Of a DNA stretch of 64,000 nt, positions 1-64,000 are shown in pieces (the first letter of the stretch is position 1; each line of letters begins with the position of its first letter). This stretch comes from Octopus vulgaris (lineage: Eukaryota): assembly GCA_951406725.2 (NCBI GenBank), contig OX597816.1:71424001-71488000 (forward strand). Reading direction: 5' to 3'. Under the pieces are notes generated by a model, which was given only the letters and a program-made list of their open reading frames with translations, had not been told where the DNA came from and made no database searches. The position numbers were made by a program, and so were the translations under genes.

Positions 1-2470
1 TTGACTGGCTTCTCTGCCGGTGGCACATAAAAAGCACCAACCGATCGTGGCCGTTGCCAGCCTCCCCTACACTCACGGAGTGGTTGGTTTTAGGAAGAGC
101 ATCCAGCTGTAGAAACACTGCCAGATCAGACTGGAGCCTGGTGCAACCTTCTGACTTCCCAGATTCCGGTTGAACCATCCAACCCATGCTAGCATAGAAA
201 ACGGATGTTAAACGATGATGATGATGATGATACTACAGCCAATCATTAATCATAAGTGAGTGAAATTTAGTAACATGAATTATCATCATCATCATCGTTT
301 AACATCCACTTTCCATGCTGCCATGGGCTGGACGGTTTGACTGAGGGCTGGCAAGCCAGAAGGCTGCACCGGACTCCAATCTGATCTGGCAAAGTTTCTA
401 CAGCTGGATGCCTTTCCTAATGCCAACCACTCTGAGAGTGTAGTGGGTGCTTTTTACATGCCACTGACATGAGGGCCAGCTAGGTGGTACTGGCATCGTT
501 TTTCTAATTCTTTTAGGGGTCTATGTAGTCACAAACAGAAATAGATACCTTCTTAGCTCCTTAACCTGCCCTTAATCCTGCAGCACATCAAGGATGTGGC
601 AGTTGGAGGGAGAGCGAGTGCATCAGTACATAGTTGGTACTCATTCACATCTGAGCATATTGTAGCAATATGAAGTGAAGTACCTTGCTCAATGATACAA
701 TCAATTGTCTAGTGCAAGAATTGAACTCATGACATTATGGATCATGAGTCAAATTCCCTATCTACTAAGCTATGTGCCTTAACCAGAGAATGATATTAAA
801 TATAAGCACCAACTTAATCTTTTAATTTTGAATGATTAATTCAGAAGTGGAAGCAAAGTGGCCAAAATTCTTTCCGGGGTTTCCAGTGTTGCTGGGAGTG
901 GGAAAGGAAGCCTGGTCTAAATATTTGCAACATCAGGAACACAGCTAAAGGCACCAAAGGATCAGGTAGGGATGTTAAACTAACATCCTGTGAACCCTTT
1001 GTGAATGATTTTTATCTAATGATGAATTAGATAATAGAATTCCAGTTAGGCATCCAATTTTTCTCAGAACTTTGTCACTCTAGAAGGCATCCAGCAGTAG
1101 AAACTATGCTGAAGCAGATACTGGAGTGTTATGTGATCCTTAGACCCATCGCGTCCTGTCAAACTGTTTAACTCGTGCCAGGACAGGACAAGAACACTAA
1201 ATGATGATGAAGTCATTTCTCCAGAGGTTTAACTCATTAACAATCAGAAGCACAATAAAATATGTAATCACTATTACTCTTACAAGTAGTAGTAGTAGTA
1301 GTAGTAGTAGGGGAAGTGGTGGTAGTAGTACTAGTTGTGGTGGTTTTCATTGCAATAGTCACTATACCATCATTGAGCATCGGTGCCAGAAACATTGAAC
1401 ATCGAAAACATCATCAAAAAGTTTACAGTAGTAGTAGTAGTAGCAGCAGCAGTAGTAGTAGTAGTTGTAGTAGTAGTAGTAAGTATAGACCTCTATCAGC
1501 ATCTTTTAGACAGCAGTTCACTTATTGGCAGTGAAGTTTACTGGTAACGTGTAGTTAGTCACGTGCACAAAGACCCAATTTTTGAGCACTCGTAAGGTGT
1601 AAAGTTGCATAGATGAATAAGAAAAAGAAGAAAAAAAAGGGGGGGAAAGAAAAGCAACCCCCACCACCCAAAGAAAGCGACAAGATACTGTTTTGTTACG
1701 GAAGTAGGTGACTAAATGGTGTAGTCTTTTTGACTGTAGCTATGTTAGTAGTGTCAAAGTTAAATTGGTTCATTTTACCTATTAAACAGAAATAGGAAGA
1801 AAAAACATAAAAATCAAAATCTTCCTTCTAACGTATTGATCTTTCAAACTGATATTGATTTTAACTGCCATAGATGACTCACATATCAAATTCAAAACAC
1901 AAAAATAAAACTGAAGCTGTAACTGTTTCTGAAAGCACATGAAATTATTCTTAGATAGAAACAAGAGCCGGCAGTCAACTGGGGGTAAATCTAGAGTTAA
2001 AGTTTTTGTGTATACAGATATAAACAAAACTAGGATTAATGGAACTAAGCAAAGATTCTGAAGATGATAGTTGAATGGAAGTGTTTGGTAAAGTGTTCTC
2101 ATTCTGCTATTGATGGTTGCTTCATGCTGTGACTGGTAATGGTAAATCTGCCAAATTAGGTAACCTAGCTGGAAATAGGAACTACTTGTTCAATAGCTGA
2201 GTGGTTGCAGTTAAAGAACAGAGAAATTCAAATGGGAAATACATCTTCCACTAATTCTATGCAAAAAAAAAAAAGCAGGAATTTTCAGAGAAAGTAGCTG
2301 ATATATGTATATATGTTTGTGTGTGTGTGTGTGTGCAGACATATATTTATATCAATTTCAAAACTGGAAATGTATGTTTACTAAATACATTTGTTTAAAG
2401 AATGTTTCTTTTAATGTTCAGAGAGTGATCTTCTGTGGATATGACTGCACAGCCATCAGACATACACACA

Positions 2471-2554
<84 letters not shown>

Positions 2555-2564
2555 CATACATAAA

Positions 2565-2602
<38 letters not shown>

Positions 2603-3002
2603 TAGAGAGAGTAGATAGAGAGAGAAAGAGAGAGGGAGAGATAGCATGATCATTGCCAGCATTGCCTGACTGGCTCCTGTGCTGGTAGTACATAAAATAC
2701 ACCATTCCAGCGTGGTCGTTGCCAGGGCCACTGAACTGGCTCTTGTGCTGGTGGCACGTAAAACACCATTTGAGCATGGATGATGCCAGTACCGCTTGAC
2801 TGGCTCTCATGTCGGTGGCACATAAAAAGCACCCACTACACTCTCGGAGTGGTTGGCATTAGGAAGGGCATCCAGCTATAGAAACATTGCCAAATCAGAT
2901 TGGAGCCTGGTGCAGCCTTCTGGCTCACCAGCTCTCAGTCAAACTGTCCAACTCATGCCAGCATGGAAAGCAGATGCTAAACGATGATGATGATGATGAT
3001 GA

Positions 3003-3135
3003 TAGGCACAGGCTGTGTGATAAGCTTGCTGTCCAACCATATGGTTCCAGGTTTGGGCAAGTGTTCTCTACTATAGCCTTAGGCTGACCAAAGCCTTGTG
3101 AGTGGATTTTGTAGACATAAACTGAAAGAAACCAG

Positions 3136-3210
<75 letters not shown>

Positions 3211-4062
3211 TAAAATCGTTTTTAAGAAATAAACATAAATTCAGAGAAGCATACTCTAAGTAGAGCAGTCTGTATTAATTACTGGTGAAGGTCGGTTTAT
3301 AGGGTTACCCTGGGTTTCTCACCATCAAGGATACCTTTATGGCATATCTTCAGACCCTAAGACCAATATATGCATGAGTGTGTGTGTGTGTGTGTGCATG
3401 CGCACGTGTGTGTATCTATGTGTATGTGTGTCTTTGTGTGTGTGTTTGTTCTCCATCACCATTTGACAAGCGATACTGGTGTGTTTACATCCCCATAACT
3501 TAGTGGTTTGGCAAAAGGGACCGATAGATTAAGTACTAGGCTTAAAATAAAAAAGTCCTGAGGTGGGGGTTCAATTTGTTCAACTAAAATGTTTCACGGC
3601 AGTGCTCCAGCATGGCTGCAGTGAAATGACTGAAACAAGTAAAAAATTTTTAAATATATATGTTCTTTTATTTGTTTTAGTCATTTGACTGCAGCCATGC
3701 TGGAGCACTGCCTTAAAGGATGTTTTTAGTTAAAGAAATTGACCCTGGGACTTATTCTTTGTAAGGCTAGTACTTATTCTATCGGTTTCATTTGCCAAAC
3801 TGCTAAGTAACGGGTATGTAAACACATCAACATTGGGTGTCAAGTGACGGTGGGGGATAAACACAGACACAAACACACACACACACACACACACATATAT
3901 ACATGATGCGCTTCTTCCAGTTTCTGTCTACCAAACTCACTGACAAAGGCTTTGGTCAGCCCAAGGCTATAGTAGAAGACACTTGCCCAAGAAGCTATGG
4001 AGTGACACTGAACCCAGAACCACATGGTGGGGAAGCAAGCTTCTTACCACACACCCATGCCT
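3003..4062. mobile_element. Two family A SINEs, tail-to-tail: 3003-3645 (+, interrupted) and 3663-4062 (-)
   Basis: Both align to 10553-10957 in opposite orientations. Confidence 0.8.
3300..3359 (-). ncRNA. Type I hammerhead ribozyme motif (Penelope-like), intact core
   Basis: Minus strand TAGGGT-CTGAAGA-[stem II GCCAT.AAGG TAT CCTT.ATGGT]-GAAA-CCCAGGG-TA^ACCCTA; 6-bp stem I, near-palindromic stem III, GUA triplet. Confidence 0.75.
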
Positions 4063-4063
4063 A

Positions 4064-4247
4064 AGATCATTAGCCACTACACACATTTTTTTCTCTCCTT
4101 GTTTTTTTCTATGTCCCTTTCTGTAGAAGAGCATAGGCTCGAAACATAAAAGACTTTTTCTATTCCTGAGCGTTATACTAAAAATCTGTTTGTTTTGTAC
4201 ACCACCTGTCTTCGTCGTTTGTTTTTTTCGTAAACTCTCTCTCTCTC
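4064..4247 (+). mobile_element. Penelope-like pseudo-LTR fragment with minimal hammerhead-like motif (4117-4152)
   Basis: CTTT-CTGTAGA-A-GAGC ATAG GCTC-GAAA-CATA-AAAG; homologous copies on the minus strand at about 42090-42290 and 41595-41708. Confidence 0.6.
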
Positions 4248-4869
4248 TATATATATATGTATAGTGAGAATGAATTAGAAGTGGCTCTAATAATGGTAAT
4301 GTTACTGATGTTATATACTGAGGAAAAAATCCCTTTAAAACACTGGGTGTTAAAAAAACATATTGAATAGGGACTTTTCCTCTGACATACAGTTAATAAG
4401 TGTACAAACAGAAAATATACATTAAATATCATATGTGACTGTTATGACGTGCGTATACACATCTGGTGTAAAATGGTATTACACAAATAAATACTTGGTT
4501 GTGGCTATCTAAATATAACCTATCGCACAAATATATGTTAACACAGAATGCACTCTATACCATTCAAACATTGGTATGATACTCAGTATTCACTATAGAA
4601 CCTCTGAACTGTTAAACCAACACACATCATACTAACATGGTAAACCAATGCAGTTGAACTAACAGCCACCAACCACCCTCTGTTGACAGTTCACTCAGTT
4701 CTTTCGGATAGTCCACCTTTAGTCACAGGGGGGTGTTCAGGATTCCCCCATAACAGTGACACTGATAATGCTTATATTGTTAAAGCTGCTTCTAATTCAA
4801 AATTGAATTTTGTTTTACTTGTGTAGAGCTGTTGCACATCAGAAAATAAATTTTGTTCATGATTGAGAA

Positions 4870-5472
4870 GGCCTGGCAAGTAAAGTGAGATCACAGCCAT
4901 AGCCTATACCAGTGTTGTATAACCAGCTCATTTTAAAAGTACCCTTGAATCACCTGGCAATACGCTGCGCTTGAGAAGACCTATTGAGTCAAGTAGAATC
5001 AAAAGCAAATCAAGATCGAAATCAAAATGGAAATTGTAGTTGTGGCCGATGCCAGTGCCACTTCACTGGCACCCATGCCAGTGGCATGTAATAAGCACTG
5101 TTCAAGCGTGGGTCAATGCCAGTGCTACCTGATTGGCTTCCCATGCCAGTGGCATGTAAAAAGCACCATCCGAATGTGGTCGATGCCAGTCTCCCCACCA
5201 TCCCGACTGGCTTCCGTGCCGGTGGCACATAAAAAACACCATCTGAACATGATTGATGCCAGTGCCGCCTGATTGGATCCAGTGTCCTTGACACATAAAA
5301 AGCACCCACTACACTCTCAGAGTGGTTGGCGTTATGAAGGGCATCCAGCTGTAGAAACCTTGCCAGATCAGATTGGAGCCTGGAGCAGCCTACTGGCTTG
5401 CGAGTCCTCCAATCAAACTGTCCAACCCATGCCAGCATGGAAAACGGGCGTTAAACAATGATGATGATGATG
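4870..5472 (+). mobile_element. Retroposon family C ((GAT)n tail, internal ~60-65-bp module array)
   Basis: Constant 3' part ggttggcgttaggaagggcatccagctgtagaaac...ccaacccatgc...gttaaacgatgatgat; other plus copies at 1-230, 2645-3003, 54650-54950. Confidence 0.8.
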
Positions 5473-6525
5473 TCTCTACCTCAGACCAGAAAAGTAAATT
5501 TGTTTCAAAGTGACTCAGGTATACAGTGTTGTCAACCTGAACTGATAGCAAACTATCGATTTCCACTATTCTGATCCACCTAGTTGGTGATTTGTTTCAA
5601 CTGGTTTGAAGTATTCAGTGTTTTTTTTTTAACACTTGACATCTTAAAGGGCCTGTTGTCACGATGAATCCCATGACCAATAAACACGTAAATGAAACAC
5701 ATCCATTAAGTACTGTGACGTCAGTAATATTTATATATTCACACGTATATATATATATATATACACACACACATATGCACACATAATGAACATTGATTAA
5801 ATGTCTTCACGTTAGTATGAGTCACATGGAATTCATTCAGGGAGATTTCATACAACTGGACACTATTTCTGCCACTAACCCTCATCTGTTTCCAAGGAAG
5901 CTATTTTTTAGACGATGCCCCTTGTAGGAGAGAGACACTCACAACTATTGCATGATGTGAAGACAAGGAGACACACATGATATTTTTTGTGTGGCCCCTT
6001 TGGTCATGAATGACCATGGGATTGCACATAGAAACTTACCCTCTGATGCACAAGTCTGGGCAAGGTTGTTTATGGAAGACCAGTAGTCGCTCAAGCATAC
6101 CAGCCTTCCCTTGCTATGCCACCAGTGTTATCCAAGGGAAAGGCAAAAGGGCCGATACAGCTTGGCACCAGTGATGTCACAGCTCATTTATTAATGTGCA
6201 AGTGGTTGAGCACTCCACAAACACATGTACCCTTGATGTAGTTCTCGGGGAGATTCAGGGTGATACAGAGTGTGACAAGGCCGGTCCTTTGAAATACAGG
6301 TACAACAGAAACAGGAAGAAAGAGTGAGAGAATGTTGTGGTGGAAGAGTACAGCAGGGTTCGCCACCATTCCCTGCTGGAGCCTCATGGTGCTTTAGGCA
6401 TTTTTGCTCAATAAACACTCACAATGCTTGGTCTGGGAATCGAAACCTTGATCCTACAACTGCAAGTCCACTGCCCTAACCACTGAGCCATTGTCTCCAC
6501 AAATATAATGTATAATACATATGTA

Positions 6526-6586
<61 letters not shown>

Positions 6587-7702
6587 ACATATGGCTCATG
6601 ACCTAGTGGTTAGGCTGTTGCACTCTTAATCACTTGATTGTGGGTTCAATTCCCTGAATGGGCAGTGCATTGTGTTCTTGAGCAAAACACTTCATTTCCT
6701 GTTGATCCAGTACCCCCATTCGATCAGAGGGAATGTTGGCTCATTTGAAGGCTAAAACAATGCAAAAAGTGCATTGTGGCCAGCGATGTGTAACAACATC
6801 TGCTAGCTTGGTCAGTCATGTGATCACACATGCACATGACAAGTTTCTTTCAGTCACTCTACCAAATCCCATTCACAAGAACTTGGTTAACCTGAAGTTT
6901 ATAAAAGAAGGCTCTTACTCAAGATGCCATGAACCTGAAACCATGTGGGTGGAATGCAAACTTCTTAACCACACGGCCATATCATCATCATCATCGTTTA
7001 ACGTCTATTTTCCATGCTAGCACGGGTTGAACGATTCGACCGGGGTCTGGGAAGCCAGGAGGCTACACCAGGCTCCAGTCTGATCTGGCGGTGTTTCTAC
7101 AGCTGGATGCCCTTCCCAACGCCAACCACTCCGTGAGTGTAGTGGGTGCTTTTTACATGCCACCGGCACAGAAGCCAGTCAAGGCAGCACTGGCATCAGC
7201 CACGTTCAGATGGTGCTTTGTACGTGCTACCGGCACAGGTATCACAACTACGATTTCTATTTGATATTTATTTTGATGTTGATGAACTTGACTCAATAGG
7301 TTTTCCTCAAGCACAGCAGGTCATGTGCCACTGGCACAGAAGCCAGTCAAGGTGGCACTGGCACTGTTTGGATGGTTCTTTTTACATGCCACTGACACAG
7401 GTATCACAACTACAATTTCCATTTGATATTTATTTTGATGTTGATGTACTTGACTCAATAGGTCTCCTCAAGCACAGCAGGTCACCCTATATATACAGAC
7501 ATATAGAAACTGGGAAGTTAAATGGAACGTGTAAGACTTGTGGACATGTATTTGCATGTATTGTGTGTGTGGGAGTGCGTGCATTTATAGAGAGAGAGAG
7601 AGATAAATATACATATATTAATTTGTTCCAGATTAAAACTTTATTCTATTACAAAGACTCAAAATATTAACAGTATGGATGTAAGAATTTATGAAGTCTT
7701 GA

Positions 7703-8090
7703 TAGGTGCAGGCATGGCAGTGTGATAAGAAGCTTGCTTCCCAACCACATGGTTCCAGGTTCAGTCCCACTGCAGGGTATCTTGGGCAAATGTCTTCTAC
7801 TATAGTCTGAGGCTGACCAAAACCCTGTGAGTGGAATTTGTAGACGGAAACTAAAAGCCCATTGTGTGTGTGTGTGTCTTTGTGTCTGTGTTTGTCCCCC
7901 TCCCATCATTGCTTGACAACTGACGTTGGTTTGTCTACGTACCCACAACTTAGCAGTCTGGCAAAAGAGACTGATACAATAAGTACTAGGCTTACAACGA
8001 ATAAGACACGGGGTCAATTTCCTTGACTAAAACCCTTCAAGGCAGTGCTCCAGCATGGCTGCAGTCAAATGACTGAAACATGTAAAAGGA
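7703..8090 (+). mobile_element. SINE family A
   Basis: Aligns to 10553-10957. Confidence 0.85.
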
Positions 8091-8282
8091 TAAAGAAGAC
8101 AATAATCCCTAAATGGCCCGGAAAAAGTTCCTATATGTTCCCAAAGATTCTGAAAAATGGTAAAAAACACAGATGCATCCAATAAAAGGATAGAGAAGAC
8201 AATAATCCCTAAATGGCCCCGAAAAAGTTCCTATATGTTCCCAAAAATTCTGAAAAATGGTAAAAACACAGATGCATCCAAT
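8083..8282. repeat. 100-bp tandem duplication
   Basis: taaaaggata..gaagacaataatccctaaatggccc...gatgcatccaa present twice, nearly identical. Confidence 0.9.
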
Positions 8283-8319
8283 CCTTTAATAAACACTGAA
8301 AAATATAAATGTAACTCAC

Positions 8320-8377
8320 CACAAGGAAGACAGCTGCATATGAAGTTAAACATGCATTCATCGAAGGAAATGAAGTT
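8320..8377 (-). CDS. PLPPR: PLPPR-like coding exon 5 (degenerate C2 motif and TM4)
   Basis: Acceptor ctctctttccag|A, donor GTG|gtgagt; 58 nt; [20 protein letters not shown]. Confidence 0.9.
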
Positions 8378-9372
8378 CTGGAAAGAGAGGGGGAAAGAAT
8401 AAAAGATTTAAGTGAGGTTGGTTTCATTGTTATATTTGATGGCCAGCAGGAGCAGCATAACCACCATCTAACCATCTCTGTGATCAGAATTAGCAATGTT
8501 GCAGTACTTTATGCTGAATGGTTAAATGCCAGTATGGTTCCATGGAAATCTGAGCTGGCTCAACCAAATAATGAAGCTTCTATGATGTGATCTTTCCTCC
8601 ATGGTAGAAATGTAAAATGTTATGAATGCACTACATGAAAAAGCATTTCCTTTGAGATGGAATGGCTAAATGTTAGAAATGTTCCAGGAGGTGATTCTGC
8701 CGTCACACTTGAATGGTTTAGTGCTAGCAAGTTTCTGTATAACATGATTCTCTCTTCACAGTTGAATGACTAAATGATAGGGAGGTTTTATACATTATGA
8801 CTCTTTTCACAGTTGAATGGTCCAGTGCTAACAATGGTCTGTATAACGTGACTCTCCTTTCATGGTTCAATGATTAAGCATTAGCAAGGTTCTATATAAT
8901 ATGACTCTTTTCACAGTTGAATGGTTAAGTGCTAATGAGATACCATGACACAACTCATCATGTGGTTAAATGGCTAAGAGACCACAAGATACAAAACCAA
9001 AAAAGAATACACACATTTAACAGTTTAACATTTAAACAAACCATATCTGGATCAAATATTCTACCAGTTTTATGTTAAAACTGACCAGATCCAGCCTCTT
9101 ATACCTACCCTACAATGTCATTCTAAAAATAAACAATCATCAAAATTTCACAGCTACAAAATAATTCATGGTTACAGTTCTATATTTAAGAGATGAGGAA
9201 TTATGTACATTATTTACATTATTTAAATTTGACGAATATTTGTCCTCATCTTGTTTGTTGTTAACACAACATTTCGGCTGATATACCCTCCAGCCTTCAT
9301 CGGGTGTCTTGGAGAAATTTTGAACCTGGGTTCTCATTCCTAAGGTATTTTTTGATGTTATAATAATAATAA

Positions 9373-9408
<36 letters not shown>

Positions 9409-12400
9409 TCAAAAAATACCTTAAGAATGAGAACCCAGATTTGAAATTTCCCCAAGAATCCTGATGAAGGCTGGAAGGTATATCAACCGAACAGTTGTGT
9501 TAACAACAATCAAGATGAGGACAAATATTTGTCAAATGTAAATAATGTAAATAAATTCATGGTTAATTCAAATAAATGTAGCATTACATTAATTTGATAG
9601 AGTAATCTATGTATTGAGGAGTTAATCAACTTCTAATAACAAATCCAGTGAAAAGAAAGCAACAGCACTTTCCATTCCATCAAAAGCTCAAACAGAACAA
9701 TAGCAGCAGCAACAGTGGAGGCACAATGGACCAATGGTTAGGGCAGCGAACTCGCGGTCGGACGATCGCGGTTTCGATTCCCAGACCGGGCGTTGCGTGT
9801 GTTTATTGAGCGAAAACACTCAAAACTCCAAGAGGCTCCGGCGGGGAGTGGTGGCGACCCCTGTTGTACTCTTTCACCCCAACTTTCTCTAACTCTTTCT
9901 TCCTGTTTCTTATCCCCGGTTTCCTACGCAACCGCTGAGCCTGGATGCGCATTCATCCATCCATCGATTCTCTTGGTGTCGGGGGTTGACCTGCTTTCTC
10001 TTCTGCGGGTCTTACGAATAGCAAAGGACCACGTTTTGAACTTTTCCCACTACAGAGGTGTGATCTTGCGAGCTCTGAGACGAACATCGCTTTGCTCAAC
10101 AGCAACAGCAGCAGTACAACAGATGTGAGAAATAAAATAAAGAGCACTTACCGAGCATTGCGGAGGTGTAACATATTTTTGACCAGGCACAACTCATCTC
10201 CTCCACTTTGATTTTGCAAGAAGCACTTCGACCGATTTACTTGGCAGATATCAAGGAAATTCGGCCGTAAACGCCCCGTCATTAATTTGATGACATCTGT
10301 GAATACCATCAGTGCCATGGCACCGAAGAGAAAGACGCCTAATGGAGAGAGAGAACATAGATTACAATTATTAGGGCAATACTCTAACAACAAAACTCAT
10401 GTAGTTAAGACATCTAAAAATCATTAACATCAACACCTGGTTGAGCCTGCTTTGATATTTTTCTTACAGTGTTATCCTTGGTAGTATAGTGGTAAGTATT
10501 CCCACCTGTCACACAGGAGACCGGGGTTCAATTCCCCGCCAGGGAGGCTTTTAGGTGCAGGAGTGGCTGTGTGGTAAGTAGCTTGCTTACCAACCACATG
10601 GTTCCGGGTTCATTCCCACTGTGTGGCACCTTGGGCAAGTGTCTTCTACTATAGCCTCAGGCCGACCAAAGCCTTGTGAGTGGATTTAGTAGGCGGAAAC
10701 TGAAAGAAGCCCATCGTATATATGTATATGTATATATATATGCGTGTGTGTGTGTTTGTCCCCCCCCCCCAACATCGCTTGACAACAAATGCTGGTGTGT
10801 TTACATCCCCGTAAATTAGCGGTTCGGCAAAAGAGATCGATAGAATAAGTACTAGGCTTACAAAGAATAAGTCCTGGGGTCGATTTGCTCAACTAAAGGT
10901 GGTGCTCTAGCATGGCCGCAGTCAAATGACTGAAACAAGTAAAAGAGTAGAGAGTAGTGTCTTTTGATTGCTAATTTCTTGTCTATAGTCTGTAGATGAT
11001 TGCAATGCTAGTCAACCTGTCAAGTTTCTTGGACTAAGATTTATAAAAGTGTAATTTGTTCCGCAAAATAGGAAGAAATCCCAAAACAGAAAATGCCTAC
11101 GAATACATAGTAATATATTGCATTGTTTTTTTTATTTCTTTTAAAAATTTTATATAACTGAACATCTACATCAGTTAAAGTCCATTTTTTATGCAGAGCT
11201 GCATCATGATCCAATGTCAGCTTTGGCATGGTTTCATCATCATCATCATCGTTTAACGTCTGCTTTCTATGCTAGCATGGGTTGGACGATTTTGACTGAG
11301 GGCTGGCGAACCAAATGGCTGCACCAGGCTCCAATCTTGATTTGGCAGAATTTCTACAGCTGGATGCCCTTCTTAATGCCAACCACTCTGAGAGTGTAGT
11401 GGGTGCTTTTTACGTGCCACCGACACGGGGGCCAGTCAAGCGGTACTGGCAACGACCTCACTCGAATCCTTTTATACATGCCACCAGCACAGGTGCCAGT
11501 AAGGCGACGTTGGTAACGATCATGCTCGAATGGTGCCCTTTTACGTGCCACTAGCATGGAAGCCAGTTGGCTGCTCTGGCAATGATCACGCTCGGATGGT
11601 GCTCTTGGCACCCTACTAGCACGGGCACAAGCGCCAGTAAGGCGACGCTGGTAACGATCATGCCCGAATGATGCCCTTTAAGTGCCACTGGCATGGAAGC
11701 TGGTTAGCCACTCTGTCCTTGATATCACATAATGGTTGTAAATAAATCTCACCATCATACCATCATAGAACTGATGCTGTTTGTTATCAGTCTTCCATGA
11801 AAAGTATGTCTGACTACAGAAAATATTGCCCTACTTGGAGACAGGTGATGGTTGTCAACAGGAAGGGCATCCAGCCATAGAATATCTGCCTCAACAAATT
11901 TCGTCCAACTCATGCAAGTTTGGAAAAGTGGATGTTACAACAATGTTGATGATGATAATGACAAGAATTAATGATTTAGTTATCTTTGTCACTGGGATAT
12001 TGTTTTAGCCTCTGAACTAACAGACATCTGTCCAATGGCATTCCAATCATGACCACTCCATATTTTTTTTTGTAAGCACAATGCATCTATAGGAATACAT
12101 TATTCAACTTGTTCTTCTTTTAAAAAAGTAGGGATGTTGTTTGAGAATGATTTGACTGCTATTTCTAGCAGTTGGAAAGACCACATAATGACTTCCTTGT
12201 GGGCTTTACTGAGAATTGCTGTTGCTTAGCCCTAAGTTAAACTCTATTGAGTATTCCATCAAAGGCATTCCAGCCATGGCCCTGCTATCTTTCATTCAAA
12301 CAAAGTCTATCTAGGATTATACTATCTAATGTACCAAATCCCATCATCATCATTCAACGTCCATTGTGCATACTGACATGGGTTGGATGGTTTGACCAGA

Positions 12401-14048
12401 GCTGGCAAGTCAGGAGGCTGCACCAAACTCCAGCCTGATCTGGCATGGTTTCTTTGGCTGGCTGCCTTTCTTAATACCAACCACTTTACAGAGTGTGCTG
12501 AATGGTTTTACATAGCATCACGTGGGTACTTATACATGGCACTACATAGGTGCTTTTATGTGGCACCACATGGGTATATAACTAATAAATCATGTTACCT
12601 ATATAGCCATCTACATATTACACTTGATGTATATATACTGTTGACAGGCAAGTTACTGTGGTTTTGGTCTGAGATAAAATCTGGTTATGGATGTGCTGTG
12701 TTTAAAAACACAATATATATTGGAGAGGGATGAAAAATCCTCCCATCAGCAGCTAACAAGAATACCAGATGTATTTCAGCCTCGTTAGGCCTTGTCAATA
12801 ATGTGTACTTGCAGTCAGCCACATGCCTAGGAGAGACTGATTGCCTCTGATTTGGGAAACAGTAAATAGCACATTTCCTGATGTTGCAAATAACTGCTGG
12901 GTTGAATAAATAATCTGGTGTACCTAATTGAGGTAGCGTTAAATAAACATACCCATCTGTGTATCATTTTTAACATATATACATTACAGACAGGCAAGTT
13001 GCTGTAGTTTTAATCTGAGATGAAATCTCTTATGGGTGTGCTGTTTTTAAGAACATAATAGATATTGGAAGGAAATGTAAAATCATTCTGGCAGAGTAGT
13101 GAGAATGCCAGATGCATTATGGGTGTTTGGGCCTTTGTCAATGATGTATACTCACAGCTAGCCATATGTTGGATGAGCTTTGTCATATCCAATATAGAAA
13201 AGTGTTTATATGACATCCACTGGTGTTGCTTCCATTAACATGAATATAATTAAGAATTTCAAAGAACTTAATACAATAACCGATTTTTTCCACCATTTAG
13301 ACAATGTTTAGAACATATCTGATAGAATATTTCTCACATAAAATTATGTTGGAAGGTTTTAATTTAAATACGAACACTTCAAAATGGAGTGAGGATGCTT
13401 TGCATTGTAGATTGAGTGGTAGTGTCTGGGAAGTTGTTATGAAAGGATTATGAAGATTTATGGTTTAGAGGTTAGGTTTTTCAGCTCATGATTATAAGGT
13501 CATAAGTTCAATTCTTGGCAGCATGTTGGGCCTCTTGAGCAAGACACTTTATTTCAGATTGCTCCAGTCCACTCACTGACAAAAATGAATTATACATGTA
13601 ATTCAGTGGAGCAGCCTTGTCACATTCTGTGTCATGTCGAATCACCTAGAGAATGATGTTAAGGGTACGCATGTCTGTGGAGTGCTCAGCCACTTGCATG
13701 TCAATTTCAAAAGCAGGCTGTTCCACTGATCAGATCAACTGAAACACTTGTCATCGTAACCGATGGGATGCCAGTTATGAAAGGATAAAGAGAGTTGGGT
13801 GTGGTTCAAGAGAGATTTTGCTGCCATTTTAAGGAGGTTAGATGATAACACAGAGATTTCCTTGTGGGTTTAACTACTAACGATAATGAGAGGAAGTGCC
13901 AAATTAATGATCTTCACTTAACAGCTGAAGAATAGAATGTATCCCGATGTAATCTGTGTGTGGATTAATTATAATTACTAAGACAATTAACACACACCCA
14001 TGTACATGGGTGACTCACTGATAATTATTAACAATTAGACCACACACA

Positions 14049-14096
<48 letters not shown>

Positions 14097-14243
14097 CTTT
14101 CCTGTTTTGGTCTTGAGCATCTGACACGCGTGTGAATACAAGGACACCAACATGTGTATGCATGTGAATACATACAGCGACACCCACACATGTATGCATG
14201 CCAGCAAATACACAAACGTACACAAGCGAACTTACACACAGTA

Positions 14244-14280
<37 letters not shown>

Positions 14281-14759
14281 TTCAGATTCTACAGCAAAAG
14301 AAGATAAAATCTCAATAGAATTATTAAAGTGTTCATATCAAATAATTGACATTGTAAGGGAAGGAAGGAGGGAGAGAGAGAGAGAGAGAATAGAGGAGGA
14401 AAGAGAAACAGAAGTGGATAGAGAAAGAAATTAGAGGGAGAGAGAAAGGAGAATAAGGAATGATGGAAAAAGAATGAAATAGAAAGATGAAAAAGAAAGG
14501 AAGGAGAGGGAGATGAGAGAAAGAGAAGTGAAAGAGAGGGAGATGAGAGAGGGGGCAAGAAAGATGAGAGAGAGAGAAGTAAGAGAGAAAGGTGAAACAT
14601 GAGAGAGAGAGAGGTGAGAAAGATGTGAGAAGGCTGTGAAAGAAAGAGGGATGAGAAAGAGAGACAAGAGAGAGAGAGAGAGAGAGAGAGTGATGACAGA
14701 AAGAGAGGTAAAAGAGAGAGGAGAGATGAATGAAAGAGAAAGATAAGAAAGAGAGAAGC

Positions 14760-14799
<40 letters not shown>

Positions 14800-15074
14800 G
14801 AGACAACAAACAAAAAGAAATAAAAGCAGAGAGAAATAGGAGAGATTCCCCCGCCAAAAAAGAAGACTGAGAGCAGGAAAGAAGGAAATAAAGAAAAGAA
14901 AAAAGAGGGAGAAATGAGAGGAAATAAGCTTACCTATGAATCGGAAAATTCTTCGAATAATCTGTGGAAGCCTGCAGGCAGCACAGAGAATAGTAATAGA
15001 ACGTTGAGGTTCAGAACTGAAGGCCCACATACCTATTTCACTTATTAATATCTGAAAATATAACAATACACAAA

Positions 15075-15135
<61 letters not shown>

Positions 15136-15808
15136 TAATACCAACAACAACAACAATAATAAAAAGATGGGCTGCAGCAAGTATGCTGCTCAATACCACA
15201 GATTTGCTTGTCAGTTGTTTGACCGTAACCAGTTGAGCATGTCCCTTAGTGGCTGATGATATGTGCATCTCTGATCACGAGTAGAAGTAGTGGAGGAGCA
15301 TCATAGCCATGTGTTGAAAGGAATTCTGTGGGGTTTGCATAATTTACTTTGGAAACATGGGTGCTTCGTTCAATATCCTTAAACAACCCTTATTCAGGGA
15401 CCCTTTGAGTGGGATGGATTACTCGACAAGAAGAAAATCCTAACTGGGCCCCACCTGCAAGGTCATGTGCTGTTTATCTTGATATGGGATCACCATATCA
15501 TGCACATATGGTTGTGATGCATGTCTCTGGTGTACCCTTATCAGACGGGTAATCAGGGTGGGTATATTGAGCTTTGTATATTTTACCCCAGTTTCTGTGT
15601 TGAAGCATATTCTGTTGTGTCCGTGGAGAGTCATTCTCTTTTGGTGCCTTATAGACTATTGAAAAGATTGCGAGACGCAACGAAAATTTTAGAAAAATAA
15701 AGAAATGAGTGGAAATTTCACCAGTGCGTGTGTTAAATTATAAGGCACCAAAAGAGAATGACTCTCCCCAGACACAACAGAATAATAATTATGATAATAA
15801 TAACAATG

Positions 15809-15852
<44 letters not shown>

Positions 15853-16408
15853 TATAATAATACTAATAATAATAATGGTTTCAAATTTTGGCGCAAGGCC
15901 AGCAGTTTTGGGGAGGATACAAGGATATAAGGTATTCAGCTGGTACTTATCTTATGGACCCCAAAGGGATAAATGGCAAAGTCAACTTTGGAGGAATTTG
16001 AACTCAGAACGTAAGGGCAGACAAAATATTGCTAAGCATTTTTCCCAGCATGCTAATGATTCTGCCACAATAATAATGACGATGATATTCCTTCCTACTT
16101 TGGCCACAGGCTGACCAAAGCTTTGGAGTGGATTTGGTCAATGGAAAGTGGAGGAAGTTGGTCATATTTATATGTATGTGTGTGTGTGTTTGTTTGCACT
16201 GTAGTAGCACTTGACAACTGCTGTTGGCTTGTTTATGTCCCTGTAACTAAGTGGTTTGGCAAACAGAGACTGAAAGAATAAGTACCAGACTGTGAAAAAA
16301 TAAATTACTGGAGTTGATTTGTTCTTGAAGGCAGTACCCATCCACAGCTGCCATCCAATGACTGAAACAAGTAAAAGATAAATGATATATATATATATCA
16401 TTTATCTT

Positions 16409-16443
<35 letters not shown>

Positions 16444-17173
16444 ATGTATATATCACCATCATCATCGTTTAACTTCTGCTTTCCATGCTAGCATGGGTTG
16501 GACGATTTGACTGGGGACTGGTGAGCCAGATGGCTGCATCAGGCTCCAATCTGGCAGAATTTCTACAGCTGGATGCCCTTCCTAATGCCAACCACTCCAA
16601 GAGTGTGGTGAGTGCTTTTACATGCCACCGGCATGAGGGCTAGTCAGGCGGTACTGGCAACGGCCATGCTTTTTACATGCCACCTGCACAGGAGCCAGTC
16701 CAGTGGCACTGGCAACAACCTCGCTCAACTGTTTTTTCATGTGCCAATGGCACAAATGCCAGTAAGGCGACACTAGTAATGATCATGCTCAAATGGTGCT
16801 TTTTACATACCACCGGCATGGAAGCCAGTTAGTCACTCTGGCAACGATCATGCTTGGATGGTGCTCTTAGCGCTCCACTAGCATGGATGCCAATCATCAA
16901 ATTTGATTTCAATTTCGATTTCACTTGCCTCAACAGGTCTTCGCAAGCAGAGTTTAGTGTCCAATGAAAGAAAGGTACATATAAGTAGGCTGGTTACATC
17001 CCTGGCATAGGCCACTATAAAGTGGTTGGCATTAGGAAGGGCATCCAACCATAGAAACCAATCCAACTCAGACTAGAATTTGGTGCAGCTCTCTGGCTTG
17101 CTAGCTTTGGTCAAATCATCCAACCCATGGCAGCATAGACAACAGACCTTAAAGGATAATGATGATAATGATG

Positions 17174-17225
<52 letters not shown>

Positions 17226-17239
17226 TTTATTTGTTTCAG

Positions 17240-17273
<34 letters not shown>

Positions 17274-17587
17274 AAATTAATTAATCAATTCATAATTAAA
17301 CCAAGTAGTTCGGTATGTTAAAAGAACCATTATCAGTAACCTTATACAAAAATTCTTTAATTATAATTAGGGTTCAGCAAAAATTACTTTACCACATACC
17401 GAAATTTAGAAATAGCAGTTAAATACTCTTCCACTACCATAAGATATCTCCCAGACTTTACCTGTGTGAGTTGAGAGTATTACTGTCTGGGAGATATCTT
17501 ATGGTAGTGGAATAGTATTTAACTGCTATTTCTAAATTTTGGCATGTGGTGAAGCAATTCTTGCTGAACCCTAATTATAATTATAGA

Positions 17588-17625
<38 letters not shown>

Positions 17626-17647
17626 TCACATACAAAAGCATACATAT

Positions 17648-17684
<37 letters not shown>

Positions 17685-20600
17685 CACAAATCTATATATT
17701 TATGTAAATCTATATACATGCATGTGTGTTTGTGTTTAACTAACTGTCTAATTGTTTCAATCTCTGATGTGTTCTTGCACAATTCTCCCAGTAGATATCA
17801 ACAAACAACAATCTCCAGTAGATTCATAGCAGATTTAAACTAGAAATACACACATATGTATATGCATAAGAATAAGTAATGTGTGTGTGTGTATGTGTAA
17901 AGTAGCGCACATGTGCCAGCTATATCTCAGACAATTAACACTTCAACACGAGGGCAGATTGAAGCAATATCAAGCAATATCCAACACTTAATTTAGTGCC
18001 TATCTCCAGATCTTCTGCTTAAGCTTTTGCAACAAGTCACATGGTAACAATTAAAATGCAGACACACAGACAGATACTTAATACCACCAGGTACACCTGT
18101 CTCTCATTCTCACATCATACTGTGTCCATCTCATCCTCTAAAACATAGAACAGCTACCCATTATACCCTTACTTATCCCATATCTATTCACAAGACTTTG
18201 GCTGGCTCTGGGCTATAGCAGAAAATAACTCACCCAAAGTGCTTAAGAGTGGGACCAAAGTCAAAACAAAAGAATTAGATCTTGTTTAGACATAAAGAAC
18301 ATTTTGGATAATGGAAGCAATGGGTTAGACCGAAATGTCCTTGGTCTGCAGGATCTGAACTGGGCCAGGTTTAAAGTGCAACAACAAAAAAATTCATTAG
18401 TCTGGAAGGACATTCTATGTTTGATAGGTGTTGATGTTGCACCTACTGTAGACTAAATTTTAAAATTAATTAAATGTCTAATTACTTTAGGTGAGATGTC
18501 AAAGAGAGAGAGGGGGGAGTAGGAGAGAGAGGGCAGGAAAGAGAAGGGGTAGGAGAGAGAGGGAATAGCATAGACAAAACTGGAACATCAGAAACAAAAA
18601 AAAAAGAAAGGTTAGAGAGAGAGAGAAAGAGAGGAAGAAAGGGGAAGCAAAGGGAAAGTGGAGACAAAGGGAAAGAATGAGAGAACGACAACTGAGGGAT
18701 GGAAGAGAGGGAGAGAGAGAGAGAGAATGGAGAGAGAGAGAGAGAGAATGGAGAGAAAAATAGACAGAGTGAAGTTGGGAAGAAAGAGTAGAGGAAAGAA
18801 GGCCTAGGAATGATAAAGAAAAAAAGGGATCAGAGAGAAGGTGACTGAAAGAGGGAAAAAAAGAGTGAAAATGAGAGAGAGAGAGAGAAGGAGAGGTGTT
18901 TATTGTGAGAAAAGATGGGAATAAGATGTTGGTGAACTGCAGAGTGAAAAACTTGGGAGCATCTTAGGGAGTTTGTTTGGAGTACCAAGTTAAACAAGGA
19001 GAAATATTGGTTTCCAATTTTGGCACAAGGCCAGTAATTCCAGGGAAGCGGTAAATCAATTACATTGATCCCATTTGTCATTTGGTACTTATTTTATTGA
19101 GCTTGAAAGGAATGAAAGGCAAAGCCAACCTTGACGGAATTTGAACTCAGAACGTAAAAACATGAAGTACTGCTCAGCATTTCACCCAGCATGCTAACGT
19201 CTCTGCCAGCTTGTCACTTCACAAAAATAAAGATAAATACCGAAAGAGAAAACTTCTTTTGCTGTAACAGTAAGGTATGAAATTAGGATCAAGTATTGTG
19301 TGCTACACCACTCTTTCAACTCTCGCTACAGACACTGAGAGTGAAAGTGTGTGTCCTGGTGGTTAGGGGTTTGCATTCGTGATTGTAAGATTACGATTTC
19401 AATTCCGAAACCAGGCAGTACATTGTACTCTTGCGCAAAACACTTCATTTCCTGCTGCCTCAGTCCACTCGGCTGTAAAAGAATTCCAACAAAAGCCAGG
19501 AAGTGAAACTGCATGATTGGTCACTGTTCCATTCAGTGGGGGAATGTTGTAATCTCAGCCACTTATGCACCATGAAAACCAGGTTTAACTTTGGACTTAT
19601 GAGCCCTAGGGATCATGAAAGGACCTACCAGATGCTAAGGTTTTTTTGGTGTGTTTATCAAGATTGTTTTTTTTTTTGTTTTTGTTTTTAGTGGCTAAGT
19701 CTGGAGAAAGGAGCAGTGCCCTTTGAAACTAGTGAGTCTGATGCTGCCAATGTTTTATTTAAACACTTGCAGGTCAATGCACGCAGGAAAGGGACATCAA
19801 GATTTGATGAGGCGTCGGGGGTGGGGGTGGGGCTGAAGGCTAATCCCCTACCCCTGTAAAAATCGAGTTGATTTCAGAAACTGCAACAGATCAAAACCTA
19901 TTCAACTCCGGTGAACCTTTGATCATGGATGGGAGACGAGAAGGAGAAGCTGGAATGAGACCAGAACAGTGGCAGAAAACAGCTGATTGGAGAGGTCATG
20001 TTGGAGTGCCTCATGGCACAGAGAGAACTAATGAACTAACTGACCAACATGCAAGAAAGACATAAGCAGGGAAGAGATTCCAGAAGGGGAAATAGGACCA
20101 GGCATAACGGTCGGTACAGTTCCATATTGAAGGGACAAGGAATTATGTACATTATTTACATTATTTACATTTGAAAGCTGGAGGGTATATCAGCCGAAAT
20201 GTTGTGTTAACAACAAACAAGATGAGGACAAATATCTGTCAAATGTAAATAATGTAAATAATGTATAATGGTTGGTGCATGGTAGAGTGGGTTGGCTGCA
20301 ATACAGATGACAAATTGTGAAGAGAAAAGTGGGTAGGGGGCAGAGGGTTGCCTGTGTGGCAGAGGTACAATACCAGCCAGCTCTGAGGATTGTTCCTTTT
20401 TTAATGGTTTAATATTAATAGGAAGGGAGAAGGCAGTGCACTGGCAAAACCATTGGCATGTCAGGCAAAATGCTTAGAAGCATTTTGTGTGTCTTTATAT
20501 ACTGAGTTCAAATTCCATTGAGGTTGACTTTGCCTTTCATCCTTTTGGGGGTCCATAAAAAAAGAACCAGTTTGAGCACTTGGGTTGATCTAATCGACTT

Positions 20601-21693
20601 AGCACCTCTCCCAAAGTTGCTGGCTTTGTGCCAAAATTTGAAACCGACATTAATAAGAAGAGCAGCAATGCACCCTAGACTGCCCTTCTTGACTAAAGGG
20701 TTCAGCTTGTACATTAGGGTCAAGTTCCTGAATAGTAAAAGAGGGGATCAGGAATATCTGACAAAACACCCTAATAAACACACACACATACAATTCAGTA
20801 GCTCCCTTCAATTTTGAGAGAAAGTATGTTCCCCCAACTGCCATGAGAGCCTGAAAATAATCTTGTTCCACCCTTGAAGAATTTATCTTAGAGGACTTGA
20901 TAGAATTCCTGATCAGTTTTAGGCCTTCGGTAATTCTTTGGAAATAAGGAGTTATTCTCAGACTTGAGGCCTGGCCTGAATGTTTACAACAGTATGGCCA
21001 CCAAAAGACCAGGTAGAGGTGTTTAATTGGATGACAGATCAAGCTACCCACACCCAAACAGGAAGGGTCCCTATAACTAGCACACACATACAAGTTTCCA
21101 TCTACTATATTTCATCACTCAGGTGGCGAGCTGGCAGAAACATTAGCACGCCGGGCAAAATGCTTTGCGGTATTTCATCTGCCGTAACGTTCTGAGTTCA
21201 AATTCTGCCAAGGTCGACTTTGCCTTTCATCCTTTCGGGGTCGATAAATAAAATACCAGTTTCGCCCTGGGGTCAATGTAATCGACCTAATCCCTTTGTC
21301 TGTCCTTGTTTGTCCCCTCTATGTTTAGCCCCTTGTGGGTAGTAAAGAAATATATATTTCATCACTCACAAGGCCTTGATCATCTTGTGGCTAAGGTAGA
21401 AAGCATTTGCCCAAGATGCTGTGAAGAGGGGTCAAACTTAAAACCACAAAGTCATAAACTGAAGTTCTTAACCACACAGCCACAACTGTAATCAGCATTG
21501 AACCTTGAAAGTCAAATTACAGGCTTATTACATTCCGTTGTCAGCCACACCTGTCTATCGCTTATACCGGATACTTCACACTTAACATGGATATTATAAT
21601 TCACTCGCTGTCTCCGAATGTATGTGTGTGTGTATCTAGTTATCTATCTGTCTATCTATCTATAAGATATGATATATCTCACACTCTCTCATG

Positions 21694-21724
<31 letters not shown>

Positions 21725-22077
21725 TTCCCTTTTCACCGTTCCACTCTCTCTCTCTCTTTTTCCAAAGCTATATTTTACTTTCTTTCTCTTTCATTCCCCT
21801 CTTTTTAAAGTCATCTTTCACTTCCTCTCTTCTCTTTCTGTCTCCATTCTCTCTCTCTCTCTCTCTCTCTCCTCTCCCTCTCTCTCTCAATACATCACAC
21901 ATTCTTGCCAATGTCTGTCCCCTGTTTCTCTTTCTCTAATTTTGTATCTTTCACTTCCTCTCCAATCTTTCTTCAATAATGTTGGTTTTTCCCTCTATCA
22001 ATCTTTCTTCCTTGCCTCTCTCCCTCTCTCACACTATATCATCTATCAATGCATATATACATACATACATACATACA

Positions 22078-22113
<36 letters not shown>

Positions 22114-22353
22114 TATATCCTTACTCTCTAATGCAATCACTTTTTCCTCTCTCTCTTTCTCTTTCCTCCCCCATCAATGCATGCAGTGAAGTTGAGGTTG
22201 CAGCAGTGTTGCCAGGGGTAATGCATCTGATCTGACCATTCTAAGCAAGCAAACAAGCCAGTAAGATGGAAGCTAATCAATAAACACTAACACACATGTA
22301 CACACATACACACACACGTGCAAATATACATATACACACACATATACACACAC

Positions 22354-22384
<31 letters not shown>

Positions 22385-23359
22385 TGCTAACATGCGTATA
22401 TGTTATACACACACACACTACACACATTTTATAAGCCTGCATGCTGCATCTTCATGACTAATGCATGTATATAAGCTGTATGTTGCCTATCTACTATAAG
22501 CCTCAAAACGGTTGCTTGCCCTACAAAAAATAGCAGCCAAATTCCCACTCAAGGAAGGCCATATTACATAACGTAAATTCCTGAACACTGCTGAAAAGCT
22601 GAGACAGACACATCAGGATTGTCCACTATCACCATCATCACCACCACCAACAACAACAACAACAGCTCAGTAATCTCAAGCAAATGAAGGGCCATATCAC
22701 AACCACCTGTATGCTAGAAGTAGCAGCCAAGTCTCTTTCAATTTCGATTTGCGCTCTGCTGTTTTAAAAAAGGAAGGACAAACTGGACATTGTAGTCCCT
22801 GGTGGGTGGGTGGGTGAGAGGGGTGAAACAAGCTGAAGGCCTGGAAAAATTACTGGATTGATAATATGATGGAGATGACGGGATTGACGATGTGACGGTT
22901 AAGGGGAGCAGTAAGAGATAGAGACGAATGGGGAAGAATTGTTGGAGGAACCACCCACAACCAAAGAATTGATAGTTGTAGATGGTGGTGATGATGATCT
23001 TAAGGAACACAATGCCAGAAAATTAACCTCCCTGTCAACCAAAAACAAACAAAATCAAAACAAGATGCTTGTAGCTTGCAAGGACTGATTAAGGGACTAA
23101 AGAATAATAACAACAACTGAACCATCACTACAGCAACAAGAACAATACTATCACTGCCATCACCACTATTATTATTGTCAGCACTATTATCAATGCCAAT
23201 ATCAACACCACCACCACCACCACCGCCAGCACCACTGCTACTACCAACAACTACAACTCCTACCACAATAATTACTGTTAAAACAACAACAACTACAACT
23301 TCTTCAACTACCACCACCACCACTTCTACCACCACCACCTCTATCACCACCATCACTGT

Positions 23360-23401
<42 letters not shown>

Positions 23402-24518
23402 CACCACTGCCTACGACAACTACTATCACTACATACATCACCATCCCACAACCACTACTACTACTACTACTACCACCACCATTACTACTACTACTACTAC
23501 TACCACTGCCTACGACAACTACTACCACTACAAACATCACCATCCCAACAACCACTACCATTACTACTACTACTACTACCACCACCAACACCACAACTAC
23601 TACGTTATAGCAGACACACTGGAAATAAATATATCAGTAAACATTAAAACATGAAAATGTCAAAATGTAAATTTATTTAAATGAAATAATCATCCAACTT
23701 GTGTATAAATAAATAAGAGAGAAGACAAGGGGGAAAAATAATGAAATAATGATTAAACATACATGTGTGTATATATATGAGTGTGTGTGTATGTGTATGC
23801 ATATCTATGTATGCCTAATGTGTATGCATATATGTGCATGTGTGTATATATGTATGCATATATATAAAATTTTAACCATTTTCCATTCCTGCATGTATGT
23901 ATGTTTGTGTGTATGTATATATAAGTTAAAATTATATATATATATATATACACACACATACAAATGTGTGTAGATATATGCATTTGTCTTGTATTTATAT
24001 ATAAAATGTATATATGTATAAATGTGTATATATGCAGTTATGTACATCTATATTTACACATATTCATATATGTGTGCAAGTGTATGTGTGTATATGTATA
24101 TATATATATATGCATATATATATAATGTTATAAATACAAATTTAACTGTGTATAACTATCTATGTATGTGTATATTTACATATGTACAAATAAATGTGAC
24201 AGTGTGTGTGTGTGTGTGTGTGTGTGTGGATGTGTGTATTCATATGGATCTTGAATCTGTTTATACACACACTTACGTGCTCACTCCAGGATGACACCAC
24301 TGAGAGGGTCATTGCTGGAAACAACAGACAGCTAAAGAAAGATGTGTATCCGTGTGTGTGTGTATCTGTGTGTGTGTGTGTGAGACTGTCAAGTTGTTTC
24401 TAGGAAATTTCCTGTTATTTTCCATCTTAAAGCCAATAAGAAATTTCATATATTTTTCTGAGGATTTTAATTTATTTCCTTTTCAAGCCAAAAGCATCTT
24501 TGTTTGCATATGTGATTA

Positions 24519-24550
<32 letters not shown>

Positions 24551-24564
24551 CATGTGTATGAGTG

Positions 24565-24608
<44 letters not shown>

Positions 24609-24644
24609 GACATCATGTATGTGTGTACATACACATACACACAC

Positions 24645-24688
<44 letters not shown>

Positions 24689-25852
24689 TGTGTAGAGTGT
24701 TTGAAGAGGTGTACAGATATTGAATATTGAGAAAAAGGAGGCAGAATTATGGATAATCCTTTATTAGCGCTTTCATTTGTTTATAAACTTGTCAAGACAA
24801 AATCAGAACGGTAAAAACAGAAATGAAATTTCAATGAATTGACCACACCAAATTGAAAAGTAACCCCTCTGTCTGTCTGTTTTTCTCTCTCTCGCTCTCT
24901 CTCTCTCTCTCTATCTATTCTTTCCTCATCTTTTATTATTATTATTATTTCTCTTCTTTCGTGATTGTCCTGACTATGCATCAGAAGTTAGAAGGTTAGT
25001 GACACTGGCTGGGTTTGCGGGAGAAGGGCTAGAGAGAGCAGCCCGGCTGGCGTTTGTGAATGGGTTCCCCGACAATGTAGGGATTCACCTACAATGACTG
25101 CCCGGGATTAAAAAGATGCCGCTGAGCGAACTTATATATATCTCTCTTTCTCTCACCCTATCTATCTATCTATTCTTTCCCCATCCTTTATTATTATTAT
25201 TATTATTATTATTATTTCTCCTCTTTCTTGATTGTCCCCCGAAACCTCTCTCACCATCTACCACCACCCCATCACTTTTCTTTTCTTTCTCTCTCACCCT
25301 TTTTCCAAAAAAAACAAAAAAACAACAGAACAATATTCTCTTCTAAACAAAACAAAATAACGTCCAATTCATATAAATGAACAACAAAACATTCAGTTTT
25401 TACCATTTCGATTTTGTCTTGACAAGTTCGTAAAGGAACGAAAGTGATAATAAAGAATTATCCAAAATTCTGACTGAGTCCTTTTTCTTAATATATATTC
25501 TTTTATTCTTCTATTTGTTTCAGTTATTTGACTCTGGCCATGCTGGAGCACCGCCTTTAGTCATGCAAATTGACCCAGGACTTATTCTTTGTAAGCCTAG
25601 TACTTATTCTATCGGTCTCTCTTGCTGAACTGCTAAGTGAGAGACATAAACACACCAGCATCGGTTGTCAAGCTATGTTGGGGGGACAAAAACAGACACA
25701 CAAACATATGCATACATATACATATATATATATATATATATACGAAAGGCTTCTTTCAGTTTCCGTCTACCAAATCCACTCACAAGGCTATAGCAGAAGA
25801 CACTTACCCAAGGTGCCACACAGTGGAACTGAACAAGGAACCATGCGGTTGG

Positions 25853-25883
<31 letters not shown>

Positions 25884-27352
25884 GCACATACACATGTATA
25901 TACAAACACATAAATAAACATCCACTCATATAGATTACTGCACAGGAAATAATTGGTTTAGAGCAGAACATAAACACGAGTGTGTGTGTATATGTGTGTA
26001 AAGTATGTATGTTCTGCACTAAACCAGTCTTGGAGCGACACAAAGAACATGCGTGCTTAACAACTGAAGGGTTGGGATTTCAACCTTGTTAGATCTCCTC
26101 AGTTTCTCACAGTTTGGTTAGAACTATACTTTTTACTCTTTTACTTGTTTCAGTCATTTGACTGCAGCCATGCTGGAGCACTGCCTTTAGTCGAGCAACT
26201 CGACCCCGGGACTTATTCTTTTGTAAGCCCAGTACTTATTCTATCGGTCTCTTTTGCCGAACCGCTAAGTAACGGGGAAATAAACACACCAGCATTGGTT
26301 GTCAAGCAATGCTAGAGGGACAAACACAGACACACAAACACATACACACACATACATATACATATATACGATGGGCTTCTTTCAGTTTCCATCAACCAAA
26401 TCCACTCAAAAGTCTTTGGTCAGCCCGAGGCTATAGTAGAAGACACTTGCCCAAGGTGCTACGCATTGGGACTGAACCCGGAACCATGTGGTTGGTAAAC
26501 AAGCTACTTACCACACAGCCACTCCTACGCCTATGGAATGTTAGCATGCCGGGCAAAATGCTTATTTTTAAGCATTTTGGTGCTTAATAAATTGAGTACC
26601 AGTTGCGTACTGGATAACTGCATACTTAATAAATTAAGTACCAGTTGCATAATTTACTTTTGATCTTAACTGATTGGAAGTGTTATCACGGACATTGTTT
26701 TGTATTGGTATAAAAGGTGGGTTAGAGCAAATATTCTGCTCAATACCACAGATTTGCTTGTCAGTTGTTTGACCATAACCAGTTGACCATGTTATTTAGT
26801 GGCTGATGATATGTGCATCTCTGACCACGAGCAGAAGTAGTTGGGGAGCATCATAGCTGTGCGTTGAAAGGAATTCTTAGAGGTTTGGATAATTCACCTT
26901 TGGAAACATGGGTGTTTCATTCAACATCCTTAAACAACCCTTATTCAGGGACCTTTTGAGCGGGATGGGTTACTTGACCAGAAGAAAATTCTAACTGGGT
27001 CCCACCTGCAAGGTCATGCGCTGTTTATCTTAATATGGGATCACCATGACGCGCACATTTGGTTGTGATGCATGTGCCTGATGTGCTCTTATCAGATGGG
27101 TAGTCATGATGGGTATACTGGGCTTCGTATATTTTACCCCAGTGTCACTTTGATGGCATGCACTGCTCTCTCACTCAATAATAATAATAATAATAATAAT
27201 TTTAATTTAACTTTAAAAAAAAAAAAAAAGATGAACGAACTATTGAGTTTGGTTTAATGGCCTACCAATAGTATACTATGAGTTTCTTTGCCCTAGGAGT
27301 CGGGAAGACACTCGGCAAGAAATGGAAGCAAATTTGAAAGAAGAAAAAAAAA

Positions 27353-27396
<44 letters not shown>

Positions 27397-28298
27397 AAGG
27401 ATTTCTAACTTAGGCACAGAGACAGAAATTTTGAGGAGAGATATAGGTAATTACATCAACCTCAGAATTTGTCAAATACTTTATTTTATCAGCAAATGGA
27501 AAATATCTTTTTTTTTAAATTAAAAAAAAAAAAAGAAGTTTAGTTGACATAAGAAGGATTTGAACTAAGAACATAAAGCTAATGTAACTGAATATCTCAT
27601 CCGAAACTCAACTGATTCTGTCATTCATTGCTCTAACAAAAACAATCTTTCTTTTATTCTAAGTTCAAACTGTTCTTGACAACAATACGTATTTAGTTTT
27701 CTAACAGCTAACATTAGTGATTATGTTCTATTGGAGATTATCTGATCCCCTCTAATACCTTGGATAACAGTAGCTTTGTCTAACTCATCACACACATTCA
27801 TATGTCACTATTGTTTATCCCTTCTTAATAAACATCTTGGGATTATAACTGCTTTTATATTTCATTGAAACTGCTGCGGCATTTTCTTGAGCTTTCAACT
27901 ATCATTGTTACAATTTACTTTATGTTATAACTTTAACATTTAACCCTTTCAATACCAACATGTCTGAAACCATCTCTGGCTCTGTAGTACAAATGTCTTG
28001 TTTTCATATGTTTTAAATTAAAATCTTCTGCTAAACCTTCGGCACAATTTATGTTCCTAACACCAACTTAATGATAACTAAGTTATTTTACTAAATTCTT
28101 TGTTATACTCTTTACTCTTTTACTTGTTTCAGTCATTTGACTGCGGCCATGCTGGAGCACCGCCTTTAATCGAGCATCTCGACCGCAGGACTTATTCTTT
28201 TGTAAGCCCAGTACGTATTCTATCGCTAAGTAACGGGGACATAAACACACCAGCATCGGTTGTGAAGCAATGCTAGGGGGATAAACACAGACACACGA

Positions 28299-28329
<31 letters not shown>

Positions 28330-31300
28330 CATATATACGATGGGCTTCTTTCAGTTTCTGTCTACCAAATCCACTCACAAGGCTTTGGTCGGCCCAAGGC
28401 TATAGTAGAAGACACTTGCCCAAGGTGCCACGCAGTGGGACTGAACCTGGAACCATGTGGTTGGTAAAGAAGCTACTTACCACACAGCCACTCCTGCGCC
28501 TATATTCAAAATTATGGTAAAAAGGTTAAAAATAAACGAGTCACAACTTTGATTGAGATAACTGTTGTCGTCTTCATCTTCTTCTTCTTCTTCCAATCAG
28601 GACTCACGCCATTAGCCACAAAGAATAATCTCTAATTCGAGCCTACTCTAAGCTACTAAGAATGAATGTGGCAACTTGAAGGTCCACCCACCACATGCAA
28701 TAGACTGGTGGCTGCACGGGTGCAAAAGCTACATTGTTATCCTCATTCCATAAACGGTGGCTTTTAACGGGTGGAGAGCTGAACCATCCTGGGGTACAGA
28801 GGATTCGCAATCTAGACTAGTGTCTGAAACTTTAGCACACCATAGTGGGTTACACCATGGTTCCTCTGCTTTGTGGCAGAAGTAGGAAGAAAGAGTGAGA
28901 GAAAGTTGTGGTGAAAGAGTACAGTGGGGTTTCTCCACTCCCACCCCTGCCGGAGCCTTGTGGAGCTTAGGTGTTTTTGCTCAATAAACACTCACAATGC
29001 CCGGTCTGGGAATTGAAACTTATGACCACAAGTCTGCTGCCCTAACCACTGAGCCATTGTGCCTCCACTACTACTGTTGTTGTTGCTGCCATAAACACGG
29101 TTTAACCCTAGGTGAACCCTTATGAATAAGGGTATTTCTGCCATAATCATCCTAAACACTATAAAGTATGAAGGGTGCTTAAAAGTTCCTGGCTTTGGGT
29201 AAAAGAAAATACAAAAGAATCAGTTAATTATGATTTTATTCAGCATATTCCATTCCCTGATTCACACACTTATTGCAGCAGTCTTTCAGTTTTACTAAGC
29301 CCTGTAAAAGATCTCAAAAGGTTGGGCCTCCAACCAAGCCCTTTGTAATACCTTTAAAGCCAGGAACTTTTCAGCACCCCGCATATGTCTTGGATTACAT
29401 TAATGTATCCATTTATGGTTTTCTTTTTATTAAAGACAGCAAGGAGAAGTTTTGAAGGAGACTTGGCTGTTATTTCAAGCAAATTGAAGTATCTTACATA
29501 CTCCCTCATGACCTCAAAGGTCTGGGAATATGTACAACAAGTTTTTTTTTTGTAATGATTTGGCAAATGGCATTGATACACCATCTCAGAACTTTGTAGA
29601 ATCTCTCAAGTGGAGAAGATATATTTCCTCTTTTCTACTTTGTAAATTATCGAAAGAAAAAATGGTGACCAGAGATTGTATATTTTGTCTAGCCATTGTT
29701 TACATAACTAATATTACTTCCCATATACTAAAAAAAAAATTGTGACTTTCTAAATAAGTCTAAGCTTTGATGGATGTAGTAGTTGTTGTTGTTGTTGTTG
29801 TTGTTGTTTTTATTGTGTAATCTCTGGTTAGTTCTGACTAAGCAAATCTGCGGATTATAGACATTCTAGCAGTCATCATCTCACCTTTCTTTAAAGCATA
29901 ACGCATTCAAAACTACAATATCTTTGATACATATGTCTCCATTCCTTTATATTTTTTGAATACTATCATGTATGATTTAAGGGAAATTTGGCTGCTATTT
30001 CTAGCAGTCTGAGTGTCCTCCTAGTTAGTTGGTCTGGCTGCCATTCTAGTTTGTTTGTATTCTGCTATTGGTGACTGATAGGATTTTCTCAGTCTGTACA
30101 GTGTACTGAAATGGTTTTAGAGAAGGATTATGCTTGCTTACTACAGTATTTAGGTTATATATTCATTAAGGACATAGTGTTTGATTATGTAATTTAATCC
30201 CTTGGGAGAGATAATGGAGGGAGGAGAAATACTGTCAGAAATATTTATGTGCAAATAAATATCTCATGTTTTTTACTAAGGTATGGCCGTGTGGTAAGGA
30301 GTCTGCTTCTCAACTGCATGACTGGGTTCAGTCCCACAGTAGGGAACCTTAGACAAGTATCTTCTATAGCCCTGGATCAACCAAAGTCTAAAGAGTGAAC
30401 TTGGCAGCCAGAAACTGAAATAAGCCTGTTGTATGTATGTATGTATATCTCTTCTATTTTTTAATTATCATAAATCTTCCACTGATGATGATTTCACTTA
30501 AGCATAACAATATTAACAGCCAGTTGTTTGAACTCAATATACGTGTACTTTAGAGTAAAGCATTAGGCAAGTACAGGGCTTAATATTAATTAAGAAGTGA
30601 CAAGAGAACAGGAGTCACACAGTCATATTCATTAGCTTACAACTGTTTCTGTTGCAGAAAGCAGTCCACATAGAGCTGAGTTATTGGGCAACATCCAATA
30701 GGTTCCTTGGATGTTTTTTTTTTTATCTTTTATTTGTTTTAATTATTAGTCTGTGGCCAGGCTGGGGCATCGTCTTCAAGAATTTAGCTGAACAAATCAA
30801 CCCCCAGTACTTATGTTTTGTAAAGCCTGGAACTTATTCTATTGGTCTCTTTTGCTGAATTGCTAAGTTACAGGGGCATAAACACACCAACACTGGCTGT
30901 CAACAAGTGGTTGGGGAGAAACACAGACACAAATGCTCACATACACACACAAGTGCTCACACACACACACACACAAAGGCTTATACACACACGCACAAAG
31001 GCTTACACACACATAAAGGCTCACATACACACACACAAAGGCTCACACATACACACACAAAGGCTCACACATACAAACATATATAAGCAACAGGCTTCTT
31101 TTAGTTTCCGTCTACCAAATCCACTCACAAGGCTTTGGTTGGACCGAGGCTGGAGTAGAAGACTGAACTTGGAACCATGGCATTAAGAGGCAAAATTCTT
31201 ACCACACACACACACACATACACAATAGGCTTCTTTCAGTTTCTAGAGCAGAAGACAAGACACTTGTACAAATTGCCAGGCTGTGGGATTGATCCTGAAA

Positions 31301-34300
31301 TCATGGGATTGGGAAGTGAATTTAAGCCACAATTCTAATATAAGAAACAAACTAAGAAGCTAAATGACTTACCACAAATGGTGGAACACAAACACTCAAA
31401 GAATATACAGCTTCATCAGAAACTTCAGCATGAAATGCAAAATCCACAAAAAGACTTTCTTTTGAAGAATGTGAGAGCTCAGCATCTATACAAGAAAAGT
31501 TGTTCCGTCGCATTGGGAAGACATTTGTCCATCTACAAAAGACAAAAAAAAAAAAGCCATAAAGTTATATGATGAAATAAATATTTATTTCAAAACATTG
31601 CATATTTTAAAGAAAAAAACAGTCAAAGAAAAATATCAAAACAAAGAAAAAAATGATAATTGATTTTTAAAAATGGTTGAGACTTTTGGAATTTTGACCA
31701 ATTTCTATTTGACAAAAGAAACTGATAGAATAAGTGTCAAAGCTAAAAAAATAAGTACTAGGGATGATTTGTTAATCAAAAACTCTTTAAGGTGATGCCC
31801 CAGCATGGCTGTAGTGCAATGACTGGAACATGTAAAAGGATCAGGTCAGGTCAGGGATGGGAGCACCTGTTTTTTAATCTTTTATCTTTTGCTTGTTTCA
31901 GTCATCAGATTGTGGCCATGCTGGAACACCACTTTGAGGAATTTTAATTGAATGAATTGACCTAAGTACTTGCTTTATTTTAAGCTTGGTGCTTATTCTA
32001 TTGGTCTCTTTTGCTGAACTGTTAAGTCAAAAGGATGTAAACACACCAACACCGGTTGTCAAGCAGTGGAGGAGGAACAAACAGACACATGTATACCAAA
32101 TCCACTCACAAGGCTTTAGTATTGGATATTATATAGGTGGTGAGCTGGCAGAAGTGTTAGTACACTGGGCGAAATGCTTAGCGGTATTTCATCTGTCTTT
32201 ATGTTCTGAGTTCAAATTCCACCGAGGTTGACTTTGCCTTTCATCCTCTCAAGGTCAATAAATTAAGTACCAGTTGCATACAGGGGTTGATCTAATCAAT
32301 TGCCCCCCCCCCTCCCCCAAAATTTCAGGCCTTGTGCTTAGAGTAGAAAAGTACTGGATATTGTTATACACCGCTAGTAACAATGCACTTCCTCACACAC
32401 TTGTAGCTTTTGAATGATGCCACCCCACCGGCATATAATTTTGACAGATGAGTCATCATTAGTAGACAGTGGCAGTTTCCTTGCATGAAAATTCAATGGT
32501 TCTTCAGTCTGCTATATTGGAATGAATTTAATTAGAACAACAAGTAATGGATGAAGACTTTCCTGTCATTAGTCAACAACAGAACACAAGTTAACAGATG
32601 AAAGCTTTCCTTTTATTTGTCAGCAGCACAAGTGTTGTTTCAATCTCACATTATCACAAGTATTAATTAGCAATAAATCGAGAACTTCGTTTGGCTTAGA
32701 ACAAGGGAACTCACTCTCAGGATAATAATGCTCTTATTCACCAGGTCATCGATCAGGAGAGACATCAAACTGATCAAAACACAACATAGATATAAACATT
32801 AAAAACACTATTTAATCATTTAAGATGAAATTAATAGTCCATAAAATTATTATCTTAAAAATTGATTAGCTAGACAGTTGTTAAATCTTCACTTGTAGTA
32901 TCTGCTTCATGTTTAGCCAAACGTCATTTTCCAATACTAAATCGATCAATTAAGTTTTGACTGAACTTGGTAGGGGTAAAGGAACCAGGCAAATATTAGG
33001 GGTGTTTGAAAGAAATAAACAAATACATGTAGCAAGTAACTGCATCTAGAAATATATCCAAAGACCCAGCCTTCAGTAGTGACATTGCAATGAGTAACTG
33101 TTTTTAAAATAAGCATAAAGTCACAAATATGGGGAAGAAGTAGTTATTGGTTAAATTATTAAATTTAATTATCAAAATTGACACCAGTATTTGACTGGTA
33201 TTCTATTTTATTGACCCCCATATAGATGAAATGTGAAGGCACAATGGCTCATTGGTTAGGGCAGCAGACTTGCAGTCGGAGGATCACGGTTCGATTCCTA
33301 GACTGGGTGTTGTGTGTGTTTATTGAGCAAAAACACCTAAAGCTCTACAAGGCTCTAGCAGGGGGTGGTGGCGACCCCTGTTGTACTCTTTCACCCCAAC
33401 TTTCTCTCACTCTTTCTTCCTGTTTCTTGAGTAATGTTGCGATGGACTGGTGTCCTGTCCAGCTGGGGGGGGGGGGGACACATACGCCACAGAAACCGAG
33501 AAACTGGGCCCATGAGCCTGGCTAGGCTTGAAAAGGGCGCATAAATAAAACAATAAGATGGATGAAATGTACAGTTAACCTTGGCAGGATTTGAAAGAAG
33601 AATGTAAAGAATGTAAATTTCAAGACTAAAACAATTTAACCCTTTTGTTACCATGTTTCTGTTGAGATACTCTGTATTTCTTTCAATTAATTTTAAATAT
33701 AACAAAGAATTTAGTAAAATAACTTAATTATCATTAAGCTAGTGTTAGGAACATAAATTGTGACTAAGGTTTGGTGGAAGATTTTAATTCAAAACTTACG
33801 AAAACATGACATTTGTACTACAGAGCCAGAGGCAGTTTCAGCCGGGTTGGTATCAAAAGGGTTAAGAATTGTTTCTCTGTTATATATTTTAACCCTTTCA
33901 TTACCATATTTCTGTTGAGATGCTCTGTGTTTCTTTCAATTAATTTTAGATATAACAAAGAATTTAGTAAAATAACTTAGTTATCATTCAGTTAGTTTTA
34001 GGAACATAAATTGTGACTAAAGTTTGGTGGAAGATTTTAATTCAGAACTTTTGAAAACAAGACATTTGTACCACAGAGCCAGAGGCAGTTTCAGCTGAGT
34101 TGGTAATGAAAAGGTTAACAAGGTGATGGATGCAAATATTCTCCTTTGATAGCAATACAAGTTAACAAATGAAAGTATTGTCCTCATTTGTTAGCAGTGT
34201 ATGTGAGTGTGGGTAATGAGTATGTTTGTGTCTCCTTGTCTTTAGGTCATGTGATAGCTGTAAATGATTGTCACTGTCATACAAGCAGTGTCGTTCAGTT

Positions 34301-37300
34301 CCAGTTTTCTGTGAGAACATGTCTGACTGTGAAGAAGGGCATACAGCTGTAGAAAATCTGCTTCAATAATCTCTGTGTAACCCATGCAAGGTGGACACAC
34401 ATGCGCACACACAAAGTAAATATTTCCTAAGAAATTTTGATATGAGTTCAAGTTTAAATTCCAAATTCAAGGGAAGTCAACTTTGTCTTTCATATTTTCA
34501 TGGCTGATAAAATAAGTACCAGTTGAACACTGGGATTGCTGTAATTAATTAGTCCCTCTACCAAAATTTCAAACCTTGTACCTATAGTAGAAAGGATTAG
34601 TGGAGATATTGTTTTCAGTCGTGTTTGTTTGTATGTTTGTTCGTCCGTGGACAAGAAATCTCAAAAACCACTGCATGGATTCAGATGAAACTTCCAGTGA
34701 TGTTTGGTTTCATGACTGGCATGGACTGATTAGATTTTGGGATCGATCAGGTACTAGACAAGGATTTTGGATTATTTTTCCAGTTTTTTTTACTTAATTT
34801 TTAAGAGAGGTCAGGTTCATTTTTAGTATTCTTGTTTGTTAGAGCAGTCGAGTTTATTTCAGATATGCTCATTTTAAAAATCATCCCCAGCTAATCGTTG
34901 AGAGGATGTTGGTGTTGCCTTGGCAGAGGTTTGTGCTCTCTGAGTGCTCGTTATCATTATTTTCATTAGCATCTTTCAATTCTGTTTCCATTTCTTGCCG
35001 AGTGTCTTCTTGACCCCTAGGGCAGAGAAATGTACTGTATACATTGGTAAGCCATTAAGCTAAACACACCAGAATGTTCATTTATAAAGTCATGTGATAG
35101 AGAAAAAAGGGGGAAGACAGAGAGAAGAAGGAAAAAATAAAAGTAAACAAATAAAATAAAGGGGGGAAAAAAGAAAGAGAATTCACAGCGACAATGCTTT
35201 TCTCAATACTTGTGACGTTCCAGTTAAGACAATGAGTTAAGACAATGAGTTAAGACAATGTCTATCCATACAGGATAATATCTAACCCAGGTACTTAGCA
35301 AACAACCTAGAGCGGATGTGTCTCAAATCTAGCCCACCGCCTCACAAAATTTACTGATCACTGCTCTACATGCTTGTTCAACCTAACAGAAATAGCAGAC
35401 AAATCTCCCACAAATCACATGCTATCTTCTTACAAAAGGAAGCAATTAGATTGGGCACACACACACACACACACACACATGCGCACACATACACACAAAA
35501 AAAAAGAAAATAGCATGGTTAGGACATAACTTGAATGCCTTTTGGTCATAGACATGCTTGATCAAGGATCATAGCTAACCTGGGGCTAAATACTAGCACA
35601 CTTTATCAGCTCTGTAAGGACATGGAAAATTAAAATGAAAAATAACAAGATTAAATTCCGAATTCTAGGGGACTCCACAGCTTCAAATGTTTTGTAAAGC
35701 CACCCACAGGTCTGTCTTAATTAAAAGCTTGTCTTAATTAGATAATGGATCAGATTTCGCTTGTGAATGACCTGTACAATCACACCCCAATCTGACATTT
35801 CAGCCTTATAGAAAAACATGTCTGTCAACTTATAACCCAAACAATTAGACATCTATTCTAGCTATGAAGTGTATACGCATTGTTGTGATAGCTTTGTTTA
35901 TGTATCACAGTGATAGGTCTTATTACAATTTCTTTATAACAAACACTAGTCAAACATACCACCGCCCTGATCTGGATAAACAGGAATTCTATTTTAAAAT
36001 TCGGTAACCAGTTACGAATCTAAATCCAACACTGTTGTCTTTTAAAACAGTCTATTTTGAAGCAGCACAAGTCTCAAGAATGCTAGAATTTCTTTTTTGG
36101 CTTGAATTTTTTTTTTACTGATTGACATAAAATAAACTGTTAGTTAGAAACTTTGCAATGTTAATGATGATGAGAATAATGTTGATAGGGATGATAATGA
36201 TGTTGATGATGAGGATGATCATGAGAGAGAGCATATAGTTGTTTAGCCCCAGGTCAGCCCTGATCTAAGAGGCCTTAGAGCAAAGGGGTTGTAGTCACAA
36301 ACATCCTAGCTTTCAATATAGCAGAGATTAGATTATCCAATATTTTCTTCCCTTTCTATCTAGGATGGTAAGATGTGATTTGGGGGAGATTTGGTTGCTA
36401 CTTCTAGCAGGTAGCATAACCACATAGAGGCTCCACTAGCAGTTTTAAAGATGGGTGGTTATGGAGAATTTTTTTACAAGTCAACTTTCATAAAAATATT
36501 GTGTAATTAAGAAGCTATTTTGCCACTGCCACATGGTTTCAGGTTCAGACCTACTACATGGTACCAGGGGCAAGTATCCCCTACAATAGCTCTGGGTCAA
36601 CCAATGCCTTGTGACTGACTTTGGTGGATGAAAATTGAAAGAAGCCTGTCACATATGTGTGTGTATGCGTATGTGCATGTGTGTGTGTCTGTGTGTGTGT
36701 GTGTGTGTGTGCATGTTTATGTGTGTGTGTTTTTGTGTTTGTTCCACCACCACTTAATAACTGGTGTGGGCTTGTTTATGTCCCTGAGACTTAGCTGTTC
36801 AGCAAAAGAACCAATAAAATATGTACCGAAATTCAAAGCAATACGTTCAAACTGCATCAGCCAAGGCAGTGCTCCAGCATGGCTACAGTCTGATGACCGA
36901 AACAAGTAAAAGATAAAAGAATACTTTTGGTGAAGTGTGGTCATTTTAATTCTAACCTTTGACCTTGGATTGGTATAATTATTAGAAATAAATTAAACCA
37001 ATGACTGACTCACTGTAAATCTATAACCAAAGAAGTTATTGTCCACATGTCAGGATATTACACCAACAACAACAACAACAAAATGTACTAAAATAAGTCA
37101 TATTTGGTACATTCACTAATTGTCGTTAATTTATTGGAGGAAAGTACTTCCCTCTCCGGCCTCACCTTATTCTAATTGTACTTGAAAAAAAAACTAGGAT
37201 GAAGGATTGGCTAGATAGGAAAAGACATGTTCTGAAATTGCTCAGTCTTGTCTATTATAATATCTCTTTCACAATAGCCATCAGACAATGGAAATCTATT

Positions 37301-39962
37301 CATATTTGTCAGTGAGAGGGGGACAGAGTGGGTGACTACAATCACCACAATGTGCTTGACCATCAATTAGATCCATCCCACTTGAAAATATATAGCTGCT
37401 CAACAAAATGCTAAGTCAATTAAGTTCGGATGCTGAATAGGTGCATGGAAGAATCACGGACAGGTTTGGCTGGTAGTGTTACTCTTTTACTTGTTTCGGT
37501 CACTTGACTGTGGCCATACTGGAGCACCACCTTTAGTCGAGCAAATCGACCCCAGGACTTATTCTTTGTAAGCCTAGTACTTATTCTGTCGGTCTCTCTT
37601 GCCGAACCGCTAAGTGACGGGGACTTAAACACACCAGCAGCAGCAGTTGTCAAGCAATGTTCGGGGAACAAACACAGATGCACAAACATATACACACACA
37701 CATACATATATATAAATAAATATATATACATATATACGATGGGCTTCTTTCAGTTTCCGTCTACCAAATCCACTCACAAGGCTTTGGTCAGCTCAAGGCT
37801 ATAGTAGAAGACACTTGCCCAAGGTGCCACGCAGTGGGATTGAACCTGGAACCATGTGGTTGGTAAGCAAACTACTTACCACACAGCCACTCCTACGCCT
37901 GTGTCTGAAGAGTTTATCCTAAACTAGCAATATTCCCATCTCGTAGAATTGTGACATCAAGAAGTCTGTAGGTCCATATGAAACTACATGGTTGAGCTCA
38001 ATCAGCTCCCTGGACAACCCTACCCCAGAGTCTGAGACCCCCTTCAGTCACGACACAGACCATAGGATTGCACCTAGAAAGTTACCCTCTGAGATACAAG
38101 TGCAGGCGAGGTTGTTTATGGAAGACCAACAGTCGCTCATACATACCAGCCTCTCCTTTCCATGCCACCGATGTTATCCTAGGGAAAGGCAAAGGGGCTG
38201 ATACTGCTTGGCACCAGTGACGTCGCAACTCATTTCTACAGCTGAGTGAACTGGAACAACGTGAAATAAAGTGTCTTGCTCAAGAACACAACACGCAGCC
38301 CGGTCCGGGATTCGAGCTCACAACCTCACGATCGTTAGCTTGACGCTCTAACCACTGAGCCATGTGCCTTTACCCCGGAGTATACCTGAGAATATGGGCC
38401 AGTCATTCCTGCCACTAACTCACTACATAATGTAAAAGAATGATGTTCTGCTAACAACATTACACAACTAAGAGAGGATTGAAAGTGCTTGTCGATATTG
38501 TAGATGCCAGACACTATATTTTGGTTTCTCCTTTGGTCAGGACTGCAGCTCTGATAAAGAGATAAATAAACATGCTCCATAACAGAATGATGTCTAACAT
38601 AAACACAATTAGTTTTAAGAACTGTCTCTTCGTTATATATCTTAATTGGTTTAATTTGGTTTAATTTGTAATTGTGATTTTATACGTTAGGTTTTTTTGT
38701 ATACTCTTTTACTTGTTTTAGTTATTTGACTGCAGTCATGCTGGAGAACCACTTTTAGTCAAGCAAATCAACCCCAGAGCTTATTCTTTGTAAGCCTAGT
38801 ACTTATTCTATCAGTCTCTTTTGTCGAACCGCTAAGTTATGGGGACGTAAACACACCAGCATTGGTTGTCAAGCGATGTTGGGACGACAAACACAGACAC
38901 ACAAACATATACACACACACATACATATGCATATATATACATTTACGATGGGCTTCTTCCAGTTGCTGTCTACCAAATCCACTCACAAGGCTTTGGTCGG
39001 CCCGAGGCTATAGTAGAAGACACTTGCCCAAGGTGCCATGCAGTGGGACTGAACCCAAGACCATGTGGCTGGTAAGCAATAGTCATAGGTCTTATTTTGT
39101 TTCTATATATTTGCTATAAAATCACAAATTATTGTGACTTGTTACTAAGGGACATGATTGTAGCCCCCAAATATACTTAACTAAAACATTTATTTATGCT
39201 AAGAAAGCATTTTGTGCTATGGTTCAAATATCATCTCAATGATAATAACACATTACAGGAAGACAGAATGGACTAAGCAGAACTGGAGGAGACACATGGA
39301 ATGGAGATTTGCTGGAGAGGTCACAGGAGGTGTGATGAAAGATTTCAGATAGAGTACAGTTAATTGGCAAAAAATATGACCCTTCCCAAATATAACAACC
39401 TCTGTTTTAACAAATGATTTTACATCAGGAATTTTTCAAAATGAATACATAAAAAAATAAATGTTCCTTCTTGAGCCATGCCAGGCTCATAAGGGCTGGT
39501 TTCCCCATTTCAGTGGTATAAAAATTCCCCACCTGGGTGGGACGCCAGTCCGTCGCATGATTACTCATTTTTGCCAGCTGAGTGGACTGGAGCAACGTGA
39601 AATGAAATGTTTTGCTCAAGAACACAACACATCGCCCAGTCCAGGAATCGAAACCACAACCTTACGATCATGAGTTCAACACCTTAACCACTAAGCCATG
39701 CGCCTCCACAAAAAAATGAATGCATAAATGTAAATAACAATTATTTCTAATTTAAGCACACGGCCAACATTTTTAGGGCAATCGATTCAATGATCTCAGT
39801 ACTTGGTTGGTATTTTATTCTATCAACTTTGAAAGGATGAAAAGCAAAGCTGATCTCAGTGGAATTTGAACTTTGAACATAAAAATGCTAGAAGAAATGG
39901 AGCACAGCATTTTGACTGACATACTAATATAATTCTGCCAGTTCACCACTGAACAATAACAA

Positions 39963-40000
<38 letters not shown>

Positions 40001-41392
40001 CCGTTTTTTTATTTTTGGTTTGTTTTAAGGTACAAAGCCAGAAATTTGTGGGGAAGAGCTAGTTGCTATCATCAACCCCAATATTTGACGGGTAATTTAT
40101 TGACATAAAAATGAAGGCAAAGTTGATCTCAAGAGGATCTAAACTGCAAGGCATTTTGTCTGATACTTTAAAAATTCTACCAATCTACTGCCATAATGGT
40201 TTCAAAATTTGGCACAAGGCCAGTAGTTCCAGGGGAAGGGGTAACTTGATTACATTGTCTCCAGTGCTCAACTGGTACTTTTTTTTTTATTTTATTGACC
40301 CCAAAAGGATGAAAGGTAAAGTGACCTCAGTAGAATTTGAACTCAGAACACAAGGTCAGACGAAATGCCACTAAGCATTTTGCCTGGCATGTTAATGATT
40401 CTGCCAGCTTGCCACCATAATCTACTGCAATAATAACAATAAATTTTATCATTTGTACAAGGACAGAAAGACAGAGATTGAACTTCCAAGGTGAACTTTT
40501 CCACTCTTCCTTACATCTTACTGAAGCCCTTCCCTATAGAGCAAAGGCCATCAATGACTTTTCTCTATTGTCCTTAGCTCTTGGCTATAAGGCCTTCCTC
40601 TCCAAGGTATTGTTGGTTTTGAACAGTTGTCAATGCTTCTGTAAGTTTGCTTTTTTTTTTTTCTAGGTAGAGGTGTTGGCCCTAATGCAAACCCATTTTT
40701 ACTTCTGGGAAGAGGTGGTCCATATTAACCTGGCCTTTATTCTTTGATCTGTCCAGCAAGGGAGACCCTATGAGGAGCTTGTACTCCACTAGCATAGATC
40801 CCAGGGTCTTTGAAACATACAAAGCACCACACTGTAATAAGGACTGGACCCTGAAGTGGGCCACACCTCACAGAGTTGATAAGATCAGAACTGTTCAAAA
40901 TAGGTCAGAATCTCATTCTATTGTTCTGTTATTTGTAAATTCCCACCCACCGAAATATGTGTGGCTTTGTGGCTGAGTTACAAATCATTATGTTCAACAG
41001 TTCTCTGTAACTTCATAAAGCATAACGATATGGTTAAGAAGCTCGCTTTGAAACCATTCGATTTCAAGTTCAGTCCCACCGCACGTACCTGGGGCAAGTA
41101 TCTTCTACTATTCAATCAATGCCTTGTGAGTGAATTTGATAAATGGAAACTATGTAAAGCCTGTCATGTGTACACACACACACACACACGCACACACACA
41201 TATACACATGCACACATATACACACCCTTCTTGAAAAACCATTCTTGGTTTGTTTACATTCTTGTAATTTATCTATTTGGTGAAAGAAACTGTCAGAACA
41301 AGCATCAGACTTAAAGATTAAGTACTGGGGTCAATTTCTTTGACTAAACCCTTCAAGTGGTGCTCCAGCATGGTTGCAGTCCAATGAGTGGA

Positions 41393-41427
<35 letters not shown>

Positions 41428-41975
41428 ATGGGCTTCTTCCAGTTGCTGTCTACCAAATCCACTCACAAGGCTTTGGTTGGCCCGAAGCTATAGTAGACGA
41501 CACTTGCCCAAGGTGCCACGCAGTGGGACTGAACCCAGAACCATGTGGTTGGTAAGCAAGCTACTTAACACACAACCACTCCTACACTTATATAGTGAGA
41601 ATTTACAAAAAATAAAAGACAAAGACAGGTGTGTAATCAACAACAGGTGTATTAGTTTAATGCTCGGGAAGTGAGAAAGTCTTTTATGTTTTGAGCCTAC
41701 GCTCTTCATATATATATACATACACACAGACATATATACGAGTATGCAGTGAACGAGAAGGAATGAGGTACTCACCTGAGAAAGTAAGCTAAGGTAGCAA
41801 TTATCCCCAATATAATCAGCTCAAGCACAAAAGTGATGACAATGAGAACATTTGGTCGAGATTTCCTTGAAGAATCTGATCCGAGATCAGAATCATTGTC
41901 TCCTCTTCCACTTTCCTCCATGTCTTTGGACAACTGGCTGTTGCTGCTCTGTGAGAGTAGTTTGGGGTAGGGCAT
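8320..41975 (-). CDS. PLPPR: Phospholipid phosphatase-related (PLPPR/PRG-like, PAP2 superfamily) gene; five coding exons in window, 3' end beyond left edge
   Basis: Spliced exons give 241 aa without stops: MPYPK...[45 protein letters not shown]...CVPPFV/ILISEIG...[42 protein letters not shown]...[24 protein letters not shown]1-TM4, FxCxD loop, RRxxRFxG, C1 KxxxxxxRP and a C2-like SFPS. Exon lengths 200+160+118+187+58 = 723 nt, phases 2,0,1,2,0. Confidence 0.9.
8607..8975. repeat. Diverged ~52-bp minisatellite
   Basis: gaatgg-type anchors at 8607, 8660, 8711, 8764, 8815, 8868, 8919, 8968. Confidence 0.75.
9175..9553. mobile_element. Fold-back non-autonomous element with a hammerhead motif in each arm, 12-bp TSD
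   Basis: Inverted arms about 9205-9370 and 9395-9553 around (AAT)n; TSD aattcatggtta at 9163-9174 and 9554-9565; motifs at 9264-9307 (-) and 9457-9500 (+). Confidence 0.75.
9716..10095 (+). mobile_element. SINE family B variant with CpG-rich tail
   Basis: tRNA-like head ggcacaatggaccaatggttaggg...ggtttcgattccc; same head and body at 33236(+), 44228(+), 47812(+), 28860-29070(-), 6300-6500(-) but with different 3' tails. Confidence 0.8.
10152..10338 (-). CDS. PLPPR: PLPPR-like coding exon 4 (TM3, C1 motif, extracellular loop 2)
   Basis: Acceptor ctctctccattag|GC, donor CG|gtaagt; 187 nt; [20 protein letters not shown] is the PAP2 C1 motif; N-glycosylation sequons NRS and NQS. Confidence 0.93.
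10475..10546 (+). tRNA. tRNA-Asp(GTC), probably a pseudogene
   Basis: 72 nt TCCTTGGTAGTATAGTGGTAAGTATTCCCACCTGTCACACAGGAGACCGGGGTTCAATTCCCCGCCAGGGAG; acceptor, D and T arms pair, A/B boxes present, TTTT at 10549-10552; anticodon stem CCCAC/ACAGG has three mismatches. Confidence 0.85.
10553..10957 (+). mobile_element. SINE family A (tRNA-like head, internal TA/TG microsatellite, AAAAGAGT tail), full length
   Basis: Head ggagtggctgtgtggtaag...gggttcattccc; body ccttgggcaagtgtcttctactatagcc. More than 20 copies or fragments in the window. Confidence 0.85.
11236..11720 (-). mobile_element. Retroposon family C, about 5 modules
   Basis: Starts catcatcatcgtttaacgtc; other minus copies at 283-500, 6981-7490, 16455-17015, 44758-44990, 57977-58345, 58700-59160, 63243-63490. 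Confidence 0.8.
14355..14925. repeat. GA-rich low-complexity tract (similar tracts at 18500-18900 and 21720-22170)
   Basis: Purine-only runs with (GA)n. Confidence 0.9.
14934..15051 (-). CDS. PLPPR: PLPPR-like coding exon 3 (end of TM2, intracellular loop)
   Basis: Acceptor tattttcag|ATA, donor G|gtaagc; 118 nt; [11 protein letters not shown]...[10 protein letters not shown] resembles the PLPPR RRxxRFxG segment. Confidence 0.9.
17350..17591. repeat. Long inverted repeat (~107-bp arms, 28-nt spacer)
   Basis: 17350-17456 is the reverse complement of 17485-17591 with scattered mismatches; bounded by (TA)n. Confidence 0.85.
20045..20780 (-). pseudogene. Degraded CR1/Jockey-like LINE ORF2 C-terminal relic, split by later insertions
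   Basis: Minus-strand fragments SSELAGIVP and [17 protein letters not shown] resemble the SFFPRTxxLWNxLPxxVF LINE C-terminus. Confidence 0.45.
20117..20264. mobile_element. Internally deleted copy of the 9175-9553 fold-back element
   Basis: Same start (cagttcYatatt) and end (aatgtaaataatgt); decayed TSD ataacggtcggta / ataatggttggtg. Confidence 0.7.
21122..21352 (+). mobile_element. SINE family D with 16-bp TSD
   Basis: ggcgagctggcagaa...gagttcaaattc (B box)...ggtcgactttgcctttcatcctttcggggtcg; TSD tatatttcatcactca at 21106-21121 and 21353-21368. Confidence 0.85.
23110..23600. repeat. (ACT/ACC/AAC)n compound microsatellite with internal duplication
   Basis: Trinucleotide runs; accactgcctacgacaactact...catcaccatccc occurs twice. 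Confidence 0.9.
24724..25495. repeat. ~100-bp diverged inverted repeats enclosing a CpG-rich core
   Basis: 24724-24823 versus 25391-25495; shared aacttgtcaagacaaaatc and ggataat.ctttatta. Confidence 0.75.
25498..26532 (-). mobile_element. Two family A SINEs (25498-25850 and 26128-26532)
   Basis: Reverse complements align to 10553-10957. Confidence 0.85.
26650..27200 (+). mobile_element. Repeat family E with (AAT)n tail (SINE or LINE 3' end)
   Basis: Homologous to 15162-15595 (+) and 60855-61038 (-). Confidence 0.7.
27944..28525. mobile_element. piggyBac-like TTAA MITE, copy 3, opposite orientation, interrupted by a SINE
   Basis: 27944-28107 is the reverse complement of the 33640 element; SINE at 28108-28502; ends ggtaaaaagg-ttaa. 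Confidence 0.7.
28108..28502 (-). mobile_element. SINE family A nested in a TTAA MITE
   Basis: Reverse complement aligns to 10553-10957. Confidence 0.85.
29169..29383 (-). mobile_element. Mariner-derived MITE
   Basis: TIRs tgaagggtgcttaaaagttcctggcttt / tgcggggtgctgaaaagttcctggcttt, TA flanks; internal minus-strand [22 protein letters not shown] resembles a mariner transposase C-terminus. Confidence 0.8.
30718..31200 (-). mobile_element. SINE family A with an internal ~22-bp minisatellite (cacaaaggctcacatacaca, about 6 copies, 30930-31075)
   Basis: Alignment to the family plus visible tandem units in place of the CA tract. Confidence 0.75.
31373..31532 (-). CDS. PLPPR: PLPPR-like coding exon 2 (extracellular loop 1 and start of TM2)
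   Basis: Acceptor ttttgtag|A, donor GTG|gtaagt; 160 nt; [20 protein letters not shown] matches the PAP2 FPxxxxxFxCxD pattern. Not in the ORF track in this frame. Confidence 0.88.
33640..33861. mobile_element. piggyBac-like TTAA MITE, copy 1
   Basis: TTAA-CCCTTTTGTTACCA...TGGTATCAAAAGGG-TTAA. Confidence 0.75.
33893..34114. mobile_element. piggyBac-like TTAA MITE, copy 2 (tandem)
   Basis: TTAA-CCCTTTCATTACCA...TGGTAATGAAAAGG-TTAA; direct repeat of 33640-33861. Confidence 0.75.
34601..34952 (+). mobile_element. Helentron/DINE-like non-autonomous rolling-circle element, 5' truncated
   Basis: (GTTT)-type microsatellite near the 5' end; 3' end gccttggcagaggt followed by hairpin gtgctc-tct-gagtgc, the usual architecture of this class. 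Confidence 0.6.
36235..36445. repeat. Old dispersed repeat family F
   Basis: gttgtttagccccaggtcagccctgat...gatttggctgctatttctagc; diverged copies near 12000-12330, 29780-30040, 35370-35600 (opposite), 54445-54630, 55500-55640. Confidence 0.55.
37480..37900 (-). mobile_element. SINE family A, full length
   Basis: Reverse complement aligns to 10553-10957. Confidence 0.85.
38035..38370 (-). mobile_element. SINE family B variant
   Basis: tRNA-like head at 38300-38370; same tail at 5995-6190 and 56187-56522. Confidence 0.75.
38700..39080 (-). mobile_element. SINE family A
   Basis: Reverse complement aligns to 10553-10957. Confidence 0.85.
41776..41975 (-). CDS. PLPPR: PLPPR-like first coding exon (N-terminal tail and TM1); exon starts at 41987 with 12 nt of 5'UTR
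   Basis: Acceptor tgttttatttcag| before 41987, ATG at 41975, donor AG|gtgagt at 41775; hydrophobic stretch [23 protein letters not shown]. Confidence 0.85.
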
Positions 41976-42089
41976 CTTATTTTACAGCTGAAATAAAACA
42001 GAAACAGAGATATTGAGATATAGAGGAAGAGAGGGCACTCAAGTGCTTGTTTAATGTTTAAGACAGAACATCTGAAAGATGCTTAAATA

Positions 42090-42290
42090 TATATATAGGG
42101 AGAGTTTACGAAAAAAACAAAAGATGAAGACAGGTGGTGTACAAAAGAAACAGATGTATAAGTATAATGCTCAGAAATAGAAAAAGTCTTTTACATTTCG
42201 AGCCTATGCTCCTCTACAGAAAGGGACACAGAAAAAACAAGGAGAGAAACAAGGAGAGAAAAAAATGTGTGTAGTGGCTAACGATCTATA
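42090..42290 (-). mobile_element. Second copy of the same Penelope-like fragment (motif 42188-42223)
   Basis: Reverse complement aligns along its length with 4064-4247; motif CTTT-CTGTAGA-G-GAGC ATAG GCTC-GAAA-TGTA-AAAG. Confidence 0.6.
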
Positions 42291-43231
42291 AAAAAAAAAA
42301 TTGCAGCATGGAAGGTGTTTATGAACCATTTAATAAACACACAAAAACTGTTAGATTCACTTCTACATTTAAATTTAATTTGCCAAAATATTTTCCTCAC
42401 TTTGAGACTGCGACCTGTTCACTGACAAAATTCCGTGCTGTTTCTTAAATGGCTTATAAACACCTTCCATGCTGCAATTGCTTCCGTTCCAGCACACGAT
42501 CTCAGATCAGGTCACTTGCTATGCAAGTACATCTCCATAATATATATATATATATATATACATAATTGATGCCATGGAATGAAACATTGGGAATCAGAGA
42601 ATAAAAGAAGCCATCATCATCAACAAGACCAAGTCACATATTAACAACAAAACCAGGAGGCACACAACCAATTGGCTATTATAGCAATGCTATTCCCAGC
42701 AATTATACACACACACACACAACAGAACAGAAAATTTAGCTCAACACCAAGTTTATGAAAATTTCCTGAAGATCTCTTAACCCTGCAAAATAAAAGTATA
42801 AACCATTGACTTGTACTAATAACTTGCATTGTTTAGCTTATCAAAAAACAAAGAAACAAAAAAAGGTATTTTATTTATAAGTAAGGTAATATATTTCCTC
42901 CATGGATGGATGTTTTTACAATTGATTGATAAGAATGAAACTTAACTTGTTTGACAGCAGCATTCATCTGCAACTATTGTACAATGTTAAACCATGGAAA
43001 TACTAACACACATGGCCACAGTTCAATGATCTAACAAGTAAAGAAGTAAAACTGAAGAATAAAGGAATATTCTCATTAAGAAGAGAGCACAAACTGGATA
43101 TAAACCTTAACAGTATCTTCACTAAACTATTGTATTTGATGGCCTAAAAGACACAAACTAGATGCATCCCAGTTTCAGAAGTGCATTTACAGGACAAAAT
43201 GCTTTTAGTGAGCAGAAACTTGCAACAGGGG

Positions 43232-43458
43232 TGAGCTGGCAGAAACGTTAGCACACCGGGCAAAATGCTTAGCAGTATTTTGTCTGCCGTTACATTCTGA
43301 GTTCAAATTCCTGCCAAGGTCGACTTTACCTTTCATCTTTTCAGGGTCAATAAATTAAGTACCAGTTACACACTGGGGTCGATGTAATCGACTTAATCCC
43401 TTCGTCTGAACTTGTTTGTCCCCTCTATGTTTAGCCCCCTGTGGGCAATAAAGAAATA
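43232..43458 (+). mobile_element. SINE family D with ~18-bp TSD
   Basis: TSD agaaacttgcaacagggg at 43214-43231 and 43459-43476. Many older copies, e.g. 19005-19220(-), 20430-20650(+), 32135-32350(+), 40196-40420(-), 60420-60825(-). Confidence 0.85.
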
Positions 43459-45259
43459 AGAAACTTGCAACAGGGGGAGCTAACAGTGGGAAAAATCTTC
43501 AGAGGAAGAACTCCCATCAAAGTGTTTCAGCTTGTTAGTTCTGGACACTCTAAATGAGCTGGGCTCACATAGATAGTGACGCCTAGATGTTTTCTTCTTG
43601 TCATTTGAATACCACCTTCACTGGGGATTGCGGTCCGAACCTTTGGGTGAATTTATTGCTTGGCTACACAGGGTACCACACGGGGTAACTCTGTTCTCTA
43701 TACAGTGCTTGGCATATTGCACCATCAGTTTACTCCAGGCTCTTAAATTGCCCACTGGAGGAAACTTGACTCTGGGACATATGGTTTGCATCTCATCAGA
43801 GGCATCATTTGCTTGGATCTCCATGGCACTGTGAATTTTGACCAGGCTCTGCTATTCCAATGTCTTAAAGCATATAATATGTAAAACAGAGAAAAGGTTA
43901 TGAGCTGGTAGCATTGTTAGTATGCTAGGCAAAATGCTTAGCAGCATTTCATCCATCTTTACATTCTGGGTTCAAATTCCGTCGAGGTCAATTTTGCTTT
44001 TCATTCTTTCAAGGCCGATAAAATAAGTATCAGTTGAACACTGGGGTTGATGTAAGGGACTAGCCCCTTTCCCAAAATTTCAGGCCGATTACAGGTAAAT
44101 TCACCACCATTGATTCACTGCAGAGAAAGTTCACTGCCATCAATTTACCATAAAGAAAGTTCACCATGAGGAAAGTTCATCGAGAAAATATATTCACAAT
44201 TAATAGTTAAAAACTATTTTATTGGAGTGGAGGCACATGGCCTAGTGGTTAGAGCAGCTGACTCGCAGTCGAGGGATCACGGGTTCGAATCTCAGACTGG
44301 ATGATGTGTGTGTTTATGAGCGAAATACCTATGCTCCATGCGGCTCTGGCAGAAGGTAATGGCAAATTTCAGCTGACTCTTTCGCCACAACTTTCTCTCA
44401 CTCTTTCCTCCTGCATCTTGCAGCTCACCTGTGACGGACCAGCGTCCCATCCAGGTGGGGAACCTATAAGCCAAGCAAACTGGGAAACCGGTCCTTATGA
44501 GTCAGGCGTGGCTCAAGAAGGAACAAACAACTGTTCCTCCTAAAGGGATGAAACAACAACATTTTATTGGGGCAAAAAAAAAAATGGTGAATTGAGGCAG
44601 TGAACTTTCCCTGCAGTGAATTGATGATGGTGGACTTAATGGACATATTTCAGACTTTGTGCCAAAATTTGAAACCAATATGCAAGCAGAGAAGTCCAAG
44701 TTTGCATTTAGAAACTAGAGTGACTTTTTCTAAGACACCTTTTGGAACAAAAAGTATGTCATCATCATCATCATCATCGTTTAACGTCCGCTTTTCATGC
44801 TTGCATGGGTTGGACGATTTTGACTGTGGGCTGGCGAACTAGATGGCTGCACCAGGCTCCAGTCTTGATTTGGCAGAGTTTCTACAGCTGGATGCCCTTC
44901 CTAACGCCAACCCCTCCGAGAATGTAGTGGGTGCTTTTTACGTGCCACCGGCACGGGGGCCAGTCGGGCGGTACTGGCAATGACCTCAAACACAGAGCAT
45001 CTCAAAATAAATACAATAACGAAAGGATTAATATGTATCATTTTCATTGTGTCATCAAATACAGTAATCTGTTTCTTAATTGTGCTTTAACTTTTTCTGT
45101 TACTTTCATAACCAGTTCCATCAATTTGATGTCTCTGTTATGGTATCTAACTAGTGCAAAGTCTGCCCTTAGAGCAATTACTAACGATACAACTACACCA
45201 GTCAATGGGTTTTACGACACCTCCTTGCACTATATGACTAACGATGTGAGGAGTGTATA

Positions 45260-45350
45260 ACTTACTTCAATATTTTCAGCATCTCAATGAACATCTCCCA
45301 TGGACCAGCTGCATTGCCTGCCTTTATATTCTTAATTGCACTTTCAAAAT
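45260..45350 (-). pseudogene. RTE-clade LINE reverse-transcriptase fragment
   Basis: ESAIKNIKAGNAAGPWEMFIEMLK resembles the AIxxxKxGKAxGPxxIxxEMLK motif preceding the RT domain. Confidence 0.5.
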
Positions 45351-45552
45351 GTACAGCTGTCAACTTCAATAGCTCATCTCTCTCTCTCCCTCTCGGGTCT
45401 ACTTACAACAGAGAGACTGTCTCTCTATCTCTCTGCATTCATCTCATTCACCAATCTCCCAGTATGTTATATAATGCTATACTATAATACAACAAAAGTG
45501 ACTATAATGATATATGTGTGTTTTAAGTGGCCTTCATAACTTTGCCAGGATG

Positions 45553-45604
<52 letters not shown>

Positions 45605-45802
45605 ATCATCATCATCGTTTAACGTCTGTTTTCCGTGCTAGCACGGGTTTGACATATATATATATATATTTATAATTATGCCTGCATGGAAAACAGCTGT
45701 TAAATAATGATAATATATGTGTGTGTGTTTGTATATATATAAATATGTATTTTTGTTGTATTTTTATATATCCTTGTGTATGAGTGTGTGTGTGTGTGTG
45801 TA

Positions 45803-45849
<47 letters not shown>

Positions 45850-45874
45850 CTGTGTGTGTATGCGTAGATATATC

Positions 45875-45921
<47 letters not shown>

Positions 45922-46625
45922 TTTTATAGATATGCACATGCATATATATGTATGTATATGTTTAAATATATGTGTGTGTTTTTATATATTTATATGTGTG
46001 TGTATGTGTATACACACACACATATATGTATGTATGTACATATTTATGTTTATATATCTATGTATATCTGTATGCATGTATGTACATATATATATATATA
46101 TAGCAACAGAGTACTAGTAACCGGCTTGTAGATATACAATGAAACACTTTGATAGTCAATAATATATAATGGCGTTAGAAATTAAAACAAAAGTGAGCAT
46201 AAACTATATATACAAGTATATGTGTGTTAAATACCAATCATGGTTCTACAACGATATATTTATAACTTTGAAATAAAGACAGCAAACTGTTTGTTTTTCA
46301 TTCTCAAAGCAAACCTAATCTAGTTTCAGAAACTATAATCTTTAAATGGCATGTATAACATTTAAATAGTGGTAGATCGGAGACAGAGATTAAGGCACAG
46401 AGAGAGAGCTGTTGAGAGAGAGAGATAGAAAGAGTGGGGAGGGGAAATGGAGGGAAAGATGGATGGAGGTAGATAGATGGAGAGATAAAGAAGGAGAGAA
46501 AGAGAGAAGGAGCCATGAGAGCATTGGAATACAAAGATGAAGAGATAAGGTTAGAAGGAAAAATTAAGATAGAAAGATGGAAAGATAAAGGATAGAGATT
46601 TGAAAGAATGATTGGGAAAGCGACA

Positions 46626-46676
<51 letters not shown>

Positions 46677-46760
46677 TAGATAAATAGATAGATGATAGAG
46701 GGAGGGAGCAAAACAGGTTGATGATGTAAATTTATTTGGACACTGCAGAATACCCACACA

Positions 46761-46805
<45 letters not shown>

Positions 46806-46815
46806 AGATATATAT

Positions 46816-46853
46816 GTAATTGGGTGACAAAAACTGAAAAAAGCCTTTCATAT

Positions 46854-46901
<48 letters not shown>

Positions 46902-46936
46902 ATTGGGTGACAAAAACTGAAAAAAGCCTTTCATAT

Positions 46937-46974
<38 letters not shown>

Positions 46975-47009
46975 ATTGGGTGACAAAAACTGAAAAAAGC
47001 CTTTCATAT

Positions 47010-47013
<4 letters not shown>
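46816..47013. repeat. Three identical 42-bp units separated by (TA)n
   Basis: gtaattgggtgacaaaaactgaaaaaagcctttcatatattc at 46816, 46899 and 46972. Confidence 0.9.
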
Positions 47014-47041
<28 letters not shown>

Positions 47042-47045
<4 letters not shown>

Positions 47046-47718
47046 GTCATCCCATAAATAATGCGGATTTTTTATACTTCTTTTATTTTTCAAAATTAAG
47101 AAAAGCTTAGTTATTTTTAAATCTAAAATAGACTCTCCTTCATTTTCTACAATGCTCTTCCATCTATCTTATAGATTTACAAGGCTCCTCTTCCAAAATT
47201 CACCTGTCCATGACGAAAGGCCAGGCATTATCCTGATGGAAGAATACCTTTTGTCTTGGTGACACACAGGTGTCAATGAATGGTTAAATGACCAAATCCA
47301 AGCTTCTCTGCTAGTTCCTCAACCGTTATGATGGGATTTTGTTCCACCAAGGTTTGTAGGACATCCATGTCAAGCTCTACACATATTCCAGGATGAGGTT
47401 TTTCTTCCAGGGTGTAGTTTCCGGCTCAGAATTTCTGGACCCACTGTTGACACTGGTTTATGCTTATTGTCCACCCTCCATATACTGCATTAATATTCCT
47501 TGCACATTTTGTTGTGTTGTTGCCATTATTGAATATGCTCTTTTGTCACTTCCATTATAGCTTTGACAAAAAAACTTAAAATTGAACTGCATTCTTCCAA
47601 ACATGCACTAAGAATTACTACCTGCTTTTATAGCAAGTTGATGCAGGTAGTTCATCTTGTCCTCCTCTGACTTAGTTCATAAAATTGGAAAAAACCACAT
47701 TATTTATAGCATGACCCA

Positions 47719-47719
<1 letters not shown>
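47042..47719 (-). mobile_element. Internally deleted mariner transposon with both TIRs, inserted in (TA)n
   Basis: About 30-bp TIRs ttgggtcatcccataaataatgcgg / ctgggtcatgctataaataatgtgg with TA flanks. Minus-strand transposase relics: MEVTKEHI..ARNINAVYG..QQWVQKF*AGNYTLEE..ITVEELAEKLG (HTH), VFFHQDNA, and DRWKSIVENEG; stops and deletions. Confidence 0.9.
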
Positions 47720-47813
<94 letters not shown>

Positions 47814-48732
47814 GAGGCGCAATGGCCCAATGGTTAGGGCAGCAGACTGGCAGTCGTAGGATCATGGTTTCGATTCCCGGACTGGGCATTGAGTGTTTAT
47901 TGAGCAAAAACACCCAAAGTTCCATGAGGCTCCAGCAGGGGGAGGTGGCGATCCCTGCTGTACTCTTTCGCCACAACTTTCTATCGTTCTTTCTTCTGTT
48001 GGCCTGCTCGCTTAGCCAGCGGGGTGGCGTCATTTGAAGGCTAAAACAGTGCGAAGCTCATTGTGACCAGCGATGTGTAGCAACATCTGATAGCCTGGTC
48101 GGTCACGGTGATCACAGTGATATATATATATATATATGTATGTATATATATATATATATATATATGTGTAGGAGAGTATTGTAGTTCACTTGAAGCCTTA
48201 TGTATTGTTTGTAAAGAATAAAAAGTTTTGAATGGTACAACAATGCACTATAATACAGACAATGGGCTATATACCTGTTGTAATTTAATCATCATAGTCT
48301 GGTATGATATTTTGGAATAATATTCCTTCTTCAGATATTCTTAGATGGACTCCATCTAAGAATATCTCAAGAAGGAATTTTATTCTGAAATATCATATCA
48401 AGCGATGGTGGGGTGGGGGACAAACACAGAAATACAAACACACACACACACACACACATATACACAACAGGTTTCTTTCAGTTTCCGTCTACCAAATCCA
48501 CTCACAAGGCTACAATAGAAGACTTGCCCAAGGTGCCATGTGGTTGGTAAGCAAGCTACTTAGCACACAGCCACTCATGCACCTATACACATATGAAAAA
48601 ACAAGTCAGGATAGAAAATGCTAAAATAATTTTATAAAGAACATTTCAGTACCGGTTTCAGTCATTGAGACCTTTCCAACTGTAACAATTAAATAATTAA
48701 ATTTAGAAAAATTAAAAGAAAAGTTTTTTTAA

Positions 48733-48776
<44 letters not shown>

Positions 48777-48925
48777 AAGTTTATATATATATACACACTG
48801 CTTGATAACTACGATACATGAAACTCAGTCTATCTATTACTTTTACAACTTTCTGCTAACTGAAAATAAAATGTATCTACATCTATATATGTATATATAC
48901 ATATGTATGCACGTGTATATATACA

Positions 48926-48962
<37 letters not shown>

Positions 48963-49405
48963 ACATATGGTCTAGTGGTTGCACTCACGATTGCTAGATC
49001 ATGGGACTGATCCACAGACTGACCAATCTGTTGTGTTTTTGAGAGTATAAAACTCTGAACTTCATGTTGCTCTGCAATCATTTTGACATTTTGATGTGTG
49101 GCACATTTGAGCACCTGTACAGGTGATGTTGATTTGATGGAGAAAGTGAATTAAGGTACAGCACATACATTCGATCACTTTAAACCAACCATTTATGCAG
49201 GTAGATCAGCAAAAACTGAAAACTCATACATTATCTTCTTATGGGAAATTCCATCGTATATGTATTTAGGAGACAATGAATAGTTATGGATAGAATCTCT
49301 ACAGTGCTACAGACTCTTTGAAAATGCATCTAGTTTATGCTGTAAAATGGTTGGTGATTGTAAGGGTACCAAACATAGAAAACCCGCCAAGAATAATCTT
49401 TTTGA

Positions 49406-49972
49406 AGGCAGCGAGCTGGCAGAAACGTTAGCACGCCAGGCGAAATGCTTAGCGGTATTTCGCCTGCCACTACGTTCTGAGATCAAATTCCACCGAGGTC
49501 GACTTTGCCTTTCATCCTTTCGGGGTCGATTAAATAAGTACCAGTTATGCACTGGGGTCAATGTAATCGACTTAATCCATTTGTCTGTCCTTGTTTGTCC
49601 TTTCTGTGTTTAGTCCCTTGTGGGTAGTAAAGAAATAGGTATTTCATCTGCCGCTACGTTCTGAGTTCAAATTCCACCGAGGTCGACTTTGCCTTTCATC
49701 CTTTCGGGGTTGATTAAATAAGTACCAGTTATGCACTGGGGTCGATATAATCGACTTAATCCGTTTGTTTGTCCTTGTTTGTCCTTTCTGTGTTTAGCCC
49801 CTTGTGCGTAGTAAAGAAATAGGTATTTCATCTGCCGCTACGTTCTGAGTTCAAATTCCGCTGCAGTCAACTTTGCCTTTCATCCTTAAGGGGTCGATCC
49901 AATCAACTTAATCCCTTTGTCTGTCCTTGTTTGTCCCCTCTATGTTTAGCTGCTTGTGGGCAATAAAGAAAT
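49406..49972 (+). mobile_element. Head-to-tail trimer of SINE family D
   Basis: Units restart at ggtatttc 49455, 49638 and 49822; flanked by aagaataatc at 49389 and 49973. Confidence 0.85.
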
Positions 49973-51502
49973 AAGAATAATCCTTTCTACCGTAAGGAGA
50001 AGGCCTGAAATTTTGGTGGAGGGGACAAGTCAATTACGTGAACCCCAGTGTTTCATTGGTACTTAATTTATTGACCCCAAAAGAATGAGAGTCAACCTCA
50101 GTGGAGTTTGAACTCAGAATGTGCAGATGAACGAAATGCCACTAAGCATTTTGCTCGGTGTGCTAATGATTCTGAAGAATAATGTCATACACAATGACAG
50201 AAGAATTAAGTCATGATTTTGGTAGTTGCTATTGTTCCATGTCAAATGACCGAAGACTATGCAGTAGGTGGGGATAAGGGGAAGGTGTGTGACTTGTCTG
50301 ACCGACCTCCATGACAGCATAGGAAAAAAAAACATGACATGATGTAAAATGGTGACAACATACCTGCACCAAGGTAAATGACATCCAACATGGACTTAGA
50401 CACATGTATGTTATCCACTTTTACATATTTTCAGAAAACCCCACCTAGGGAAAATTTGTCATGTTCCATAATGAATCAGACATACAGTCATTAAATAAAC
50501 TCACCCTTTTCCCTCCGGCTCTCATATGTTGTTTTTACATGAACATTAGGTTTGCTTTCGCTGAAGTCAATATTTAGCCATAATAATAATAATAATAATT
50601 AAAAAAAAACAACTTTACTATGTAATTAATAAGTCTGACTTCAGAATTTTTATGATATAAAGATCTCAATAGAAAAAACATCATTCTGTGTGGCATAACT
50701 AGTGAAAGCATTTAGTTATATTTATTTACTTACTGCAAATAATTCAATATATTTTAAAGAGATAAAAATGAAGCTGTCAGACATAAACCACCACTGCCGC
50801 CACCACCACTATTATTTTTTTGATTTATTTCTGTGAAATATTTTCTTCAGAGAATTTTTCTGTTTATTTTTCTATTAATTTAAACATGTTTCTTTGACAA
50901 TTCACGCAGGTCTGTTGTGTATATATATATATCGATGTCTATATCTATATCGACATCTGCTTCTGATTCAATGTAATCACACTGTTATTGTAATCTTATT
51001 CTATTGTGTTATAGTGATGTAGGCCATGATATGAACTCTATAAGCATCATTATTATTATTATTATTATTTTATTATCATAACAGCAAGTTGGTAGAATTG
51101 CTAGCATTTCGTTTATCTTTAGGTCTTGAGTTCAAATTCTACCAAAGTTGACTTGTCTTTCAGGGTCAATAAAATAAGTACTCATTGAATACTGGAGGTC
51201 AATCTAATTAACAGTTCTGCAAAAGAAACTAATAAAATAAGTACCACAGCCAAACTTGCTATCCATCCTTCCAAGGTCAATAAAATAAAGTACCAGTCAT
51301 GTACTAGGGCTTATATAAATTGACTATTTGCACCTGCTCAAATTCCAGGCCTTGCATTTATGTTAGAAACAATCACCATAAACAGCAATGAACTGGTTGA
51401 ATCATTACAGAAGCAGACAAAATTCCTTGCAGTATATATTTTGTCTCTTTACATTCTGAGTTCAAATCCCACTGAAGTCAACTTTATCTTTTTTCTCTCT
51501 AC

Positions 51503-51965
51503 GCTCTCTTTTACTTGTTTTTGTCATTTGACTGCGGCCATGCTGGAGCACTGCCTTTTGTCGAGCAAAGTGACCCCAGGACTTATTCTTTGTAAGCCTA
51601 GCACTTATTCTATCGGTCTCTTTTGCCAAACCGCTAAGTTACAGCGACGTAAACACGCCAGCATCAGTTGTCAAGCAATGTTGGGGGCACAAACACAGAC
51701 ACACAAACGTATACATACACACACACACATATATATATATATATACATATATATGACGGGCTTCTTTCAGTTTCCGTCCACCAAATCCACTCACAAGGCT
51801 TTGGTCGGACCAAGGCTACAGTAGAAGACACTTGTCCAAGGTGCCATGCAGTGGGACTGAACCCGGAACCATGTGGTTGGTAAGCAAGCTACTTACCACA
51901 CACACATACATATACATATATACGACGGGCTTCTTTCAGTTTCTGTCTACCAAATCCACTCACAT
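51503..51965 (-). mobile_element. SINE family A plus adjacent fragment
   Basis: Family alignment; further copies at about 16105-16382(+), 36530-36920(+), 41030-41390(+), 41420-41590(-), 53948-54248(-), 55680-56060(-), 61040-61370(+). Confidence 0.8.
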
Positions 51966-52519
51966 AAATGCGTGTGAGCAGGAGAGAGAGAGAGAGAGAG
52001 TATTTCTTTATTCACCATAGGGTTGAGAAATAGAGGGGACGATACAAGGACAGACAAAACAAACATTGGGGTCAGGGTATCGAATGAGACGAAACGTATG
52101 AATAAACAAACAGTTAAAATATATACAATTAAATGAGAATGAGTGATTTACAAAAAAATGAAGCGGAGGACGCGGTTGACCCTACAAACCACATACTCAC
52201 ACTGAAGACTTTCCTTTCTCCTTTATTATATTCTCATTTAAACATGTTTTTTCACTCGCATCATACTTGCTATATACTTCCATCTTTCACGAAACACACT
52301 TTGCAACAGGCATTTCTTCTCCAGTCTTATTTTCCGTTTCATGTGGAAAACGAAAAAGTCGATTAGCTCGAGACTGGAGATGAACATGCCCGTTGCAATT
52401 CCTTTCACTCTAAGTGAAATGAAGGGAGAAAGAGGTGTTACATCTGTTACATCTAACACATTCGGCTAATATGCATAAATATATGAACCATACATGCATC
52501 ATTATACAAACAAACAAAA

Positions 52520-52850
52520 AATTCCATATATCACACATACACACACACACACATATATATATACACACACACACATATATACAGACATATGCACAGACAT
52601 ATACACATACATACACAGACACACACACACATATATATATATACACACACACAACACACACATATATATATACATACAGACAGACAGACACATACACACA
52701 CACACACATATATATATATACTTACATATACACATATACATGCATATGCACATATATACATACATACAGAAACACACACACACATATATATATACATACA
52801 TATATATTTATACATACATGCATATATGCACACATACACATATAATACAT
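52520..52850. repeat. (CA/TA)n compound microsatellite (similar at 23760-24690 and 45555-46100)
   Basis: Direct reading. Confidence 0.9.
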
Positions 52851-55800
52851 ATATTTAGTATTTTAAAGATCTCTTTTATACATAATGGTCTTTTAAATAG
52901 TATATATTATGAGTGTGAGTATGTGTGTATGTATAGATATATGTCTGTGTGTGTATAGAATTTTATAGAAACTGAAGAACTTCACAATCTGTTACTCAGA
53001 GTTACTCTTTATTTGATACTATGAGAACATTAGCAGAAAAATCCAGTGTGTATGTTCCCATTTCCAGCTGTTTCAACTGTGTGTGTGTGTGAGTCTGCAT
53101 GTGTGTGTTGTTTTCTTTTGTAGTGGATTATTAAAATGTATGTAAATTTAAAGTAGTAAAACCAAAAAAAAAAAAATTTAAATTAAAAAAATTTTGTTTT
53201 TCTGTTCCAAGAAATTTAAACATTATTTTAAATAAAATAACATTTATGGAGAATTTTTCCAATTCTTATTCAAAAATTGCCATTAACTAAGTCTTTTATT
53301 ACCTGGTCAATACTGGTTGAGCATTGGATAAATTGCTTTGCGATACTTTGTTCTGGCTTTTTACATACTGAGTTCAAATCCTATCAAAACCAACTTCACT
53401 TTTCATCTCTCTGGGGATGATGAAGTAATGTGTCAGTGAAACACTGGGGTTAATGGTATCATTTGACCAAGTCCCCACAAATTTCAGCCCTTGTGTCAGA
53501 AACTTGGGAGAGGAAGTTAATCAATACTATAAAATTTCTTTATAGTATCTCCTCTGGTTCTTTATATTCTGGGTTCGAATTTAGCCAAGGACAAATTTGC
53601 TTTACATCCTTCCACAGTTGATAAAAGCACCAGTCAAGTACTGGACTTGATGTAATTGTCTGACTCCCTTCTCTCAAAATTCTGATGCTTGTGCTTAAAT
53701 TGGACGCTATTACAAAAATGGTAAGTAAGCAGAACCATTAGCATTCTTTATGTCCTGACTTCAAATCATGTTGAGGTCAACATTGCATTTTATGTCTCTA
53801 GGGTCAATAAAATAAACTACCAGCCTAGTACTGGAGGCAAAGGTGTATGGCCTAATGGTTAGGTTGCTGTTCTCATGATTTCAGGATTGTGATTTCAATT
53901 CCTGGATCAGGTACTGCATTGTGTTCTTGAGCAAAACAGTTCATGCTCCACCTTTAGTCAAGCAAATCGACCCCAGGACTTATTCTTTGTAAGCCTAGTA
54001 CTTATTCTATCAGTCTCTTTTGCCGAACCACTAAGATACGGGGACGTAAACACACCAGCGATGTTGGGGGGGAGACAAACACAGACACACAAACACACAC
54101 ATACAGTTTCTGTTTACCAAATCCACTCACAAGGCTTTGGTCGGACCGAGGCTATAGTAGAAGACACGTGTCCAAGGTGCCACGCAGTGGGACTGAACCC
54201 GGAACCATGTGGTTGGTAAGCAAGCTACTTACCACACAGCCATTCCTACATTAAAATACAGTAAATAATAATTTGTATTATTTACTTCTATCAGTTTGTA
54301 TTTCTGAGTTCCCTTCCAGGGCTCATGAAACAAAGAACCAGTCAATTAGACAAATGCAACCATGATTTGCAATCATGTGGCTGTGCTTGAATGTCCACTG
54401 TAATTGTGTCAATGGTAAAAATCATTATAATGATTGTTGTTATTGTTGTAGTAGTTTAGTCCAAGATCAATGTAGACTGAGCAGACCTATGATCAAAGGC
54501 TTTCCAGCCATGACTGCCATGCCTTTTTTCTATGCAGAATCCAAGATCATATTATAAAAATATGCTTTTCAAGATGCAAGGGTGTATGAAGTAAAGGAGA
54601 TTTAGTCATAAATGCTCCCTCATTAACTTGAAATTATAATTGTAATCACATGCTGGTGGCATGTGAAACATTCAAGCGAGGTCATCGCCAGTGCCGCTGG
54701 ACTGACTCCTGTGCAGGTGGCACGTAAAAAGCACCATTTGGGCATGGCCTTTGCCAGTACCACCAAACTGGCCTTCGTGCCGGTGGCACGTAAAAGCACC
54801 CACTACACTCTTGGAGTGGTTGGCGTTAGGAAGGGCATCCAGCTGTAGAAACTCTGCCAGATCAAATTGGAGTCTGGTTCGTCAGACCTCAGTCAAATCG
54901 CCCAACCCATGCTAGCATGGAAAGCGGATGTTAAATGATGATGATGATTAAGGTTTGCAAATGGCAGAATCACTAGAGTCCAATAGAAGTCACTTTAGTT
55001 TCGAGCATGTAGATACATACTCTTACATTCTGAGTTCAAATCTTGCCAAAGTCAACTTTACCTTTTTACCCAATCTGGATTTTTGAAAGAAAGTACTAGT
55101 TATTTACTGTTGGTACAGGCATGTAACCTGGTGGTTAGGGTGTTGCACTCTTTGTCATAAGAGCATGGTTTCAATTCCTGAACTGGGTGGTATGTTGCAT
55201 TCTTGAGCAAAGCACTCCATATTATGTTGCTCCACTTCTCCATAAATGAGACTGAGCCATAATGGCTTGGAAGTTAACCCTGTGATGGACCAGCATCTCA
55301 TTCAGTCAGGGAGCATTGTAATCTTAGTCCCTTAAATGACATGGAAACTGGATTAAGGTCCAGCCTTCTAAGTATAAGGGGTCAAGACAGTCTCTAACCT
55401 ATGTACTATGGGTGATGAATACTACGTAATTGTAATACCATACATGTGACAATGTTAGAGATCCTTAATATCATAACTTAATATATTATAATTAGATATT
55501 TAACCCTAGGTTAGCTGTGATGGTCCAGTCATGGCCATCTTGTCTTTTTCTAAAGATTGTAAGCTGTGTGATTTGAGGAGATTTGATTGCTATTTCTAGC
55601 AAAGTGAGTGGTTACATATAAGCTCCTGCTTTGGCTCATACATATTAGGTATTGTTACTACCCAGTAGTTTTTGTTTTAACTTTTATCTTTTACTTGTTT
55701 CAATCATTGGACTGTGGCCATGCTGAGGCACCACCACAAAGGGCTTAGTTGAACAAATCACCCTCAATACTTACTCTTTCAGTTTCCTTTGCCAAAATGC

Positions 55801-55870
55801 TATCTTATGGGGATGTAAACAAACCAAGACCAGTTGTCAAGTGGTGGAAGGAACAAATACAAAGACACGT

Positions 55871-55907
<37 letters not shown>

Positions 55908-57191
55908 TGATGGGTTTCACAGTGTCCATCTGCCAAATTCACTCACAAGGCTTTGGTCAGCCCAGGGCTATAGTAGAAAATGCTTGCCCAAGGTGCTGTG
56001 TAATGGGACTGAACCTAAAGCAACGTGGTTGCAAAGCAGGCTTCTCAAACCCACAGCTTTATGTCTTTATGCTTCCTTAAGTGAAGATGCAGTTGTCAAT
56101 TAGTTGCATAAAAAAAAAATGAAGCTTAAAACCCGGGGGCAAAATGTCAACATTTTCAGTGTACTTGTATAAGATCTGACTGAAAGGACCCCCTTCAGTC
56201 ATGAATCACCATGGGATTACACTTAGAAAGTTCCCCTCTGAGGCACAAGTGCAGGTAAGGTTGTTTATAGAAGACCAACAGTCGCCCATACATACCAGCC
56301 TCTCCTCTCCACGCCACCGATGTTATCCCAGGGAAAGGCAAAGGGGCCGATACAGCTTGGCATCAGTGATGTCGCAACTCCTTTTGATTGCTGAGTGAAT
56401 TGGAGCAACGTGAAATAAAGTGTCTTGCTTAAGAACACAACACACAGCTCAGTCCAGAAATCAAACTCACTACTTCATGATTGCGAGTCCATCGCTTTAA
56501 CCACTGAGCCATGCACCTTCATTGCAAGACCGATGCTCTAACTGAATTGTATCAAACTAATGAAAAAGAAAAAGCACAAAAAAAAAAAAAATGCCACCTT
56601 GGAGCACAAGGAAAATGGAAATGCATTTTAGTGTACAATTACAGATTGAATCAAACTGGAGAAAAAAAACCCTTTAAAATACAAGCAAAATATGAAAACA
56701 ATTCATTGTATTTGTATCATATTTGATGGCATATAAAATGCACTTTTTAAAAAAAAAGTCTCAAAGGAAAAAAAAAACCCCCACCCAGGGTCTTATATTT
56801 GAAGCCGGGCTTTCCCTAAGCTAGTTTTTTTCCCCACCTGATGCTGTAATCAATGTAGGATATTTTCACTCTTGTGATCCTTTGTTTTATGTTCATTTGC
56901 ACTGCTGCCTTTTTATACATAGTAATGCTTTCTGTTATGGCTAAGATTCTTTTGTAATGTTTTTCAATATATTGCTGGATTACTTTAGGTATTACATGCA
57001 CTAATGCACTAAAATGTTTTTTTTCCTTGAATACATGCGGCTGAAATTAGCGTGTCTGTTATGCCTGTATGATTTTTTTTTTATGCCATCAAATACTGTA
57101 AGGTGATAACCAAACAGACAAATTGAACTGAAAATTGAACTGGGAGGAAAAACAAAAATACAGATGGAATGGAAATTTTTAACAACCTTAC

Positions 57192-57570
57192 CAGAATCTC
57201 AATAGAAAATAATAGGTCCACAGAAAACAGAAAAATTTATCCATTGGCCATTGGAAAAGGCAATATAAAATCCTTTGGAAACGCACAAAAATTATATGTT
57301 TATATGTTCGGATGTTGGATATAAATGACAAGTGTGTTGTCTTTGAAATAATAATAATAAATAAATAAATAAATAAATACAGGCTTGCCCCCTTATATTG
57401 ACCTCAATACTTGCTGAATCTCTTATTTAAGTATTACGTCAAGACAAAGGAAGTTGGCTTTTCCTGTTTGTTGGTTGGTTGTAACTAAGAGAGATATGTA
57501 ACATATTGGAAGAACAATGGATTCGTTACTGCTACTACTACTACTACAACTACTACTCTATAAGAGAGTG
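57192..57570 (-). other. Candidate non-coding first (5'UTR) exon of the PLPPR-like gene
   Basis: The ATG exon has an acceptor, so an upstream exon is required. Non-repetitive block ending in minus-strand donor CTG|gtaagg at 57191. Upstream boundary is a guess. Confidence 0.3.
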
Positions 57571-60500
57571 GCAGAGGAAAATATATATAAATATATATAT
57601 CAGGAATATGGTAGGAAATTCCTAGTAGATGATGTCAACAAAGAGACTATATTTAGGAGAATGTCAGCTGTCTTGATGCAGAAGTGGTGTGTTATAAAAA
57701 CTGAGTTGACCATCAATCCAGTCACTTCCCAAGTATTTGTCATTTTCATATACACCACGAAATTCTGGTTTACCAAAACAACCACTGGTATCTGGTTTAC
57801 CAAACCAATGACCATCATTTCGACTCATGCCATGGCATTATATATTACAACTCGATGCAACCCCCAAAAACTGGTTCACTGATCAACATCATTAGACTGT
57901 GGCTGGCATAATGAAATCGGAGTTTTATTTGCTTATTTCAAAACATTTCCGGCAAACAAATTTAAAAGATATATATATCATCATCATTGTTTAACGTCCG
58001 TTTTCCATGCTAGAATGGGTTGGACAGTTCGACCGGGGTCTGGGAAGCCAGGTGGCTGCACCAGGCTCCAGTCTGATCTGGCAGTGTTTCTACAGCTGGA
58101 TGCCCTTCCTAATGCCAACCACTCTGTGACTGTAGTGGGTGCTTTTTACGTGCCACCGACACAGGTGCCAGGGTAGCATGGCAACGGCCACGATTGGTTG
58201 GTGCTTTTTACGTACTACTGGCACGGAAGCCAGTCAAGGTGGCGCTGGCATTGGCCACGTATGGATGGTGATTTTTAGGTGCCACTGGCACAGGTGTCAG
58301 GGTAGGCTGGCAACTGCCACGAATGGTTGGTGCTTTTTACGTGCAAATGTACATGGTCAAAATACAAATATGTCAAATTCTCCATAGCTTGAAATATTAC
58401 GAACTGCCTAAATTGATTTCTGTCTTCTTGTTGGGGGTTGGAAATTATTAAGGTGTTTACATCACTTGACCAATCCCAGAGAAATAAGTCACCAATCCAT
58501 TTATGTACACATCAAATCTAATGCCTCCAGGGGATTGCAGCTACGAACTTACATACTATAAGGGTTTAGCACATTGCTTAATAATCAGAGACCTGTCAAC
58601 ACACATTGCATACATACATACATACATACACTACATACACATATACGTACACTACACACACACATGCATTACATATATCATCATCATCATCATCATAATC
58701 ATCATCATCATCGTTTAACGTCCGTTTTCCATGCTAGCATGAGTTGGACGGTTTGACCAGGGTCTGGGAAGCCAGGCTTCAATCTGATCTAGCAGTGTTT
58801 CTATGGCTGGATGCCCTTCCTAACACCAACCACTCTGTGAGTGTAGTGGGTGCTTTTTACATGCCACCGGCACAGGGGCTGGAGGAGGCTGGCAAACGGC
58901 CACAATTGGTTGGTGTTTTTTATGTGTCACCGACACAGACGCCAGTCAGACGGTGCTGGCATCAGCAACGTTCGGATGGTGCTTTTAACGTGCCACCGGT
59001 ACGGGTATCATAACTACTATTTCCATTTGATTTTTATTTTGATGTTGGTGTTTACGTACTTGACTCAATAGGTCTCCTCAAGCACAATGGGTCACTCTAC
59101 GATCCAAGGTTAGCACAGCAGGCCATCCTGCGAGCCATGAACTCACTTCATTTGTCGGGTATATATGTTTGTATATAAACCCAAATGACAAGAGTCTTCT
59201 GTTTTGCGGTACTTGTTCTATCTCTCTGCATTCTGATTTCGAATATTGCCAAGGTAAACTTAGTCTTCCATCCTTTATTTTATCTGGTGGGTGTTGGTAG
59301 GGGATAGGTCACAAACCCCCCCCACCCCCCAAAAAACCAGTTGGCAAGGACATGATGCTTCATGGTTCTTTGTTTTCTGACAGCAATTCCTGCAATGACA
59401 CTGATGCCAAGCCGCATCAGCTTTTCAGGAAAGTGTTTGTCTTGGATAATTCTGGTGGTACAGAGAAGAGAAACTTACATGCATGGTCAAACGCTAATCT
59501 TTTATAAAAAGTGTTGCTCAGGTTACATTCATCTTTTTTGGCTGTGTGTCAGTCTGTCTATCTAATTACTTTTTCCTTGTTGTGCATTGTGAGGCAGGAC
59601 CATCATGAGCTACAAGGCACTGTAGGACTCTTTTTATCCAAGCTTACATAGTAAAGCAGAAGCTGTTTGTCACACACACACATGTGCATACAAATACTCA
59701 TATACACACAAACTTGCATACACACACACACAGAGGAACAGGGAAAATGGGTCAAGCCTAAGTATACATACAATGACAAAACTCAGTAGATCCAGTTTAA
59801 GTATGGAGTGATAGACTTGTAGTAATGAGAGGAGGTCCTTGATAAGGTGGTATATAACAACAAGAAAAAAAAACCTCAAGACAATTCAAATGATTAGCTA
59901 ATTGATTAAATTAGTCAACTAGTTGACCAATAATTGCTTCTAATTTATGTACAAGGCCAGCAGTTTTGAAGAGGTCATATGATGAAAACAACTCTGGTAA
60001 TTGATGACTACTAGATTTCATTGACTCTGGAGAGATGAAAAGCAAAGCTGACCCTGACATGATTTGAACTCAGTATGTAAAGAGTTGAACCAAATGCTCC
60101 AAAGCAGTTTTTTCTTATGTTATAATGCTTCTGCCATTCCATTACCCTAACTTGTTGACTACTAATTATGGATTCAAATTTTGACACAAAGACCAGCAAT
60201 TCTAGAAGAGGGACATAATCACTTACATTGTCCTCAGTAGTGCTCAAATGGTACTTATTAACCATGAAAAGATAAAAGACAAGATTGACCCTGGAGGAAT
60301 TTGAATTCAGAAAGTTGAAAATCAGAGGAATTACTAAGAATTTTATATAATACACCAACAATTCTTCTAACTTAACACCTTTACACCAAGGGCAACAATG
60401 ATAATAAACCAAGGCATTACATTTTTTGGGGAGGGGACATGTTGATTATATCAACCCCAGTGTTTCACTGGTAATTTAAAGACCCCAAAAGGCTGAAAGG

Positions 60501-61367
60501 CAAAGTCAACCTTGGCGGAACTTGAACTCAGAACATGACAGGCAAAATACTGCTAAGCATTTCGTCCAGTATGTTAACAGTTCTGCCAGCTTGTCACCTC
60601 AATAATAATAATCCTTTCTATTGTAGGCACAGGGCCTGAAATTTGGAGAAGGGGACACTCAATTTCACTGATCCCAGTATTTCACTGGTACTTGATTTAT
60701 CAACACTGAAAGAATGAAAGGAAAAGTTGACCTCGGCAAAATTTGAACTCAGAACATAAAGACAGACAAAATGTCGCTAAACATTTTTCCCGGCATGCTA
60801 ACAATTCTGCCTGCTCACTACCTTAATAATAATAATAATAGTAATAATAATAATAATTATTATTATTATTATTGAGTGAGAGGGCAGTGCATGCTAGCAA
60901 AGTGACACTGGGGTAAAATATACGAAGCCCAGTAAACCCATTGTGACTACCTGTCTGATAAAGGTACATCAGGCACATGCATCACAACCATATGTACATG
61001 ACATGGTGATATCATATCAAGATAAATAGTGCATGACCTGTGTGGCACCTTGGGCAAGTGTCTTCTACTATAGCATCAGGCCGACCAAAGCCTTGTGAGT
61101 GGATTTGGTAGATGGAAACTGAAAGAAGCCCCTTGTATATATGTATGCGTGTGTATATGTTTGTGTCTCTGTGTTTGTCCCACCAACATTGCTTGGCAAC
61201 TGATGGTGGTGTGTTTATGTCCCTGTAACTTAGCAGTTTGGCAAAAGTGACTGATTGAAATAAGTACTAGGCTTCCAAAGAATAAGTCCTGGGGTCGATT
61301 TGCTTGACTAAAGGTGGTGCTCCAGCATGGCCATAGTCATATGACTGAAACAAGTAAAAGAGTAAAA

Positions 61368-61407
<40 letters not shown>

Positions 61408-62742
61408 CCTGGATGGGATGCTTGTCCATCACAGAATTACTCATTTTTAGACTGCTGAATGGATTGGAAGAATGTGTAATGAGCACAAGAACACAATGCG
61501 TTGCCTGGTCCAGGAATTGAAACAACAATCTTATGATCATGAGTCCAACACCCTAACCACTAAGCCATGCTCCTCCACACTTGACCAAACTGCTGCACCA
61601 TGAGATTGAACCGAGGGCTAGGTAGTTATGAAGCAAACTTCTTAACTAAAAGCTATAGCTGCATCATTTTAAATATGAAAAGAACTTAAAATGTTGACAT
61701 TTTTATAATCCATTTGATAAATGGCATTGAAAGATTGAAAACAATTTTGTTTCTCTGTGAAGAATGGAATTTAATTAATATCAATAAATCGGGAAGGAAT
61801 TCCAAAAATGGTAATTTCAAAGCAACACACTCCTGTTTAAACCAGGATGGCATTGAAAAAAAAAAAAAGAAAAAAGAAAAAAAATCTATGATGATTTGAT
61901 GGTTTTGGTGAAGGTGATGGTAAGAGAAGTTAATAATTATTGTGATAATGATAGCTAAAGTGGTGATAATAATGAGGATAATGGGTTCTGGGAGGATATT
62001 TAAAGTGATGATGATGATGATGATGATGATGTGATGTGATAGTGGTGATGATGTGGATGATAATGGTGTTTATATTGATGTCAACATGATATCTCATATA
62101 AATCTTGTGATAACATTCATATCTCTTCCTTTTCCAAGGCCCTTCATTACTTCACATGCCACAATCTATATCTATTTATTTGTGTGTGTGTGTGTGCGTG
62201 CGCGCGTATACATAGACATTAAAGGTGACTAATTACAAGAATGAAGTCCCAGACATCACTCAGAAAATCTGTGCCAAAGTTAGTTCCCTCCTCCTGTATA
62301 CTTGAACCGTTTTAAAAGGTTTTATGCCTGTCTAACTCTGAAGACACTGTTTCCACTGTGTATATAAAGCTGGAAAGGGTTTACAAAGCAATACAAATCA
62401 AAGGTTATAAGTTAAATAGTAAAAATAGAAACAACACGAAAATATGTTTAAAGATTCCTTTTATATTTGTTACATTGAGTGGCTTTTATAAAATATTACC
62501 AGGTTCAATGTACATGTCCATCTTATCAAATATCAAAAATTCAAAGTCAAAATTAGGAAGTAAAAAAGAATTAGGAAATAAGAAATAAATTAGAAATTAA
62601 AAACAGTTCGTTATCATATTCTGTGTGCAGTTAAGAATGCATCGAATCTAGTAATATTTTACAAAAGTCATTTAATGGAAAAAATATAAAACAATCTATA
62701 AACATACTTTCGTGCTCCTTCCACCTTTACTTTTTAACTATG

Positions 62743-62966
62743 CAGTAATCCCTTGCCATATCGTGGTTCACCGATCACAGTTTATTATTTAAGCTTACAC
62801 CGATTCATCTGTGGTGTCGTTTTGCATTTATAATAAAATAAATGTATACAAATTATGAAAATAAGTTTTTAAAAATATACAGTACAGTACTGTTTCTACT
62901 TCATGGGTTTTCACCTATCATGGGGTGTTTTGGAGTGTAACACCTATGATACTCAAGGGGTTACTG
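62743..62966. mobile_element. pogo/Tigger-like MITE
   Basis: TIRs cagtaatcccttg / caaggggttactg; TA on the right flank (left flank reads TG). Confidence 0.6.
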
Positions 62967-63010
62967 TATATACATACACACACACATATATATATCACAT
63001 ATATATATAT

Positions 63011-63045
<35 letters not shown>

Positions 63046-63090
63046 CACACACTGAGGACAGGTAACCACCCAGAAACTCGAGTCTGTGTG
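63046..63090 (+). ncRNA. Type I hammerhead ribozyme motif (Penelope-like)
   Basis: CACACA-CTGAGGA-CAGGT AACC ACCCA-GAAA-CTCGAG-TC^TGTGTG; palindromic stem III ACTCGAGT, canonical GUC triplet. Confidence 0.75.
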
Positions 63091-63626
63091 TATCACGTAA
63101 AGCTAATCGGTCACAGAATGTGTGTCATTAGACAGCTGGAGGAGATGTCTTCTTGGGGCTATAAACATCAGTAGCACTGTCCTGTATAGGACACCACAAT
63201 TAGTTGGCAAATATATGTTACACCATATATATATATATATATATCATCATCATCATCATCATCGTTTAATGTCCGTTTTCCGCGCTAGCACGGGTTGGAC
63301 GGTTTCGACCGGGGTCTGGGGAGCTAGGGACTGCCCCAGGCTCCAGTCTAGTCTGGCAGTGTTTCTACAGCTGGATGCCCTTCCTAACGCCAACCACTCC
63401 GCGAGTGTAGTGGGTGTTTTTTACGTGCCACCTGCACAGGTGCCAGAGGGGTCTGGCATCGGCCACGTTCGGATGGTGCTTTTTATGTGGGGGGGGGGGG
63501 GGTGCAGAAATATATAGGGGAGCACCAGTGGGGAGGGGTGGTTCAGAGAAATGATGACAGGTTCTAGGCAAGTAGAATGTAGGATATCAAGAGAGGGGTA
63601 ATGCATGGTGAAATAGCGTATTGAAG

Positions 63627-63954
63627 GTGAGGGCGCGTGGCTTAGTGGTTAGGGCATTCGGCTCATGATCGTAAGGTTGTGAGTTCGATTCCCGGCGACG
63701 CGTTGTGTCCTTGAGCAAGACACTTTATTTCACGTTGCTCCAGTCCACTCAGCTGGCAAAAATGAGTTGTACTTGTATTTCAAAGGGTCAGCCTTGTCAC
63801 TCTCTGTGTCACGCTGATTATCCCTGAGAACTACGTTAAGGGTACACGTGTCTGTGGAATGCTCAGCCATTTGCACGTTAATTTCACGAGCAAGCTGTTC
63901 CGTTGATCGTATCAGCTGGGACCCTCGTCGTCGTAACCGGCGGAGTCTTCCATA
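63627..63954 (+). mobile_element. SINE family B (tRNA-derived head), young full-length copy with 12-bp TSD
   Basis: A box gtggcttagtgg, B box gagttcgattccc, ccttgagcaagacact; TSD agcgtattgaag at 63615-63626 and 63955-63966; CpGs retained. Older copy at about 13460-13775. Confidence 0.85.
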
Positions 63955-64000
63955 AGCGTATTGAAGAGGGGGGTTCCAAGAGTAGACACCTATAATGGTG

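Follow-up and report, generated by a model that had tools for sequence, protein, structure and literature searches.

We inspected the family of retroposon copies that is dispersed over the window, i.e. the complete stretch of 64,000 nucleotides that was analysed (64 kb). The copies carry tandem modules ahead of a constant part. Every complete module core is predicted to consist of a five-base-pair stem S1, a single-nucleotide loop L1, a four-base-pair stem S2 and an A-rich loop 3, and can be preceded by a hairpin. The features of the copy at 54649-54948 and the positions of the other copies are collected in Table 1.

Table 1. Features of the copy at 54649-54948 (first ten lines) and other copies in the window.
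Feature	Position	Strand	Remarks
Module 3, 5'-truncated	54649..54672	+	S1 intact via matched CpG changes; L1 = T
Module 3, S2 partner	54649..54672	+	degenerate, with a 5-nt loop and G-U at two pairs; matched by the model over positions 1-20 only
Module 2, hairpin	54687..54706	+	arms 54687-54691/54702-54706, one mismatch, 10-nt loop
Module 2, pseudoknot core	54710..54735	+	S1 54710-14/54720-24, L1 = A 54715
Module 2, S2 of core	54716-19/54732-35	+	7-nt A-rich loop
Module 1, hairpin	54753..54772	+	arms 54753-57/54768-72, 10-nt loop
Terminal pseudoknot core	54776..54800	+	S1 54776-80/54786-90, L1 = C 54781, S2 54782-85/54797-800, 6-nt loop
Constant part 1	54801..54860	+	short spacer and conserved LINE 5'-UTR domain from 54818
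Constant part 2	54894..54948	+	3' tail stem-loop and GAT repeat, common to non-autonomous elements in metagenome loci
Terminal core and single outside knot	54776..54800	+	positional homologue of the single knot in L009, L083 and the L004 family
Family copy	1..225	+	clipped at window edge, terminal pseudoknot deleted
Family copy	282..495	-	1 module, 5'-truncated
Family copy	2650..3003	+	3 modules, 5'-truncated
Family copy	4858..5471	+	head region and 4 modules
Family copy	6981..7489	-	head and 2 modules; head and first module duplicated (162 nt)
Family copy	11236..11700	-	4 cores and one divergent module
Sister-family copy	12342..12574	-	three decayed ~24-nt pseudoknot-only repeats without hairpin; register shifted: S1 4 bp, S2 5 bp
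Family copy	16457..17012	-	head, 4 cores and one divergent module
Family copy	44761..44990	-	1 near-consensus module; reference for mapping sequencing reads
Family copy	57977..58353	-	3 cores and truncated fourth
Family copy	58677..59170	-	head and 3 modules
Family copy	63243..63490	-	1 core and truncated second

The 26-nt module pattern described in the earlier note was matched 15 times in the window at ≤ 3 mismatches (versus 0 times in 100 shuffles), and a looser search recovered 31 cores across 12 family copies (1 to 4 cores per copy), with two copies reaching 5 modules once the more divergent modules were counted by eye. A descriptor of the pseudoknot gave 17 hits in the window, of which 16 were located inside modules, and 30 shuffles yielded 0-3 hits. 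The variable tandem array ahead of a constant part that had been proposed is thus borne out. The proposed range of 1 to about 5 modules holds, but a terminal module is not present in every copy: it was deleted in the copy that ends at 225 and is absent from the copy that ends at 17166. Likewise, the tandem units are real but neighbouring cores are 55-73 nt apart, instead of the 60-65 nt that had been given as the module size. The module at 54649-54672 is 5'-truncated with a degenerate S2, and a recognisable S2 3' strand is missing in 4 of the 31 cores (2 or 3 of these represent one recurring module type); all nine pairs are intact in 14. The two cores that had been given as examples are both present, but loop 3 of 54776-54800 has 6 nt rather than 7 and the first letter of 54710-54735 is T, not C.

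A hairpin with 5-bp arms and a loop of 6-17 nt was found ahead of 21 of the 31 cores by a search that demanded near-intact arms; the other 10 cores were, read by eye, first modules after the head (3), truncated (3) or decayed (4). The GCCAG(T)...(A)CTGGC stem between the knots is therefore confirmed for these 21, but its loops are not all different, as had been thought: they group into types common to several copies, and the arm 54702-54706 has one mismatch. This inter-core hairpin is backed by conservation, with no covariation seen. The L1 base is indeed variable at the three positions that had been cited (54781, 54715 and 54654, with C, A and T, respectively), but a C at L1 forms a CpG with the first S2 base, so that part of the variation of these two bases, including the T at L1, can be decay. 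In the constant part, changes were found at 15 of 48 CpG positions (31%) versus 20 of 576 other positions. The family copies are old, and candidates for target-site duplications, present in 6 of 12 copies, are only short or of low complexity.

The copies that reach the head carry 2, 3, 4 and 5 modules and therefore reflect true variation in number, and most other copies are 5'-truncated. The earlier note, which spoke of a retroposon family, had missed this partial contribution of 5'-truncation to the number variation as well as the LINE 5'-UTR origin described below. Because module types recur at equal rank in different copies (e.g. 54711 and 16689), the arrays appear to be inherited from source elements. 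The junctions show short deletions, the head was duplicated in one case and joints within sequencing reads have periods of 26-55 nt, all of which would fit template slips between repeats.

By its sequence, the element that carries the array is a non-coding, non-autonomous bipartite retroposon with a 5'-UTR domain common to single-ORF endonuclease/RT LINEs. When 23 nt of the constant part were used as query, 95 metagenome loci matched, and in three loci (L009, L033 and L077) the shared domain is situated directly ahead of an ORF that encodes a LINE endonuclease domain. The knot and the domain can be aligned between the window copies and L009, and longer relatives of L009, located on 3-4 kb contigs, encode single EN+RT proteins of mostly ~1000-1100 aa. 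As the layout with a single EN+RT ORF fits RTE, the partner LINE likely belongs to the RTE clade. Four pieces of LINE proteins, compared with the window by tblastn, gave zero matches at E ≤ 0.01. Only ~130 nt separate the start of the domain from the end of the tail. ORF-less elements at other loci have the tail stem-loop and GAT repeat in common with the window copies, and the autonomous loci that were retrieved stop before the 3' end. The domain stem is fully paired in 69 of 77 distinct contexts, and S1, domain stem and tail stem each present a helix end that is followed by an A-run. Up to the present 5' limit of the head, a tRNA-headed SINE is not supported, since ARAGORN finds no tRNA and the sole Rfam tRNA (10475) lies outside the family. 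The element family is abundant in sequencing runs under five organism labels, with > 110,000 matching contigs in each of two DNA-type runs. The RNA reads are distributed equally over both strands, with no start site seen, and for that reason do not establish independent transcription.

The 26-column motif of the core is also present outside the window, once each in L009 (an autonomous-type LINE), in L083 and in the L004 family (both non-autonomous); two of these three families cluster together. The S2 start precedes the domain by 35-39 nt in these families and by 36-37 nt in the window copies. We take the array unit to be an amplified piece of a LINE 5' UTR. Of 100 loci searched with a model made from nine sequences, 12 were recovered at E < 0.05 (4 of which had served to build the model), and because each of the 12 is single-copy, tandem arrays are seen only in this family and in the sister copy. 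When the upstream regions of the metagenome loci were clustered, this knot was present in only 2 of the 33 clusters. Other lineages have H-type candidates of a different kind, likewise with A-rich loops (L014, L033, L098 and L126), or a twister-P1-like motif in the slot before the domain (L045 and L193; E 4.4e-7 and 0.002, both below gathering score), and the knot is accordingly not universal, a point against the docking reading given below. The module pattern gave 0 matches in metagenome and viral contigs, and the scan of prokaryote genomes with 18 letters of the domain gave 105 loci, near the 69 expected by chance. LINE-like context was observed at 19 of 113 domain matches in prokaryote genomes and viral loci; these probably stem from eukaryote contamination. 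This knot was found at none of 15 loci examined, and the L009 protein had no match among viral sequences.

Taken together, the module motif is probably a selected RNA pseudoknot fold. In an alignment of nine rows (five from the window and four from outside) 96.3% of the cells pair. The H-type reading of the earlier note is supported, more strongly than the note itself could show, by S1, with two-sided changes at pairs 3 and 5 in the comparison with the three other families, and for S2 only by G-U changes: S2 is 100% paired in the nine rows, with changes to G-U at two pairs, no two-sided change in its four core pairs and an invariant 5' strand. Column 11 is paired throughout: with column 5 in the window family, with column 22 (C-G) in the sister copy and, in the outside families, with one or the other (T-A), which provides a possible fifth S2 pair (T-A outside, C-G in the sister), the C-G form being that of one sister copy. 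The covariation score was reached by 0 of 500 shuffles and slid controls remained ≤ 0.24 versus 0.37, although these controls are lenient because the structure came from the same sequences and the rows are related. In the window copies there is an excess of two-sided CpG changes in S1 (6/9 versus 5/22, p = 0.04), also relative to shuffles, which could come from correction of the DNA palindrome or from copy age; as S1 is a DNA quasi-palindrome with such an excess, mutational correction may add to its covariation.

Sequencing reads of four runs, mapped on the near-consensus module, show L1 transversions at 11-32%, with L1 taking all four bases, and the remaining variants sit in loop 3, spacer and hairpin loop. 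Non-CpG variants of ≥ 3% were observed at 8-10 of 19 unpaired versus 0-1 of 25 paired sites (Fisher p ~4e-4, with sites that were classified by hand and are not independent). The sole exception in a stem is G11-to-A, at 14% in RNA run X24 versus 1.1% in the DNA run under the same species label, and it may come from one abundant transcript. The variant table has biases, as C5-to-T, which is present in 7 of the 31 window cores, is absent from it. ViennaRNA, limited to nested structures, returns a hairpin, and its z-scores, between -1.66 and +1.20, are unremarkable and uninformative on a pseudoknot. With L1 free to vary, the sixth pair of that hairpin is lost, which counts against a plain 6-bp hairpin.

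Rfam gave no match at gathering for the modules, with only one snoRNA hit at E = 0.93, and none at E ≤ 0.1 for L009, L083 and L004. A twister origin of the module, suggested by a shared 7-nt stretch, was rejected because the outside homologues do not have the stretch and no twister match was obtained from Rfam at E up to 5. By eye, no convincing hammerhead or HDV-like cores were found in the head, and Rfam agrees.

The earlier note had compared the knot with those of luteoviruses. Like the luteoviral/poleroviral knots of BWYV and PLRV, it is an H-type fold of ~26 nt, with short stems, a very short L1 and an A-rich loop across S1, as far as described in the available part of PMC5416846. The same source lists the slippery heptamer as one of the two motifs that are required for a frameshift signal. 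The likeness in topology stands but a frameshift role does not: none of the 31 cores and none of the 3 outside homologues has a slippery heptamer upstream, and the element is non-coding. In luteoviral knots a conserved L1 cytosine forms a base triple. Here the L1 cytosine is not conserved (C, A, T or G in the reads and T in all outside families). Unlike the luteoviral knots, the knot in the window thus has no slippery heptamer or ORF, has a free L1 and occurs in tandem in a retroposon.

Variable-number tandem units that are inherited by subfamily are known from other retroelements, i.e. the 5' monomer arrays of rodent L1 and the VNTR of SVA. Those are promoter or GC-rich repeats, whereas the unit in the window is short and appears constrained as an RNA fold. 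The nearest relatives in organisation are the bipartite non-autonomous RTE derivatives and RTE-mobilised SINEs (RTESINE, WALLSI3, RTE-N and AviRTE SINEs), which, in the accessible parts of PMC5786205 and PMC4844689, likewise combine a LINE 5'-UTR piece with a microsatellite tail, lack an ORF, have high copy number and include 5'-truncated copies. Unlike these, the window family has a variable-number tandem array of a structured 5'-UTR unit, and no tRNA head was found. The supplement text of PMC5786205 does not contain the domain letters (its figures are not searchable), and no pseudoknot is proposed in the accessible main text. A knot whose fold is kept despite sequence change is also found in the pseudoknot-hinge-stem of the avian/turtle R2 3' UTR (PMC12180492, as far as accessible); it differs in that it belongs to another clade, is located in the 3' UTR by the template start, is single and was established by structure and mutants, where the window knot was recognised by sequence. 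Finally, twister-P1 ribozymes are found at RTE 5' ends (RF03160; PMC8501958, in the part available), corresponding to the pre-domain slot of L045 and L193, and the modules themselves have no twister match.

These observations lead us to a tentative reading, which we put a little below an even chance: a LINE-derived non-coding retroposon carries a multiplied knot that would serve as docking site for the helper LINE protein. According to this scheme i) the single knot of a LINE 5' UTR would have been multiplied in tandem in a non-coding retroposon; ii) selection on the sense RNA would, as we strongly infer, preserve the stems in the source elements, with loops and linkers drifting; iii) modules would duplicate and be deleted via template slips, pass on by subfamily and be trimmed by 5' truncation at insertion; and iv) in the least certain step, several knots might raise the odds that the helper protein is captured or retained in competition with the RNA of the LINE itself. 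That the knot serves solely for translation of an own ORF is unlikely, as the ORF-less L083 and L004 family keep it. Docking to the helper is favoured by the helix-then-A-run that is common to S1, domain and tail, and by the R2 precedent, where the avian protein binds the 3'-UTR pseudoknot and compensatory mutants rescue insertion (accessible part of PMC12180492). The more specific idea that the 5'-UTR knot of an RTE-type LINE captures its own protein, and that the multivalent array of the parasite (and that of its sister) outcompetes the helper, we regard as possible but on the whole doubtful.

The array could also be a neutral by-product of an RT that pauses at the structure and slips, with only the single knot being functional. 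This is unlikely, yet it survives best among the alternatives, as even the head-reaching copies have 2-5 modules, slippage is visible as short deletions, the head duplication and repeat units of 26-55 nt in the read joints, a module type without S2 recurs in several copies, and one knot suffices in all outside families. Against it, the loops (6-17 nt) and linkers diverge between module types and the stems are constant, and the pooled reads of three DNA-type runs contain no common non-CpG stem variant; unchanged stems despite divergent loops, and reads without stem variants, suggest constraint after duplication, a result that is favoured by the way in which the hairpins were searched.

Recruitment of ribosomes by knot and domain, for translation start in the LINE and with the non-coding element awaiting a new helper protein there, we judge rather improbable. 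In L009 the first candidate ATGs in frame do follow closely on knot and domain, folds that interact with ribosomes include small pseudoknots, and cleaved twister leaders aid translation in an RTE element (PMC8501958, in the part available), but there is no slippery site and most domain-bearing lineages are without this knot. Hardly different in probability, and if anything a shade lower, is protection by a stack of knots of an uncapped or passively transcribed RNA from 5'-to-3' decay. The twister-P1-like motif occupies the same pre-domain slot in L045 and L193, and ribozyme folds were proposed as guards of R2 template 5' ends (PMC11331408, accessible part). However, the pseudoknots of BWYV, MMTV, IBV and SRV-1 fail to stall Xrn1 in vitro in the accessible part of PMC10321173, and read ends do not pile up at the modules, for which the libraries are a weak test. 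Of the "modular RNA device" that the earlier note had suggested, the nuclease block is thus weakened, given the failure of the BWYV knot to stall Xrn1 (same part of PMC10321173), and protein docking would be the favoured form. That the modules are DNA promoter or factor-binding monomers with incidental palindromic pairing is very improbable: S1 is a DNA inverted repeat and an element without tRNA head needs another promoter, but the S1 letters differ between families with pairing kept, L1 is free, the S2 complementarity is more than a simple palindrome and the one-sided changes are sense-strand C-to-T that G-U pairs tolerate, a pattern that therefore favours a role of the RNA over one of the DNA.

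In the full-text literature that was searched, no description of the knot or array was found; the same holds for the searched parts of the octopus repeat papers PMC13282606, PMC9115989, PMC8967140, PMC4758252 and PMC13295347. The window family may already have a name. The kind of element is known, and what is new is an apparently undescribed pseudoknot with cross-family support that was amplified in tandem. For the retention of part of the LINE 5' UTR by RTE-mobilised elements, the accessible text of PMC5786205 offers no settled reason and speculates on transcription-factor binding; our results indicate an RNA fold with cross-family support in the retained piece instead. As nature provides a dose series of 1-5 copies, the question of what the knot does is directly testable. 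Trans-acting templates for gene insertion already make use of RTE-1 UTRs, which have been optimised there (PMC13708176, in the part available), and a defined 5' element would have practical use in such templates. If capture of the helper protein by the knot is true, it would explain the retention of the 5' UTR, and RTE-based gene writers would gain a portable module.

The stem of the LINE 5'-UTR segment that forms part of the constant portion of the family (the domain) retained its four variable pairs in 69 of the 77 distinct contexts; an additional short pseudoknot pairing is possible within the domain and is poorly conserved. Upstream of the domain, in the same UTR region, further H-type pseudoknot candidates with A-rich loops were found at four outside loci that carry domain letters (L014, L033, L098 and L126), and the S2 stems of those in L014 and L033 both measure 7 bp and differ in their letters. 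The locations of this stem and of the other features are listed in the table.

Location of structural features and related copies (coordinates refer to the window unless a locus is given)
Feature	Location	Strand	Remark
Stem within shared 5'-UTR domain, then A-run	54818-54860; loci L001-L095		four variable pairs
Twister-P1-like motif adjoining domain	L045:1518-1595	-	below gathering score
Twister-P1-like motif adjoining domain	L193:243-302	+	below gathering score
Sister-family copy	12342-12574	-	three pseudoknot repeats of ~24 nt, without hairpin; one copy in window
Copy of family or related	11849-11900		nested in head-to-head orientation with family copy
Copy of family or related	17021-17166		nested in head-to-head orientation with family copy
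Close-set inverted pair of family copies	285-495 beside 1-225

Within the tandem modules, the hairpin loop of some module types is complementary to the S2/S1 strand of its own knot (54691-54699 with 54714-54723) and therefore provides a competing fold; this complementarity may be left over from a fold-back duplication, or it may act as a switch. For the terminal module, a second possible S2 partner lies 4 bases downstream (region 54792-54805), so that a register with a longer loop is possible there. In the head, 5' of the module array, a hairpin (e.g. 4965-4990 (+) and 16925-16950 (-)) displays one two-sided change between subfamilies, as read by eye. The pseudoknot register of the sister-family copy is shifted (S1 4 bp, S2 5 bp), and loose ends in sequencing-run matches suggest that this sister family is common.

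Several family or related copies are arranged as closely spaced inverted pairs, which could form double-stranded RNA within host transcripts. Just upstream of the family copy at 44761-44990 (-), two weak, collinear tblastn pieces at 45089-45363 (-), with E values of 3.7 and 5.0 against an RT region, possibly mark a decayed LINE fragment. A tRNA-like sequence at 10475-10546 (+) matched Rfam with 43.6 bits, whereas ARAGORN called no tRNA there.

Animal-like retroposon sequence was also recovered from prokaryote genome records (L098, L099, L116, L125, L126, L130, L134, L135, L168, L176, L181, L189, L190, L193 and L196), where it probably represents contamination. In the EbuSINE2 sequence given in the supplement of PMC5786205, the Deu domain holds a stem end and an A-run, like the tail and knot motif of the octopus family, and this likeness offers a lead toward a broader motif across SINE bodies.
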